A DNA stretch of 64,000 nt from an uncultured archaeon (lineage in GTDB: Archaea; Asgardarchaeota; Thorarchaeia; Thorarchaeales; Thorarchaeaceae). The stretch lies in NCBI GenBank assembly GCA_964473825.1, contig CAYYQL010000004.1, positions 64,001-128,000 on the forward strand, written 5' to 3'. Of this stretch, positions 1 through 64,000 are shown piece by piece (the first letter of the stretch is position 1; every line of letters begins with the position of its first letter). Under the pieces are notes generated by a model. That model was not told where the DNA came from, made no database searches, and saw only the letters and a program-made list of their open reading frames with translations. Both the position numbers and the translations under genes were made by a program.

Positions 1-440
1 GTGCCGTGAAACCATATGTTGAATGCACGGGTCGGGAGAAGGCTCTAGGGTTGCAGATAATCAGCACCCACGTTGTAGACAAAGTAGAGGAGGGTGGCAC
101 GCTTACTGACATGGGAACCGCACTGCTCAAGACACGAGAAATCCTCGATGCATTTGGAGATGAGTCTAAACCCGCCATGTTGATTATGCTCACTGATGGA
201 ATGACGACAGCTGGGTCTCCTCCTCTGAAGGTGCTGAAGGAGCATTTTCCCAACAGAGATAGACTGGTGATTTACTGCATTGGTTTAGGCGAGAGAAGTG
301 AGATTGATGAGGAGCTGATGCTGGCCATGGCTCAATACGGTAACGGCACATATCGCCATGTTGACAACATGAGGGATCTTCTAGAGTGGTATGGAAGGCT
401 TGCTAGTGAGTTCGCAGTGGTGATACGAGGACGCGACTAA
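1..440 (+). CDS. von Willebrand factor A (vWA) domain protein, C-terminal part (probably truncated by window edge)
   Basis: GGTLTDMG, MLIMLTDG, IYCIGLG and MAQYGNGTYRHV match the second half of a vWA fold; the DxSxS MIDAS start is not in the window. Confidence 0.8.
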   Translation, partial: AVKPYVECTGREKALGLQIISTHVVDKVEEGGTLTDMGTALLKTREILDAFGDESKPAMLIMLTDGMTTAGSPPLKVLKEHFPNRDRLVIYCIGLGERSEIDEELMLAMAQYGNGTYRHVDNMRDLLEWYGRLASEFAVVIRGRD

Positions 441-441
441 G

Positions 442-1623
442 TCATTCATGACTCATGGCGTCAGCGAGCCCCCTGAGGCTTTCCTCATCCATTTCTCTTA
501 TCTGGTCCTCAGGGAGGCCTGCGAGTACATCTTCTGGTATGCTTCTGAGGAGTTTTGCCTTTTTCCTGCCGTATTTCTGAACCAGTTCGTCGCTTTCTTC
601 TTCCTTGCTTGACTTGACCAGTTCCTGAAGCTCGTCCCTAGTCAGCTTCGCTATTGCTGCATCCGTCATTGACTCTTTGACATCATCTGGTAGTTCAGAA
701 ATCAGCTTGTCTTTTTCATCTTGATCTTCTGCCTCTTCAGCAGAGCCCACCAAAGCTTCTAGTTCCTCGATGCTCAAATCATTCAGAGTTTCTTCCGGTA
801 CAGAATCGAGAACTTCCTTCGGTATCTTTGCAAGTAGTTGCTTTCGAGTGGGTCCTTTTCTAACACGCTTGACCCTCTTGACCTTGCGAACCTTTACTTT
901 CTTTTTCGCTGGCTTCTTTTTCGCCTTCTCATCTGATGGCTCTTGTAGAGAGTCTACCAGCTCTCTTGCAGTCTTGGCTGTGAGCCGTCGGATATCTTCT
1001 ATCGGCAGGGATTCTCTCACGTCACTCGGCAGTTCTGATAGAATCTCCTCTACTTCAGGGTCAAGTGAGGGGCCCTTTTTCCGAGATGGTGATTCAAGAT
1101 CATCCTTCTTCTCTTCTAGGATGATTGGAGTTTCCATATCCTCAATGAACTCCTCAACATCGACCTCGATGTCGAATTCCTCCTTTCTCCATCTCATGTA
1201 TTGATCTATGGCCTTGGGTCGAACCTTCAACGAGAGAAGATACGTACGAATCTCGTCTTCCAACATTTCGGGAAAGTCGGCCATGACCCTCTCGATGTCC
1301 TCTTCGGGAAGTCGCGCCCATATCGGGCCACTTACAAGCTTGGATAGCCCGGCGGCACAATGAGAACGCACCCAAGTGTTCTCGTCCTTGAGTCCTTTGA
1401 GAAGGTCGGGGATTGTCTTGGGCTGATGATACCATGCCAGCGTCTGAGCAGCTGCTATCCGTACGTCTACTTCGTCATCATCAAGTGATTTTGCTATCTC
1501 GTCCACTATGTTGGGGTCATTCATATCTGCCGCGGCCAGCAGTGCTCTCTCTCGTATTGTCTCTGATGGATCCGAGAATGCCTTGACAAGAGCATTTCTC
1601 ACTCTCTTGTCCTCCCGTGCCAT
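442..1623 (-). CDS. HEAT-repeat protein with basic linker and four C-terminal acidic LP-x-DV repeats
   Basis: HEAT/PBS-lyase repeats (DPSETIRERAL, DDEVDVRIAAAQTL, DENTWVRSHCAAGL); likely start MAREDK at 1623, ORF open to 1725. Confidence 0.8.
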   Translation of the reverse strand: MAREDKRVRNALVKAFSDPSETIRERALLAAADMNDPNIVDEIAKSLDDDEVDVRIAAAQTLAWYHQPKTIPDLLKGLKDENTWVRSHCAAGLSKLVSGPIWARLPEEDIERVMADFPEMLEDEIRTYLLSLKVRPKAIDQYMRWRKEEFDIEVDVEEFIEDMETPIILEEKKDDLESPSRKKGPSLDPEVEEILSELPSDVRESLPIEDIRRLTAKTARELVDSLQEPSDEKAKKKPAKKKVKVRKVKRVKRVRKGPTRKQLLAKIPKEVLDSVPEETLNDLSIEELEALVGSAEEAEDQDEKDKLISELPDDVKESMTDAAIAKLTRDELQELVKSSKEEESDELVQKYGRKKAKLLRSIPEDVLAGLPEDQIREMDEESLRGLADAMSHE

Positions 1624-1846
1624 TCTACCCACTTTTTCGGTTTCAAACTCCAACAGCAACCGACGTGTTTCCGACAATCGAGCTCTCTCCTGACGATACT
1701 CTGTCTTCCTATAGGTAATATACATAGTGGCTCTCTATAGTCTAACGTAATCAATTCTTGACAGATACTTAAATCACTTGGCTGAATGTATCTATATACA
1801 CCCGATATAATCCTGGTGTTACGCACCACACAAGATTTAGGAGGGA

Positions 1847-2710
1847 ATGAATCTCACAGAAATGATATCCATGAGTGATGAGCAAAAGGACAAGCTGTTT
1901 CGGGTCTTGCTTTTCGTGTTACTCATAACTGGCATCATTGAGATTCAACCACTTCTCAGGGCGTTTCTGTCGGGCGACTTGCTTTCCCTCTCAATGACTC
2001 TTGCTTTCTTTGGTGTTCTATTCCTGATGTATGGCCTTGTGGTCAAATTCTTGGAGATGGAAGGAAAGAACGACTTGTCAACCGTGGGCGTAGATATAGA
2101 CGGTGATGTTTCGCTTGAACTTCTGCTGGGGGGCATAGCGGGAGGTCTAGCTGCTGCATCTGTGTGGGGCATAGGATACGCATTTGGTGCGGATCTCAGA
2201 GACCTAGCACAGATATCAATGGGCCTGATTATCGGCCAGGTATTGATTGGCACCCTTGTCGCTTTCTTCGAAGAACTGGCCTACCGTGGATATATGATGA
2301 CACGGATGTCTGACCTCTGGGGCAGAGGAACAGGAATAGTATTGTCCTCCCTCATTTTCTCACTTCTCCACTTCAGCTGGTGGACTCCTCTTGGTCGTGT
2401 TCCCTTCTCTCTCATACTTCTGTTCACCTTCAATCTCTTCTTGGGTGGTGTAGTCCTTGGAACATCGTACTATCTCTCCGGTGAACGCCTATGGGTTCCG
2501 GTGGGTTTCCATTTCTTATGGAATGTGGTAGCATATGTTTCGTTCCCCACATTCCCTCTAGAACCAGTTTCTAAGCCTGAGTTGTTCCAGATTGAGTGGG
2601 GCATCACTACTATTGTGGGATTTCTGGTTGGCCTAGCGATAGTATACTCTCTACTGCGAGCATTCCACCGAGGGAAGAGTAAGGGACTGCTGCAAGTAGG
2701 TCCCGACTAG
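1847..2710 (+). CDS. CPBP (CAAX/Abi) family intramembrane metalloprotease
   Basis: EELAYRG, FSLLH and HFLWN motifs in a polytopic membrane protein. Confidence 0.9.
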   Translation: MNLTEMISMSDEQKDKLFRVLLFVLLITGIIEIQPLLRAFLSGDLLSLSMTLAFFGVLFLMYGLVVKFLEMEGKNDLSTVGVDIDGDVSLELLLGGIAGGLAAASVWGIGYAFGADLRDLAQISMGLIIGQVLIGTLVAFFEELAYRGYMMTRMSDLWGRGTGIVLSSLIFSLLHFSWWTPLGRVPFSLILLFTFNLFLGGVVLGTSYYLSGERLWVPVGFHFLWNVVAYVSFPTFPLEPVSKPELFQIEWGITTIVGFLVGLAIVYSLLRAFHRGKSKGLLQVGPD

Positions 2711-2712
2711 AT

Positions 2713-3507
2713 CTATTCGTTCTCCGGATCAATTCCGGAAGGCTTTGGCTCTTCGTCTTCAGGTGTCGAGCTTAGAAAGTCAGTATTTGTCTGTATCATT
2801 GCAGCCCTAACGACTACATACAGTGATGCAACTATGAGGGCAGCAATCAGCCTCTCGACAGGATAGAGAAAAAGAACCCCTAGGAATATACCTGTCATCG
2901 CTGTGACATCGGCACCGATGATATGAATGAAATACATTGCCGCCAACGAATTGCCTACAGCATTGTCAACCATAACAGCGACGAAGCTAAGAGGATAGAT
3001 CTTCAGACCTTTGGATAGACCGTTCGTATTGTTTCCTGTTTCCCACGGCATTCGAGACGTCAGATTCGGATGTAGTAGGAGTATGATGATGCTGAGGCTT
3101 ACAATGTGAGGTAGAAGAAACGGATAAGCGATGCCCCCGAGAGGCCCTACAAGAAAAGCAACAAGTGACGCGAGGTATACTGCTAAGACCGGGAGTACTC
3201 TACGGGTTCTAAGCCCTCCCGCAGCGAGGGCGCCTGCTCCAGTGGCCAACGGTGTAAATGGCCCAATCACCGCGATTGCGGGATCGAGCATGATAGCAAG
3301 ATATGACCCCATCAGAACTGATATCGGGCCATATATCGGGCCGAGAATGAAACCTATCAATGGGCCGCTGATAATTCCCAGAGATATAATCCCCGTAGTG
3401 CCAAGAACGATGCTGTAGGGGATTAGCGATATCACCAGATGGAGTGCGGCAAATACTCCAGTCAATGCCCAGTGGACTGAGGTCGATTTCTTCAAGGTTT
3501 TACCCAC
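2713..3507 (-). CDS. ECF transporter S-component-like membrane protein
   Basis: Hydrophobic; VFAALHLV...GFILGPIYG pattern typical of S components; C-terminal YPVER. Confidence 0.65.
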   Translation of the reverse strand: MGKTLKKSTSVHWALTGVFAALHLVISLIPYSIVLGTTGIISLGIISGPLIGFILGPIYGPISVLMGSYLAIMLDPAIAVIGPFTPLATGAGALAAGGLRTRRVLPVLAVYLASLVAFLVGPLGGIAYPFLLPHIVSLSIIILLLHPNLTSRMPWETGNNTNGLSKGLKIYPLSFVAVMVDNAVGNSLAAMYFIHIIGADVTAMTGIFLGVLFLYPVERLIAALIVASLYVVVRAAMIQTNTDFLSSTPEDEEPKPSGIDPENE

Positions 3508-3597
3508 ACCTCGAAAACGTAGGAATCCTGGTGATATGTTTGCCTCTTAGTTCTATCTGAACCTGTACTCTATCAGTCAGAGTGAACCTTAGATGGG

Positions 3598-4527
3598 TCA
3601 ATTACTCGATGATGCTAGTAACCAGAAGAACAATCCACCGAGTATCCATACAAAGAGCCCGGCTCCCAATACAACTCCCAGTGCTGCTCCCATCCCTGAA
3701 GAGCCAAAGTTGACATGCATATTCGTGAATCTCTTGAATCCGCCTACGTACTTGGTCTCATAGCCGCAGTGGAACTCCTTGTCTATGATGGCTCCACAGA
3801 TATCACATACGAATCTGTTCTGAGCTACGGCACCAATCAGGCTATCGAGATTGCATCCAATGAACGCAGTCAATATCGATAGGGGCAGGACAAAGAGCAT
3901 CTGGGCTGGATTAGAGATAGGCAGTACTCCCGGAGCGAACGTCGCATATATCAGTGCAATCAGGCCAATAGCAAATCCTGCAAAAATCGCAACAGCCTCT
4001 CCCAGGAGGGAAACCCCGCCAATCGTTCCTGCAGGAACCTTCCTTCGGAGATTGGTAATCAACCTAGGTTTGCTCTTGCTGAATACTCCAACTTCACTAG
4101 CAAGGGTGTCTGCAGAAGTTGTGGCTACAGCTCCGATGAATCCTCCAAACATCCAGAAGGGAATCGACGGATCCACCAATCCTTGGTCTGCGAATGCCTG
4201 ACTCACGTAGATTCCAATGGAGAAAAGCATGGGTATCAGTCCACTACCAAAGACGTTCTTCCAAGATCTCTTGCCTTTTCCTTCTTGAGCCAGATTCCTC
4301 TTGGCCTTTGCCTTGTATTTGAACTTCGTTGCCAGTCCTGCACTAACGAAGAAGAAGAGAAGAATCGTGAATGCGCCGACGCCACCAGTATACCAGACTG
4401 TAAAACCGACTACGAAAGCGCTGATGAGCCCAGAAATGTCAACAAACCCGAGTCTGTAGGTAAGGGCACCAATAATACCCATGACAATGAGCCCCGAAAC
4501 AGCTGGGTGGACCAGTATTTGCATCAT
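3598..4527 (-). CDS. DUF92/TMEM19 family membrane protein
   Basis: RSWKNVFGSG, ADTLASEVG, PRLIT...GTIGGVSLLG, DSLIGA, NMHVNF motifs. Confidence 0.9.
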   Translation of the reverse strand: MMQILVHPAVSGLIVMGIIGALTYRLGFVDISGLISAFVVGFTVWYTGGVGAFTILLFFFVSAGLATKFKYKAKAKRNLAQEGKGKRSWKNVFGSGLIPMLFSIGIYVSQAFADQGLVDPSIPFWMFGGFIGAVATTSADTLASEVGVFSKSKPRLITNLRRKVPAGTIGGVSLLGEAVAIFAGFAIGLIALIYATFAPGVLPISNPAQMLFVLPLSILTAFIGCNLDSLIGAVAQNRFVCDICGAIIDKEFHCGYETKYVGGFKRFTNMHVNFGSSGMGAALGVVLGAGLFVWILGGLFFWLLASSSN

Positions 4528-4886
4528 CAGTATTCACATCCTTTCGTAGTAGTCCGCGGATATAACAGAATCTCTCCTCATCTAACCACGAACTATTCTA
4601 TCAGCATATATCATCTGCTAGTAGTTGTGTTCTATTACAATCACGGCTCGTTGCATTCAATTTATACCTTTCCTATTGACATCAAAGGATGTCGAAGTGT
4701 TTTTCGCTGTTTGGCTATCGGTTTATAAGCAAGGGACGGTTCCTAGTAAGCTGTACAATACGGATACTAGGGTGTTTTGCATCAATACAACGTCCATGAA
4801 GCAACTAGAGGTCCTATCAGTTCTTCCCTGCATTTGGCTGGTCGCTTTAGAACTTTCACGAAGCTGTCAAAGGACCACGAAATCTC

Positions 4887-7800
4887 TTAGTAGACTGTGA
4901 ATTGCTTCTTTTCAACTTCGAAGGCTCTTGATGGAAGCTGTCTTCCATACTGTGACATAACAACATCGAGGTAGAAGTTCGTAATAACATCAACAGGCGG
5001 GGTCGTCCAATCAATCTCTGTATGGAGTATTCCGTCGTTTAATGTGTCAAAGGGGATATGAAACTCAGCAGAAAGATCTCGCCGAGTCATAATTCTCAAG
5101 GAAATGTGAAGCTTGTCAAGATCAAGACTTCTTGAGATGATTTCTACGGCTATCTTCACAGGTGTTACACGGGGAACTAACCCGGGTATCGGTCTACCCC
5201 TTTCATCCCTCACATCGAGTTTGACCATGAAGACTGGATTATCGATAGCCTTCACTTTGAACTGTTTCTTGTGTGATGACTTGGAGTCTGCATAGTTAAG
5301 ATCAACTATCAGATGGGCTGTACTCATCTCCGCCGATATTGGTACCCTGAATTCCACGGGCAACAGGCTGAATCTATCTGGTTCCAAGAGAACCTCACGG
5401 GTCATCAATGGCTCTATTCCCACAACGGTTTCCAGCTTCACACTAACTTCAGCCCGCTCTGGATTCTCTGTCTGATTAATCAGGTGAATCACAGACGATA
5501 CCTTCTGATCTGGTTTCACAAAACTTGGAATCCCACTGAACGAGACTAGTGTTCTGGCCAAGGTTCTCTCCTTAAGCATAACGAACGCGCTTCGTCGGTC
5601 CAGAAGCATACCACCATATAGTATCTCTGCGATTATTTCGACTTGATTGCTTTCCGAGGCATCAGGCTCCGGGATTTCAAGGGGGCCAAAGGCAAGTGAC
5701 AGGTTTCTGGCTTGATTGACTGGCTGTTCGATTGCTAGAATGGGTTCAGACTCACTATAATTGAACCACAGCTTCAGTGTAGCCGGCTCGCCTTCTTCCA
5801 CGTTTCTGCGGATTCTTAACCATCCGCTGATCTCCTCACCAACTCTGGCTTGTTCTGGAATGCGGAGTGAGTCAATATTCATCAATACTCCTTGGTCACT
5901 AACCATGAATCGTTCTGATTCGGTGACAGAGACTTCTCGTGAGTCCTCCCAGAGAGTTGCTCTAATGACTCCGCTTCTAGCCTGGGGTGAACCTTCAAGC
6001 GCGGGAACTCGCCAATGAATTACCGCCGGTCTTTCCAAGGCATTTGACATTGAAGATGATTCGATCCTATGATTCTGTCCGGAATCTGCCACGAAGCTCA
6101 CATCAAGCTTTGCATCATCGAGTTTCTTTGTCCCCTGTGTTGTCATACTGAGCTCAATAGGGACTGTGTCTCCGGGATGTACTACCGTGCCAATGGTGGT
6201 GCTGAGTGAAATATGAACTGGTCTTCCAGTGAAGCCTACATAGAACGGCTTTGAGATATTTGAAGATATTCGCGTTCCTTGTCTGTCATCGATGGTCATC
6301 CTAAGACGACACCTTTCCACACCCTCTAATGCATCTGCGGGTATTATCAGGGGTGAAAAGTCGCTGCTGTGTAACAGAAGGATACCACTTCCACCCAGGA
6401 CCATCCTCTTTTGTGTTTGAGTAAGACTCATCTCCTTGGCAGGGGCGATAACTTCAATCGTCGAATCAATCTCAATAGGCGCAGGATAGTTGGTTTCGAT
6501 TTCTCCCTCAAAAAAGACCGGAGCTTTTCCGTCTGCGAATTGCGTGGTTGTTGTAGGTCGTAGGCTTGCTTTAACCCAATATGTATTGAGAGTCGCTGAT
6601 ACTGGGATTTCTCTTCCTGCCACTCCGACGTTGGCTATGACATTGTACGCAGTAATTCCTGGCCTCGTCTTGAAGGATACATCGATGATGTGGACCTCCC
6701 CGCTTTCTATCCTCGTTATAGGGTGTATATTTTGTGCGACGAGGTTCCTGTCAGAGTCTTCGACAGAATAGTTCACCCCAATCCCCGCAATCTCATGTTC
6801 GGATGAGTTCATCACGGTGATCTTGAACTCCGCCTCTTGACCTGCAAACACTCTGTCTCTGCCTACGACTATCTCAGGTTCGATGCCTTTCCACCAACAA
6901 AGCCATGTCGGGAGCTTGGGCATCCCCTCTAGTGGATCATATAGCCAGTTTGTACAGCATTCTCTCGTTATCTCGGCCAGCTTCTTGAGGAGAACAACCA
7001 TGTTGTTGTCGGACTGGGCGAAGACATCAAGCTGGAAATCAGCACCTGTTGTCTTGTTGGCAGTTGTTTCACTTCCAAAGACAGTGACAAAGAGTGGTTG
7101 CATGAATGGGTTGTCTATTAGTCCAAGTTCTTCGATTTCATCTCTGATGAGATAGAGCATCGATACTACTGCATCACCAATGAAACGGTTTCTCTTTGAG
7201 GAGTGCAGACGGCCTGATTCATCAATCTGTCTGTTATATACATCGATGAACTCGTTCGAGTCCTCGGATTCGGAAGTGTGAAAGGGTCCCCACATGCCAG
7301 CAACCACCGCGTTCTCACGATTGGCTGAGAGGCAGTCAGGCCCCACATCAGGAATCTCTACACCTCTTTCCACCATCCTCTTGGCCTTCAGTGCTAAGGC
7401 CTGCAGTAGCAACGCTATACCCACTCGCCGAGGAATCGAGAGTTGGGTGTCGAAGACTCGGAGTTCAATGGTATTATAGTCAGTAAACGGATACATGTCA
7501 ACCATGCGGGCAAAAGACCGGTTTACGTGCTTTGCAAATGCATCTTTGTCCGGTGTTCTCAGGTAGGGTATGAATTCGAACTGACTAGTTGGACCCAGCT
7601 GTGTGGTGTTCTTCAGAAGCCGAATTGACCTCTTGCATTTAGGAGCTCTCGTGTTACCCTCATCATCTAACTCAACCACATCTGTGGGCATCTTATTCTC
7701 GAAAGGCGAGTTTACTGACAGGGCGATCAGATGCGGAATGAAATTCCTAATCATATTGTACACGCCTATCTTCACATCAGGTGAAACCTCTGGACCAAGG

Positions 7801-8315
7801 ATGTGATGATGTTCTCCGAATGAGAGATTCTTCAGGTACTCTTGAGTGGGATTGAGGCCCGTGGAGACCATTATTGCCTGAGTGTCAGGTGGAATCGAAT
7901 CATAAGAGACCGCTATGAGCGTCTGTATCCACCAGGCGAGTTCTTCGATAGTTGTACAAGGCGGTGTGGCTATCTCTAGTATCCACGTGATTGAAGTGAC
8001 ATTGGGGTCATGGCCTATGAGGGTATAGTCCTTTACGATTCCGTTTGGTGCTTCATAGCTGGCAACAATTCTTGACCCCCTTTCGCCCTCTTCTGTCTGA
8101 GTTGACTGTTTGTACTTTCTCTTAACCGAAGCAATCTGAGCTGACTGAATTCGTTTGTCCAGGGTTCCTTTTGCACGGGACACCACTCTGTCGAAAACAC
8201 TAAGGATTTCTTCTCCCTGAATCCAGCTCCCATCGCGTTTTATGACCTGTAGCTCGACCTCAATTCCGTGGGGAAATGGAAGTTCCGTTTCTTCTTTCAT
8301 CATGGATGATTCCAT
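4887..8315 (-). CDS. Glutamate-cysteine ligase family 2 (GCS2)-type carboxylate-amine ligase fused to about 660 aa of beta-rich Ig-like domains
   Basis: GIEVELQV, LEIATP, GEHHHI, LIALSVNSPF, TIELRVFD in the N-terminal half; beta-strand-rich C-terminal half. Confidence 0.8.
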   Translation of the reverse strand: MESSMMKEETELPFPHGIEVELQVIKRDGSWIQGEEILSVFDRVVSRAKGTLDKRIQSAQIASVKRKYKQSTQTEEGERGSRIVASYEAPNGIVKDYTLIGHDPNVTSITWILEIATPPCTTIEELAWWIQTLIAVSYDSIPPDTQAIMVSTGLNPTQEYLKNLSFGEHHHILGPEVSPDVKIGVYNMIRNFIPHLIALSVNSPFENKMPTDVVELDDEGNTRAPKCKRSIRLLKNTTQLGPTSQFEFIPYLRTPDKDAFAKHVNRSFARMVDMYPFTDYNTIELRVFDTQLSIPRRVGIALLLQALALKAKRMVERGVEIPDVGPDCLSANRENAVVAGMWGPFHTSESEDSNEFIDVYNRQIDESGRLHSSKRNRFIGDAVVSMLYLIRDEIEELGLIDNPFMQPLFVTVFGSETTANKTTGADFQLDVFAQSDNNMVVLLKKLAEITRECCTNWLYDPLEGMPKLPTWLCWWKGIEPEIVVGRDRVFAGQEAEFKITVMNSSEHEIAGIGVNYSVEDSDRNLVAQNIHPITRIESGEVHIIDVSFKTRPGITAYNVIANVGVAGREIPVSATLNTYWVKASLRPTTTTQFADGKAPVFFEGEIETNYPAPIEIDSTIEVIAPAKEMSLTQTQKRMVLGGSGILLLHSSDFSPLIIPADALEGVERCRLRMTIDDRQGTRISSNISKPFYVGFTGRPVHISLSTTIGTVVHPGDTVPIELSMTTQGTKKLDDAKLDVSFVADSGQNHRIESSSMSNALERPAVIHWRVPALEGSPQARSGVIRATLWEDSREVSVTESERFMVSDQGVLMNIDSLRIPEQARVGEEISGWLRIRRNVEEGEPATLKLWFNYSESEPILAIEQPVNQARNLSLAFGPLEIPEPDASESNQVEIIAEILYGGMLLDRRSAFVMLKERTLARTLVSFSGIPSFVKPDQKVSSVIHLINQTENPERAEVSVKLETVVGIEPLMTREVLLEPDRFSLLPVEFRVPISAEMSTAHLIVDLNYADSKSSHKKQFKVKAIDNPVFMVKLDVRDERGRPIPGLVPRVTPVKIAVEIISRSLDLDKLHISLRIMTRRDLSAEFHIPFDTLNDGILHTEIDWTTPPVDVITNFYLDVVMSQYGRQLPSRAFEVEKKQFTVY

Positions 8316-9025
8316 CTGCCCACCCCGAGTTTGAACATCGCTGAAATCATTCCAGTCAGAATCTCTTCTTTGTATGTATATCGCAGGGGCAATGTAGCCT
8401 CCAAGACCATCTCTAAATTGGACATGTTCATTACCGAGATTAGGTCATGGGTGAGTCTACCTCCTCCATAGAGCCCCGCGTCCTTGTAGACTGTGACTCC
8501 GATTTCCTCTAGCTTTGAAGTTATGTCTTTCATCAAGTCGTCCGTGATGTGAATGTACCGCTCGCCAACAACTATGGATTCCGCATTCCCCATTGCATCA
8601 ATGCTGTGCGACCATGTAAGAACAGCAATCCTGCATTTCCTCGCTTCTCCTAGGATTGACTTTGCAGTGTAGGGAATTCTTGTGATGCTGTTTGATAATC
8701 CATCTCTCTGATTGACAAGGATGAGTGATGGAAATCCCGTGGACTTTTGCCGAATTCGTGTCAGGGCATCCCAAAGCGGGTCTGGTTGGGCTCTTGCAAG
8801 AACACAGATGAGCGAGTCTGATTTGCCTGCCTGGAAAGATCCCTCGTCATCGAGTCTCTTGGCTTGAGCATGGCTTTCTAGTTTGCGGACCAGTGTGCGA
8901 ATATGTGCGACTCTCTGGGTAAGACCTTGTGTGATGCTTAAGACCTCTGAAATTTTCTCACTGATGTTCCTGGGCTTCGGGGAGTTCATTGCAATCCTAC
9001 CAGTAGAAACTGTCACATCCATCAC
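8300..9025 (-). CDS. Hypothetical protein, possibly a divergent N-formylglutamate amidohydrolase-like fold
   Basis: WSHS, SIVVGE, GVTVYKDAGLYGGGRLT, VLEATL resemble the FGase C-terminal pattern; overlaps the ligase start by 16 nt. Confidence 0.5.
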   Translation of the reverse strand: MMDVTVSTGRIAMNSPKPRNISEKISEVLSITQGLTQRVAHIRTLVRKLESHAQAKRLDDEGSFQAGKSDSLICVLARAQPDPLWDALTRIRQKSTGFPSLILVNQRDGLSNSITRIPYTAKSILGEARKCRIAVLTWSHSIDAMGNAESIVVGERYIHITDDLMKDITSKLEEIGVTVYKDAGLYGGGRLTHDLISVMNMSNLEMVLEATLPLRYTYKEEILTGMISAMFKLGVGRWNHP

Positions 9026-9080
9026 TAGTCATGATTATAGTGATATTATACTTGCTGCGCCATCTTCTGGGTGACAGTTC

Positions 9081-9509
9081 CTAGTCTCTTGCTACTTGTT
9101 GGTAGACTTCTTTGCATTTTCCGCTTGTTTCTCTTAGCCGATACCAGACGGACTCGCGGCCCTCTCTTCGAGAGATTCTCTTGATTAGTATCTCGTATTC
9201 GAAGTTGACTAGATCGCGAAGTAGGTTCATCGCCTCTTCGTTCTGGAAGTGACTCTCATTTACTCTTCCATCTCTGACACGAATAGCTAATGGCTTGAGT
9301 GATTTTTCTGCGGAGTCGAGCTCTATCAAGGCCCTGCGATATCTATCGGCTGGATCCTCCATTCCATACCCACCTACAAGTGGTGTCATTCCAGTACCGA
9401 TCGAGCCGCGTCCTATCTCATCAAGGGCGTCCATTGCATTCTGAAAATGGTCGTAGGCATCTGAGAGGCATATCCTGATTGCCTTCAAGATTACTTGACG
9501 TTCGCTCAT
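9081..9509 (-). CDS. Hypothetical alpha-helical protein
   Basis: 142-aa ATG-initiated ORF with amphipathic helical pattern, co-oriented with its neighbours. Confidence 0.7.
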   Translation of the reverse strand: MSERQVILKAIRICLSDAYDHFQNAMDALDEIGRGSIGTGMTPLVGGYGMEDPADRYRRALIELDSAEKSLKPLAIRVRDGRVNESHFQNEEAMNLLRDLVNFEYEILIKRISRREGRESVWYRLRETSGKCKEVYQQVARD

Positions 9510-9522
9510 TTTGTTGCACCAC

Positions 9523-9563
9523 GGAAGAAGAAGAATAGAGGTGACAGCGTGGCCTCTGTCACC
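9523..9563 (-). terminator. Hairpin plus pyrimidine tract downstream of oppF
   Basis: ggtgacag/ctgtcacc stem (9540-9563) followed on the minus strand by tctattcttcttcttcc. Confidence 0.45.
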
Positions 9564-9579
9564 ATCTTATTTCTCTATA

Positions 9580-10641
9580 CTAGAACTGGGGGGCGTCCTC
9601 AAGCTCACCTGCGAAGTGACAGGCCGCAAAATGGCCGTCGCCCATATCTCTGTCCTCGGGCATCTCTCGCACACAGATTTCCTGCGCATACGGGCACCGG
9701 GGGTGAAAGCGACAACCAGATGGAACGTTGATTGGGCTTGGTGGTTCTCCCTTGAGAGATTCCACACGTCGCTTCACAGTTGGGTCACCAGACGGGACTG
9801 CAGATATGAGCGCCCGAGTGTAGGGGTGATATGCGTTGAAGGCAACTTCGTGCGCGGGTCCCAACTCCACGAGCTTCCCAAGGTACATGATTCCGATTCT
9901 GTCTGCGATATATGTTGCGACAGCCAGGTCGTGGGTGATGAAGAGGTATGTCAGACCCATTTCCTTTCTGAGATCCAGCAGGAGGTTCAGAATCTCTGCA
10001 CGAATGGATACATCAAGCATCGAAACTGGCTCATCCGCAACCATGAACTCTGGATGAAGGATGAGCGCTCGGGCCGTTGAAATCCTCTGTCGCTGACCCC
10101 CTGAAAGCTCGTGGGGATAGCGATCGATATAGTCTTCTGCCGGTGTTAGTGCAACACTTTCGAGAGCCTCAAGTACCCTCTCTCTTCGCTGACTTGGAGT
10201 AAGCGGAAGTTTGTGTACAGACAGTGGTTCTGCCACTATGCTGTAGATGCTCTGTTTTGGATTCAGCGACTCATAAGGATCTTGGAACGTGATCTGCATC
10301 CTCTTGCGAAGCTCCTTCATCTCATTCCGGTCAAGCTCGTCTAGGCTCTGTCCTGCGTAGATGACTTCTCCATCAGTTGGTTCTTCAAGATAGAGAATGG
10401 TGCGTCCTGCTGTGGTCTTGCCGCATCCTGACTCACCTGCAAGTACGAGAATCTCTCCCTTCTTGATATCAAGAGTTATTCCGTCGACTGCACGTACATA
10501 GAGTTCCTGTTTATAGAGCAGCGATGACAGGAATCCTGTGTTGACAGGGAACCATTTTGTCAGGTTTCGTATCTCGATGAGGGGCTCCCCTTCCGAAACA
10601 TCTGCTAGTCCTGTGAGGTGTCTACTTTCTTGCAATGTCAT
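9580..10641 (-). CDS. oppF: Oligopeptide ABC transporter ATP-binding subunit
   Basis: GESGCGKT, LSGGQRQR, ADEP, HPYT, C-terminal GCRFHPRC. Confidence 0.95.
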   Translation of the reverse strand: MTLQESRHLTGLADVSEGEPLIEIRNLTKWFPVNTGFLSSLLYKQELYVRAVDGITLDIKKGEILVLAGESGCGKTTAGRTILYLEEPTDGEVIYAGQSLDELDRNEMKELRKRMQITFQDPYESLNPKQSIYSIVAEPLSVHKLPLTPSQRRERVLEALESVALTPAEDYIDRYPHELSGGQRQRISTARALILHPEFMVADEPVSMLDVSIRAEILNLLLDLRKEMGLTYLFITHDLAVATYIADRIGIMYLGKLVELGPAHEVAFNAYHPYTRALISAVPSGDPTVKRRVESLKGEPPSPINVPSGCRFHPRCPYAQEICVREMPEDRDMGDGHFAACHFAGELEDAPQF

Positions 10642-10647
10642 CTTTCA

Positions 10648-11637
10648 TCACTCCAGATCTACCGTCAATTGACCCTTGAGCTTCTCAGCAAAGTGGCATG
10701 AAACCCACCTACCTGGGTCAACCTCATCAAATGAGGGCTCTTCACGCGTACAGATTTCCTGCGCGTAAGGGCACCTAGGATGGAATCTACAACCAGTTGG
10801 CGGGTCTATGAGGTCAGGAGGTATGCCCGGAATAGACGTGAGTGTCTTCTTCTCCGCTTTCACCATGCTTGGAATCGCACCAACAAGGCCAGTTGCGTAG
10901 GGATGTATTGGATCCTTGTATACTGAAACGACATCTGCGAGTTCTGCGATACGTCCTGCATACATGATTGCCGTCTTATCACAGGTCTCTGCAATAACGC
11001 TAAGGTCATGAGTAATCAGAATCAATGAGAGGCCAAGGTCTTTCTGTAGCTTCTGCATGAGCTTCAGAATCTGTGCCTGGATTGTGACGTCAAGCGCAGT
11101 AGTTGGCTCGTCTGCAATCACAAGGTCCGGATTGCATGCCAGAGCCATAGCAATCATGGCTCGTTGACGCATTCCTCCTGAGAACTCGTGTGGATAGTTA
11201 TGTATCCTTCCTGGGTCCAGACCGACCATCTCGAAGAGTTTGGCGCATCTGTCAAGCGCCTCTTCTTCTGTCACATTCTCGTGCATCAAAATGGCCTCGG
11301 CAATCTGCTCGCCGATTTCGAACACAGGATTGAGTGCGTTCATTGCGCCTTGGAAGACTATGGCCACATTTTTCCATCTGATGTCTCGCATCTCTCTTGC
11401 ACTTTTGCGCAGTAGGTCTTCTCCCTTGAAGTAGACGTTTCCACCGACAATGTTGGCAGCCGGCGGTAGCAGCTGCATGATCGAATATGCAAGACTGCTC
11501 TTTCCACACCCGCTCTCTCCTGCAAGTCCAAGAGACTCGCCTGATTCAAGCTGAAGGGAGACGTTGTCTACTGCTTTTACCAGACCCCTCTGGGTCTGAT
11601 AATACATGCGCAGGTTCCTAATATCTAACAATGGCAT
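10648..11637 (-). CDS. oppD: Oligopeptide ABC transporter ATP-binding subunit
   Basis: [40 protein letters not shown]. Confidence 0.95.
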
Positions 11638-11951
11638 GATACTGATCTCCGCCGGAGCTTCTCTAGTCCGGGTCTGTTCGTTACCCTTCGAGCTGAGGTT
11701 CCTCTTGAGTGGGCTTAAATATGTTGCTTTCTAAGAGAGCGACGACATCGAGGTACCTGCTCAAGTACGGACCTGTGCTATTTTGTTTATAGTGTTGAGG
11801 TATGGGAAATCATGACGGGAACCTAGTACACGAAAATGCAGGCACTCATGAACGCCTTCTGTCCATGAGCCGGCAATCCCGCCGACCAGACGATACCGGA
11901 TGGCACAGGTCGAAAACATGAAAAGCCCTCGGTTGGTTTCTAGGAATTGCA

Positions 11952-12281
11952 GTGATTCCGATGTCTGTGAGGTCGTTTCCTGAAAACAGAGATGAACCAA
12001 GAAAGCGGGTTCTCCTTATACCTGTGATTTTACTGGTTGGCGGCGGACTTTTGATGTGGCTTCACCCGGTGCTATCAACTGGATTCATCGGGGCCGTTGT
12101 TGCCCTCACGGGGGTCATGTCAATCTTCTTGGTGGGCATGGTCTACGCTGATTTGTGGGTGGCGCATCGCAGGACGAAGCAGATGATCAAAGAGCGTCAG
12201 GCCTCGTTTCAAGAAGAAGAGTCTGACGCAATGGATGACTATGACCCATTCATGGACAAGCTTGAAGATGAGAGCGAATGA
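11952..12281 (+). CDS. Small hypothetical membrane protein (2 TM, acidic tail)
   Basis: Two hydrophobic segments followed by an acidic C-terminus. Confidence 0.6.
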   Translation: MIPMSVRSFPENRDEPRKRVLLIPVILLVGGGLLMWLHPVLSTGFIGAVVALTGVMSIFLVGMVYADLWVAHRRTKQMIKERQASFQEEESDAMDDYDPFMDKLEDESE

Positions 12282-12448
12282 GATACAATAGGCAATGGTT
12301 TTATCAAATATACGCAGACCATGACCTTTTTTAGGGTTTTCTTGCGGGTTTTGATATCGGAAGAATAAGTGAAAGGAGCGATTCTCACTGATTCGGGATG
12401 TAGATTTCCGGACTCGAGGTTGTCGTTCCTGAAAACGGAGGTCAGTGT

Positions 12449-14023
12449 TTGTCCCAAAAAACCGAAAAGAGTTGGAAAGACAGCAATTGGTATGTAAGCA
12501 TTACAGGTTTCTGGAAGGAGTATAGAAAACACCGCATGGGAATTATTGGTCTTGCTATAATAGCCCTTTATGTTGGGATTGCCGTCGGTGCTCCCTTGAT
12601 TGCCCCATACGACCCATCTCCGAGCAACAAGATTGCCCCAAGTTTTCTTGCTCCTGGGTGGATGCAGGTCTTCGATCCTACAGGTGTGCAGTCTGGCGAG
12701 TTTCTACCTGATACCAATATCACAAACCCGAATGAGAACTCCGTAGAGGTCTTCGGGAGCGATACGTACGGCGCAGGATCGTCTTTTGAGGCAGCGCACA
12801 ACTCAGAAGAGAACTACATGGATCTCACGTGGAACCATCAAGCCGGAGACAATCCTGGGTTCATCATTATGCCCGACAGTGATATGCCTGATACTGAGAA
12901 CTTCATCTACTTCTACCAGGAGTTCGAATGGTTGTTCAACGGACTTCCTTCGGATGGCAATCTCACTCTTGAACTATCGGTCAAGCTGGAGGGCTCTTTC
13001 GCAAATGAATCATCTGGCGGTCTGATGTTCAAGATATATGTCTGGTTCATTGACCCCTCTGGCAACTTCAGAAAGGTATACGATTCATCACCCCCCTACC
13101 GCGAAGATTGGATACAGCGAAGGATTGGCATCAACTACTTCGACATAGCTGAGGTATTCGGCGGAATGGTTCCCGATGAAGAAGGGAACATCGAGGATCC
13201 TGACAGGATTGTCAGATTCGCTGTGGGTATTGCACCCACGAGAAACTTCCGATTCTTTGATAGCAGGTATCCGTATCAAGAATACAGTGGGTCTGTTAAA
13301 GTAAGTGTCCGTAGGGTAGGCGCAATAATATATGGGAACTACTTCGGGATTCTCGGTACTACTGACAAGGGCGCCGATGCGTTCAGTCAGTTGATTTACG
13401 GGGCACAGATATCACTTATCATAGGCGTTCTCGCAACTGGTCTCTCCACGGCTGTTGGTGTAATTGTTGGAATGACTGCAGGATACTTCGGTGGAAAGGT
13501 CGATGAGGCTTTGATGAGAGTTGTTGACTTCCTCTTGGTCATTCCAGGATTGCCCCTGATGATGGTCCTTGCGGCCTTTCTGGGCCCAAGCATCGGAAAT
13601 ATCATCCTTGTGATCTCTATTCTGGGGTGGACAGGGACCTCAAGGTTGATACGCTCACAGGTGCTTGCAGAGAAGAACAAGGCCTACGTTGAATCTGCGA
13701 GAGCAATAGGCGCGTCGGATACGTACATAATATTCCGACACATCTTACCAAACGTAACTCCAATCCTCTTTGCAAACATCACACTCGGTGTTGTTGGAGC
13801 AATCCTATCAGAAGCAGGTCTCTCATTCCTCGGTCTCACTGACCCCAGTGTGGCCAGTTGGGGGCGAATGCTGGCTGATGCCCGAGACTCTGGAGGGTTC
13901 AGCAGCGGTGCATGGTGGGTTGTCGTCTTCCCAGGAATGATGATCACCGCGTTGTCACTGGCTTTCACCTTCGTAGGGCATACCCTGGATCAAGTACTGA
14001 ATCCACGACTTCGGGAGCGATAA
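12449..14023 (+). CDS. oppC: Oligopeptide ABC transporter permease with large extracytoplasmic insertion
   Basis: LGTTDKGAD, YGAQISL, YVESARAIGAS EAA loop, HILPN, LNPRLR; ggaggt SD before the TTG start. Confidence 0.92.
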   Translation: MSQKTEKSWKDSNWYVSITGFWKEYRKHRMGIIGLAIIALYVGIAVGAPLIAPYDPSPSNKIAPSFLAPGWMQVFDPTGVQSGEFLPDTNITNPNENSVEVFGSDTYGAGSSFEAAHNSEENYMDLTWNHQAGDNPGFIIMPDSDMPDTENFIYFYQEFEWLFNGLPSDGNLTLELSVKLEGSFANESSGGLMFKIYVWFIDPSGNFRKVYDSSPPYREDWIQRRIGINYFDIAEVFGGMVPDEEGNIEDPDRIVRFAVGIAPTRNFRFFDSRYPYQEYSGSVKVSVRRVGAIIYGNYFGILGTTDKGADAFSQLIYGAQISLIIGVLATGLSTAVGVIVGMTAGYFGGKVDEALMRVVDFLLVIPGLPLMMVLAAFLGPSIGNIILVISILGWTGTSRLIRSQVLAEKNKAYVESARAIGASDTYIIFRHILPNVTPILFANITLGVVGAILSEAGLSFLGLTDPSVASWGRMLADARDSGGFSSGAWWVVVFPGMMITALSLAFTFVGHTLDQVLNPRLRER

Positions 14024-14033
14024 GGCTCTTCAC

Positions 14034-14080
14034 GGAAGAGAGGTCACTATGACCTGTCTTCCTTCTTCCTTTTCTTGTTT
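14034..14080 (+). terminator. Hairpin plus pyrimidine tract after oppC
   Basis: gaagagaggtca/tgacctgtcttc stem then cttcttccttttcttgttt. Confidence 0.55.
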
Positions 14081-14280
14081 GATTCTTCACTTCGGGTTGT
14101 CAAGAATGAAATGAGAACCCTAGACTCTGAAGACTCTCGTGTTCTAAGGTGATTGTGTGCAAACACAGCTTGTAATCGCCCAGAGCATTAGGCTTATATT
14201 GTGGAAGAGTGGTGACTTAACTAGCTACGCTACTTAGTGATACTAGGTACTTAAACAACTATACTGAAGTGATTAGAACC

Positions 14281-15336
14281 ATGGGATTAAGAGAGTATGT
14301 AATTAGACGGTCCATCTACATGTTCCTGCTTGTAGTTGCTGTGGTGTGTTTCAACTTCTTCCTCTTCAGACTCCCCACATTTATACTCGGCATCAGCCCT
14401 GTAGACCTCATGATCGATGACAATCTCAGGCGGAATCTCACGAGGCAGGCGCTGGAAGAGCTCTACTTTCGATTCGGTCTGGTTCCCGACCCTGATATGT
14501 TTGATTGGATCTACATGTTTTGGCGCTATCTTGTCAACATGTTCACCGGCAACTTCGGTGTTTCATTTGTCAGTCAGAAGCCTGTTATCGATGAAATAAT
14601 GCTGAGGCTTCCAAACACACTCCTACTCATGGGCACCTCGTCCATTGTTGCTATCATTTTGGGTATCTGGACTGGAGTGAGGGTGGCTGCCGACCCCGGC
14701 TCCCGAAAGGATGTCAGTGCCGTCACTGTGGCATTGTTTATCTACGCGCTGCCCGTCTTCTGGATGGGAATGATGTTGTTAATGGTATTCTCATTCTATC
14801 TGAATACCGTCACTGGTGGTTTGATTGGCTTTCCTCTGAAAGGGACAATAGATCCTTACCTGTGGTTGGAAGTAAAAGCCTCAAACAATCCCTTCGGAGG
14901 GATAATCATGGCGTTCGACATCCTCCATCATCTCTTCTTGCCGATGATCACTCTAGGTGTTGGTGGATATGGTGGATACTTCCTATATATGCGCAACAAT
15001 CTCATTGACGTAATGACGGAGGACTACATCCTCACAGCACGTGCAAAGGGCCTTGATGAGAATCAAGTGCTGTACAAGCATGGCCTAAAGAATGCCCTTC
15101 TGCCCATGGTGACTATAATCGCAATGACCTTTGGATTCTTGATCAATGGGGCGACGCTTACAGAAACGGTGTTCAACTGGAATGGGTTGGGGCGTTTCAT
15201 ATTCCGAAGTCTCTTCCGTCTGGACTACCCAGTTGTACAGGCAATCTTCATGATCATTGCTATCACCGCTATCTTGGCCAACTTCGTGGCGGACTTGCTT
15301 TACGGAGTACTTGATCCAAGAATCAAGTACGGGTAG
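14281..15336 (+). CDS. oppB: Oligopeptide ABC transporter permease
   Basis: GNFGVSF, RLPNTLLL, EDYILTARAKGL, ETVFNWNGLG, LDPRI. Confidence 0.95.
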   Translation: MGLREYVIRRSIYMFLLVVAVVCFNFFLFRLPTFILGISPVDLMIDDNLRRNLTRQALEELYFRFGLVPDPDMFDWIYMFWRYLVNMFTGNFGVSFVSQKPVIDEIMLRLPNTLLLMGTSSIVAIILGIWTGVRVAADPGSRKDVSAVTVALFIYALPVFWMGMMLLMVFSFYLNTVTGGLIGFPLKGTIDPYLWLEVKASNNPFGGIIMAFDILHHLFLPMITLGVGGYGGYFLYMRNNLIDVMTEDYILTARAKGLDENQVLYKHGLKNALLPMVTIIAMTFGFLINGATLTETVFNWNGLGRFIFRSLFRLDYPVVQAIFMIIAITAILANFVADLLYGVLDPRIKYG

Positions 15337-15806
15337 TGAACAACTCCTAAGAAACCTGCTTGAGCTGAGCATCAACTGGTGTTTCCAACAGAGGAAAGTG
15401 CGTCAGAGGCGGCGCGCTACTACCATGGAAGAACGAGACTGATGCTCAGTCTTGCAGGTGTGACAGGTTCAGGGAATGTAGTTTCATCGAACCCCAGCAT
15501 GAACTTGTCCGAGAGCACCTTTTTCATCATGAATGGCATACACGCATTATCCTCCCCGCAGTTGAGGTAACGCCGTCGGGAGGCATCAAGAACCCCGAGG
15601 ACAATCGGTGTTCCTGAGGGAGTTGTCGGTTCTCTCTCAGAAGCGGATCTTGGTCCAACTTCTAGTTATCATCTGCCAGAAAGAACACTCACAGCATCAA
15701 TATCCGGTATCTCCTATGTGTATCCAATCGCAGCATAACGCTTTTATCATCCACATGACAAAATCAGAACAATCCGATTTCGACTCGGAAGGAGATAGAG
15801 AGAATA

Positions 15807-17681
15807 ATGATAAGCAATCGTGCAAAGCGAATACTTGCTCTTGCGTTCGTTGCTGCCTTCACGTTTATGGCAATGTCACCGATGTTTGCCAAGGCACAGA
15901 CTTTTGACTACGGACTGAAAGAAGGTCCGTTTGTCGACAATCTTGTGTTCAACGTGATAGAGGGCGACGACCAGCAGGTTCTCGCACTGCAAAACAATGA
16001 GATTGACCTCATCGGAGACATGGTCGATCCTGTCCACCTGCCGACTCTGGACGCAGCTGAAAATATCGAGGTTGCAAACGTGCAGCGGAACGGGTACGGA
16101 TATGTCACGATCAACACTGCCAAGTATCCTATGAACGTCACGGCATTCAGAAGAGCTCTTGCCTTTGCTCTGGACAAGTATGCAATCTCGGAAGATGTCT
16201 GGGAGGGTCTCTCCCTGCCACAGGACTCCCCTGTCCCACAGGTCAACCCCTGGTCAAGTGAGGGACTCTTGGACTACACCTACTACGAGTCCAATGTTGC
16301 CCTGGGAAAGGAACTGCTTGAGGCTGCTGGCTTCAACGATACCGATGACGATGGTTGGTATGACACTGGTCCAAATGGTCCCTGGGAGAACAGAGGCCCC
16401 AATGGCGAGATCCTCGTCGAGTGCGCTCAGTCCTCCAACATCGCTATCGAAGTTGGATCTCTTGTTGCCGAGGCACTCAATAACCTCGGGATACCGGCTG
16501 TTTCACAGCCAACAGACTTCTACGAGTACCTTGTCCGGCTGTACTTCCACGGCGACTACGACATGACCTTCCTCGGTTCCAGCTTCGGCAGCTTCAATGT
16601 TGACTGGCTGGCCTACGAGTACTGGTCAGAGTACGCAGATGAGGACTATTGGAACTTCCCCAACTTCAGGAACGCAACCTTTGATAGCTGGAGAGATCAG
16701 CTGCTATATTCGACTGAGTATGATGACGTCTATGAGGCAGCCTTTGAGATGCAGAAGATCTGGGTCTATGAGAGCCCGATGGTCATCTGCTACTCGAACA
16801 CCCTGCTCTCGGCCTACAGGACCGATCGGTTCGAGGGTTACGTCAACGATGTCAGCGGTGGTGTGCCTGGATGGTGGACGAACTACAAGGTTCATCTGAA
16901 GGACGATGTGGGTGGTCCGTTTGGTGGATCATTCCGCTGGAGCAATCCCCTTGACCTTGACACCTTCAACTTCATGGCAAGCTCTTCAGCTTACACCATG
17001 AACGTCTTGGCCCAGCTATACGACGGCTTGCTCACCCTGGATCCAAATGGTGAAGACTTGCTATGGCTTGCTGAGAGCTTCACTGTAGAGACCCACGATG
17101 ACAATGATGCGATTCCTGAAGGTCATACGAGGTTCGTCTTCAATATGGTCCAGAATGCAACCTGGACTGATGGAGAACCTCTGACCGCCTTTGATGCTGC
17201 CTTCTCGCTGAACTTCTATCGTGATGCGCCAGGCAACCCATACGGTGTCGATCTAGTTGACGTGACCGCAGCCTTCGCTCAGACGGACTACACACTGGTT
17301 GTTGAGTTCAACACTGAGTCATACTGGCACCTGACCAACATTGCATACAAGCCGATCATCCCGAAGCACGTCTTCGAGTTGATTCCGCTTGACGAGTGGA
17401 CCCAATGGAATCCCAATCCTCCGAGTGAGGCCATGGTGACCTCCGGCCCATTCAACATATCTGAGTATGTTGCAGGTGAGTTCACAGAGATGGCTCGCTT
17501 CGACGACTACGTCTTTGCTCCATCTGAGCCCACAGACACCACAACCACCACTACAACTACAACCACAACCACCACGGTCGAGCCGACTGAAGTTGACTTC
17601 ACCATGGCTATCGTGGCTGGTGCTGTTGGTGCAGCAGTTGTGATTCTGGTTGGCGGCTACGTGCTCATGAGACAGAGATAG
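15807..17681 (+). CDS. oppA: Oligopeptide ABC transporter substrate-binding protein (family 5) with signal peptide, Thr-rich linker and C-terminal TM anchor
   Basis: FRRALAFALD, WTDGEPLTAFDAAFS, GPFNI; archaeal poly-Thr linker plus TM tail. Confidence 0.92.
   Translation: MISNRAKRILALAFVAAFTFMAMSPMFAKAQTFDYGLKEGPFVDNLVFNVIEGDDQQVLALQNNEIDLIGDMVDPVHLPTLDAAENIEVANVQRNGYGYVTINTAKYPMNVTAFRRALAFALDKYAISEDVWEGLSLPQDSPVPQVNPWSSEGLLDYTYYESNVALGKELLEAAGFNDTDDDGWYDTGPNGPWENRGPNGEILVECAQSSNIAIEVGSLVAEALNNLGIPAVSQPTDFYEYLVRLYFHGDYDMTFLGSSFGSFNVDWLAYEYWSEYADEDYWNFPNFRNATFDSWRDQLLYSTEYDDVYEAAFEMQKIWVYESPMVICYSNTLLSAYRTDRFEGYVNDVSGGVPGWWTNYKVHLKDDVGGPFGGSFRWSNPLDLDTFNFMASSSAYTMNVLAQLYDGLLTLDPNGEDLLWLAESFTVETHDDNDAIPEGHTRFVFNMVQNATWTDGEPLTAFDAAFSLNFYRDAPGNPYGVDLVDVTAAFAQTDYTLVVEFNTESYWHLTNIAYKPIIPKHVFELIPLDEWTQWNPNPPSEAMVTSGPFNISEYVAGEFTEMARFDDYVFAPSEPTDTTTTTTTTTTTTTVEPTEVDFTMAIVAGAVGAAVVILVGGYVLMRQR
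17535..17577 (+). repeat. ACN codon run encoding a poly-Thr linker
   Basis: accacaaccaccactacaactacaaccacaaccaccacg, synonymous third positions vary. Confidence 0.85.
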
Positions 17682-17690
17682 ATATAGCTC

Positions 17691-17724
17691 AGGGGACCAC
17701 GGTCCCCTTTTTCCTTTCTTTTCT
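17691..17724 (+). terminator. Hairpin plus T-tract after oppA
   Basis: aggggacc-ac-ggtcccct followed by ttttcctttcttttct. Confidence 0.7.
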
Positions 17725-17791
17725 GACTGAAGATTGCATTGAACCTATCTTCTTTAACGGTTGAATAGCAGCAACACTAGGTGCTGGGCCG

Positions 17792-18661
17792 ATGAATATC
17801 CACAGGGATCATCTCACAGTCATTGCTTTATCTTCCCTTCCGATAGTTGTGGGTTCTCTAGTGGCTGGAGCCGTAAAGAATACCGCATTGATTGGAGAGG
17901 TGATCGGGAATACTTCCGGGTTCACAATCATCGATCTTGCCGTTCAAGCTCTTGTCTCGACAGTATTGGGGGTAATGGTCGTATACGCTCTCTTCTATCT
18001 GATGAAGCAGAGTGGCCGAGGGGGTAGGAAACTTGTGGTTGCCCTTGTTGTGTCACCCATTCTGGGATTTGTGTCCATCTTCATAGGGCAGGCATTCCTG
18101 CTCATTCTGTTCAAGGGCAGTACCAGTGTGCTTGAAGGGATTCTGCTCGCAGTTTCTGTGGGGGTATCGATGATGTCTCTGGCGCTTGTGATCATAGATG
18201 TCATTCCACCGCTGCTCAGGAATCTGTTTGTAGCCTTCTACGGCAGTATCTTTGGCACCTTTCTCGGTGTGACCATGGTCACCACGAGCATGGTTGTTCT
18301 GATTGTATCATTGGTAATCGAGGACTATCTCCTGACTGCACACTCACCAATGGCAGACGATGAGTTCATGAGCGATGCCATCGGCTCGGATCCGTTCGAC
18401 TACACTCGAATAAAGTCCGAACAGGTCATGATTGGCGTGGGTGATTTTGTTGCGTATTCTCTGATTGGCGCACATGCCATGGTGTTTTTCCCAATATATG
18501 TCTGGATGCTTTCAGTTGTCCTTGCAGTTTTGGGGATTTTCATCAATACAGTGGTCTTTGCCAAAGCTGAAGAGGTCTTACCTGCTATTCCACTTCCCGC
18601 CATCCTTTCCGTGTTTCCTTGGATTGTTCACCTGGTGACACTATCAGTTCTCTCAGCATAG
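17792..18661 (+). CDS. Presenilin/SPP-like (A22) GxGD intramembrane aspartyl protease
   Basis: About 9 TM segments; IEDY (first Asp, normally YD), IGVGDF (GxGD), LPAIP (PAL-like). Confidence 0.75.
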   Translation: MNIHRDHLTVIALSSLPIVVGSLVAGAVKNTALIGEVIGNTSGFTIIDLAVQALVSTVLGVMVVYALFYLMKQSGRGGRKLVVALVVSPILGFVSIFIGQAFLLILFKGSTSVLEGILLAVSVGVSMMSLALVIIDVIPPLLRNLFVAFYGSIFGTFLGVTMVTTSMVVLIVSLVIEDYLLTAHSPMADDEFMSDAIGSDPFDYTRIKSEQVMIGVGDFVAYSLIGAHAMVFFPIYVWMLSVVLAVLGIFINTVVFAKAEEVLPAIPLPAILSVFPWIVHLVTLSVLSA

Positions 18662-18708
18662 CGGTGCGCAGAGCAAAAACAAGATATTGACAAGACCAAT
18701 GGAATACA

Positions 18709-19260
18709 GTGTGGATGGATATGATATCCGATACGAGACCCCAGAATGCGATTGTCGTTATAACAATCATTGCGGGAATAATAGGAGCGACGAGCCTCTA
18801 TTCTGCTGCATCATACTATGGTGGTAGTTATGTACTTGTGCAGCGTTTGGATGTTGAACTCACAGAGATGCGCCTTGGGAATTTTGATCCGCTCAATATG
18901 AGTGTGGACCCCGCACTGTCAGCATTCTTTCAGTTTACAGCTCCTGAGATTGCAAGCGGCAAGACCCGTTTAGAATCTCTGACCGCCTCGATATACCTAA
19001 ATGGTGAGTCTTTCAACTATGCCAATTTCAGAAGGAACATCCCCGCCGAAGACAAGCTTGTCACCTCTGGATACAATAAGACGTTCTCAGTGGGCTCTAC
19101 TCTGGAATTAGACCAAGACAAACAGCTAATCTATGACGCTTACATAGCTGAAGACTGGACATTCAGTGTCACATTGTCGATATTCTACACAGTCTTCGAA
19201 AGCCGTGCCCAATCAGTACGTGTCATGACATTCGTCTATTCTGCGAATTTTACTTTCTGA
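18709..19260 (+). CDS. Hypothetical membrane-anchored beta-rich protein
   Basis: N-terminal TM helix followed by a beta-sandwich-like domain. Confidence 0.65.
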   Translation: MWMDMISDTRPQNAIVVITIIAGIIGATSLYSAASYYGGSYVLVQRLDVELTEMRLGNFDPLNMSVDPALSAFFQFTAPEIASGKTRLESLTASIYLNGESFNYANFRRNIPAEDKLVTSGYNKTFSVGSTLELDQDKQLIYDAYIAEDWTFSVTLSIFYTVFESRAQSVRVMTFVYSANFTF

Positions 19261-19270
19261 CCAACCAAGA

Positions 19271-20308
19271 TCATTCGGCCAGCAGAGCCTTCAATTCGGA
19301 TATTCTATCCACACTGGCCGCATCGACTCCCCTTAGGTCAGCTAACTCAAGCGAGACGGTGTCGAGGTAGAAGGTGAGTGCAAGCATCTCCTCCAATTTG
19401 CTCTCACTTGGAATGTTCAACGTGTTTTGTTCCTGTGATGCCATCACAATCTTTGTGGCATCAAAACGCCGTCCCATGCGCGCACTCTCAAAAGTACTGT
19501 CCAGGAAGATCGTGCGAATTGAGAGGCGTTTGTACGAAGATGACGCCTCTATCTCGTTGTGGTTTGCCTCGGGCATCTCCAAGGAAAAGGCAACATGCTT
19601 TGCGTTCTCATTGAATTGACACTTGGCTCTGTATGCCACAGGAAGCAGGTGCCCGTGGGCAATGAAGACCGGCACCGAGTCGGTCAGTTTGGATGCTAGT
19701 ACCTCTGGGCTGTCTAGATCTTTCCCCCACTTACTTCGACTCAACGCCACTCGCCTGGAGATATCATTGAAGTCGGTATGTGTAAGATTGAGAAGGCGCT
19801 GGGTGAGTCCCAGAGTCAAGGATAGAAGTAGGGGAAGAGCAGCCCTCGGCTGAAGTCCTGTAGGGATTCGCTGAGTATACCCGGTTTCCGAAATGGCTGC
19901 TAGCTCTCCTCCAGTTGTTATGGAGAACACCTTGCAAGGGCGTCTCCTCGCCTCTTGGTAGGCCGAGAGCGTTTCCTCAGTGTTGCCGGAGTAGCTGACT
20001 GCAAGAACGACCCAGTTTTTGTCAACAAAGGCGGGGAGCGAATAGTCTCTCGTGACCACGATAGGAATCTCTGAGATCTCGGAAAGCAGTGCTCTGACGT
20101 ACTCACCTGAAATCGAGCTGCCACCCATGCCCACGAAGCAGAGTCCTCTCGGCCCTTCCTTCGAAACCTCTTCTGCAGATTCTATTATTTCTCTGTCTGG
20201 GCGAACGATACGGAGGAGGTCTGGAAAAGATCGAATCATCTCTCTCATGTCATTCTCTGGTATGTCAGCTATTCTCAATGCTTTCACTTCAAATCCATCC
20301 TCAGTCAT
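19271..20308 (-). CDS. Bifunctional phosphoglucose/phosphomannose isomerase (SIS family)
   Basis: GMGGSSISG, SYSGNTEET, QPRAA, QFNENAK, PEANHNEI. Confidence 0.93.
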   Translation of the reverse strand: MTEDGFEVKALRIADIPENDMREMIRSFPDLLRIVRPDREIIESAEEVSKEGPRGLCFVGMGGSSISGEYVRALLSEISEIPIVVTRDYSLPAFVDKNWVVLAVSYSGNTEETLSAYQEARRRPCKVFSITTGGELAAISETGYTQRIPTGLQPRAALPLLLSLTLGLTQRLLNLTHTDFNDISRRVALSRSKWGKDLDSPEVLASKLTDSVPVFIAHGHLLPVAYRAKCQFNENAKHVAFSLEMPEANHNEIEASSSYKRLSIRTIFLDSTFESARMGRRFDATKIVMASQEQNTLNIPSESKLEEMLALTFYLDTVSLELADLRGVDAASVDRISELKALLAE

Positions 20309-20486
20309 ATCCAGCTTATCACGATTTCGAAAGACGTCTGTATCTCAGAGGTTACACCTTCAGACATATTTGGGACAACTCACACTACTATGAACGATTG
20401 AAGAATCTATCCCCAAGGGAGAAGACTAATACGACACTCTTGCAGTGCATGCTCCTAGACAAAAGCAATGAGAGATGTGATAGAAC

Positions 20487-20984
20487 ATGGGAGTAATGAA
20501 AGCCGCAGCTACCAGGGGTCTAATACCTGCAGGTAACAAGGTCAGTGAGCTCCGTGACAACCTGACTAGGCTAATGACTCAGATGGCCTTGGTTTTGGAG
20601 AACCGATTCGGTCAAGAGGGACTCGATGCAATCGCTGAGATATTCCCCAATCTTGGGACAGAAGACGCAAAGAACATGAAAGAACGTCTTGGTCTCGGGG
20701 ACACCTTGTCGGATGCTGTTGATGCATGGAAGATAGTAGGTCACGTGATGGGAGCCAAGATGGAGGCAAGAAAGGTCTCTCCTGATCGTGTCGAAACTGT
20801 CCATCCCTTCTGTCCTCAGTATGAGGCATTCAAAGATGCTGGGAAACTGTACTGTGAGTCTGTCTGTCTCCCCTATGTTCGAGCAATAGGAGAAGGTATC
20901 GGTGATGGTGTGACAATGGAAGTTGTTCGCCCAGCTGATACGGATTCAACCTGTATCAAGGCACTTGTGTTCACACGAGAGTAG
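20487..20984 (+). CDS. V4R/ATC-hydrolase-like small ligand-binding protein
   Basis: FCPQY...YCESVC...TCI cysteine pattern; helical N-terminus. Confidence 0.6.
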   Translation: MGVMKAAATRGLIPAGNKVSELRDNLTRLMTQMALVLENRFGQEGLDAIAEIFPNLGTEDAKNMKERLGLGDTLSDAVDAWKIVGHVMGAKMEARKVSPDRVETVHPFCPQYEAFKDAGKLYCESVCLPYVRAIGEGIGDGVTMEVVRPADTDSTCIKALVFTRE

Positions 20985-21173
20985 ACTCATTGAACTTGCA
21001 CCAATCTGACTCAATGAGCTTGCGGTCTTAGTAGTATACGTGCCGCTGGGTCTTTACTACGAAGGCCCTCCTGACAGAAGGCAACTCCACTCATATCGTA
21101 CACTGGAAGAATGGCACGTTGTACAAGAAGAGTCTTAAACTGCTTTCCTAAGATTCGGCTCCAGGTAACTGCG

Positions 21174-21857
21174 ATGTTGAAGGGTGCAGTCTTCGATCTT
21201 GATGGTACCATTACTGTTCTCGAACTTCCACTAGATGCAATGAGGGAAGATGCTAAGACCTATTTCGTATCACGGGGACTGCCGCCAGGGATTCTGGAAC
21301 CCGCAGATGGCATCTCCAGTTCTACGCTGAAAGCCAAGAGATACTTCAGAGAACATGGAGCATCTGAAGAAGAGTGGGGAGACATGATGCGTGAACTTGA
21401 TGACGTCCTAAACCAGCATGAGGGCGACGCTGCACGTGATGTTCGCGTTATCGAAGGCGCCTTTGATGCGGTCGAGAGGGTGAGATCAATGGGACTGAAG
21501 ACAGCCATCCTTACAAACAATGGCCGCCATGCAGTTGATATTGTGTTGAAGAACATCCCTCTCAATCATTACTTCGATGTGATTCAGACACGAAATGAGT
21601 CCCCCAATCCCAAGCCCTATCCAGATGGCATACTCTTGGTAATTGAGAGACTTGGGCTGTCTCTTGACGAAGCAATATACATCGGAGATGCAAGGATAGA
21701 TGGAGCCGCTGCAGAAAAGGCCGGTATTGAGTTCTGGGGTGTCACCACAGGAGAAACAGACGCAGACGAGCTCTATGCGACTGGAGCCAGTCGAGTGTTT
21801 CAATCGTTGAGTGACATTCCCGATGCAATCAAGGAGCGAAACAAACCGCGCCGCTGA
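21174..21857 (+). CDS. HAD-family hydrolase (phosphoglycolate phosphatase-like)
   Basis: FDLDGT, LTNN, PKPYPD, YIGD motifs; start at MLKGAVF. Confidence 0.9.
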   Translation: MLKGAVFDLDGTITVLELPLDAMREDAKTYFVSRGLPPGILEPADGISSSTLKAKRYFREHGASEEEWGDMMRELDDVLNQHEGDAARDVRVIEGAFDAVERVRSMGLKTAILTNNGRHAVDIVLKNIPLNHYFDVIQTRNESPNPKPYPDGILLVIERLGLSLDEAIYIGDARIDGAAAEKAGIEFWGVTTGETDADELYATGASRVFQSLSDIPDAIKERNKPRR

Positions 21858-21999
21858 TGGCCATTTGTTAAGATTCAATACCCCTTAACTGTACAGTTTT
21901 TTGGTTATCCGCTGTTTCATATTCTGTTTCCTTTCGAATCTTGATATCTCTCAGTTTTGACGTCAGGTTCTCAGTCAAATCGTCGTCTAGGAGTCGCCT

Positions 22000-22533
22000 A
22001 TGAAGGGGCTTCCTTTCGGTCCTGATTGCGGTCAGTTATATGCCTTAGATATATCCTATTCAAATATGTCAGGACTTGCTCCCATGTCTAGGACATACTT
22101 TGATAGCTCAGAGGAAAATGAAACAATGATGATTGATGAAGGCATGTACCTTGTGCTTAGATCTGCTGCGGGGGCCTTTATCTGTCGATCACCACCTCTT
22201 CCCAAGTACTGGAATGGTATTGACAGGCCGCATGTTGCAGTCCTGGTCCCTTCAGATGACCACGTGTTTCGGGTCTATCTCTCTTCTCCCTCTTCCGATA
22301 TTGAAAGCGATGGCGGCTTTCACATCTTTGAGCTTGACGCGCTTCCGAACGAATCAATCATTGAGATTCGTCACGATGCTGTTGAGTATAGCTATTATAG
22401 GAAAGAGAACGAGGGGGCATGGACCAAAGTCGCTGAGGCACAGAACCCATTTCTTGTTGAGGTCTTCTCATATGGCCTCAGTCCGATTGTCATGAATATG
22501 TCTGAGCAGTTCAGTTTCACCTATTCGGACTGA
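22000..22533 (+). CDS. Hypothetical protein
   Basis: 177-aa ORF with aggag upstream; no recognisable motif. Confidence 0.45.
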   Translation: MKGLPFGPDCGQLYALDISYSNMSGLAPMSRTYFDSSEENETMMIDEGMYLVLRSAAGAFICRSPPLPKYWNGIDRPHVAVLVPSDDHVFRVYLSSPSSDIESDGGFHIFELDALPNESIIEIRHDAVEYSYYRKENEGAWTKVAEAQNPFLVEVFSYGLSPIVMNMSEQFSFTYSD

Positions 22534-23150
22534 GAAATCCTGACTGGCATGTAACTCGCAGTGGTTAGGAGGGACCTCTAACCGGTGATGCAATAATCAA
22601 GTTGAGATGCGATTGAAGGTGCGAGGAGACCCCGAAAAGCAATGTTTCGCTCGTGGTTCTTTGAGGAGGAGAGGAGATCTGCACCTAACATGCAACCGGG
22701 TCTGGGAGCACTCACCAGTCAATCGCACGAGTAGTGCTGGGGCCTCCTCAGCACACTTTCAACTGTTTAGATATCCTCGCAAGATAAGATGATTGTGATA
22801 CTTTCAATATTGTACCACCAGAACCTTGATGACTGCAGTGCTGAGCCAATAGAGTCTGTCCGAGCTTTAGTTAAAAGAAAAGAATCCCATGCATCTTTGA
22901 AGTGTTCGGGGGTTCACATCTCGTAGCAATCTTCTCTCCTCCTCCTTCCAGCGTTCTTTGAAAGCCCCCGGCCACTCGTCTTTTTCCGTTCTCTTTCAAT
23001 CCCAAAGCAGCCGTCTAGTGTCATTTCTATGTCTCTGTAGTATTGAAATCAACGATTCCTGGCTTCTGGTCTTGATTGATCGAGCGGACACGCAGAGGAG
23101 CAGAATAGATTAGATACACTTATATTATATGATGTACTATTATCTCTTGT

Positions 23151-23231
23151 TGGGGACCTCCCGCAAACAACCGCTATAACTCTCTCTCATCTGACGTCTG
23201 CACCCTCCCGGCGACTCATTGTCGGTCCCCA
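23151..23231. ncRNA. Candidate small structured RNA closed by an 8-bp terminal stem
   Basis: tggggacc...ggtcccca inverted ends 81 nt apart; TATA-like elements about 25 nt outside both ends; T-rich tract downstream on +. Confidence 0.3.
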
Positions 23232-23296
23232 CTCCTCTTTTCTTGCCGACAAGGTTTATAGGAGTAGGATTGCCGCGTTGAGTTGGAGACAAACGA

Positions 23297-23599
23297 ATGT
23301 CGTCGGCGAAGAAGGCTATCGATAGCACAGTCAAGAGAATTCTCCTCTATACCGCGGAGATAATAATGTCCGTCATTCTCTTAGTGATAATCTGTCTGCC
23401 ACTTGCCTTTGTGGTACCAATGTGGATTCAACAGATAGCATTGGAAGTTCCAGCCTCGAACCTTGCGGTGAATCCTGTGTCATGGTTTGGAATCACTGGA
23501 GCTGTTGTTATCACCTGCTTACTGGCGATTGCTGGAGCTTTGGTTGCAATCGTATACACACAGCGTTTCCTTGCGTCTGATGCATCTGAAGAAAAATAG
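23297..23599 (+). CDS. Small hypothetical membrane protein (2 TM)
   Basis: Two long hydrophobic segments; tttata at about 23255 and ggag SD. Confidence 0.7.
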   Translation: MSSAKKAIDSTVKRILLYTAEIIMSVILLVIICLPLAFVVPMWIQQIALEVPASNLAVNPVSWFGITGAVVITCLLAIAGALVAIVYTQRFLASDASEEK

Positions 23600-23690
23600 T
23601 TGATTTGCGCGCATTTACTATTAGCTAGTCAGCCGAGATGGCATATGCTGGATTTCACCACGCAATGTTAAATACTTCTAGTCCTTTGAT

Positions 23691-24560
23691 TTGACGAAGT
23701 GGAAGCTCTTGGATATAGCACAGAAAACGCGCTACTGGCAGATTGGGAATCTACTCTCACCGCTCTTTCTCGGTGTTCTTGGTGCTTTGTTGAGTATTCC
23801 CGCGGGCGACGTCGGAAATGTGTTCTCCACATCGGATTATCCTAAGTTGCTCTCTCCTGCGCCACTCACTTTTGCCATTTGGGGTCCGATCTTTATCTTC
23901 TTGGCCCTGTTCTACTTCTATCAGGCCAAGGGGGTTGTTTCAGGCGAAACACCAGAGGACGTTGTAAAGGTTGTTCAGAGCGTGGGGCCTTTCTTCATTC
24001 TGTCATCTGCGGCGACTACAGCATGGTATGTGCTTTGGCTGTATCAAATCATCTGGGCATCAGTGGTTTCCATGTTTCTCTATCTGGTCTTCATTCTCGG
24101 GGCATACCTGAGTCTTGGTATCAACAGAAGAGATAGGCCGTTTCGGGAGCACCTCTTCGTCACAGTTGGCTGGAGCATGTACGCAGGATGGGTTACCGTT
24201 GCGGCAATAGTAAATGCAACCACTGGGTTAGTGGCTGCTGGTTTCACAGGACCAGTCATCGGAGAGGTCGGTTGGACGACCTTGGTTCTCCTGATGGCTC
24301 TTGGGATCTATCTGCTGGTTCTGTTCACGCGGAACGATTTTGTCTATGCAGGGGTGGGGGTCTGGGCCCTTGTCGGTTCTCTGATCACTTGGACAACACC
24401 AAGTGCTATTCCAAATGTGACGCTCGCATCAGTCGCACTTGTGGGAATAGTGGCATTGGTGGTAGCAATGGCGTATCGTTTCTACTCGATGTCAAAGAGC
24501 GGCCAACTGAAGATTCTCCAGAAGTTTGGCCTCCATAGGTCAGAAGAACCCAGAATGTAA
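23691..24560 (+). CDS. Tryptophan-rich sensory protein (TspO-like) membrane protein
   Basis: PAPLTFAIWGPI, SMYAGWVTVA, WALVG motifs. Confidence 0.75.
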   Translation: MTKWKLLDIAQKTRYWQIGNLLSPLFLGVLGALLSIPAGDVGNVFSTSDYPKLLSPAPLTFAIWGPIFIFLALFYFYQAKGVVSGETPEDVVKVVQSVGPFFILSSAATTAWYVLWLYQIIWASVVSMFLYLVFILGAYLSLGINRRDRPFREHLFVTVGWSMYAGWVTVAAIVNATTGLVAAGFTGPVIGEVGWTTLVLLMALGIYLLVLFTRNDFVYAGVGVWALVGSLITWTTPSAIPNVTLASVALVGIVALVVAMAYRFYSMSKSGQLKILQKFGLHRSEEPRM

Positions 24561-24568
24561 GTCTTGGA

Positions 24569-25378
24569 TCACTTGATGCCGGTCTTCTGGGCTATATTTT
24601 CGACCAGCTTCTCGAACTCTTTGGCTGCCTTTGATTCGGAATCACTTATGACAAAGGGGGTTCCCTCGTCACTAAGCTTGACTATTCGTGGGTCCAGCGG
24701 GAGGGTACCGAGTACGTCTACTCCGTACTCTTCAGAGGCCTTCTTTGGACCGCCGCTTCCGAAGATATTGTACGATTCACCACAGTTTGGGCATATGAAT
24801 TCAGACATATTCTCGACAATTCCGAGTATCGGCACTTCCATCTTGTTCACGAGTCGAATTGCTCGTCGGGCATCGAGAATGGCTACATCTTGAGGCGTAC
24901 TCACAATGATGACGCCATCGATGTCGGGAATCGTTTGCAAAATACTGAGTATCTCATCCCCCGTTCCTGGAGGCAGGTCTACCACAAGAACATCAAGCTT
25001 GCCCCACTTGACGTTTCCTAGGAATTGACTTATTGCTTTTGCGACCAAAGGGCCTCTCCAAGCAACTGCATCGTCCGTGTTGCGGAGTAGGAACGCCATG
25101 CTCATGACTTTTGTTCCCAGAGGACCAATGATTGGATTTATCATCTCTCCCTCTGCAGTTGGATGTTGCCCTTCTAGGCCCAGTAGTTTCGGCACATTTG
25201 GACCGTAGATGTCTACATCTAAGACACCTGCCTTGAGGTCCTGATTGGCGAAGGATATAGCGAGGTTCGTAGCTACTGTTGTCTTACCCACTCCACCTTT
25301 TCCTGAGAGTACAACAATCTTATGCTTGATATCTTTCATTGCCTCGATGACTTCTGGGGGAATCATTGGCTTGGACAC
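24569..25378 (-). CDS. mrp: Mrp/NBP35 Fe-S cluster carrier ATPase
   Basis: SGKGGVGKT, DVDIYGP, WRGP, DLPPGTGD, ENMS-x-F-x-CPNC. Confidence 0.95.
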   Translation of the reverse strand: MSKPMIPPEVIEAMKDIKHKIVVLSGKGGVGKTTVATNLAISFANQDLKAGVLDVDIYGPNVPKLLGLEGQHPTAEGEMINPIIGPLGTKVMSMAFLLRNTDDAVAWRGPLVAKAISQFLGNVKWGKLDVLVVDLPPGTGDEILSILQTIPDIDGVIIVSTPQDVAILDARRAIRLVNKMEVPILGIVENMSEFICPNCGESYNIFGSGGPKKASEEYGVDVLGTLPLDPRIVKLSDEGTPFVISDSESKAAKEFEKLVENIAQKTGIK

Positions 25379-25413
25379 TGATTATTCCTCGAAGTGAATC
25401 GAACGGATTCAGG

Positions 25414-26244
25414 TTATAAATCGTTAGATGTAGCTAAGTTACGAAATCGCGACAGTATGTCTTCTGCCAGTTTTGCATTGGATGCAGCAACAAAGCTCAT
25501 TGTTTCTGACATGTCAATTGGGAGGACAAGTTTCTGTCCATTCACCCCCATGACATATCCCCCAGCTTCTTCTACTATATGCGTTCCCGAAACATGGACA
25601 ATAGGCAGGATGCCTCGAAGATCTATCATCGCGTCAAGACCTCCGCTTGCCACCCAACACAGGTCCAGTAGATTGCTGGCAGTCCGACGAATGTCATGAA
25701 CAGCGTGGATTGCTCTCATGGACTTCTGAAGAAACTCCTGATTCTGCGAATCATTGGTGTCAAAAGAGATGATTGTTTCCCTCATCGGGGCAGGTCTTCT
25801 GACTGATACAGAATTTCCGTTGCGTTTCACACCCATCCCCCTCATGGCAGTGTATGTTTCATCCGTAAATAACGAGATGATAATACTATGTTCTATGTCT
25901 TGGGTGGATGGTGTTTCACTATAGGGCAGAGTTGTTATGCCCACACAGCAGAGGGGTATACCACGTTCAAGGTTCGCTGACCCATCGATTGGGTCAACTA
26001 TCGCAATGTAATCTGGCCTCTCCGCAAGGAAGATTTCTCCTTGCTCCTCTGTTAGGACCAAGAACGACTCACCGGAGTCAGCGAGTTTCTCGATAATTGT
26101 TTCCTCACACATTTTATCCAGCACTAGGGTCTTATCACCGAAGGGATTCGTTGTTCCTGTCAGTTCATCTGCTCGGTTGAGATTGCTGAGAACGAGCTCC
26201 TTGGCGCTTTCAGCAGCTTTGCTCAATATTTTCTCCATGTTCAT
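25414..26244 (-). CDS. Inositol monophosphatase/fructose-1,6-bisphosphatase family
   Basis: LTEE, VDPIDGSAN, DLCWVASG, IVEEAGG. Confidence 0.88.
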   Translation of the reverse strand: MNMEKILSKAAESAKELVLSNLNRADELTGTTNPFGDKTLVLDKMCEETIIEKLADSGESFLVLTEEQGEIFLAERPDYIAIVDPIDGSANLERGIPLCCVGITTLPYSETPSTQDIEHSIIISLFTDETYTAMRGMGVKRNGNSVSVRRPAPMRETIISFDTNDSQNQEFLQKSMRAIHAVHDIRRTASNLLDLCWVASGGLDAMIDLRGILPIVHVSGTHIVEEAGGYVMGVNGQKLVLPIDMSETMSFVAASNAKLAEDILSRFRNLATSNDL

Positions 26245-26360
26245 TTTGTGGTCTCCTTGTTCGTCAAGAGTATTGCTGCATCAAGTCCTGCAGCATCTTG
26301 CAATTGTTTAAATGCTTCAGATACCGACATCTCCTTGTAAGGGCTAACCCGGTGGATGAA

Positions 26361-27023
26361 ATGGGCTTTCTGAGCGGCAAGAAAAAGGTTGACACTGAAC
26401 GTGGGATGTTAGAGATCAAGGGCACTATGAATGCCATGACTCTCAGAATCAGGCGCCTTGAAACAAGAATGGCTGAGGAACAGAAGGCTGCCAAGGAGGC
26501 TATGGCACGTGGAGAGAGAACTATCGCTCGTTCTCATCTCAGTATAGTGGTTGACCTCGAAAACAGGAAATCGAGATATCAACAGCAGTATCTTACTCTT
26601 GAAACGGCTTTGCTTAACATTGAGGAGGCAAAAGACCAGGCTGAAGTCCTCAAGGCATTTAGCATCGCCAATGAAGCACTAGCAGACGCGCGAAAGCTAT
26701 TGAGTCCCACAGAAATCCAGATGCAGCTTGACAAATTATCGGAGTCTTTTGAACACATCTCCGTCGCCGGTGATCTTCTCTCGGAAGACCTCAGTTCAAC
26801 TGGCTCTACCATCGAGGATGATGAGAAGATTGATCGCCAGCTGGATGCTATGGAAGCAGAGATATTGCTGGAGAAGGAGGGTGTCCTACCCCCTCTTGAA
26901 ATCAAAGATGGCAAGGTGGAAACGGCTGTCGAGGGAGATCGTGAAGAGAAGCGCATCGATGAGCTTCTTGCCGACCTAGAGCGAGAAGCTAAGGAAGAGC
27001 GAGAGAGAGAGGCACAGAGTTAA
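26361..27023 (+). CDS. ESCRT-III / Snf7-family protein
   Basis: MGFLSGKKK N-terminus, basic helical hairpin, LETALLNIEEAKDQAEVLKAF, acidic C-half, VLPPLE MIM2-like motif and terminal helix; tttaaa TATA at about 26307. Confidence 0.88.
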   Translation: MGFLSGKKKVDTERGMLEIKGTMNAMTLRIRRLETRMAEEQKAAKEAMARGERTIARSHLSIVVDLENRKSRYQQQYLTLETALLNIEEAKDQAEVLKAFSIANEALADARKLLSPTEIQMQLDKLSESFEHISVAGDLLSEDLSSTGSTIEDDEKIDRQLDAMEAEILLEKEGVLPPLEIKDGKVETAVEGDREEKRIDELLADLEREAKEEREREAQS

Positions 27024-27063
27024 CCCCCGTTTCACATTATATTGTTATCCGAACGTGATATTC

Positions 27064-27708
27064 ATGACTTACGATCTTGTAGTGTTCGATGTAGACGGCA
27101 CCTTGACAAAACATAACAGCATCTGGTGGCGGCTGCACGAAGTATTCGAAACCACGGAAGAAGGAAAGGAGTTCTACGATCAGTTCTTCGCAGGGGAGAT
27201 TAGCTATCAAGAGTGGGCAGATCTAGATGCAGGGCTGTGGAGGGGTCGCAGTGTAGAGGAGATAATGGCCATTGTACATACAACTGAACTGGTCCCCGGT
27301 GCTGTGGAGACCATCGCCGAGATTCGTAATCGAGGCTTGGAGGTAGCGATTCTCTCTGGCGGAATCAATTTCCTTGCAGATGATATCGCTCGACGTGTCA
27401 ACATAAGTTACGTGCTAACAAATGAACTGGAGTCCAAAAACGGTATCTTAACGGGCAGAGTCAGAGTACGAGTTGGATGGGGCGAGAAAGTCGAAGAGAT
27501 CAAGGAGATTCTCGACCACTTTGAAACCGGTTTTGAGCGGACCATATTCGTAGGCGACGGGCGCAATGATGTCAGCGTTCTGAAAAAGGTAGGCCTAGCC
27601 ATCGCTTTCAGGCCGGAGCATCCGGAGGTAGAACGTTCTGCCGATATTGTTGTCAATGAAGAGGATCTCCGGGCGATATTGCCTCATATACCTCCAAGAC
27701 CAAACTGA
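27064..27708 (+). CDS. Phosphoserine phosphatase-like HAD (subfamily IB)
   Basis: FDVDGT, LSGG, K, VGDGRND motifs. Confidence 0.88.
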   Translation: MTYDLVVFDVDGTLTKHNSIWWRLHEVFETTEEGKEFYDQFFAGEISYQEWADLDAGLWRGRSVEEIMAIVHTTELVPGAVETIAEIRNRGLEVAILSGGINFLADDIARRVNISYVLTNELESKNGILTGRVRVRVGWGEKVEEIKEILDHFETGFERTIFVGDGRNDVSVLKKVGLAIAFRPEHPEVERSADIVVNEEDLRAILPHIPPRPN

Positions 27709-27735
27709 TTTGAGCTCCCCATCTTTCCATCTAAG

Positions 27736-28881
27736 CTACGTGTACCGGAGATTGGTTCCTGTGTTCAACAGGACTACTTCTTCATCAAAGTCTATGTCGC
27801 CAGCCTCCACAAGATTTCGGAGTCCTGCTAAGCCAACTGCTGCTTCTGGTCCCATCATAATGCCCTCCATTCTTGCGACCATGACCTGAGTCGGTCGAAT
27901 CTCATTCTCAGCGACAGCGACGGCGGAACCACCCGATCGCCTTATGGCACTCAGTATCAGTCTTCCGGCAAATGGGTTTGGAACACGAAGACCCAATGCT
28001 TCTGTGCGAGGGTTCTTCCAAGGCTCCAGTGTATCCAATCCCTTTTCGATAGATCGAACTATGGGGGCGCAATTCTCAGTCTGTGCGGCATATAACTTGG
28101 GTCGCTCACTCCCAATAGCTCCAATGCCCTCAAGCTCGTCTAGGGCCTTCCATATTCCTATCAAGGCAGTACCTCCACCAGTTGGACAGATTATTGCATC
28201 AGGAACTTCCCAGTTCAACTGCTCAATTATCTCAAATCCTATCGTTTTCTTTCCTTCAACCCGATAGGGTTCTTTTGTTGTGGATAGGTCTATCCAGTCT
28301 CCCTTTGTCGCTGTCATCCTCATGGCTGCGTCTGAGATTGTACCTTCGACGCGATGAGTCAACGCTCCGTACATCTCGCAATCCCTGAAGAAGGGCTCCG
28401 GCGTGTCATCTGGCATGAATATGGAAGCCTTTGCCCCCGCTGCAGCACAGTAGGCCGATGTTGATACCGCCGCATTCCCTGCTGAGGGAAGAGCGAAGCT
28501 CCTTGCGCCAAGTTCGAGATGCTTCGATATCGCGCTACAAAGACCACGGTCCTTGAAGGACCCCGTCGGATTCAGAGTTTCATTCTTGATACGGAGCAAT
28601 CGAAGCCCAACTCTCTGTCCAAGCCTTCGAGCAGTCAACATCGGTGTCCAGCCCTCTCCCAGACTCACTACGAATGAGAGTGACTTCACCGGGAGTAATT
28701 GAGAATACCGCCACATGCTATTGATATCTGTCGGGAATCCTCCACATCTGAAGGCATCACGGACTCCACCAAGATTATAGGTCGCCATTAGAGGCGAACC
28801 ACAAATGCAGTGGTCCGCAGGTCTATCTGCCGAGTACTTCGTTGCGCACTCGGGACATTCGAGATGAGTTATGTTTGACAT
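27736..28881 (-). CDS. thrC: Threonine synthase
   Basis: N-terminal CxxC, SLGEGWTP, NPTGSFKDRG (PLP Lys), SAGNA, EGKKT, PTGGG. Confidence 0.9.
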   Translation of the reverse strand: MSNITHLECPECATKYSADRPADHCICGSPLMATYNLGGVRDAFRCGGFPTDINSMWRYSQLLPVKSLSFVVSLGEGWTPMLTARRLGQRVGLRLLRIKNETLNPTGSFKDRGLCSAISKHLELGARSFALPSAGNAAVSTSAYCAAAGAKASIFMPDDTPEPFFRDCEMYGALTHRVEGTISDAAMRMTATKGDWIDLSTTKEPYRVEGKKTIGFEIIEQLNWEVPDAIICPTGGGTALIGIWKALDELEGIGAIGSERPKLYAAQTENCAPIVRSIEKGLDTLEPWKNPRTEALGLRVPNPFAGRLILSAIRRSGGSAVAVAENEIRPTQVMVARMEGIMMGPEAAVGLAGLRNLVEAGDIDFDEEVVLLNTGTNLRYT

Positions 28882-28948
28882 CAAAGAGGGCACTCACATT
28901 TTTACATTCAAGCACAGACTTATTTGTCTATACGATTTCATTTTGAAG

Positions 28949-30154
28949 ATGGAGGACTTTTCCTTGAGCGGTCTGGAACAACGTGTAATGCCTTTCACGG
29001 CATTTGTTGGTCTTGAGCAGCTCAAGCTTGCATTGATTCTCAATGGGGTTAATCCTCGTATAGGCGGTGTGCTGGTTTCTGGACCTAAAGGAACTGGCAA
29101 GACCACCATCGTCAGGGCTTTCGCATCTCTTCTACCGGAGGTTGAGGTTGTGAAGGGTTGCCGATTTGGGTGCAATCCGCACCGCGATGCTGTACTCTGT
29201 GCTGAGTGTGAGGCGCGCCTTGAACGAGGCGAAGATCTTGCGACCGTCGAGCGAAAGATGCGGGTTGTCAACCTGCCATTATCCACAACTGAGGACCGTC
29301 TGATCGGTGCTCTTGATATCGAGCAGGTGTTGCAGGAAGGCATTCAAGCACTAAAGCCCGGGATTCTGGCGGAGGCCAATCAGAATGTTCTGTACGTGGA
29401 TGAAGTCAATCTCCTTCCTGACCACCTTGTTGATGATCTACTGGATGCAGCAGCTACCAAGGTGAACGTCATAGAGCGAGAAGGCATTTCTGTCCGTCAC
29501 GCCTCAGATTTCATTCTTATCGGAACGATGAATCCTGAGGAGGGTGAGCTAAGACCTCAGCTTCTCGACCGGTTTCCATTGCATGTGTCCGTTGGAGGTT
29601 CGCACACGATTGAAGGCAGGATGGCTCTTGTCAGAAGGAATCTGGAATTCGAGCGTGATCCGGATGCATTTGCCAAACAATGGCAGGATGAACAAGAATC
29701 CCTGCGAGAGAGGATAATGACGGCAAGAAGGATCCTTTCTGATGTTCAACTCCCCGAGAGCAACCTAAGAGCAATTGCCATGGCATGTGACGCATTGGAG
29801 GTTGACGGTGTTCGTCCAGATATCATCATCAGCAAAGCCGCCATCACTAATGCGGCGTTTGAGGGCCGTATAGAAGTAAATGTGCATGATATGCAGCTTG
29901 CTGCACAGCTAGCACTGAGTCATAGAACTCGGCGTGGAGGTCTTCTAGAGCCTTCTTCACCTGATGATATCGATCTTGCCATAACGAAGGCGGCCAAAGT
30001 GGCAGAAGCGAGTGATAACCGAAAGTCACCTACGGAGGTTCCGGCATCCGGGGAGGAAACTGAACGTAGAATGAGTGGCGGCAAGTTTGGTCGGGGTTCG
30101 AGGTATGCCGAGAGCGGTTTATCAGATGGCAAAAAAAAACTCCGAAGAAAGTGA
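28949..30154 (+). CDS. ChlI/BchI-like AAA+ ATPase (chelatase small subunit family)
   Basis: PFTAFVG, GPKGTGKT, TEDRLIG, YVDEVNLL, NPEEGELRPQLLDRF; start uncertain between 28949 and 28988. Confidence 0.92.
   Translation: MEDFSLSGLEQRVMPFTAFVGLEQLKLALILNGVNPRIGGVLVSGPKGTGKTTIVRAFASLLPEVEVVKGCRFGCNPHRDAVLCAECEARLERGEDLATVERKMRVVNLPLSTTEDRLIGALDIEQVLQEGIQALKPGILAEANQNVLYVDEVNLLPDHLVDDLLDAAATKVNVIEREGISVRHASDFILIGTMNPEEGELRPQLLDRFPLHVSVGGSHTIEGRMALVRRNLEFERDPDAFAKQWQDEQESLRERIMTARRILSDVQLPESNLRAIAMACDALEVDGVRPDIIISKAAITNAAFEGRIEVNVHDMQLAAQLALSHRTRRGGLLEPSSPDDIDLAITKAAKVAEASDNRKSPTEVPASGEETERRMSGGKFGRGSRYAESGLSDGKKKLRRK
30130..30140 (+). promoter_or_regulatory. Putative -1 frameshift/slippage site (A9 run) linking the AAA and vWA ORFs
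   Basis: GGC AAA AAA AAA CTC; the -1 frame is open from 30070 through the A run into the vWA ORF. Confidence 0.6.
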
Positions 30155-31629
30155 GAAACCCGCGCGGTGACCCAATCAAAGGCACAATCTGCGCAATTAT
30201 GGGCTTCATCGGGCTAGTATACGGTGTGTGGATGCTTCTCAGCCCACTGAATTTGCTCTTTGTTTCATATTTGGGAGTGTTTCCGGGTTTGACCGGTTTC
30301 TTGCTAAACACTATCCTATTCATTCCTTTCGGATATCTCTTGGTTCGAAAATGGCTCCAGACAATGCAGAAGAGAACGAGCGGTCCCGCCGCTGGAATTG
30401 ACGTCCTTGAGCCCGTTGGTGGAGTGCCCGAGAGCGGCGACGAATGGGGCCGGGCAACCAGACCATACACCAAGAAGGCTGCTCCTCAGATTCTTGGCTC
30501 CAAGTCCGAGATACGCGAAGCCCCGCTAGGCATTGATGATGGCTTCTTTGTGAAGATGCCTGATCTTGATACCGGCGAGGCACTCTTTGACGCTGATGAA
30601 CTCAGGTCAAGGGCTATGACTCGCTCAAAGGTGTCCTCAGGCGGCTGGATACGGAAGCGAGCGAGTTCCCGAGGGTCGGGAAGCCTGAAGTCTTCTGAGA
30701 CTGAGAAGCATGGACGGCCACGACGCTCAAAGACTCCTAGGGGAGAGGTTGGCAGTATTGATATTCCCGCAACGGTTGTAGCCGCAGTTTCCCGTATGGG
30801 CAAGAAGAAAGGTGCTCCTCTGGAGATTAAAGCAGAAGACATTCGGGAGAAGTCCTTCACGGGCAGGATACCTCTCACTGTGATCTTGGTCATTGACGTC
30901 AGCATGTCGATGAAAGGCAGTATGATTCAAGTGCGTAGACTCGTGGAACGAATGGAACGAGAGATTCGGGGTTCTCGTGATCGAGTAGGCATCATAGCCT
31001 TCAAGGATAGTGGTGCAGTTGAGGTTCAAGCACCCACGACAAATTGGAACAAGGTGTACGGAGCTCTCTCAAGACTGAGAATATCTGGTCTGACCCCCTT
31101 GGCAGAAGGCCTGATGAGAGCCATGGAGACAATCAAACGGGAACGGATGCGGAACCCTGACATAGAGCCTCTTGTAGTAATCATATCTGATTTTTCTCCC
31201 AATATCCCTCTTGCTCAGTCAGTTGGTCCCGGTCATGCGCGGTACACACCTGTTCGCGATTTGGTGAAGGCAGCTCGCCTTGCTCGGAAAGAGAATATTC
31301 GGTTGGCTGCTGTCAATGCTGATGTGAATCAGAAGAACTGGGTCAAGTTCTTGAAGCGCCGCTATCATGATGCCCTCGAACTGGCTACATTGCTGCGGAT
31401 GAGAAAGGAGGGATACAAGGATCCAGTTGCAACTATTCTTGCAGTTCCCGAGTTCAGGAAGACCTTTGGGGCCTATCTCATTGCACGGATCGCAGGTGGG
31501 CGCTGCTATCTTTCGCAAGAGGTGTTGGCGATGGATTCAGTCATTGGTGAGTTTCTAGAGGGGAGCACCCGGAGGACCCGAATCAGCGAACAGGATTTGA
31601 AACAGGTTGATGCCTACCTCCCGGAGTAA
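30151..31629 (+). CDS. ChlD-like vWA domain protein with two N-terminal TM helices
   Basis: IDIPATV, DIREK, VIDVSMSM (MIDAS), GLTPLAEGL, IISD; hydrophobic residues about 12-65. Confidence 0.85.
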   Translation: MRNPRGDPIKGTICAIMGFIGLVYGVWMLLSPLNLLFVSYLGVFPGLTGFLLNTILFIPFGYLLVRKWLQTMQKRTSGPAAGIDVLEPVGGVPESGDEWGRATRPYTKKAAPQILGSKSEIREAPLGIDDGFFVKMPDLDTGEALFDADELRSRAMTRSKVSSGGWIRKRASSRGSGSLKSSETEKHGRPRRSKTPRGEVGSIDIPATVVAAVSRMGKKKGAPLEIKAEDIREKSFTGRIPLTVILVIDVSMSMKGSMIQVRRLVERMEREIRGSRDRVGIIAFKDSGAVEVQAPTTNWNKVYGALSRLRISGLTPLAEGLMRAMETIKRERMRNPDIEPLVVIISDFSPNIPLAQSVGPGHARYTPVRDLVKAARLARKENIRLAAVNADVNQKNWVKFLKRRYHDALELATLLRMRKEGYKDPVATILAVPEFRKTFGAYLIARIAGGRCYLSQEVLAMDSVIGEFLEGSTRRTRISEQDLKQVDAYLPE

Positions 31630-31808
31630 ATCTTCTGTTCCTTTCTCGATTACATTATTAACGAGAAAGTCAAGGGTTGGAGTGCGCACAGGGCCTGTAT
31701 TGCTCTGATGGCATAGTGAGCATGGAGTGCCCCGCTGGGGTTCAATGAAATCGCTTTTCATACATCATGACACAAGGTCTGTGCGCACCATCTCTGGAGT
31801 GAACAGTC

Positions 31809-32819
31809 ATGAAACCCGGAAAGATACCACCGGAAATCCTGGAGAAACTCGTCTTCACCCATCTTGGACGAACTGATCCTGACCTGCTTCTCGGTCCAGG
31901 AATAGGACAGGATGCCTCAGTTATCAGGATTGGCGAATCGATCATCATTGTATCAACGGATCCGATCACCGGTTCTGTTGAGGATATTGGCTGGCTGGCG
32001 GTGCACATCAACGCCAATGACATTGCTACTTTCGGAGTCAAGCCGCGTTGGTTCTTGAATTCGATAATGCTCCCAGTCGGGTGTGGCTCTGAAGAAGTCG
32101 GACGCATCATGGAACAGATTGATCAGGCAGCAAGAGACCTTGAGATATCTGTTGCCGGGGGCCATACCGAAGTAACTGAAGGAATAGATCGGCCAATCAT
32201 TGCAGGTTTCATGATTGGCATTGCGAACAGTGGAAACTACGTTACGTCGGCTGGGGCAAGACCAGGAGATGTGATTCTGATGACAAAGATGGTTGCTATC
32301 GAGGGCACCGCAATCATCTGTACTGAGGGCGAACGATACCTGAAGGAGCATTTGGGTGTCGATTTGGTGAACGAAGGGAAGGAGTTGAGGGCCCATCTCA
32401 GCGTGGTGAAAGATGGTCTTGTCGCATTCTCCAGTGGCCATCTAACTGCAATGCATGATCCCACAGAGGGCGGACTGGCAGGAGGAATCCATGAGATCTG
32501 CGATGCCAGTGGAGTTGGTTTCGAAATCATTGAGGGGAATTTGACCGTTCATAGGTCCACATTGGCTGTATGTGATTTACTTGAAATCGACCCGCTGCAA
32601 CTCATCAGTAGCGGATGCATGGTTATGACCTGTCCTTCAGATCATGCCCAAGAGGTCCTTGATGCCCTCAGTGCTTCAGGAATCAAGTCTACTATGATCG
32701 GGCGGATTCTGTCTGACGCGTCACAACGGAATATTACGAGGTCCGATCAAACCCGGGAACTCCCTCGACCGGAGTCGGATGCTCTCTGGGAAGCCCTTCA
32801 GATGGTCAAGTCCGCATGA
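31809..32819 (+). CDS. AIR synthase-related (HypE-like) protein
   Basis: GIGQDA, STDPITG, NANDI, GGHTE, MHDPTEGGL, LISSG. Confidence 0.9.
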   Translation: MKPGKIPPEILEKLVFTHLGRTDPDLLLGPGIGQDASVIRIGESIIIVSTDPITGSVEDIGWLAVHINANDIATFGVKPRWFLNSIMLPVGCGSEEVGRIMEQIDQAARDLEISVAGGHTEVTEGIDRPIIAGFMIGIANSGNYVTSAGARPGDVILMTKMVAIEGTAIICTEGERYLKEHLGVDLVNEGKELRAHLSVVKDGLVAFSSGHLTAMHDPTEGGLAGGIHEICDASGVGFEIIEGNLTVHRSTLAVCDLLEIDPLQLISSGCMVMTCPSDHAQEVLDALSASGIKSTMIGRILSDASQRNITRSDQTRELPRPESDALWEALQMVKSA

Positions 32820-33591
32820 AGTCGCGAATCCTCTCTACCATCTCTTCGTCCGTTCCGTCTATTGTTATCGGTGACAGTGAAACATTGAAGTTCTTCAGGA
32901 TAGCGTGAACGTCAGTTCCCTCGGGTGCATCAACTTCTATTCCCTTGAGCCAGTAGTAGGTTCTACCATGCGGGTCTTGGCGTTCTACCACTTCGTTTGC
33001 TAATCTGACTCGAGTTGGTTTCGTTACCTCTATCTCGATATTCTCTCTGAGTTTACAAGGGAAGTTCAGGTTAAGGATGTCAACGTCGGATGGCAGTCCT
33101 CTCTCCAGGATCCGCTCTATAATGTCAAGCGATATCTCGCACACTCTGTCGTAGTCGCGACTGCTTCCTGAATTATTGAACCACTCATCTGGTCGAGCCT
33201 CGATAGAGATTGCCAATGCGGGGAATCCTTTCAGAGCTGCCTCAAAAGCTGCTCCAACGGTTCCACTTGTTAGCATACTCTGATATCCTACGTTAGCTCC
33301 CGCATTTATTCCGGAAACAAACAAGTCGATATCGTCGACAAAACGCGAAGCGATTACTACTGAATCTGCTGGTGTGCCATCATGAGTGACTCTTCTATAA
33401 CCACCTGCAGAACCATGATCATTCACACGCAGAGGCCTGTTCAAGGTCAGTGCCTTTCCTGTTGCACTTCTCTGACCATCTGGGACAACCACAGTAAGGT
33501 TGTAAGACTTGCTGATAGATTGTGCAAGCTTCATGAGCCCCTCGCTGTGCGGTCCATCATCGTTGGTCAGACATATGTGATACACGTTCAT
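32806..33591 (-). CDS. surE: 5'/3'-nucleotidase SurE
   Basis: LTNDDG, GTPADSV, SGINAGAN, SGTVGAA. Confidence 0.95.
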   Translation of the reverse strand: MNVYHICLTNDDGPHSEGLMKLAQSISKSYNLTVVVPDGQRSATGKALTLNRPLRVNDHGSAGGYRRVTHDGTPADSVVIASRFVDDIDLFVSGINAGANVGYQSMLTSGTVGAAFEAALKGFPALAISIEARPDEWFNNSGSSRDYDRVCEISLDIIERILERGLPSDVDILNLNFPCKLRENIEIEVTKPTRVRLANEVVERQDPHGRTYYWLKGIEVDAPEGTDVHAILKNFNVSLSPITIDGTDEEMVERIRDFMRT

Positions 33592-33649
33592 TGAACCTCG
33601 TTCTTGTAATACTCTGGTGCATCATCGGTTTCCTGATAAGAATGACGAT

Positions 33650-33705
33650 GCGGAAAAAAATGAAGGGTTGGAAGCGTGTCGCTCCCAGTCCCGCAGGCGA
33701 GACCG
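33650..33705 (-). terminator. Terminator of histone gene
   Basis: GC-rich segment followed by T7 on the minus strand (a7 at 33654-33660). Confidence 0.5.
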
Positions 33706-33708
33706 CCA

Positions 33709-33879
33709 CTACAAGTCGTAGGGTTTCAAGGTCTTTCGCTTGTTTGCAGTTGTTCTCTTGGCCGCTGCCCTGATGAGATTCTGTACTTCCTTATCAAGGG
33801 CATCGTAGAAGTCAGAAGCGACCATAAGGCCGTGTTTCTTAGCGAATTCTTGTACTTTACTCTTTACTATGAGACTCAT
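33709..33879 (-). CDS. Small histone-fold protein (alpha3-truncated, DUF1931/Bd0055-like), 56 aa; absent from the ORF track
   Basis: Translated by hand: MSLIVKSKVQEFAKKHGLMVASDFYDALDKEVQNLIRAAAKRTTANKRKTLKPYDL; RKT-x4-D signature; GGAGTGAGGT SD. Confidence 0.9.
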   Translation of the reverse strand: MSLIVKSKVQEFAKKHGLMVASDFYDALDKEVQNLIRAAAKRTTANKRKTLKPYDL

Positions 33880-33928
33880 CTCATTACCTCACTCCAAATT
33901 AATGGCAAACTACTGTTTCTAGTTGGTC

Positions 33929-33942
33929 GCTTATAAGGGTTG
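33929..33942 (-). promoter_or_regulatory. TATA box of histone gene
   Basis: ttataa at 33931-33936, about 50 nt upstream of the ATG. Confidence 0.55.
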
Positions 33943-34014
33943 TCAGAAAACGGGCCTGAAACCGCCATTTTAGCCAACAATTCGGGGATTTTTGCCTAAA
34001 AGGGATGCATATTT

Positions 34015-35106
34015 TCAGGAAATCTCAGTGATAAGCGCCTCGACGATTCTCTCTGAGGCATCACCTGATCCATACGGGCACTCCCGCTGCCCCTCAATCC
34101 CACCCTTCAACTCATGACGAATGGCATCTGGAAACTCGTTCGCGTCGGTGCCAACCACAGTTGAATGTCCTGATTCCACAGCCTCGGGGCGTTCAGTCGA
34201 ATTTCTAAGGACAAACACCTTCTTGTTCAGTGAAGGCGCAGTAACCTCCTCTTGAATCCCTCCCGAATCTGTGATCACGAATCTGCAGGCATCGAGCAGT
34301 GTCAAGAACTCCAGATAACCTACTGGTTGGATGACTTTGATTGAGGAGTCCAAAATTGCATCCATCAAGTTGAATTCTTTCAGACGAGAAACCGTGCGAG
34401 GGTGTGCTGGAAATAGGATATTCCAGTCCAATTCCCGCAGTCCATCTACAAGGCCCTTGAGGGTCATCTTGTGGTCTACATTCTCAGCTCGGTGGAGAGT
34501 CAGCAGGACAAAGTCATCCAGTCGCATATCGTCTATGATGGTCGACTTTGTGCGAGCTATCGGCAACCGCTGTTCTAGTGCATCAATGACCGTATTGCCC
34601 GTTACCAATATCTTCCCCCAGACATTCTCTTCTTGGAGTGTTCTTGCAGCATTCTTAGTGGGGGCAAAAAGATAGTCCGAGGCATGGTCAGTAAGCCGTC
34701 GGTTATATTCCTCGGGCATACGTCTGTCGTAGCTTCTGAGACCTGCCTCCACATGACCAACAGGTACTCCAACTTTCACGGCCGCCAGAGTAGCGCTCAA
34801 TACCGCGTTTGTATCTCCTTGAACCAGTACAACGTCGGGGCCCTCCTTGAGGATTGCTTCTTCAATTCCAACAAGGGCCTTTGCTGTTTGTTGTGAATGA
34901 GTACCTGAGCCGATCTGTAGATTGAGATCGGGTTCCCTGAGGCCCATATCTTCGAAGAATGATTGGCTCATGAACTCCGAATAGTGCTGACCTGTGTGAA
35001 GCAAGTAGTAGTCAATGCCCCGTCTTTCAAGCTCTCTTGCGATGGGAGCCATCTTCACTATCTCCGGACGTGTGCCTATTACGACGAGGGGCTGCAATGG
35101 AAACAC
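34015..35106 (-). CDS. wecB: UDP-N-acetylglucosamine 2-epimerase (non-hydrolysing)
   Basis: GTRPE, HTGQHY, QGDT, HVEAGLRS, PEEYNR, TDSGGIQEE, TERPE. Confidence 0.95.
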   Translation of the reverse strand: MFPLQPLVVIGTRPEIVKMAPIARELERRGIDYYLLHTGQHYSEFMSQSFFEDMGLREPDLNLQIGSGTHSQQTAKALVGIEEAILKEGPDVVLVQGDTNAVLSATLAAVKVGVPVGHVEAGLRSYDRRMPEEYNRRLTDHASDYLFAPTKNAARTLQEENVWGKILVTGNTVIDALEQRLPIARTKSTIIDDMRLDDFVLLTLHRAENVDHKMTLKGLVDGLRELDWNILFPAHPRTVSRLKEFNLMDAILDSSIKVIQPVGYLEFLTLLDACRFVITDSGGIQEEVTAPSLNKKVFVLRNSTERPEAVESGHSTVVGTDANEFPDAIRHELKGGIEGQRECPYGSGDASERIVEALITEIS

Positions 35107-35217
35107 TGAGAGAGTTGTTTTACACCCTTCTCTTAAAGGTGTCTAGGCAGGAACAAGACCTTTAAGACTGTGGATGGACTCTAACAGGGCCAATAGACCT
35201 TGAGGTGAGGACGCGAA

Positions 35218-35997
35218 TTGAGATACGCTCGTGGGATATTCATCGGATCTCTGTTACCTGGGATTATCTTGGCCGGAGCTACGTTCATCAAACTGGCCGG
35301 GTATGGAGTGACCAATCAAGTGGCACTGGAAACACTGTGGAGTATCTTTCAAGTATGGATTGTTATTTCCATTGCTGTGCTTGTTATTCCTCTTGCCGTG
35401 GCCTATGCCAAGTATCGAGAGATGTTTCGGGAGCTACTGCTCTTCGAAATTGGGGGTCTAGCCTTTTTTGCGCCGCTATGGTTTGCGCTTTTTACTGACC
35501 TTTCAGGTGACTCTTGGGTCACAGTCCTTCGTAATGGAATTGATGATGGTCTTGTATTTCTTGCTAGTGATGGTTCTCTGATTGGTGTTGACATTGGTCC
35601 TGTAATTCTGATTCCCTCCCTTGTCGTGTCAATGGTTGTCGGTGCCATACTATTTCGTCCCTCATTCATCGAACAAAACTCAGGTTCTACAGGCTCAGCA
35701 AGAACTCCGAAGGAACCCGCCAAACCGGTATCAGCGGCATCTCCAGCAACCGAGATGCCTGAAGTCGGGCGACCTGTGCCTGATGAGAACACCATAGCTG
35801 AGCTAAGAAATCTTCTGCAGACTCTATCGGTGGCCCCTACAGCTATCGAGGCGATTATCGACTCGGATATAAAGACCGTCACCGATTTGGTCGCAACTAG
35901 TGCGAAACAAATCGCGGACATCACCGGGATGAATATTCAAGTCGCTCGTGACTTACAAGTCGCGATTCAGAAATATGTGTGGTACGGAGGAATCTAA
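35218..35997 (+). CDS. Membrane protein with C-terminal helix-hairpin-helix-like domain
   Basis: About 4 TM segments, Pro-rich linker, IKTVTDLVATSAKQIADITGM (RadA/NusA-type HhH). Confidence 0.7.
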   Translation: MRYARGIFIGSLLPGIILAGATFIKLAGYGVTNQVALETLWSIFQVWIVISIAVLVIPLAVAYAKYREMFRELLLFEIGGLAFFAPLWFALFTDLSGDSWVTVLRNGIDDGLVFLASDGSLIGVDIGPVILIPSLVVSMVVGAILFRPSFIEQNSGSTGSARTPKEPAKPVSAASPATEMPEVGRPVPDENTIAELRNLLQTLSVAPTAIEAIIDSDIKTVTDLVATSAKQIADITGMNIQVARDLQVAIQKYVWYGGI

Positions 35998-36007
35998 TAC
36001 TCTCTCA

Positions 36008-36748
36008 CTATTCGAGAGAGACTAGGGCATCAAGAGCTATCTGGGTCATCTGATCTACCGGCGGCTTTCCTGAGATTGCAGCCTCCTCTCCGACAGGTTC
36101 TCCAATTATGATGCATATGGTTCCCACTCTCACACCCCGAAGGTGACCAATGACGAAGAGCGTTGCCGCCTCCATCTCTGTTGCTAGAACATTGGCTCTT
36201 CTGAGGGCATCCCATCTGGTTTTCGTTTCTTCAGGATGCACAACATGATCAGGATACTCACTATAGAACGCATCCTTACTATGACCGATGCCTACTCGAT
36301 AATCTGCTCCTCTGGATTCTGCTGCGTCAATGAGCGCACGAACCACTTCAAAATCTGCCAGAGCCGGAAACTCGATTGGCACGTACTGCTTGGATGTACC
36401 ATCGTCTCTCACGGAGCCACTGAAGACCACTAAGTCACCTGCACGCAAAGAGGAGTCAAGAGCTCCTGAGGTTCCCACGCGAATGAATGTGTCGCAGCCA
36501 ACCTTGACGAGCTCCTCAATCGCGATTGCCGCTGAAGGACACCCGATTCCTGTGGAGCACACTGCCACTTGGTGTCCTTCGTAATCTCCTTTGAAACTCC
36601 AGTATTCTCTGTTTCTCGCGATTTCAGATGGATTCTGAAAGAAGTTCTTAGCTATCCATTCAGCTCTCCCGGGATCTCCAGGCAATAGTACCTTCGTAGG
36701 TATCTCTCCCGGTGCAATTCCTATGTGATATTGCTTCTGGTTTCTCAT
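36008..36748 (-). CDS. udp: Uridine/nucleoside phosphorylase
   Basis: LPGDPGRA, STGIGCPS, IRVGTSG, RDDGTS, EMEAA; start MRNQKQYH. Confidence 0.9.
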   Translation of the reverse strand: MRNQKQYHIGIAPGEIPTKVLLPGDPGRAEWIAKNFFQNPSEIARNREYWSFKGDYEGHQVAVCSTGIGCPSAAIAIEELVKVGCDTFIRVGTSGALDSSLRAGDLVVFSGSVRDDGTSKQYVPIEFPALADFEVVRALIDAAESRGADYRVGIGHSKDAFYSEYPDHVVHPEETKTRWDALRRANVLATEMEAATLFVIGHLRGVRVGTICIIIGEPVGEEAAISGKPPVDQMTQIALDALVSLE

Positions 36749-36868
36749 ATGCTCGGTTCCCTGACGAGCCCTTCTCTCAAAGGATATAAAGAGTTCTTCA
36801 GCGTGCCACTTCTCCTTCAGAGATAGCCTTAAAACGGTCTTCAGAAGCTCGACCATCGGTTGTCAAAG

Positions 36869-37093
36869 ATGAGTGACGAAATCACAGAGATTGACCGGGT
36901 CATACTAGAGGTAGTTATCCACGACAGTCATAGGCCCTCCGCGATTACCCGCATTGTCCAGAAACGCGGCATTGATTGTACACAGAACCAGGTGGTCCAG
37001 TCATTGAACAGTCTTGAAGAGAGAGGTCTCGTGGAGAGATATACCTCCAAGGCATGGGTGGGCACTTCTAACGCCGAGGCTTACGTCAAATAG
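36869..37093 (+). CDS. Small winged-helix protein
   Basis: IDRVILE...VVQSLNSLEERGLVER wHTH pattern. Confidence 0.7.
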   Translation: MSDEITEIDRVILEVVIHDSHRPSAITRIVQKRGIDCTQNQVVQSLNSLEERGLVERYTSKAWVGTSNAEAYVK

Positions 37094-37137
37094 GTTTCTC
37101 TGAGCAGATGGAATGGAACGCACAGGTTGGCTTCTTC

Positions 37138-38154
37138 TCAGGCGAATCTTGTAGCAAATGTGTCAACAATGCTATAGGTTAGGTCTGGATTGTCTTCGCA
37201 GAATATTTTAGTTCTGATGGTATTAGAAGTCACTATCCGTCCTTTGCTTTCATCGAATAGGTTCCTAAGAAGCTCCTCCTCTTGGGTCATGAGAGGCAGA
37301 ACATGCACAACGGCCATTCCGACATCATGGGCTCCCTGTTTGTAGAGGCGTTTAGCTGTCTTCAGCAGTGTGCTCCCACTCTTCGTCAGATCGTCAAGCA
37401 CTATGACATTCTTACCTTCGACCGCCAGTTCCCCCCGCAGTTCGATCGTATATGAGTCCTCCCTGCTCTTTCCATATCCATTTACATCGAATCGCTCCTG
37501 CCCTCCCTCGTCAGGCGTCACGACTTTGAATTCGTCAAATCCGAATCTCTTGGCTCCAAACTGTATTAGGTCTTCAGTGATGTCGATTTCTTCGTAGAGA
37601 TCTCGCTGCTCCAAATCCCTCACCCATTTCAGGCTCTCTGTCACATGAGGATTGACTGCCCATACTTTGTTACAGGACCTGGCAATCTGGTCAAGGGCCC
37701 ATCGAGCAGATGCCGCTTCGCCCGTTTCAAAGGCCTTGTCTTGGAGAGCAAAGGGCTGAAAAGTGAGCAAGACCTCGACTTTCGCCGGTGGTGCAACAGG
37801 AGTTTCCTTGTATTCCTTGTGTCCCAGCTTCTCGACTTCGACCGGTTTCTTCAGAATGTCTAAGAGAAGAAGAAGCTCAACAACACGGTCTGATGTGGTG
37901 AAGTATTCAGGTTCAGCCGGTCCTGACCCAGTACAAGACTGAACAACCAAGACTCTTCTATCTGAGAGTTCTCGCACTTCTGCCAATCTTGTGTATATGT
38001 CGGCATTTGGGAAGAATCTCTTGTCATCATAGTTCAGGTCTGAGGTAAAGACCCTATAGCCATGATGCTCGAATCTTGCCTTCAGATGCTCCGCACCGCT
38101 TGCAAGCACAATGTCGTACTTTTTCATCTTAGGCAGCCGGGTCTTGCCGACCAT
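37138..38154 (-). CDS. Divergent ribose-phosphate pyrophosphokinase-like phosphoribosyltransferase
   Basis: FPNADIYTR, VVQS, ELLLLLD, LQDKAF, TPDEGG, VIVLDDLTKSGSTL. Confidence 0.75.
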   Translation of the reverse strand: MVGKTRLPKMKKYDIVLASGAEHLKARFEHHGYRVFTSDLNYDDKRFFPNADIYTRLAEVRELSDRRVLVVQSCTGSGPAEPEYFTTSDRVVELLLLLDILKKPVEVEKLGHKEYKETPVAPPAKVEVLLTFQPFALQDKAFETGEAASARWALDQIARSCNKVWAVNPHVTESLKWVRDLEQRDLYEEIDITEDLIQFGAKRFGFDEFKVVTPDEGGQERFDVNGYGKSREDSYTIELRGELAVEGKNVIVLDDLTKSGSTLLKTAKRLYKQGAHDVGMAVVHVLPLMTQEEELLRNLFDESKGRIVTSNTIRTKIFCEDNPDLTYSIVDTFATRFA

Positions 38155-38179
38155 TTCCCCTTTATGAGACTTGTCGTTT

Positions 38180-38725
38180 TCACTTTATTTTTGGCTCACC
38201 TTGCCCAACATAGCGGCTTCCCTCTCGACTGTCATACTGAACAGACGCCTCGCTGGACAATCGGACGAACATCAGCTGCACAATTCTTTCTCCGGGATAT
38301 AGAAACACAGGGCTCAGATTCTCACAAAAGATCTCAAGGGTCAGCCTACCTGGTTGTTCAACTCCCGTACCAGGGTTAACAAGCCCCGCAGCATGTACGA
38401 TGATGCCAAGACGGGCGATGCTAGATCTTCCCTCAAGAAGACCTGCATACTTGGTAGACACCGATATCACCTCTCTTGTCTGTCCTAGGATGAACTGCCC
38501 GGGAAGTATCATGAAAGGTTCGTTTCCTGTATTGACTATCTTCGTATCTCGCCCAAGACTGCTAGCATCTCGGATATCTACCGCACCTCCCGGTCCGTAA
38601 ACCCGGAACACCGAATCCAGGGTCAAATCGACACTACATGGTCCAACGTTTTCTTTTGTGAATGGGTCAATACTGATTTCGTTCTGTTCAAGCGCACGGA
38701 AGATGTCGCGGTCTGAGAGCATCAT
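38180..38725 (-). CDS. dcd: dCTP deaminase
   Basis: MLSDRDI, PCSVDLTL, EGRSSIARLG, LTLEI, QLMF, Y..Q. Confidence 0.93.
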   Translation of the reverse strand: MMLSDRDIFRALEQNEISIDPFTKENVGPCSVDLTLDSVFRVYGPGGAVDIRDASSLGRDTKIVNTGNEPFMILPGQFILGQTREVISVSTKYAGLLEGRSSIARLGIIVHAAGLVNPGTGVEQPGRLTLEIFCENLSPVFLYPGERIVQLMFVRLSSEASVQYDSREGSRYVGQGEPKIK

Positions 38726-38814
38726 GATTATGTACCTTCTTTCAGGAACTACATATACGTAATGCAACAATCTAAAATGAGTCTAGCGCATACTAACCTT
38801 GCCACCGCAGGTAC

Positions 38815-39540
38815 GTGGGTCTGTTGAGTCTAACCGCGAGAGACCTCCTTCACAGGATTGCAGAAGACATTGGCCTCTCATTTAGAGAACTCGCCGGATT
38901 AGTGAACGATGAGATGGCATCGGGACGGGGGATAATGGATGCTGTTCAGAAGATACTTGTTGAGAACGAGCTTGACCCGAATGACTATAGACTCGACCCA
39001 TCCAAAATAGCCAATCGAATTCTGCACTTGCTAAGAGAGGACTATTCGCAGACACTTATGATATCTGCGGTCTTGGCCCAGCTGGTCGAGTCTCGCGATG
39101 AAGACCGTTTTCCTCCTCCGGCCTTCTTCGTTTTCCTCGAATTATTAAATTCAATTCCAGAAGCAAATCGCACCGGTAACGTGTTTTTGTCCAATGCAAT
39201 CGATGAGAGGACTACTGAGATAATCGAACTTACTACTACCCTCGTGTCTATAATATGCAGCTGGTCTAAGCAGGGAATAACCGGAGTCGCTCGTGAGTGC
39301 CCAGAAGAACTCCGCAATCTTGCGAGAGTCTGTTCTCGGAAGACTCGGCTATATCAGGCCGGCCTGTGGACCTGTTTATCCTGTGGCAAGGTAGTTGATC
39401 TCAAAGAAACACGTGCATTGTTGTGTTCTGAATGTGATGCGAACATGTACGATTACTCGGAAGATGAACAGTTCCGCACATACCATGAACGAGAACGGAC
39501 CGGATATGGCAAGACGAAGAAGGGAACAGAACTGGATTGA
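38815..39540 (+). CDS. Hypothetical protein with C-terminal zinc ribbon
   Basis: WTCLSCG...LCSEC; helical N-terminus. Confidence 0.7.
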   Translation: MGLLSLTARDLLHRIAEDIGLSFRELAGLVNDEMASGRGIMDAVQKILVENELDPNDYRLDPSKIANRILHLLREDYSQTLMISAVLAQLVESRDEDRFPPPAFFVFLELLNSIPEANRTGNVFLSNAIDERTTEIIELTTTLVSIICSWSKQGITGVARECPEELRNLARVCSRKTRLYQAGLWTCLSCGKVVDLKETRALLCSECDANMYDYSEDEQFRTYHERERTGYGKTKKGTELD

Positions 39541-39547
39541 CAACAAA

Positions 39548-40186
39548 TCAACCGAGTCTGATGTCTAGTCCCTTCTCAAGAAGCGCGATTGCTAGAACAA
39601 CATCTTCCTCTGTGACGGTCTTGTCATCTATCTGGAGAACGATGTCACTAGAGGGATGACCCTCAAGAAACAGTATGACGGGGTCAAGAGATGTAGGCGC
39701 AGCCAGACTAAGCAAGGGTCCAGTTACCCCGTCGTAGTAGTCACCATATCCCAGAGGAATGTCCATTCTCTCTAATAGACGTCCTCCCTTCTTCGAGAGT
39801 ACTTGCCCACACGACGCAGCATCATGGTTCATCAGTCCAAAGACAAAACGACTAGGAACGTTCCCTCTCAGGTAGAACACCAAATCTGGTATCCATTCGT
39901 GATTCCGCACGAAGACATCTCCGAAGATTAGCATCAAATCACCTGCGGCAAGAGCATGGACAGGTACAACAGGCGGCTTCATATCTGAGGGATATCTATT
40001 CCACATTGAGAACGATGATGAATTGAAGACAAGCAGGGTTTCAAAGGAGTTGTCCTGGTAGATTCTCCGACAGACAGCCTGACCCAGAGGGTTCAGACCG
40101 AGAATTACAGAGTACTGCTCTTCGATGTCGCCTTTCTTGTAGACCTCAAGAATGGGGCTAATCCATTCCTGTTCGTATTCTGACAT
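39548..40186 (-). CDS. PAC2/proteasome assembly chaperone-like protein (divergent)
   Basis: ILGLNPLG, LMLIFGD, DGVTGPLL, LLEKGLDI pattern resembles the PAC2 fold; start MSEYEQ, ORF open to 40264. Confidence 0.5.
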   Translation of the reverse strand: MSEYEQEWISPILEVYKKGDIEEQYSVILGLNPLGQAVCRRIYQDNSFETLLVFNSSSFSMWNRYPSDMKPPVVPVHALAAGDLMLIFGDVFVRNHEWIPDLVFYLRGNVPSRFVFGLMNHDAASCGQVLSKKGGRLLERMDIPLGYGDYYDGVTGPLLSLAAPTSLDPVILFLEGHPSSDIVLQIDDKTVTEEDVVLAIALLEKGLDIRLG

Positions 40187-40360
40187 GAACTGGATCCCTG
40201 ACCTATCAGCACGCCAGCTCCTAATGACCCTTCGTATTCCGTGGATCCTTCGGAAGTTACTCACGGGCCGAATAGAGTCAGGATTGGGACGTTTCCGATT
40301 AATTTATGTGTCAGCTCGAAGCGCTCGAAGATGCCTAACACCAGATGGTGAGTGTGGTCC

Positions 40361-41707
40361 ATGGACAAATATATTGAAAGTGTAATAGAAGCAGTCAAGG
40401 TGAAAGACCCCGAGCAGAAAGTCTTTCATCAGGCTGTAACGGAAGTTTTGGAAACCTTGGAACCCGCCATCAAGAAGTTCCCCAAGTATAAGGAGAACGC
40501 TATTCTTGAACGAATCGTCGAGCCAGAACGTGTCATTCTCTTTCGCGTTCCATGGGTAGACGACGAGGGCGAGGTCCACGTTAATAGAGGTTACAGAGTT
40601 CAGTTCAATTCGGCAATCGGCCCTTACAAGGGTGGACTTCGTTTCCATCCAACTGTAAACCTGGGAGTTCTTAAGTTCCTCGGCTTTGAGCAGATATTCA
40701 AGAATAGCTTGACGGGATTACCGATGGGTGGTGGCAAAGGCGGTTCTGACTTCGATCCAAAGGGCAAGTCCGACTCAGAAGTAAGAATCTTCTGTCATAG
40801 TCTCATGCTTGAATTGAACAAGCATATCGGCCAATTCACAGATGTTCCTGCGGGCGATATCGGCGTTGGTGCGCGTGAGATCGGATACCTTTACGGCATG
40901 TACAGAAAGGTAACGAACAAGCACGGGACTTGCGTTCTAACCGGTAAGGGTCGAAACTATGGAGGGTCTCTAATCAGACCTGAAGCGACAGGTTACGGAA
41001 CTGTGTACTTCGTTAACGAGATGCTCATGACGAAGGGCGATGACCTCAATGGCAAAGTCGTCACAATATCTGGTGCGGGCAATGTTGCACAGTACGCAGC
41101 AGAGAAGTGCATCCATCTTGGCGCAAAGGTCATCACGATGAGTGACTCTGATGGCAACATCTATGATCCCGATGGTATTGACCGGGAGAAACTGGACTGG
41201 ATTATGGAGCTCAAGAATGTTCGTAGGGGGCGTATAAAGGAGTATGCCGAGGAGTTCGATGTTGAGTTCAACCCTCAGAGCAGCCCCTGGGGCCGCAAAT
41301 GTGACATCGCCTTGCCTTGTGCTACCCAGAACGAAGTAGACAAAGATGAGGCCATGGCCTTGGTTGATAATGGCGCCATCGCAATTGGTGAGGGAGCAAA
41401 CATGCCGCTGACACCTGCAGCCATTGAGATTGTGCAGGAAGCGGATGTACTGTATGCACCTGGCAAGGCTGCCAATGCTGGCGGCGTGTCAGTATCAGGG
41501 CTCGAGATGGCTCAGAACAGTATGCGCTACTTCTGGTCTCGTGAGGAGGTCGATCAGAAATTGCATCAGATCATGGTGAATATCCACCAGACCGCCTACG
41601 ATACTGCAAAGATGTTTGGCCAACCAGGTAATTATATGCTCGGCGCAAACATAGCTGGTTTCCTGAAGGTTGCTGATGCTATGATTGCCCAGAGCTATCT
41701 GATGTGA
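40361..41707 (+). CDS. gdhA: NADP-specific glutamate dehydrogenase
   Basis: GPYKGGLRFH, GGGKGGSDFDPKGKS, DVPAGDIG, RPEATGYG, GAGNVA, KAANAGGV. Confidence 0.97.
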   Translation: MDKYIESVIEAVKVKDPEQKVFHQAVTEVLETLEPAIKKFPKYKENAILERIVEPERVILFRVPWVDDEGEVHVNRGYRVQFNSAIGPYKGGLRFHPTVNLGVLKFLGFEQIFKNSLTGLPMGGGKGGSDFDPKGKSDSEVRIFCHSLMLELNKHIGQFTDVPAGDIGVGAREIGYLYGMYRKVTNKHGTCVLTGKGRNYGGSLIRPEATGYGTVYFVNEMLMTKGDDLNGKVVTISGAGNVAQYAAEKCIHLGAKVITMSDSDGNIYDPDGIDREKLDWIMELKNVRRGRIKEYAEEFDVEFNPQSSPWGRKCDIALPCATQNEVDKDEAMALVDNGAIAIGEGANMPLTPAAIEIVQEADVLYAPGKAANAGGVSVSGLEMAQNSMRYFWSREEVDQKLHQIMVNIHQTAYDTAKMFGQPGNYMLGANIAGFLKVADAMIAQSYLM

Positions 41708-41719
41708 GAAAACAGGACT

Positions 41720-41757
41720 GAGACCCATTGGGGTCTCTTCCTCCTGCTTTGTTTCCG
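41720..41757 (+). terminator. Hairpin terminator after gdhA
   Basis: gagaccc-attg-gggtctc followed by a pyrimidine tract; lies between convergent genes. Confidence 0.6.
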
Positions 41758-41774
41758 CTCTCGGAAACCCGCTT

Positions 41775-42377
41775 CTATTTCTTTATGATGTCAAGAAGTT
41801 CTCCAAGCCTACCCTTGACATCGGTTTCCAGTGTCCTGAGCTCTGCAAGCCGGCGAATCTGGTCAACTCGTGCCTTTCTGTAATCTACATCAGAAACCTT
41901 TCCGTTTCTTCGCCTAATCTCCAGTTCATCCATCTCTGATGTGATCTCTCTCCGCTTGTCCATGATAAGATCGAAACCTTGTTTCAGTGACATCCATTCA
42001 ATCATCGCATGGGCCTTTTCTTGCTCGATTCTTTCTCTTCGTCTTCTCTCGTTCTCTTGTTCCTTGAGCCGCTTGTTGGCGTTTCTAATCTCGCGTTGTA
42101 TATTATAGAGCCGCGCCTCAACCTCTCGCTTGACTTGGACCATCTGGGTGGACTGTAACCATTTCTCGCGGTACTTCTCGTTGTGCTCTTTATCGGATAT
42201 CTTCTTCTTCTCAAGCTGGCTATCCAGCTCATTGAGCTCGTCTTGGACAGCAGACAGATTCTCTTGGATCTCCTTGTAGGACCTTCTCAGGGCTACCCAT
42301 TCAACAGAGTACTGTGAAAGCACTTCTTTCGGATCAAGGTAGAGGTAGTCATCGGGAACATCTTGACCATGACTCAT
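41775..42377 (-). CDS. Coiled-coil protein with internal duplication (CdvA-like helical motif)
   Basis: EWVALRRSY...ELDSQLEKKKISDKEH and EWMSLKQGF...ELEIRRRNGKVSDVDY. Confidence 0.7.
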   Translation of the reverse strand: MSHGQDVPDDYLYLDPKEVLSQYSVEWVALRRSYKEIQENLSAVQDELNELDSQLEKKKISDKEHNEKYREKWLQSTQMVQVKREVEARLYNIQREIRNANKRLKEQENERRRRERIEQEKAHAMIEWMSLKQGFDLIMDKRREITSEMDELEIRRRNGKVSDVDYRKARVDQIRRLAELRTLETDVKGRLGELLDIIKK

Positions 42378-42530
42378 TGTCGCTGTTCTCCAGTCATTTC
42401 AACAAGTCCTTTCTGTTGGTATTAAGGTATTCTCATCCGGACATGGAACTGAATCTCGGTGTTTCAACAGCGACGTTCCGTGTCGCAAGACCTAAGAATC
42501 CGTTTGTTGGTGAAAGTCAAGTGAAAGGCA

Positions 42531-43598
42531 ATGCACTTGAAGATAGAGCGCGCATCAGATGATGAACTCAAGGAGAAGCCACCAGATCCAATGAACCTGC
42601 CTTTTGGGTCTGTCTTCACTGACCATCTGCTTATCATGGAATATTCTGACGGGAAGTGGCACCAGCTCAGAATTGAACCTTATCACTCGCTACAACTTGA
42701 CCCTGCAGCCATGGTTCTACACTATGGCCAAGGAATCTTTGAGGGAATGAAGGCATATCGAAGGGATAATGAGATCTACCTCTTCCGTCCAGAAATGAAC
42801 TTGAAGCGTCTCAATTCATCTGCTGAGAGAATGGTCATTCCGCCCGTCGACACAGAAAGAGTGCTTGAAGCAATGAGGGAGCTGCTCCGCGTTGAGCGGG
42901 AATGGATTCCAGAAGAGAAGGGAACCTCCCTCTACATGAGGCCGACAATAATAGCAAGCGAGCCTAAGTTAGGGGTTCGTCCGTCTCATGAGTACTTCTT
43001 CTACGTCATCCTGAGTCCTGCTGGACCCTATTTCAGAGAGGGGTTCAATCCGATAAGCGTGATGGTTTCACAGGAATATGTACGGGCAGTACGAGGCGGA
43101 GTTGGACATGCCAAGACAATGGGCAACTACGCGGCAAGCCTTTTTGCAAACATGAAATCCACCAAGGCCGGCTTCTCGCAGACTCTCTATCTCGACGCCA
43201 TCGAACGGAAGTACATCGAGGAATGTGGAACGATGAATGTGTTTGTGCGATTTGAGGACGAACTTGCAACCCCCCCTCTAAATGACACAATCCTTCCAGG
43301 AATTACACGGGACTCGGTAATCCAGCTTGGAGAAGAATGGGGATACAAAGTGAGTGAAAGAAGAATATCAATTCATGAAATCATCGATGGGATCAAGACA
43401 GGAAGAGTGCTTGAAGTTTTTGGCACAGGGACTGCTGCCATAATCGCTCCAATCGGAGTCATCGGTTACAATGGAGAGAAGTATCAAGTGGGAAAGGGAG
43501 ATGTTGGAAACCTTTCTCGACGCCTTTTCGATGAGATCACGGGACTGCAAAGAGGGCTGGTGGAGGATAGGCATGGCTGGGTGGAGAACTTCACCTAG
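42531..43598 (+). CDS. ilvE: Branched-chain amino acid aminotransferase
   Basis: LHYGQGIFEGMKAY, SLYMRP, AKTMGNY, EECGTMN, ILPGITR, GTAA. Confidence 0.95.
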   Translation: MHLKIERASDDELKEKPPDPMNLPFGSVFTDHLLIMEYSDGKWHQLRIEPYHSLQLDPAAMVLHYGQGIFEGMKAYRRDNEIYLFRPEMNLKRLNSSAERMVIPPVDTERVLEAMRELLRVEREWIPEEKGTSLYMRPTIIASEPKLGVRPSHEYFFYVILSPAGPYFREGFNPISVMVSQEYVRAVRGGVGHAKTMGNYAASLFANMKSTKAGFSQTLYLDAIERKYIEECGTMNVFVRFEDELATPPLNDTILPGITRDSVIQLGEEWGYKVSERRISIHEIIDGIKTGRVLEVFGTGTAAIIAPIGVIGYNGEKYQVGKGDVGNLSRRLFDEITGLQRGLVEDRHGWVENFT

Positions 43599-43669
43599 AT
43601 GAGCGGCCTCTCAATGACCTCTTTAGTAACCTTTTTTGCGTGTAAGTAAGATGACAGCAGGTCTGCGAG

Positions 43670-44167
43670 GTGCCATATTTGGCAAAACAACTCATAGTTG
43701 ATTATACAAAATGCACAGGCTGTCGCATCTGCGAGCTTGCATGCTCTGCAAAGCAAGAAGGTGTTTTCCAGCCGAGCTTGGCCCGACTGAAGATTGTGAA
43801 ATATGATGACTTAGGCATTGATGTGCCCAATGTCTGCGGGCCCTGTGAGGCGGCACCGTGTGTAGATGTCTGTCCTGTCTACGCGATGCGACGTGATCCA
43901 ATCACAAAGATGGTCTACCTCGATGAAGACAAATGCATCTTGTGCAAGTCGTGTGTTGGTGTGTGTGTGAATGGCGTGATACGATTGGACACCGGGTCTA
44001 TGAGGATTATCAAGTGCAATCATTGTGACGGTGATCCTGAGTGTGTCAAGATGTGCCCCACGCACGCGATTACCTATGGAACACCTTCCCAGTCTGCAGT
44101 TGCAGACCGTCATGAGAAGATGGCAAAATACCTGAACGAGGTCAGAAGAACTGCTGAGGCGCAGTAA
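43670..44167 (+). CDS. 4Fe-4S polyferredoxin (AOR partner subunit)
   Basis: Four cysteine clusters: CTGCRICELAC, CGPC..PCVDVC, CILCKSCVGVC, CNHC..PECVKMCP. Confidence 0.92.
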   Translation: MPYLAKQLIVDYTKCTGCRICELACSAKQEGVFQPSLARLKIVKYDDLGIDVPNVCGPCEAAPCVDVCPVYAMRRDPITKMVYLDEDKCILCKSCVGVCVNGVIRLDTGSMRIIKCNHCDGDPECVKMCPTHAITYGTPSQSAVADRHEKMAKYLNEVRRTAEAQ

Positions 44168-44182
44168 TGCTGGAGGCTTTGA

Positions 44183-46075
44183 ATGCAACTAGGTGGATAT
44201 CAGGGCCGAATCCTTCGCGTGAATCTGAGTGAAGAGAGAGTCTGGGTAGAGAACCTGCCTAAAGACTGGATTGAAGACTATATCGGTGGTGATGGCTTCG
44301 CAGCTCGTCTGCTCTACGAAGAAGTTCCGGGCAGAACGGACCCCCTCTCTCCCGATAACAAGCTGATAATCGCAACGGGCCCGATAACTGGAACGCTATG
44401 GCCCATGAGTGGGCGGACAGTGTTCGTGTCAAAGGCTGCACAGACTGGCATTTGGGGTGAGAGTCATGTTGGCGGTTTCCTGGGTCCAGAGCTGAAATAC
44501 GCAGGTTATGACTTGCTTGTTGTAGAAGGTGCCGCCGAGAAGCCTGTCTATATCACAGTTGAGGACTCCTTGACTGAGATAAGAAGCGCGGACGAGTTCT
44601 GGGGGATGAAGACTGATGAAGCAACAGAGGCCATCAAGAAACACCACAGGGACTCGGACATGCAGGTCGCGGCCATCGGCCCTGCGGGAGAGAAGCAGGT
44701 CAGGTTCTCCTCAATCATTGTGAATCATGCAAGGGCCGCCGGTCGAAGCGGGATGGGTGCTGTACTTGGTTCGAAGAATGTGAAGGCTATCGGAATCCGC
44801 GGTCATGGCAGGGTGAGTGTTGCCCATCATGATGAATTCGTGGAGCTGGCCAAGAAGGCTCACAACCGAGTGAGAACGAACCCTCAGGCTCAGGAGATGC
44901 ATCGGTGGGGGACCTGGATTCTTACGGCGGTCAAGCAAGAAATAGGCGAGCTGCCCACCTTCAATCATAGGACTGGGGTCTTTGAGGGATGGGAAAGTCT
45001 TAGTGGGGACCACATTCGCCCTCGGTATACGGTTTCGGACCGGGCCTGTTTCGGTTGCAGTCTGGGATGCAAGAAGGTGAACTATGTTCGGTCTGGTCGT
45101 TATGCCGGCACACTGGAAGAGGGTCCAGAATATGAGGGACTGATGGCATCTGGAAGTCTTCTGGGTATCTCGGATTATCCCACAACTCTGAAGGCTAATG
45201 AGATATGTAACCAGTATGGGATGGATATAATCTCCGCAGGGGCGACTATTGCATTTGCAATAGAGGCCTTTGAAGAAGGACTCATTGATGTCAATACCAC
45301 AGGAGGGCTTGAGCTGAGATGGGGGGATTCGGAAACGGTCATCAGACTTCTAGAGATGATAGGACGAAGGGAGGGATTCGGGAAGACGCTCTCCCTTGGT
45401 TCGAAACGTGCAGCCGAAGAGATTGGTGGTGGAACCGAACGTTATGCGATGCATGTCAAGGGTCTTGAGATATCTGGCCAAGATGGCCGTACGCATAGAA
45501 GCATAGGTCTAGCTCATGCTACAGGTGCTAGAGGTGCAGATCACCTGAGAAGTCTTGTCACAGTAGATCAACTTGGATATGAGGACGTTGCCGCCGAGCG
45601 GTGGGGCGCCGACAAGCTGCCAGAGATCATCAATCCTTACACTGAGAAGTACAAGGCTGCAGCTGTTGTTGAGACCGAAAACGCGTACTGCTTGCGCGAC
45701 ACACTCATCGTTTGCTGGTATTCGGTATCTTGGCCGCCTATCTTCTGGGTAGAGGATTTTGCTGAGGTGCTACCTCTCGCCACAGGAATCGAGTCTCTGG
45801 GAGATATTGGTCATCTGACAGAGATTGCTGAACGCCAAGTCACACTCAAGAGGCTCTTCAATGCCAGAGAGGGAATAACACGGGAGGATGATGCCTTACC
45901 GGACCGGTTCACAAAGACACCAATGCCCGAGGGGCCAGGAAAGGGAGAGATGGTAAATCTTGACCCTATGTTAGATGATTACTATAGGCTGAGAGGCTGG
46001 GACCGTGAAACGGGTCTTCCAACTGATGAGACCATCGACCGACTAGGTCTATCATGGACCAGAGAGTATCGATAG
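44183..46075 (+). CDS. aor: Tungsten-dependent aldehyde:ferredoxin oxidoreductase family
   Basis: YIGGDG, IGPAGE, GRSGMGAV.GSKN, CFGCSLGC, GPEYE, GMDIIS, RGADH, YYRLRGWD. Confidence 0.93.
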   Translation: MQLGGYQGRILRVNLSEERVWVENLPKDWIEDYIGGDGFAARLLYEEVPGRTDPLSPDNKLIIATGPITGTLWPMSGRTVFVSKAAQTGIWGESHVGGFLGPELKYAGYDLLVVEGAAEKPVYITVEDSLTEIRSADEFWGMKTDEATEAIKKHHRDSDMQVAAIGPAGEKQVRFSSIIVNHARAAGRSGMGAVLGSKNVKAIGIRGHGRVSVAHHDEFVELAKKAHNRVRTNPQAQEMHRWGTWILTAVKQEIGELPTFNHRTGVFEGWESLSGDHIRPRYTVSDRACFGCSLGCKKVNYVRSGRYAGTLEEGPEYEGLMASGSLLGISDYPTTLKANEICNQYGMDIISAGATIAFAIEAFEEGLIDVNTTGGLELRWGDSETVIRLLEMIGRREGFGKTLSLGSKRAAEEIGGGTERYAMHVKGLEISGQDGRTHRSIGLAHATGARGADHLRSLVTVDQLGYEDVAAERWGADKLPEIINPYTEKYKAAAVVETENAYCLRDTLIVCWYSVSWPPIFWVEDFAEVLPLATGIESLGDIGHLTEIAERQVTLKRLFNAREGITREDDALPDRFTKTPMPEGPGKGEMVNLDPMLDDYYRLRGWDRETGLPTDETIDRLGLSWTREYR

Positions 46076-46084
46076 GGCCGCCCC

Positions 46085-47041
46085 TCAGAATCTTTCGTAC
46101 TCAACACGGTGGGTCGATCCGCACGATGGACAGGCATATTGATCAGGCCCAGTCCAGTCTATAGATTCCCAAGACATTGGTGCATTGCAGTTTGTACACC
46201 TATCTCTTATCACTGGTTTTACGTAAACGGTCGTTCCAGGGCTAGAAGATGCTGCTGCCTGGAAGTCTTGGTGACTCTCTTTTGCAACCTGCGATGGGCC
46301 CTCCGCCATGTCGCTATAGGTATACTGCGATAAGGGATGGCGTGGCTGAATATAGCTGAACGGTCTGATTAGCCAGTCCAGATGTTCCTTTGGGACATTG
46401 TTCCACAAACGTTGCTGCCACAATTTCAGAAGATGATCCTGCCTCGGAACCTTTCCTCGGATATCAAATTTACCACTGGTCGCTTGGATTTTGAGTCGAT
46501 CTCTCTTCGCTTCGAAAGTCTCCACCATGTGCAATGGAAACATATACAGTTTCTTACGCTTGGAGTCATACTGGTAGAGTCGGTAGTTGGTTAGAATGAA
46601 ACTGTCTGGCCAATAGGTGAAAACTTCCTCTCCCTTCAGCCAAGCGAACTCTTTGTAGAAGTGCTTTGAGAATGGACGGTGGTAGCCAACTGTTATCCAA
46701 CGATTATAGGGGTGGTCGGGGTGGACGAAAGGCACGCCGCATACTTCGCACAGCTTCCTCTGGTCGCCCATCCTAAGCTTATCGAACTCCCTGAGCCCGA
46801 GAGCTCCTCTGATTTCATCGCTCCGGGGCATGGCCCCTATCACATTCACAATCCCATTGATGACTTTGAACATGGCTGACTTCGGCGTCAACTTGTACTC
46901 TGTAATCATATGTAGAGGTATACTCGTGCTGGTTCCCGAACCTCTATCATTCTGGATGTATCTGAAGTTGCTGATGATGTATTCACTGCTCTCAGCGATA
47001 ATACGCTCGCCTTCTATGGGTATGTAGACTAGATTTGGCAA
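46085..47041 (-). CDS. Hypothetical protein: two PH/GRAM-like domains plus zinc ribbon
   Basis: Duplicated IISNFR...IPLHMI / ILTNYR...FPLHMV units; CTNC...CPSC C-terminus. Confidence 0.65.
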   Translation of the reverse strand: MPNLVYIPIEGERIIAESSEYIISNFRYIQNDRGSGTSTSIPLHMITEYKLTPKSAMFKVINGIVNVIGAMPRSDEIRGALGLREFDKLRMGDQRKLCEVCGVPFVHPDHPYNRWITVGYHRPFSKHFYKEFAWLKGEEVFTYWPDSFILTNYRLYQYDSKRKKLYMFPLHMVETFEAKRDRLKIQATSGKFDIRGKVPRQDHLLKLWQQRLWNNVPKEHLDWLIRPFSYIQPRHPLSQYTYSDMAEGPSQVAKESHQDFQAAASSSPGTTVYVKPVIRDRCTNCNAPMSWESIDWTGPDQYACPSCGSTHRVEYERF

Positions 47042-47117
47042 CTTGGGATGCTCCAGACTTCTTTATTCAATCATGTTCTAGCTGTAGGAGAGGCCTATAA
47101 AGATTCATGGTGAGTCT

Positions 47118-47333
47118 TCACTGTTGTCTTGGAATCGATATGTATAGAATGTCCTCATAGGCAAGAATACCGTATCCTGATGGATTCTCTAGCTTGACAT
47201 AGTCCTCATCGATTTCACTGACTCGTACATTGGGTATCTTGGCGAGTGTATCCTTTTGCATATACTTGAGATAGATTGTGAAAGTCTGTCCCTTGCTCTT
47301 CAGATCTTGAAATATAGACATCCAGTTAGGCAT
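47118..47333 (-). CDS. Small hypothetical protein, possible Sm-like beta-barrel
   Basis: Helix plus five short strands (KGQTFTIYL, VSEIDEDYVKL, ILAYEDILYI); ggagga SD. Confidence 0.65.
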   Translation of the reverse strand: MPNWMSIFQDLKSKGQTFTIYLKYMQKDTLAKIPNVRVSEIDEDYVKLENPSGYGILAYEDILYISIPRQQ

Positions 47334-47376
47334 TCGTGTGGTCCTCCAGTTTTGTCTAATGCGTGAGTTTTTCCAT

Positions 47377-47850
47377 TTAACACTTGCCTAAGATGGCGTC
47401 GGCGTGACTGACAACAACGCCTGTGATTCCCAGACCCTCCAGGATAAGTAGCAGCTCCTTCTGAACGTCGCCTCCATCCAAGTATCTGAAGAGGTGTGTA
47501 GCACATCCTGTTCGACAGTCCGATGATCCGAACCCAACTGGTCCCTTTTCGAATTGAGATTGTTGTCCGATTGCTTGAGCAAGAACACACTCGGTTTTCT
47601 CTTCAGTCTCTGAATAGATCGCGAAGCTTGGCAGCAATCCACCGTCGAGGAGGTAATCGATATGCCAATGCGTCTTCTTGTTCCTGGAGAAATGGCGTGC
47701 TATTCTTTTTTCGATACTTGTGGAACCTGCGCCCATTGCCGACCCGACGTAGACCCAAAATCCTTCCTGGAATTCATGAGGGCCAAGTGCCCCAACATCT
47801 CTGAGCGTGGTTTCTTTGATGTGCATTACTAAGAGATAGACGCCCCTCAT
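47377..47850 (-). CDS. GIY-YIG (DUF123/Uri) nuclease family
   Basis: GVYLL, YVGSA, RIARH, HWHIDYL, FGSSDC..C.THL. Confidence 0.92.
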   Translation of the reverse strand: MRGVYLLVMHIKETTLRDVGALGPHEFQEGFWVYVGSAMGAGSTSIEKRIARHFSRNKKTHWHIDYLLDGGLLPSFAIYSETEEKTECVLAQAIGQQSQFEKGPVGFGSSDCRTGCATHLFRYLDGGDVQKELLLILEGLGITGVVVSHADAILGKC

Positions 47851-48890
47851 ACACGATACTCTCCTTTGTCATTGTGGTTGTGCAATATCGGTTTCAAGAT
47901 GGATTTGACGTACTGAATTGATTGCCCTGGCGTAAGCACGTTTGCTTGAGTTTCTCTAAGGACGCGGTAGATTGACGGTCGTATTCCCTTCCAACCCTTT
48001 TCGTGAATGCATCGAACAAGCGAGCAGCCGAATCGTATCGGTTCTGCTTTGAAACCCTTCTTCTTGCATAGCAATCGTGTGTTGTACTTTGTCAGAGCAA
48101 GTGCTGCAGGAAGATGAACCAACAACATCCCATCTCTCCAAACAAGCGACTGCCGTCCGGTCGGTAAGAGCTCTCCAGTCACCAATGTATCAAGACCATG
48201 AATCTTCGCTGCCTCTAGGGCTTCGCTGATAATCAGGCCATGGCAATCCCCACAAGGATGGATTCTGCCCTCCAGTGTCCGTTCGATTACCTCTCGAAAC
48301 TCCGAGGAGCCCTTGACCACTACTTGCCTGCAGTCAAGCCCTCTGCAAATATCTGATGCGCGGCGTTGGGAAAGGTCGTTCTCATGCTCTTCTAACAGCT
48401 CAACAGTGACTCCTACTGGTCTAAGCCCCATCTCTTTAAGCAGAATCATGGTTGCACAGCTGTCCACTCCACCCGAGAGAGCAACGGCGGGTGTTGATCC
48501 TTTAAGCGTGGGAAAACCGTAAACCTGCTCCCTCTCCAGGCGTTTCTCAATCGCTTCTTTGAGGCGGTGCAGAAAGGCCTTGTGATTCGCGCTCAAGTCT
48601 TTCCAGATTTCCTCAATTCTCACCATGGTTGTGTGCAATCTGTGTCTATGGATAATTTCATCCTCTATTGCCACAACAGTGATATGTTTCTGCAACTCCT
48701 GAGCAAGCCGAGCGACGATACTGCCGCCTGGTCCCAGGCACATGCTTTTCTCTGCCCTATCGGGTACAACTATCTCGATGGCATCAGATTCTCGAGTTCT
48801 GATGGCTGAGATTCTTGGTTGGACTCCTCTATCTAGATCCTGCTCTTCTCGTATCCTTACAAGCGATTCTTCTATTGACTCGACATCCAT
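47847..48890 (-). CDS. KH-domain plus PP-loop ATPase (conserved archaeal family)
   Basis: DRAEKSMCLGPGG (KH-like), ALSGGVDS, HPCGDCH, FGCSL. Confidence 0.85.
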   Translation of the reverse strand: MDVESIEESLVRIREEQDLDRGVQPRISAIRTRESDAIEIVVPDRAEKSMCLGPGGSIVARLAQELQKHITVVAIEDEIIHRHRLHTTMVRIEEIWKDLSANHKAFLHRLKEAIEKRLEREQVYGFPTLKGSTPAVALSGGVDSCATMILLKEMGLRPVGVTVELLEEHENDLSQRRASDICRGLDCRQVVVKGSSEFREVIERTLEGRIHPCGDCHGLIISEALEAAKIHGLDTLVTGELLPTGRQSLVWRDGMLLVHLPAALALTKYNTRLLCKKKGFKAEPIRFGCSLVRCIHEKGWKGIRPSIYRVLRETQANVLTPGQSIQYVKSILKPILHNHNDKGEYRV

Positions 48891-48972
48891 GGTCTAATCT
48901 AGGATTTCTCTTTCATAAGGCTCACTGATTGCCGATATCATCATAAGCATTGGCTAATATCTATCGATAGCG

Positions 48973-49920
48973 ATGCATCTGAAGGAGATTATTCCCGGGT
49001 TCTATGAGGTTCCAGGTGCCTTTGTAGATGATTTTGGCTACATCAAGAGCCATCTGGTTGTAGACTCTGACGAAGTTCTTGTGATTGACCCGGGAACTGC
49101 TGGAGACCCTGGTGACAAGATTGTCCAGAGCATCGAGTATCTTGGTCTAAAACCTAAGAAGAACGTCGTAGGGATACTCTGTACTCATGCGCATCCTGAC
49201 CATGTGGGGGGTGCTTGGCGTCTTAAACGAAAGATTGACGCTCCCCTGATGCTGCATAGTGGCGATGTGGACCTTCTCGGCGACGCGAGTCTGTTCGTGA
49301 ATGAACGATTGCTGCTTGGTCTACCCGGTCGGTTGGCGATGAAGCTCGAACGCGGGCCTTTGAAGGTCAACTATAGGGGGCTTGAGGCCGACCGAGTGTT
49401 GAGGACTGGTGATCACGTTCCGGTTGGGAACCTGAATCTGCGTGTTATCCACACGGGGGGCCATTGTGCAGGACACTGTGTCTTTTTCGAGAGAACGAAC
49501 AGGGTTCTGTTCTCTGGAGATGAGGTGAACAATTATGCGAATGATCCTCGGAAGTTCTACGTAGACCTCACTGGCAGTTTCACAGCAAAGACAAAGGCTC
49601 TGGAGACTCTATCAAAAATTGGTGTGGAGCACCTCCTTTCGTCTCACGATATACCTCACATACTGGGTGATGTTGGGCTTCAATTTCAAGAGGCCTTAGA
49701 TAGCGTTCGTCATTTTCAGGATAGTATCCTATCGCAAATCCGTGCAAGAGAGGACGCAGATATTGACCAGCTTGCTTACGATATGATTCAGAGTCGAGGT
49801 GTTCCTATCCCGGACACCTTGGACGCCCTTCTTCCAACAACCATCAGAGTGGGGCTACGTAGTCTTGAACAGGCGGGGCTGGTTCTTCACACAGAAGAGA
49901 ATGTCTGGAAACTTGCGTGA
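48973..49920 (+). CDS. Metallo-beta-lactamase-fold hydrolase
   Basis: THAHPDHVGG, HTGGH, FSGD, SSH. Confidence 0.9.
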   Translation: MHLKEIIPGFYEVPGAFVDDFGYIKSHLVVDSDEVLVIDPGTAGDPGDKIVQSIEYLGLKPKKNVVGILCTHAHPDHVGGAWRLKRKIDAPLMLHSGDVDLLGDASLFVNERLLLGLPGRLAMKLERGPLKVNYRGLEADRVLRTGDHVPVGNLNLRVIHTGGHCAGHCVFFERTNRVLFSGDEVNNYANDPRKFYVDLTGSFTAKTKALETLSKIGVEHLLSSHDIPHILGDVGLQFQEALDSVRHFQDSILSQIRAREDADIDQLAYDMIQSRGVPIPDTLDALLPTTIRVGLRSLEQAGLVLHTEENVWKLA

Positions 49921-50026
49921 ATACAGTTACAACCGAACTAGATTCAAAAGGCAGCTTGCCAACTCATGATTCTGACCCCAGTAGCAAGCGATGCCGCTTG
50001 CAAAGGGTAGAGTTGGAGGTATCTGA

Positions 50027-52621
50027 TTGGAAGACACGCATGATATAGATCTCTCAACCCCGAGCACAGCTGAGGCGATAAGTCTCGCATCAGCATCTGT
50101 TTTGGGTTCAACCACCCGACGCGGTCACCCAATAGGGACGGCAATCGGCTCAGGGTCGATGATGGAGTCAAACTCTGAAGAGGTGGCTCTCAATGTCATG
50201 CCTGTTGTGTTTTCAGCAAGGGATAGTCTGTTACATGCTGAGCATCTTGAGCTGCTTGCTGCTGAGTGGTATCTGGAGGGATCTGCTGGTTCGGAATTGC
50301 TTCCTGAAGAACTGGTTATCGCCGGTAGCAGTTTCGGCGGCATTAATACTCATGTATGTGTCCTGTCTTGGGAGAAGGGAGTTGTTGACCCCTTCAAGAT
50401 CGACTCGCATATCACGAATCTCTCGAAGAAAATCGGAGATATTGAACAGGCAATCGAAGCCAATGAACTTGACTATGAGAGGGACGGTCTTCTGGTGCTT
50501 AGGAGATTCTCTGATCGATTCAACAGAGTCCTCTTCGTGGACATGATGGACCGGAGGTTCAAGGGCTCGTGGGATTCGGTTCAGATCAAGCACGAAGGGT
50601 CCGAAGCATATCTTCGTGTTCGTTCTGGATTCTCTGAGGACTTCACTTCGATGCCTCCGAGTATACGGGTACTGGAACGCCAAGACATCGAATTCTTGGC
50701 GTCTGGCATTCCTTGGAACCGGGACGCCGGTTCTCTCTCTCGTATGATATCGACTCCTCTGGGTATTGACACGGTTACAAGGCGCTTACCTGAACTAGGT
50801 CGTTCCATTCTGCGAGAGATGAACGCGTATGCTTACAGTGCAGAGGAACTGGATATCGCTCGCTCTCTGGTAGAGTCGCTCATCGTCCGAGTCGGTAAGG
50901 AGAGAGTCATGTACTCTGACTTTGAAAATGTCTTGGAAGTTGCTAGGCAGATGATAGAAGATTCAAGTGTCATCCTGTCTTTAGTCACGAAGTCTCTCGA
51001 AGAACACATCCAGTCTGGCAAGGTATTGACAGTTCCTCAACACATTGACTCAGTAGGAGAGGCTCTAGATGAGTTGGCAGAGGGTGCTGGAGATGGCGAA
51101 GTGATCAAGAGCTTGCTTGAGCAGCTTGAAAAATCACTACTCAGAACTTTCCCCAAAGAGAACGAAGTGAGAGCTTGGCAGATGCGAAGCTCCATTAGGT
51201 ATTTCCTTACCTATTATCGGAGAGTTAACAGCTATTTCATTAGGGATCTGAAACGATACCTGGTTATCGGTGCGGTGACAGAGGCCTTCATGTTGGCTCT
51301 TGAGGGATTTAGGGATGACCTGGGGGTCCAGGATTATGACAACGTAGACTCCCTGCTATTTACAAAGTTCTTTGTCGAACTAGTTTCCCAGCTTCGGGCA
51401 GTATTTGATAGAGAGGCATTCGAGTCGGGCAAGACGAGTGGATATTCGGAACTCGCAGAGTCTCTCGGGCACAGACTCATGGATGCATTCGAGCAGATTG
51501 AAATCTGGAGTCTCGTGTCCTTTGGCGACTTGGCTGAGATTGTACGGACGCAGATTGTTTCTGAGTACTCAGACTCGGGTTCAGAAGACACACTTGACGA
51601 GGAGGGGAAACGACTGATTCAACGTTTGAACGCCCTCGAACTTGTTATCTCTGAAACACTACCAGATTTTGTTGATCATGTTTCGTCAGCTCCATTCATG
51701 TCTGAGTTCTTGATGAGAGGTCTGAAGAGCGATAGACCTGGCAAGGATAGGTTGATAGAGATTCTTAGAGGCGCAAAGAGCAAACCTGATGAATGGATCC
51801 AAGAAGCTGCAGGATGGGTAGATGCGTTTGCCCCAGACACTCCATATAACTCCGACACCGAGCTACTCGCAGACTTCCTGACCTTCGTGCATAAGAGGTA
51901 TGGAGCTGGCATCTCTGCTGCATCCATGGTGGAAAGAGTTGCTGGTGAGGAGAAAACGCTCGAAGAGGACTTCCAACAACAGCTGCAGTCGTGGCAAGAT
52001 GAATGCGAAAGGATCGAAGCTGAGAATGCTCCCGTTATCGCGAGGAACAAGAAGAGGCTGGAACTGATTGCTCAAGCGCGTTCCAACTTTGAAAATGAAC
52101 AGGCCGAGTATGAGGAGGCGCTTGAGGAGTATGAACAGCACAAAAGGATGGATTACGATGGGGTGTCTGATAGTCCAAAACACCCGGTTACTCCCGAACC
52201 TCTGGATCTCCGAATAGCTAGAATAGAGCGGGAGTACCCAGAAGGAATTCCCAAACCAATTCCAGAGAAGCCTCTCCCTTCTGAGGCTCTGATTGACTGC
52301 AGGCGGCTTCGAGCGCTGCTCAGTGATAGACTGGAGCGGATGGACGAACGACTTCATGCAATGAGTACCATCTTCTCGAAGCGGCTAGAGCAGTTGAAAT
52401 CCGAAGGAACTCGTCGAGTAGAAAATATCAAACTGAGCATCTCTGATGGATTTCTAGACCATCTATTGGATTCGATGATTCGTTCCTTGGGAAAACTCAT
52501 GCCTCGTATTCAGCGAGTCCTGCTTCGTGATCTCGATGATTCTTCGCGGATACATGTGGTCTCATACGACTACGTGGAAGATGAGTTCATTGTGACTATT
52601 GGATACAAGGAGGTCGCTTGA
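50027..52621 (+). CDS. Large hypothetical protein (864 aa; alpha/beta N-terminus, helical core, coiled coil)
   Basis: Long ORF; ggaggt SD before TTG; coiled coil and Pro-rich segment near the C-terminus. Confidence 0.8.
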   Translation: MEDTHDIDLSTPSTAEAISLASASVLGSTTRRGHPIGTAIGSGSMMESNSEEVALNVMPVVFSARDSLLHAEHLELLAAEWYLEGSAGSELLPEELVIAGSSFGGINTHVCVLSWEKGVVDPFKIDSHITNLSKKIGDIEQAIEANELDYERDGLLVLRRFSDRFNRVLFVDMMDRRFKGSWDSVQIKHEGSEAYLRVRSGFSEDFTSMPPSIRVLERQDIEFLASGIPWNRDAGSLSRMISTPLGIDTVTRRLPELGRSILREMNAYAYSAEELDIARSLVESLIVRVGKERVMYSDFENVLEVARQMIEDSSVILSLVTKSLEEHIQSGKVLTVPQHIDSVGEALDELAEGAGDGEVIKSLLEQLEKSLLRTFPKENEVRAWQMRSSIRYFLTYYRRVNSYFIRDLKRYLVIGAVTEAFMLALEGFRDDLGVQDYDNVDSLLFTKFFVELVSQLRAVFDREAFESGKTSGYSELAESLGHRLMDAFEQIEIWSLVSFGDLAEIVRTQIVSEYSDSGSEDTLDEEGKRLIQRLNALELVISETLPDFVDHVSSAPFMSEFLMRGLKSDRPGKDRLIEILRGAKSKPDEWIQEAAGWVDAFAPDTPYNSDTELLADFLTFVHKRYGAGISAASMVERVAGEEKTLEEDFQQQLQSWQDECERIEAENAPVIARNKKRLELIAQARSNFENEQAEYEEALEEYEQHKRMDYDGVSDSPKHPVTPEPLDLRIARIEREYPEGIPKPIPEKPLPSEALIDCRRLRALLSDRLERMDERLHAMSTIFSKRLEQLKSEGTRRVENIKLSISDGFLDHLLDSMIRSLGKLMPRIQRVLLRDLDDSSRIHVVSYDYVEDEFIVTIGYKEVA

Positions 52622-52624
52622 TAG

Positions 52625-55066
52625 ATGTCTAGCACTTGGATACTGAAAACCAAGCAAATGAGCGAGGCAGGTAAGGAGATTATTCTCACAGAGGCGCTAG
52701 CGACTCACATGCGTAGTAACAGGGACCGAGAGCTTCTGTCCAGCATACTCAAGGAGAATAGGCCCCTAGAAGACATAATGTCATTTTTCGCAGCCTTCTA
52801 TCTCTACAACTATCAGGGCCTTCGACTGCTCAGCATGAGTGATGACGAACAACTGACTATTGAGAAGAAGAAAGAGCTCTCGCATGATGAGCGTCGCTAT
52901 CTTGAGATGGAGATTCGTGAGATACTGGAGAATAGGCTGAGAGAAGAGATTGACATCGAGCGACTGATTTCGGAGTTTGTGTTGGAGCTCGTTGATATAC
53001 CGGGTGTGCAGGCACGAGAAGATGAAGCAGCTTCTAAGGTGGTCAGTCTTGTTGAGGGCTATCTTGAGAAGATTCCACACGACTATTCTCCTAACAGTGC
53101 CCTTGATTTCATTCTTGGCATCACAGGTTGGCGAAAGCGTTGGCTGGATGAGCTTTATGCGAAGGCCTCGGGACTGAAGGAATCCTCACTATCTCTCAGG
53201 GATGAATTACTAAGAGAACATGAGGCTGAAGTCGTAGAGACCTCGGTTGTTAGGAGGCTGCTATCATTCATTGCTGGAGGAGAATCCTATTTGAGCGGCC
53301 CTCTGACTGGGGCTGATATTCCTCATGAAATCCTTGTCGAGATTACTCAGGCGTCAATTGACTTTCTGTTTCCTCGGTCCGGTTCTCTGGATCCTATCCG
53401 CTTGGCTCATGGCTCACGGATAGAGATACTTGACTGGCTTGTTGAGGAAGTCGATTCTCTCACTAACCTCAGTGACCTTGAAAAGCGATTGGCTGACAGA
53501 ATAACGGAAGAGATCACCACCAGCATTCCAGATAATCCCCAGTATGCCTTTCCCTTTATCAGTCACCTCGTGTCTGTAGAAGAAGAGATAGTTAGAAGTG
53601 GACTGGCCGCTAAGCGTCTGGTGGATCCGGAAACCCTGCTTGAGGGCCTCAGTTCATTTTCAAGTGACTCTGCTGTAGAAGAAACACCAAGTCAATACAG
53701 CCCGAAGGAGCTCGAGGACATAGAGCGTTCGCTACGAACTCTGGAGAAGCTCGAAGACACACTGGAAAAACCTGTTAAAGGAATGCTTAGAGCACGAGGT
53801 CTTAGAGCTGAAGAGCTTGACAAAGTTGGTATTAACATCTTGGCGAAGAATCCATCCGAACTCATCGCCATCGAATCACAAGTATTGGATGAACTAAGAA
53901 AGAAGATGAGGGTGCCCTCTCATGAAGAATTCCTCGAGATGCTGAAGGCCCGAGAACTCGTTGAGCACGGTGGCCTAGGAGAGATGGGCATCTCTTCTTC
54001 CTCCGACATGACGATACAGAGACAACATGAGGAAGCGGTAGCATCTCTAAGAATGGACCTAGTTTGGCATTTCATGATAGGCACTCTGAAGAACCTCGCA
54101 AGGGTCGTCGAGACCTATCTGAGGTCGAAGCAGGATCTATTACGGAGCAAGGCGCTGCTCTTGAGCATTTATCAAGATGCCGCCACAGAACTTCAATTCT
54201 TGCGAGAGGAGATTCTGATTGACTTACTATCGGAACGTATTCTCGAAATGAAGCAGGTTCATCCACATCTTGATGGGATGATGATACGCTCTTGGATGCA
54301 TGCCCGGCTGTCAAATCAGCACATGTCCGCTGCGAGGGAGGAGCTTGAGAAAACACCGAGCCCGGTCTTTGAGGGAGTGACTGACGAACCCCTGCAGGCC
54401 AGTACATTATCATTCGATAACTATGCCATATCCTTTGACCTGATGCAACGATTCCTAAGACGAGAGCGCAGGGAGAAACTCGCCAAGGAACAGCTTGCAC
54501 TTGAAGCAGAACGAGAGGAGAAGCGACTTCTTGAGAAGAAGAAGAGAGAGATTGATGTACTCTCATTCATCTATACGAAAGCCCATACAGTATTCAAAGC
54601 AACTGGCAGGGTTGGCACCGCAGGTCTGGAGTGGGATGAGAATGATTCGGCAAAATGCTCGAACATGCTTTCTTTCTTCGTGCAGACAAAAAGAGGTCGT
54701 CCAATCTGCCAAGTCTGTGGAAGTACCCCAAAGGATGGGAAGTGTGAAACGCACGGCAAAGGACAGATGAAGACCAGCGATGACATCGATAATCTATCCG
54801 TCTTTGTGATGAGATCTCTCTCAGATATCAAGTCTGGGCTCATCGGGCCTACCGCTGAACCAGTATCATGGAGCGAGGCAAGGTCAATCGTTCAGAGAGA
54901 GATAAGCCGTCTGAAGCGGAAGGGGAAGATCACCTCAAAGATGGATCTCAAACAGCTTATGCTTGGAGAGATAAACCACATCATTGGTCCTGCGATAACC
55001 AGCGTCATAGCAGATTACTTCAATGACTCATTGGGGTATGCTGCCCGAAGCGCCGGCATAGCTTGA
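52625..55066 (+). CDS. Large hypothetical helical protein (813 aa) with coiled coil and CCCH-type zinc site
   Basis: Starts 3 nt after the upstream stop with ggaggt SD; CQVCGSTPKDGKCETHG. Confidence 0.8.
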   Translation: MSSTWILKTKQMSEAGKEIILTEALATHMRSNRDRELLSSILKENRPLEDIMSFFAAFYLYNYQGLRLLSMSDDEQLTIEKKKELSHDERRYLEMEIREILENRLREEIDIERLISEFVLELVDIPGVQAREDEAASKVVSLVEGYLEKIPHDYSPNSALDFILGITGWRKRWLDELYAKASGLKESSLSLRDELLREHEAEVVETSVVRRLLSFIAGGESYLSGPLTGADIPHEILVEITQASIDFLFPRSGSLDPIRLAHGSRIEILDWLVEEVDSLTNLSDLEKRLADRITEEITTSIPDNPQYAFPFISHLVSVEEEIVRSGLAAKRLVDPETLLEGLSSFSSDSAVEETPSQYSPKELEDIERSLRTLEKLEDTLEKPVKGMLRARGLRAEELDKVGINILAKNPSELIAIESQVLDELRKKMRVPSHEEFLEMLKARELVEHGGLGEMGISSSSDMTIQRQHEEAVASLRMDLVWHFMIGTLKNLARVVETYLRSKQDLLRSKALLLSIYQDAATELQFLREEILIDLLSERILEMKQVHPHLDGMMIRSWMHARLSNQHMSAAREELEKTPSPVFEGVTDEPLQASTLSFDNYAISFDLMQRFLRRERREKLAKEQLALEAEREEKRLLEKKKREIDVLSFIYTKAHTVFKATGRVGTAGLEWDENDSAKCSNMLSFFVQTKRGRPICQVCGSTPKDGKCETHGKGQMKTSDDIDNLSVFVMRSLSDIKSGLIGPTAEPVSWSEARSIVQREISRLKRKGKITSKMDLKQLMLGEINHIIGPAITSVIADYFNDSLGYAARSAGIA

Positions 55067-55399
55067 TCACTTCTCGGAAGACTCGGAATTCACACTTTGT
55101 GTTATCCAGTCCAGATAGGTATCATTTCCTTCAATAATCGGTAGGACAATGAATTCTGGCACTTCGTAGGGATGAGAGGCCAAGAGCGCTTGCTCTAGAG
55201 ATGCAATTTTCACCGCCGTGGTCTTGATGATTAGAAGGTCTTCTGGTTCCTTCTCGATTTCACCTTTCCATCGGTAGACGCTTGATAGACCTCTGACTAT
55301 GCTCACACATGCACAGAGCCGCTTCTCAACGAACTCTTCCGCGATGCGATCCGAAGAATCGCGTTGGCAAGTGGTTAATGCAATACGGAATTCAGTCAT
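55067..55399 (-). CDS. cutA: Divalent-cation tolerance protein CutA
   Basis: LCACVS, SVYRWKG, IKTT, HPYEVPE, YLDW. Confidence 0.95.
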   Translation of the reverse strand: MTEFRIALTTCQRDSSDRIAEEFVEKRLCACVSIVRGLSSVYRWKGEIEKEPEDLLIIKTTAVKIASLEQALLASHPYEVPEFIVLPIIEGNDTYLDWITQSVNSESSEK

Positions 55400-55468
55400 G
55401 ACATCACATTGCGAGTGGAAACTTATATACGCCCTCTATCTCCGGAGTGAGTGTTGAGGGAACTCTGA

Positions 55469-56869
55469 ATGGTTTCAAAGTTCAAGCCCAAAGGGGTCAT
55501 GCCTGCGCTGATTACACCCTTCACAAGAGATGGAGACATCATGGAAGATGGGTTCAGAGAGGTAATCGACTACACAATTGAGAAAGGTGCCACCGGGGTT
55601 GTCCCGGCTGGAACCACCGGTGAGTTCATCTACATGCGGACCGAGGAGCGTAAGAAGCTCCTCAAGCTCGCTGTAGAGTATGTGGATGGTCGAGTTCCAG
55701 TCATTGCTGGGACTGGGCAGAATAGCACAAGGGCAACAATAGCGCTCACTCAATATGCCGCCGATATTGGTTGTGATGCTGCCCTTGTTGTTTCTCCGTT
55801 CTATCTCAGGCCTTCTGACAAGGGCTACTATGAACACTACTCCAACCTTGCACGGCAAGGGAATCTGCCCCTGATTCTCTACAATATTCCTCAATGTACT
55901 CTGGGGGAACTCGGCTCAGATCTGGTCTACGATCTGGCTGCCCTAGATAACATTGCGGGGATCAAAGATAGCAGCGGCAATATCGGGAAGACGGTCGAAC
56001 TCATCCAGAAGCTCGAAGGAAAGATTCCCGTACTGATTGGCCATGATGAATGCTTTCTGTCTGCAGTGGCTGCAGGTGCCAGCGCGGCAATACTGGCATC
56101 AGCCAATGTTATCCCTCACATCTGGTTGGATATCATGAAGAAGGTCAATGAAGGTAAGATGCTAGAGGCAATGAGACTTCAACACTCTGTTCAGACCTTT
56201 GCTCGACTTGTCACCAGAAACGGCGGTGCCCCTCCAGCAAAGGCCGCTCTGAAGATGATGGGAATAAACGCCGGGAAATCGAGACTGCCTCTTAATACCG
56301 GCGGGACGCTGACAGTCGAATTAAAGGACGAGATTCGCATGGAGCTTGAGAAACTGGGACTCATCGCCTCACAGGAGCAACAACCCCTGATTGATAATCT
56401 AGATATGGTTTCGCTCTTCAATGAGTTCAACATCTCTCCTGACCTTCTCGACGGTGCAAGATTCGGACAGGCCTCGAATGAACAGGTCAGTGTATCTATC
56501 GCTGCGGGGCCAAAGCAAGGTGATTTGGGTCGCGTGTTTGTGAAGCTGCTTACTCAGGCAAAGATTGGACATGAAGCGCTCTCGGTCATTCTTGAGCCAA
56601 ACCTCTTTGTCAAGCCGAGTAGCATCATGGTTCCGGCCCGGACCATAAGGTCGATGCGCCAGGCTTCTCTTTTCTACGGCCCTGTTCAGTCTGGTGCAGC
56701 CAAAGCAGTATCGGCATACCTCGATGCGGCGAAGATACCAGCTGAAGCATTGAACAGCAGTGTGATGATAATGGCAATGGATGTTGACTTGAACAGCAGA
56801 GATCGAAGAGCTGTGACAGATGCTGCAGAGAATGCGGTTGGAAGAGCATTGGCTGAGGTGTGGAGGTGA
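55469..56869 (+). CDS. DapA-class aldolase fused to a degenerate formaldehyde-activating enzyme (Fae) domain, copy A
   Basis: GTTGE, PFY, YNIP, IKDS; C-terminal GPKQG, HEALSVILEPNLFVKP, FYGPVQSGAAKAV. Confidence 0.88.
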   Translation: MVSKFKPKGVMPALITPFTRDGDIMEDGFREVIDYTIEKGATGVVPAGTTGEFIYMRTEERKKLLKLAVEYVDGRVPVIAGTGQNSTRATIALTQYAADIGCDAALVVSPFYLRPSDKGYYEHYSNLARQGNLPLILYNIPQCTLGELGSDLVYDLAALDNIAGIKDSSGNIGKTVELIQKLEGKIPVLIGHDECFLSAVAAGASAAILASANVIPHIWLDIMKKVNEGKMLEAMRLQHSVQTFARLVTRNGGAPPAKAALKMMGINAGKSRLPLNTGGTLTVELKDEIRMELEKLGLIASQEQQPLIDNLDMVSLFNEFNISPDLLDGARFGQASNEQVSVSIAAGPKQGDLGRVFVKLLTQAKIGHEALSVILEPNLFVKPSSIMVPARTIRSMRQASLFYGPVQSGAAKAVSAYLDAAKIPAEALNSSVMIMAMDVDLNSRDRRAVTDAAENAVGRALAEVWR

Positions 56870-56874
56870 CCAAG

Positions 56875-58350
56875 GTGAGTGACGATTTCCATTTCAAGGG
56901 CGCTTATCCTGCACTGGTCACACCTTTCGATGAGGACGGGGTCAATGAAGAGCAGTATCGAGGTCTCATTGACTATGTCATAAGAGCCGGTGCAACGGGA
57001 ATTGTCCCCTGCGGTACCACTGGAGAGTTCACCAGCATGCGCTTCGAGGAGAAGATGGAGGCCATCCGCATAGCATGTGATGCAGCGAAGGGCCGTGTTC
57101 CTGTACTTGCCGGAACAGGTGCTGCCTACACAAATGATGCCATCAAGCTCACTCGTCGTGCTGCGGAATTTGGTGCCGATGCAGCTCTGGTTGTTTCCCC
57201 ATATTTCCTGAGGCCGTCTAATCGTGAGATATACGAGCACTTTGAGAAGATTGCCAACAACAGTGACATCCCTCTGTTTCTATACAATATTCCTCAAGTA
57301 ACGGGAGTTCCCCTTCACTGGACCCTTGTCGACGGGCTTCGCGAGATCGATGGGGTAGTCGGAATGAAGGACTCTAGCGGAGATCTGGTGAATCTCACAA
57401 CCATCCTCGTCAGAAGACCTGAGGACTTTCAGGTTGTTATTGGTCATGATGAGGTTGCTTTGCCTGCATTAGCTGCAGGATGTGATGGTGCAATCCTGGC
57501 AAGTGCTAACGTGTTCCCCGATAGGTACATCAAGATGCAGGCTGCACTTGCGGAGGGCGACCTCAAAGGTGCCATGATTATCCAACGGAGCATACAGAAG
57601 ACCGTGCGGGTGTTTGTGAACAAGGGCGGGGGTCTTGCGGTGAAAGCAGCTCTCAATATGATGGGCGTTCCGGTCGGCAAAGCTCGGCTTCCCCTTATGG
57701 AAGGCGACTCTCTCTCTTACGAGGACATAGATGAGATTCGTACATGTCTTGAAGATATGCAGCTCATCCAGCGCGGACCGGTACGATTCGTCATGGGTGA
57801 GCGTAGTCTTGTCGCGGAGTCCTATCCAAAAGCAGTGGGGCTAGTGCAGGATGAGGTATCTGATCTGACACTGCTACATGGTGAGGCCTTGGCTGGCAGT
57901 GGTCTGGAGGTCGCTCATGTGGACTTGGTCATGGGAATGAAGAACGGGCCCCTCGAAGTGGCAATTGACAACGCAGGTACTACTGTGGAGGGTTTCCATC
58001 CATCGAATATAATCAAAGGTCTTGAACCCACAACCATTTTCGCTCCGACAGTGACCATCACCAACGAGCGACATAGGAATCTTGTGTACGAGAGTGCCCA
58101 GAAAGGTGTTGCTGATGCCGTCACAAGAACAATCACCGACTGTATCATTCCTGAAGAGCTGGTGCAGGATATTGCAGTTGCTGTGAATGTCTTTGTTCAT
58201 ACGAAGGCCATCAATCCGCGACGTGTGCATATCAACAATTTCCGTGCAGTCAGGTTCGCATTACGCAGAGCCATTGAGGGGAGGCAGAGTGTTGAGGAGA
58301 TCGCTGCAAGGCGTGATTCGGCCCGCCATCCGTTTGCCTATAACCCCTAA
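56875..58350 (+). CDS. DapA-class aldolase fused to a Fae domain, copy B
   Basis: GTTGE, YNIP, MKDS; C-terminal GEALAGSGLEVAHVDL, AQKGVADAV, VFVH, RHPF; GGAGGTGA SD overlaps the copy A stop; ORF open from 56860. Confidence 0.9.
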   Translation: MSDDFHFKGAYPALVTPFDEDGVNEEQYRGLIDYVIRAGATGIVPCGTTGEFTSMRFEEKMEAIRIACDAAKGRVPVLAGTGAAYTNDAIKLTRRAAEFGADAALVVSPYFLRPSNREIYEHFEKIANNSDIPLFLYNIPQVTGVPLHWTLVDGLREIDGVVGMKDSSGDLVNLTTILVRRPEDFQVVIGHDEVALPALAAGCDGAILASANVFPDRYIKMQAALAEGDLKGAMIIQRSIQKTVRVFVNKGGGLAVKAALNMMGVPVGKARLPLMEGDSLSYEDIDEIRTCLEDMQLIQRGPVRFVMGERSLVAESYPKAVGLVQDEVSDLTLLHGEALAGSGLEVAHVDLVMGMKNGPLEVAIDNAGTTVEGFHPSNIIKGLEPTTIFAPTVTITNERHRNLVYESAQKGVADAVTRTITDCIIPEELVQDIAVAVNVFVHTKAINPRRVHINNFRAVRFALRRAIEGRQSVEEIAARRDSARHPFAYNP

Positions 58351-58473
58351 TCATCAAGAAAGATAGCTCATTGGATGAACGGAAAGAGTCATTAGTTGAG
58401 TGCGCTGGCTCCGTGCAAGAACGACCTTGAAGGCTGATATGAAACTCTCAGACTGAACATGAGGCTTCACATC

Positions 58474-58677
58474 ATGACTGCTTCGTACACTGATTGGCTG
58501 AAAAAAATGCTGGATGAGATCATCTCCACTGGGGCCGACCGCTTTCTCGAAGAGGGCGAAGAGATGAAACTTGACCTTGGGAGTGAGACTGTGACTCTGT
58601 CGAAGAAGAGTGGTCACATCTTGGTGCGTTCCGAGAACGATGCTCTGGATGAGTTTGTCTACATCCCTCGAGAATGA
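58474..58677 (+). CDS. Small hypothetical protein
   Basis: MTASYTDWLKKML...; acidic, protein-like composition. Confidence 0.5.
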   Translation: MTASYTDWLKKMLDEIISTGADRFLEEGEEMKLDLGSETVTLSKKSGHILVRSENDALDEFVYIPRE

Positions 58678-58841
58678 TCCTCATTTGTGTCAACTAGGTG
58701 GGTCGTGTTTTCAACTCGTTCCAAGATGCCTGTGCTCTGCTTTCTGACAAATCCCTACTTCATTGCCTTTGGCCTCATAGAGGCCATCCTTTTAGCTCAA
58801 AGAGATTATATGCATTTATACGAATAGTAACACGATGGCCA

Positions 58842-59114
58842 ATGTTCGAAATCATCACCTTTGTGGTAGCGTTTGTAACCTTGCTGTTCCTAGCAGGGAA
58901 GTGCTACGGCCGGGGCCCCTCCTCCGGGGAGGTAAGAATAACGAGGCCTGACCCGAAGAGAGTTGATGGGTTTGGTGGAGTAAGAGGTTATGATTACTCG
59001 TATTCTGGATTCTCGGGCAGAGGATACAGCAGACCTTTTCCAGTTGGTCTTAGGACTGAGCGAGAGCGAACCGACACCCACAAGAACTCCAAGGGCAGGA
59101 ACTCCCGCCGCTAA
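58842..59114 (+). CDS. Small single-TM protein, copy 1
   Basis: MFEIITFVVAFVTLLFLAGKCYG...; tttata about 25 nt upstream; paralog directly downstream. Confidence 0.65.
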   Translation: MFEIITFVVAFVTLLFLAGKCYGRGPSSGEVRITRPDPKRVDGFGGVRGYDYSYSGFSGRGYSRPFPVGLRTERERTDTHKNSKGRNSRR

Positions 59115-59388
59115 TCTGAATCCGTCACTGTGGTTCTAAGAACCGATTAGGAGACAGGATTGTGGATGAGATGGCTTTGTCTATACCTAGAGGGGACGAG
59201 CCTCTGCTATCAAAGATTGTTCAACTTGCAATGAACGGACTATGATCCAGATGTGGACCCCATCGAGATTCCATGACGCCCGTGTCCACGTATGAATCCC
59301 CTCTCTTGTCGTCATTCTCTCGCAAAATCCTCCAGCTGGGGTATGAACACTCGTAGGACTAAATACGAATAGTGTATCAGAGAGAAAG

Positions 59389-59665
59389 ATGTTCGAGATG
59401 ATTGGGTTCGGAATCGTCGTCGTCATGCTCCTCTTCCTTAGCAGGGAAGTGCTACGGTTGGGGTCGCTCCTCCGGCGAGGTAAGAATAACGAGGCCTAAC
59501 CCGAAGAAAGTTGATGGATTCGGCTGGACACGAGCTTGTGGTTTCTCCTACGTTGGGGCCAATCCCGATGGCTATCCCAAGCCACTCCCTGTTGGCCTTC
59601 GGGGAGAGCAAGAAAAGACAGATACCTGGAAGGCCTCTGAGCGCAACGATTCGGACCGCCAATGA
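59389..59665 (+). pseudogene. Frameshifted paralog (copy 2) of 58842-59114
   Basis: ttcctagcagggaagtgc in copy 1 vs ttccttagcagggaagtgc in copy 2 (+1 T near 59438); span is 277 nt (3n+1). Confidence 0.65.
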
Positions 59666-60004
59666 ACAGCAGTCGCTGAAGATTTGTGGGGGAATCTGAA
59701 CAGAATTTCAAATTACCTGGCCAGATGTATCCCTTCATCCCTTGCTTTTGTTCTTTTGATTACCCTGTCCGTTTGTTAAGTCACCGTCTGCATCATTGTC
59801 CGCAATTCAGACAAGAATCTGATTGAACCTCTCCTTCTGGGCAAGTAGGCCGAATATGGCTTCTAGAGGGCCTCTGGCTGTTATCTGTGGCACCCACTTC
59901 TGTTGATGTATTATATATACCATGGTGGCAGTAGTATTCTCTGTCTAGCATTCCTCAATCTGAATGCTACCAATGCATCCGTCGAAAGAAGAAGGCTCTA
60001 CAAA

Positions 60005-60187
60005 ATGGCTGAGACCCACACACTGCACCTCCGTGAGATACCCTCTCGCACACTCAGAAAGAAGGTCCGCGTCTTTCTTCATGGGGGAGATGTTAGTGTG
60101 GAGGTAGAGTCCGGAAGCAGATACGAAGTAGAGCTGCAATCGTCAACCAAAATCGTTCTGCGACCATTGGACGCCTGCGCGCTCTGA
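60005..60187 (+). CDS. Small hypothetical beta-rich protein
   Basis: MAETHTLHLREIP..., 60 aa; AT-rich TATA-like tract upstream. Confidence 0.4.
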   Translation: MAETHTLHLREIPSRTLRKKVRVFLHGGDVSVEVESGSRYEVELQSSTKIVLRPLDACAL

Positions 60188-60452
60188 ATTCTAGGGGCGA
60201 AGGGGATAGAGCGCACGTCCGGACTCTGCCTGACTGCCTGTGTGGTTGTTTCAGCCTTACCTTCTGTTTTTAGTTCTCTTGAGAAGAGAAAAATCGGTCT
60301 CAGCTTGCTCTTGGATCTTCATCGCAGTTGTGCTCCGCCAGGGGTTATGTCGTCCTCGACCGATGCAGAAACAATCGCAGCTCTACTGAAAAAGATGTGG
60401 TTCCAAGAGCGAAGAGATAGGTTCATAGCAGAGTGTCCGTGGTTGAGGTCTG

Positions 60453-61592
60453 ATGGAGATGCTCAAGGAATCACGGATCATTTCGCTTGCCCAGTCCCTG
60501 ATTGCGACCAATTCGGAGAGTCCGCCCGGGAGAGAGGCTGAAGTTGCAGCAGTGTTGAGAGAGCACATGGAGTCGCACGGAATTGGATGCAGGTCCGTTG
60601 GCGAAGCAGAACGTCCAAATCTTATCTTCTACTCCCACGACTATGAGATAGGCGATCTCGTCATTCATGGCCATATGGACACAGTTCCGGTTGGGTCTAT
60701 CGAGTCCTGGAAGCACGACCCGTTTGGTGGAGAGATTGTCAACGGTCGGCTCTATGGACGTGGCTCCTGTGATATGAAGGGGCCAGTGGCAGCACTAGCC
60801 GAGTCGATCATACTCTATTCAGAAGAAAGACATGAACGTCCTCTTGTCATGCTTGCTACATCGGATGAGGAGAGCGGCTGTTCAGGAGCCGAGGCTGTTG
60901 CAGCGAGTGGTATCTTGAAGGGCATAAGGTACGGAGTATGTGCGGAACCCACCAGTCTGGATGTGCTGGTAGGTGAAAAGGGGATGCTCTGGACAAAACT
61001 CATCGCTCATGGAAAGTCAGCGCACGGGTCTAGACCTGAAGAGGGAGTAAACGCCATCGACCTCTGCATCAAGTCGCTCCAGCTGGTCAAAGAAACAGAG
61101 TTTCCCTACGAACAGACTGAACTCATGGGCCCGCCCACTCTAAACCTAGGTCTCATCGAGGGTGGTATCAAGATCAATGTTGTCCCTGATAGATGTGAGG
61201 CATCACTTGACATGAGGCTTGTCAAGGGCCAGTCTATAGATACCGTTCTTGAGAATATGCGACTGGTCCTAGATGAGTCGCAATTCGATGGGCGAGTTGA
61301 GCTGGAATACGTGCATGGGAAGGACGCAGTTCTGACACCTTTGGATGCAGAGATTGTCGCTGTCACACTGGATGCTGTTGAAGCAAATACGGGTCACAGA
61401 CCTACTCCCACATCTGCGACCTATGGTACCGACTGCTCGGTGTTGCAGCCCAAGATCGGGATTCTCAATGTCATATGTGGTCCGGGCTCAATTGAGCAGG
61501 CTCACCAGCCGAATGAATACATCCAGATCGAAGAGATGGTTAACTCGGTCAACATATACTTGGAGATTGCACGCCACTTCGCTTCCAGTTGA
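60453..61592 (+). CDS. M20 family metallopeptidase (ArgE/DapE-like)
   Basis: HGHMDTVP, GRGSCDMKG, DEE, AEP, AHGS, INVVP, AHQPNE. Confidence 0.93.
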   Translation: MEMLKESRIISLAQSLIATNSESPPGREAEVAAVLREHMESHGIGCRSVGEAERPNLIFYSHDYEIGDLVIHGHMDTVPVGSIESWKHDPFGGEIVNGRLYGRGSCDMKGPVAALAESIILYSEERHERPLVMLATSDEESGCSGAEAVAASGILKGIRYGVCAEPTSLDVLVGEKGMLWTKLIAHGKSAHGSRPEEGVNAIDLCIKSLQLVKETEFPYEQTELMGPPTLNLGLIEGGIKINVVPDRCEASLDMRLVKGQSIDTVLENMRLVLDESQFDGRVELEYVHGKDAVLTPLDAEIVAVTLDAVEANTGHRPTPTSATYGTDCSVLQPKIGILNVICGPGSIEQAHQPNEYIQIEEMVNSVNIYLEIARHFASS

Positions 61593-61617
61593 AGATTTCA
61601 ATGGATGCCTGAGCGAG

Positions 61618-62403
61618 TCACTGCAGTCCATTTCTACAGCGTCTGGCAATCAGTGCGGCCATGGCGCCAGCTCCAACTCCATTGCCAATGTTCACTACTG
61701 CCAAGCCCGGGGCACAGGACTGGAGCATTGCAGCTAGGGCCGTTTCCCCTGCCCCACCGTGACCGTAGCCTGTGGGGATTGGGACTCCAATGACGGGCGC
61801 ATCGACAAGGGAGGCTATCACTGTTGGCAGTGCTCCTTCCATTCCAGCCATGACCACGATGGCAGACACACGCTTCTCTACCAGCTTGCGAAGGGGCTCA
61901 ACCAGCCTGTGGATCCCTGCTATACCCACATCATAGAATGAAATGGGTTCTACGCCCATTGTTCGGATAACCATCTCGGCCTCTTTTGCATAGGGGATAT
62001 CTGAAGTACCTGCTGTGAGAACTCCCACTTCTCCATTCCCGTCCGGAAGCTTCCAGTCCACAGTGTGTACTAGTGCAGTTAGGTGGTCCCCTGCTCCTTC
62101 AATATGGACTTGGAGATCTGTGAGATTACTCTTCAGAATATCAGTCTCTGACGTTGCCAACCGTGTGACTATCGCGTAACCTTTTCTCTCAACCATACGT
62201 CGAACAATCTTGATTATGTCTTCAACATCCTTTGATTCGCCGAGGACTACTTCTGGAACGCCACTTCTCTCATCTCGATTCATATCCAGCGCTGCAATCT
62301 CATCGAGATCCGATATGGATGCCGCTTTTAGTGCATCTTGTGCTTCCTCTATACTCAGCTCCCCTGAAACCAATCTCTCTAGAATCTTTCTTGTTGAAGG
62401 CAT
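61618..62403 (-). CDS. larB: Nickel-pincer cofactor biosynthesis protein LarB
   Basis: GVPEVVLGESK, AGTSDIP, DVGIAGIHRL, AGMEGALP, GYG, CAPG.AVVNI. Confidence 0.93.
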   Translation of the reverse strand: MPSTRKILERLVSGELSIEEAQDALKAASISDLDEIAALDMNRDERSGVPEVVLGESKDVEDIIKIVRRMVERKGYAIVTRLATSETDILKSNLTDLQVHIEGAGDHLTALVHTVDWKLPDGNGEVGVLTAGTSDIPYAKEAEMVIRTMGVEPISFYDVGIAGIHRLVEPLRKLVEKRVSAIVVMAGMEGALPTVIASLVDAPVIGVPIPTGYGHGGAGETALAAMLQSCAPGLAVVNIGNGVGAGAMAALIARRCRNGLQ

Positions 62404-62555
62404 GAGATGATATCTCCCGTTTCTGTTTCCTTCTCGCCATAAGAAACCTTAAAGTTGATGTTGTCACCCTTTGAATTGTTTGCCTCCTTTCCCTTGAACC
62501 TCCGAGTTGGTTTCACAGATTGCGGGGCATCCTACATAGGGACAAGGTGTTACAG

Positions 62556-62999
62556 GTGAGTGGCTTCTTCAGTAGAATATTCGGCGGTGACAAGGGCAAG
62601 GGCCCCGTCATGAAGCAGATAAAGAAGATGATTTCCGCTATCGAGAAGGACAAGGACTTCGATGAGGTCAATGTGAAGACAAGACAGGAGATTCTTACTG
62701 AGGTATTCGTGGAGAAGCTTCAGAAACTCGACTTGACACTTTCGGATGCATCTGGATACGTTCCTGCTTCATATGTGCCCATCGCAATCTTCCTTAGGAA
62801 GCTGAGTGTCCCAGAGCAAATAACGGATGCGCTGCTTCAAGGGATCGAAGAGGCCGAAAGCGAAGAGTCGGTTCGCGAGATGATTGATGCTGCAGTTGAG
62901 GCAGCCGAAATAGAACTTGGTCAAGACGAGCTTCTTGAGGCTCAAGACCTCGGCCTAGAGGAATGGAGGAAGGTTCAGGGCCGAGAAGAAAAAGTCTGA
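62556..62999 (+). CDS. Hypothetical acidic helical protein with N-terminal amphipathic helix
   Basis: Likely GTG start giving MSGFFSRIFGG; aaggtg SD. Confidence 0.7.
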   Translation: MSGFFSRIFGGDKGKGPVMKQIKKMISAIEKDKDFDEVNVKTRQEILTEVFVEKLQKLDLTLSDASGYVPASYVPIAIFLRKLSVPEQITDALLQGIEEAESEESVREMIDAAVEAAEIELGQDELLEAQDLGLEEWRKVQGREEKV

Positions 63000-63035
63000 G
63001 GACGGATTAAGAGAAGAGTCACAGGAGCATGACGT

Positions 63036-63779
63036 ATGACTGAAATGTTACACATGAAAGACAACTACATTCGGGAGTTTGATGCAATCGTTTCTGAGGT
63101 TGGTGAGAACTATGTTGTGCTTGACCGGACTGCCTTCTATCCTGAAGGGGGCGGTCAGAGCGGTGACCGAGGTATTTTGAAATCGGGCGCAAGGGCCGCT
63201 GTAGTAACCAACACGAAGAAGAGAGATCAAGTCCGCCATTTTCTTTCAGGTCCTCCTCCTTTTGAAAGTGGAATGAAGGTACACGGCGAAGTGGATTGGA
63301 CATTTCGTCATGAATGCATGCGTTATCATACCGCCCAACATATTCTATCACGCTATTTGCAGTTGAATCGGGGACTAGAAACCAGAGGGAATATGGTGAA
63401 ACCGGGTGGAAGTCGTGCTGACTACCATCCGATTGATGACTTCTCGGAAGAGATGGTTTCCGAAACGGAGAAGGGAGTAAATGAGATACTGACGAATAAT
63501 CTTGATGTTTCGATCGAGTTCATGCCAAGAGATGAGGCTATTGAGTTTCTCAAGAAACGTGGATATCAGACCAGATATCTGGACATGGTGCCCGAATCCG
63601 TCAAAGAATTCAGAGTAGTTCTGATTGGAGACTATGACGCCTCTGCTTGTGCTGGTACACATGTTGCCAACACAGGAGAGATTGGGTTGCTCAAGATAAA
63701 CAAGACGAAGAATGTTGGTGCAGAGAAGCAGAGATTGTACTTCTCTCTCGTCCCTCCCGACGACTTGCCCCTCAGCTAA
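63036..63779 (+). CDS. alaX: Alanyl-tRNA editing protein AlaX-M
   Basis: LDRTAFYPEGGGQ, HTAQH, CAGTHV. Confidence 0.93.
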   Translation: MTEMLHMKDNYIREFDAIVSEVGENYVVLDRTAFYPEGGGQSGDRGILKSGARAAVVTNTKKRDQVRHFLSGPPPFESGMKVHGEVDWTFRHECMRYHTAQHILSRYLQLNRGLETRGNMVKPGGSRADYHPIDDFSEEMVSETEKGVNEILTNNLDVSIEFMPRDEAIEFLKKRGYQTRYLDMVPESVKEFRVVLIGDYDASACAGTHVANTGEIGLLKINKTKNVGAEKQRLYFSLVPPDDLPLS

Positions 63780-63825
63780 AGGTTTTATTGCTCCCCTCAC
63801 TAATCTGCCATAGTGTGAACCCAAA

Positions 63826-64000
63826 ATGAAAGCACTCGTCCTTACCGCCGGTAGAGGAAACCGTCTTCGCCCCCTGACATCTCACCGTTCCAAAGCCATG
63901 CTCAAGATTGCCGGCAAGCCGGTAATGCAATACATCCTCGAGAGCCTCAGAGAGAATGATATCAATGATCTTGTCGTGGTGGTGGGACATGGCCGAGAAG
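63826..64000 (+). CDS. Sugar-phosphate nucleotidyltransferase (GlmU-like), 5' part, truncated by window end
   Basis: Translated by hand: MKALVLTAGRGNRLRPLTSHRSKAMLKIAGKP. Confidence 0.9.
   Translation, partial: MKALVLTAGRGNRLRPLTSHRSKAMLKIAGKPVMQYILESLRENDINDLVVVVGHGRE

Follow-up and report, generated by a model that had tools for sequence, protein, structure and literature searches.

Genes A and B of the window (the whole 64,000-nucleotide stretch of Thorarchaeota DNA that was analyzed) encode two aldolase-Fae fusions that we read as the subunits of one hetero-oligomeric enzyme, a pyruvate aldolase coupled to a composite Fae that would interconvert 4-hydroxy-2-oxobutanoate (HOB) with pyruvate and methylene-H4MPT, with cleavage favored; we give this reading an even chance. 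Each subunit would contribute one Schiff-base (class I) pyruvate aldolase barrel, and the C-terminal domains would build a single composite Fae site at the A-B interface, with B supplying the His/Asp motif and the C-terminal arm and A supplying the ILEPNL loop and the GPVQ segment. The substrate would be a 4-hydroxy-2-oxo acid, most likely HOB, and formaldehyde would be handed between the aldolase and Fae sites without release. We infer hetero-oligomer formation, substrate, channeling, and direction; for the direction we lean toward cleavage in vivo, in which the C4 keto acid would be split into pyruvate and a C1 unit that enters the H4MPT/Wood-Ljungdahl branch.

The two neighboring open reading frames lie on the same strand at the positions reported in the initial annotation. 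Gene A (55469..56869, + strand; ORF call and domain profiles) encodes the 466-aa fusion that keeps the loop face of Fae, and gene B (56875..58350, + strand) encodes the 491-aa fusion that keeps the catalytic His/Asp face. Two candidate elements of A were picked by eye: a TATA-like box, CTTATATA (55422..55429, + strand), ∼40 nt upstream of the A ATG, and GAGG (55456-55459, + strand), a possible ribosome-binding site. The mechanical ORF of B starts at GTG 56860 and comprises 496 aa. The start is most likely GTG 56875, giving 491 aa, because the identical database protein P0001 is 491 aa long and because a Shine-Dalgarno-like motif, GGAGGTGA (56862..56869, + strand; by eye), lies inside the end of A, where it overlaps the A stop codon (TGA, 56867-56869). 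The A-B spacing is therefore 5 nt rather than a 10-nt overlap. P0001 has more than 100 relatives of 491 to 497 aa, all named 4-hydroxy-tetrahydrodipicolinate synthase, and orthologs of A precede those of B in the same order at 16 Thorarchaeota loci and in two further genomes (G025 and G059).

A Pfam scan bore out the claim that two DHDPS-class barrels are each fused to Fae. The DHDPS/NAL-family class I aldolase domain (PF00701, cut-off of 22.1 bits) scored 249.0 bits in A (residues 7-277; 55487..56299, + strand) and 248.3 bits in B (residues 12-284 of the 496-aa frame; 56893..57711, + strand). The motifs quoted in the initial annotation (GTTGE, YNIPQCT/YNIPQVT, KDS, and GHDE) were all found, and the aldolase motifs are conserved over 17-18 ortholog pairs: A carries GTTGEF, PFYLRP, YNIPQC, IKDSSG with the Schiff-base Lys, and GHDE, and B carries GTTGEF, PYFLRP, YNIPQV, MKDSSG with the Schiff-base Lys, and GHDE. 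Equivalents of the Schiff-base Lys161, Tyr133, and Thr44/45 of DapA are present in both proteins and were retained in 17/17 A and 17/18 B orthologs; one genus has a B aldolase without the Schiff-base Lys. Alignment with solved DapAs and with the orthologs also confirmed the reported loss of the Arg that binds aspartate semialdehyde (ASA). The solved enzymes read YNVPGRS, YNIPSRT, or YNVPSRT, along with SGDD, whereas at the Arg138 equivalent A has Cys and B has Val, a replacement that is constant in all orthologs, and both proteins have GHDE where GDD is expected. A small residue at this position would suit the pocket to a small aldehyde. The best solved relative of A was the Methanocaldococcus jannaschii-type DapA 2yxg (181 bits), and B scored 179 bits against the solved DapAs 1xky and 2ehh. 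Both aldolase domains exceeded the NCBIfam dapA equivalog cut-off (TIGR00674; 223 bits for A and 239 bits for B versus 206), so that by sequence alone a DapA-like reaction would be compatible, and NCBIfam matches to NanA, KdgD, and KDG aldolase all fell far under their cut-offs. The positions of Tyr106/Tyr107 read FY in A and YF in B, and they are uninformative about which aldolase site works because single-copy fusions also vary there (YY, YF, and FY). The idea that B's aldolase site alone is complete, with A donating Tyr107, was dropped as undecidable in view of this variation and of the genus in which the Lys is lost in B and not in A.

The claim that both C-termini are Fae stood for B and only in part for A. 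The Fae domain of B is near full-length (residues 341-492; 57880..58335, + strand; PF08714, 106.8 bits against a cut-off of 27 bits, profile positions 2-158 of 159), whereas that of A is partial (residues 336-462; 56474..56854, + strand; 85.4 bits, profile positions 9-135 of 159), with no AH.D motif and no arm. Against the Fae equivalog TIGR03126 (cut-off of 118.05), A scored 75.8 and B 117.8. A retains G.EAL.vILEPNL.V.PSS and YGPVQSGAA, and it lacks GEAL..EVAHIDL (which is SVS there), VFVHP, NNF.A.R.A.RRA, and the C-terminal arm. B retains HGEAL..EVAHVDL, TVT, VFVH, NNFRA.R.A.RRA, and the arm ARHPF; 4 residues are deleted from its LEPNL loop, and it reads ESAQ in place of GPAQ. The His353/Asp355 pair of B is equivalent to the H.D of Methylorubrum extorquens Fae and would have the roles that we ascribe to His22/Asp24. 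The full Fae motif set (GEAL..EVAHIDL, the LEPNL/IAPNL loop, GPAQ, VFVHP, and the HPF arm) is thus found in neither chain and is complete only jointly. Every Thorarchaeota pair shows this complementary loss, as does the G025 pair, and the LEPNL loop and GPAQ are present in canonical Fae and in every single-copy fusion. In the tree, the A-type proteins fall into a single clade and the B-type proteins into another (100/99 and 99/97), so one old duplication gave rise to the pair. The initial annotation had treated A and B as equivalent paralogous enzymes; motif loss, tree, and model instead make their Fae domains complementary halves that should work only together.

The modeled A-B Fae heterodimer scored 0.69, compared with 0.00 for the best control, at a mark reached by 58/80 solved complexes and 2/110 mismatched pairs; this score shows likeness rather than binding, and the solved Fae homopentamer 1Y5Y may be its source. 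The runs had at least 55% of contacts in common, with partner pLDDT values of at least 74. In the model, B His353/Asp355 and the B arm are placed against A residues 374-382, an arrangement that would join the retained halves. Invariant residues were modestly enriched at the modeled interface of A (odds ratio 2.8, p 0.03), and no such enrichment was found for B.

A and B are the genome's only DHDPS genes and its only Fae genes. The H4MPT pathway that the initial annotation had called for is represented by Mch (414 bits), Mtd (308 bits), and Ftr (171 bits). In this 95.7% complete genome, an incomplete assembly from which absence is not provable, there was no match to DapB_C, DapF (DAP epimerase), or archaeal Asd, and neither Hom nor canonical ThrB was found; Asd is also absent from 14/18 related Thorarchaeota-family genomes. 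No Hps match above cut-off occurred anywhere in the genome, which leaves Fae without another evident formaldehyde source. The window contains an intact ThrC (27736-28893; NF006050, 469 bits versus a cut-off of 303; PLP-lysine motif NPTGSFKDRG). Given the replacement of the ASA-binding Arg by Cys/Val, these missing DapB, DapF, Asd, and Hom genes, the presence of Mch, Mtd, and Ftr, and the status of A and B as the sole DHDPS and Fae genes, the two proteins are almost certainly not DapA. Around the fusion, Thorarchaeota gene neighborhoods showed no metabolic operon, only conserved synteny with two large proteins without assigned function, CutA, and an M20 peptidase.

A hand tabulation of 151 sampled Asgard genomes placed the fusion in 75. 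Hom occurred in 12 of these 75 carriers (16%) versus 53/76 non-carriers (70%), an association that is confounded by phylogeny; 12 genomes thus hold both, and ∼23 hold neither. The A/B tandem was found in 36/37 other Thorarchaeota-family genomes, and other Asgard families include single-copy fusions whose Fae is intact (185-202 bits). A very conserved, unnamed TIM-barrel gene, here called c2, is the gene immediately upstream of the fusion in 21 genomes, although fusion and c2 are unlinked in this genome. In families without Fae, c2 heads an operon of an aminotransferase, Hom, an AOR-like gene, and a PatB-type lyase. Of the 22 genomes holding both c2 and Hom, 20 have them no more than 10 kb apart. 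The position of c2 beside either the fusion or the Hom operon, taken with the negative association of fusion and Hom, points to HOB/homoserine chemistry. The link to homoserine suggested in the initial annotation thereby gained indirect comparative support, and its substrate and direction stay at the level of deduction. The c2 model (pLDDT 88.7) is a TIM barrel with generic matches only: class II FBP aldolase (Foldseek E 1e-3, TM 0.3-0.45), glutamate mutase E (Z 12.1, rmsd 4.4 over 253 residues), and BKACE and U32 (Z about 11). An Atlas feature search with c2 found nothing (0.75). We also considered c2 as the missing homoserine kinase, for which these generic matches, the co-occurrence of ThrB and c2 in three genomes, and the rarity of ThrB in the phylum gave no support. 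For a possible homology of c2 with a U32-like gene, c1, hhalign gave a probability of 4.5% and an E of 0.009, and the two have a few motifs in common. We tentatively propose a natural, carrier-coupled C1 + C3 to C4 route in Asgard archaea, or its reverse, in which methylene-H4MPT and pyruvate would be interconverted with HOB by a class I aldolase-Fae (here an obligate A/B heteromer), with c2 or c1, in place of the aspartate-semialdehyde/homoserine-dehydrogenase route.

The same hetero-oligomer could instead run in the synthetic direction, converting methylene-H4MPT and pyruvate to HOB and then, by transamination, to homoserine, replacing aspartate kinase, Asd, and Hom, and feeding threonine synthase. 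We regard this as possible though not favored, and the initial annotation's flow from amino-acid catabolism into the Wood-Ljungdahl branch is accordingly only one of a pair of directions between which the evidence gives no decision. The pairing of an intact ThrC in the window with a genome in which Hom, Asd, and canonical ThrB were not found speaks for synthesis, as does its recurrence among relatives: ThrC of the window type is present in 36/37 other Thorarchaeota-family genomes and 7/7 genomes of family f12, which have Hom in 2/37 and 0/7, respectively. The negative association of fusion and Hom points the same way, and PanB is proof that a methylene-pterin can give a hydroxymethyl group to a 2-oxo acid. 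Yet no homoserine kinase was identified for such a pathway; canonical ThrB occurs in 11/151 Asgard genomes, and this genome has a single ApgM-like gene. Most fusion-bearing genomes of family f9 also lack the window-type ThrC (fusion in 22/34, ThrC in 4/34), and many Asgard archaea may be plain amino-acid auxotrophs. The AOR-like gene of the c2-Hom operon would be a better fit to breakdown; AOR-like enzymes are usually aldehyde oxidizers.

Other substrates for the aldolase are improbable in our estimate. A ketopantoate-like acid, 4-hydroxy-2-oxoglutarate (yielding glyoxylate), or a 2-keto-3-deoxy sugar acid could be cleaved, with Fae serving other formaldehyde or acting mainly as an oligomerization scaffold; the DHDPS/NAL family has many pyruvate aldolases for other aldehydes, and half of each Fae domain is degenerate. 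However, the change of Arg138 to Cys/Val would take away the carboxylate anchor needed by larger acidic aldehydes, the kept Fae motifs, including the His/Asp pair, are invariant across the family in a way that would argue for catalysis, and neither Hps nor another formaldehyde-producing partner was found in the genome. The fusion as a replacement for PanB was ruled out, with PanB itself present in this genome (387 bits) and in 3/5 c1-bearing genomes. We consider it very unlikely that A and B are independent homo-oligomeric paralogs, B a complete aldolase-Fae and A an aldolase with a dead Fae remnant. The Fae of B does reach almost to the equivalog cut-off and covers the whole profile, and single-copy fusions evidently function alone; but B lacks the LEPNL loop and GPAQ, the counterparts of which (ILEPNL and YGPVQ) are invariant in A over 18 genomes, as would be unexpected for a dead remnant. 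Moreover, A and B are never apart in complete loci, and the model would pair the retained Fae faces. That A and B are true 4-hydroxy-tetrahydrodipicolinate synthases, as annotated, is close to refuted: the solved DapAs are their best sequence matches (∼180 bits), and the TIGR00674 scores and database names agree with that label, but the Arg138 equivalent is missing, DapB_C, DapF, and Asd were not found in the 95.7% complete genome, and lysine synthesis has no use for a Fae domain.

Reading A and B as enzymes other than DapA bears on how Asgard genomes are interpreted. Because databases name the fusion DapA, metabolic reconstructions credit a lysine step that is probably lacking, and the label affects about half of the 151 sampled genomes of these closest archaeal relatives of eukaryotes; it would also hide a connection from the H4MPT/Wood-Ljungdahl C1 pool to central C3/C4 metabolism. 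Should the HOB reaction be borne out, nature would have its own version of a step in formaldehyde assimilation for which synthetic biologists had to improvise with promiscuous enzymes. That pyruvate and formaldehyde can condense to HOB, which is then transaminated to homoserine, is established chemistry and has served as a synthetic pathway (PMC8879981), where HOB is described as a non-native metabolite. Outside the engineered 'homoserine cycle', of which it forms a segment, this reaction sequence is not known so far. The literature that we searched held no description of a natural carrier-coupled class I HOB aldolase and, as the initial annotation had anticipated, no paper on the DapA-Fae fusion.

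Several known systems share parts of this design. DapA (TIGR00674; 1xky, 2ehh, 2yxg, and 1dhp) has the fold, Schiff-base Lys, YN.P Tyr, and GTTGE threonines in common with A and B, which differ in having Cys/Val for the ASA-carboxylate Arg, GHDE for GDD, a C-terminal Fae, and a genome without the rest of the diaminopimelate pathway or Asd. The HOB aldolase step of promiscuous Escherichia coli RhmA (PMC8879981) and the PanB reaction follow the same proposed chemistry, in which a 2-oxo acid and a formaldehyde equivalent combine to form a 4-hydroxy-2-oxo acid, and PanB, which draws its C1 unit from a methylene-pterin, is a functional parallel; both, however, have other folds and belong to the metal-dependent class II enzymes, and RhmA takes free formaldehyde. 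Fae-Hps (NF009833) of methanogens and many Asgard archaea likewise joins Fae to a formaldehyde-producing or formaldehyde-consuming aldolase in a host that has H4MPT, with the formaldehyde trapped on the carrier, and several Asgard genomes hold both kinds of fusion. The partner in A and B is a class I pyruvate aldolase (DHDPS/NAL) rather than the OMP-decarboxylase-fold Hps, Fae is C-terminal rather than N-terminal, and NF009833 matched the Fae part only (68 bits for A and 93 bits for B versus a cut-off of 274). In the A/B lineage, in contrast to Fae-Hps, Fae would also be functionally split over two polypeptides. B aligns to residues 8-168 of M. extorquens Fae (1Y5Y/1Y60), including the AH.D motif and the C-terminal HPF arm, and A aligns to residues 16-120 of 1Y5Y. 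We take the solved enzyme to be a homopentamer of complete subunits that binds the carrier between neighbors, whereas A and B each appear to retain one side only of this carrier-binding interface; the pair would be a clear-cut example from nature of an active site between subunits that is shared out over two duplicated genes.

Where two aldolase-Fae fusion genes had been proposed, we found two same-strand ORFs, and the Pfam scan suggested in the initial annotation matched both domains in each product (DHDPS, 249 bits in A and 248 bits in B; Fae, 85 and 107 bits, respectively). Gene A (55469-56869, + strand) encodes 466 aa. The mechanical ORF of gene B starts at GTG 56860, and an identical database protein (P0001, 491 aa) fits a start at GTG 56875, 5 nt past the TGA of A, with a GGAGGTGA motif (56862-56869) located 6 nt ahead of it. 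A candidate CTTATATA box was seen by eye ∼40 nt 5' of A. The window spans C4:64001-128000 of a genome that measures 3.27 Mb (95.7% complete), and close protein relatives in the databases are all labeled Candidatus Thorarchaeota / Promethearchaeota.

Immediately 5' of CutA and the A/B genes, 13-15 Thorarchaeota loci conserve two large proteins without a Pfam family (50027-52621, +, 864 aa; 52625-55066, +, 813 aa), and an M20 peptidase/deacylase gene (60453-61592, +; ArgE/DapE/LysK-like) lies 2 kb downstream, a position conserved in 12 such loci. Two small ORFs 3' of B (58698-59114 and 59402-59665, both +) share the motif LAGKCYG.G.SSGEVRITRP.PK.VDGFG ... P.PVGLR and may represent a duplicated small gene or repeat; a match was seen in one relative only (G001). 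Elsewhere, the fusion of G030 neighbors genes for a DUF4147/MOFRL glycerate-kinase-type protein, an ApgM-like mutase, and a TrmB/V4R regulator (L005:7338-10100), and triosephosphate isomerase is encoded 3' of the tandem in G025 (L008:7263-7946); these neighbors may be coincidental or may tie the fusion to lower glycolysis.

The nearest solved structures for both aldolase domains are DapAs (∼180 bits), and the databases name the proteins DapA because both domains exceed the NCBIfam dapA equivalog cut-off. Every motif quoted in the initial annotation was recovered in alignments to solved DapAs and orthologues. The reported loss of the Arg that binds aspartate semialdehyde held throughout, with Cys at this position in A and Val in B in all orthologues examined, as did GHDE in place of GDD. 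These substitutions argue against a DapA identity, as do the failure to find DapB_C, DAP epimerase, archaeal Asd, or homoserine dehydrogenase (Hom) in searches of the 95.7%-complete genome and the status of A and B as its only DHDPS-family genes. The aldolase-Fae family is mis-annotated throughout the databases.

The H4MPT pathway that the initial annotation required is encoded in the genome, which contains Mch, Mtd, and Ftr. A genome search for Hps found none, and the only Fae domains are those of A and B; therefore, the role of the Fae module here is tied to the aldolase. Enzymes of the DHDPS/NAL family convert pyruvate to an enamine, which activates it for addition to an aldehyde. Without the Arg anchor, the pocket would have space only for a small, uncharged aldehyde, and formaldehyde would be the compound handled by the fused Fae module. 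Because of this enamine chemistry, the Arg loss, and the formaldehyde-handling module, the product of pyruvate and formaldehyde would be 4-hydroxy-2-oxobutanoate (HOB). The same condensation, followed by transamination to homoserine, operates in an engineered homoserine cycle, where HOB was termed a non-native metabolite (PMC8879981).

The distribution of Hom provides indirect support for a HOB/homoserine reading. Among 151 Asgard genomes of ≥85% completeness, Hom occurs in 12 of the 75 fusion carriers (16%) versus 53 of the 76 non-carriers (70%), counts that come from related genomes and hence do not constitute a statistical test. Hom is present in 2/37 genomes of the Thorarchaeota-type family f1 and was found in none of those sampled from f12, f13, f20, and f25; contrasts also appear inside f9 and f22. 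A stronger signal comes from c2, a neighbor gene family (426-441 aa, >60% identity across Asgard families) that matched no Pfam or NCBIfam family. In f9, f22, and f25, 21 genomes carry it immediately 5' of a single-copy fusion, and in the Fae-less families f5, f21, and f23 it is the first gene of an operon that also encodes a protein resembling aspartate aminotransferase, Hom (431 bits), an AOR-like protein, and a C-S lyase of the PatB type; c2 and Hom lie ≤10 kb apart in 20 of the 22 genomes holding both. That c2 neighbors either Hom or aldolase-Fae is what one would predict for two enzymes working at the homoserine/HOB node. The c2 copy of the present genome (C45:6503-7777, −; L039:1501-2823:-) adjoins an ECF S-component-like gene and a 502-aa ThrC-like/PadR gene, and further copies are at L006:3600-4883, L031-L035, and L040-L045. 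Its model shows a helical domain and a TIM barrel (pLDDT 88.7), for which structure comparison returned generic barrel matches only. A second family, the U32-like c1 (315-339 aa), adjoins the fusion in f8, f12, f13, f18, and f20, families lacking c2 (L008:3340-4284:+, L005:2628-3593:-, L007:7029-8015:-, L030, L036, L037, and L038). It is restricted almost wholly to fusion carriers, never co-occurs with c2, has no homologue in the present genome, and has an Atlas feature score of 0.98 to clusters with PF01136 in 17-23% of members.

For the direction of the reaction in vivo, we lean tentatively toward cleavage of HOB. Synthesis of HOB/homoserine is favored by the intact threonine synthase ThrC (27736-28893, −; NF006050, 469 bits; PLP-lysine motif NPTGSFKDRG) that this genome and nearly all of its family keep without Hom, Asd, or canonical ThrB, whereas no homoserine kinase is evident and this ThrC type is absent from most f9 fusion carriers (4 of the 34 f9 genomes have it). 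AOR-like enzymes usually oxidize aldehydes, and one is encoded in the Hom-containing c2 operon; this gene and the Fae-Hps precedent of formaldehyde capture also point to cleavage.

Orthologues of A (n = 17) and B (n = 18) were aligned together with the A/B pair from a second Asgard family, single-copy fusions (n = 3), and canonical Fae-Hps proteins (n = 2). Both subunits retain the aldolase motifs GTTGE, YNIP, and KDS, except in one Thorarchaeota genus, where the Schiff-base Lys and the Thr pair are gone from the B protein (G011, L019:5787-7232:+; GLSDASG and CASLGEF, respectively). The A subunit of this genus retains both, suggesting that a pair may need only one aldolase site. The Fae domain of B retains HGEAL..EVAHVDL, whose H.D pair aligns with AHID in the M. 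extorquens Fae structure, along with TVT, VFVH, NNFRA.R.A.RRA, and the C-terminal ARHPF arm; its LEPNL loop carries a four-residue deletion and GPAQ has become E.AQ. A retains ILEPNL.V.PSS and YGPVQSGAA without variation but has S.S at the His/Asp motif and no VFVHP, and its C terminus falls short of the arm. By this mirror-image loss of motifs, the two Fae domains are complementary halves, unlike the single-copy fusions and Fae-Hps, which retain all Fae motifs. In a maximum-likelihood tree, the A-type proteins of three families form one clade (100/99) and all B-type proteins another (99/97), and because of this topology the tree indicates a single old duplication followed by subfunctionalization. 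The tandem is present in 36 of the 37 other genomes of the family.

A modeled complex of the A and B Fae domains scored 0.69 (best control, 0.00), a mark attained by 58/80 solved complexes and 2/110 mismatched pairs; the runs shared ≥55% of contacts, with partner pLDDT ≥74. HGEAL, His353/Asp355, and the arm of B face A segment 361-384, including ILEPNL, so that the orientation picked by the model is the one bringing the retained faces together. This pass may echo the solved Fae homopentamer, and it thus shows likeness rather than binding. We infer that a ring of five equal subunits has given way to A-B pairs, each having a single composite site.

The initial annotation knew of no characterized DapA-Fae fusion, and our literature search likewise found no paper on a DHDPS-Fae fusion; the Asgard metabolism literature searched mentions Fae-Hps alone. 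New here are the exchange of Hom and fusion as neighbors of c2, the mutual exclusivity of c1 and c2, the single-duplication tree, and the weak ThrC coupling in f9. Aldolase-coupled Fae is already known as a kind from Fae-Hps, of which the DHDPS-Fae fusion is a variant.
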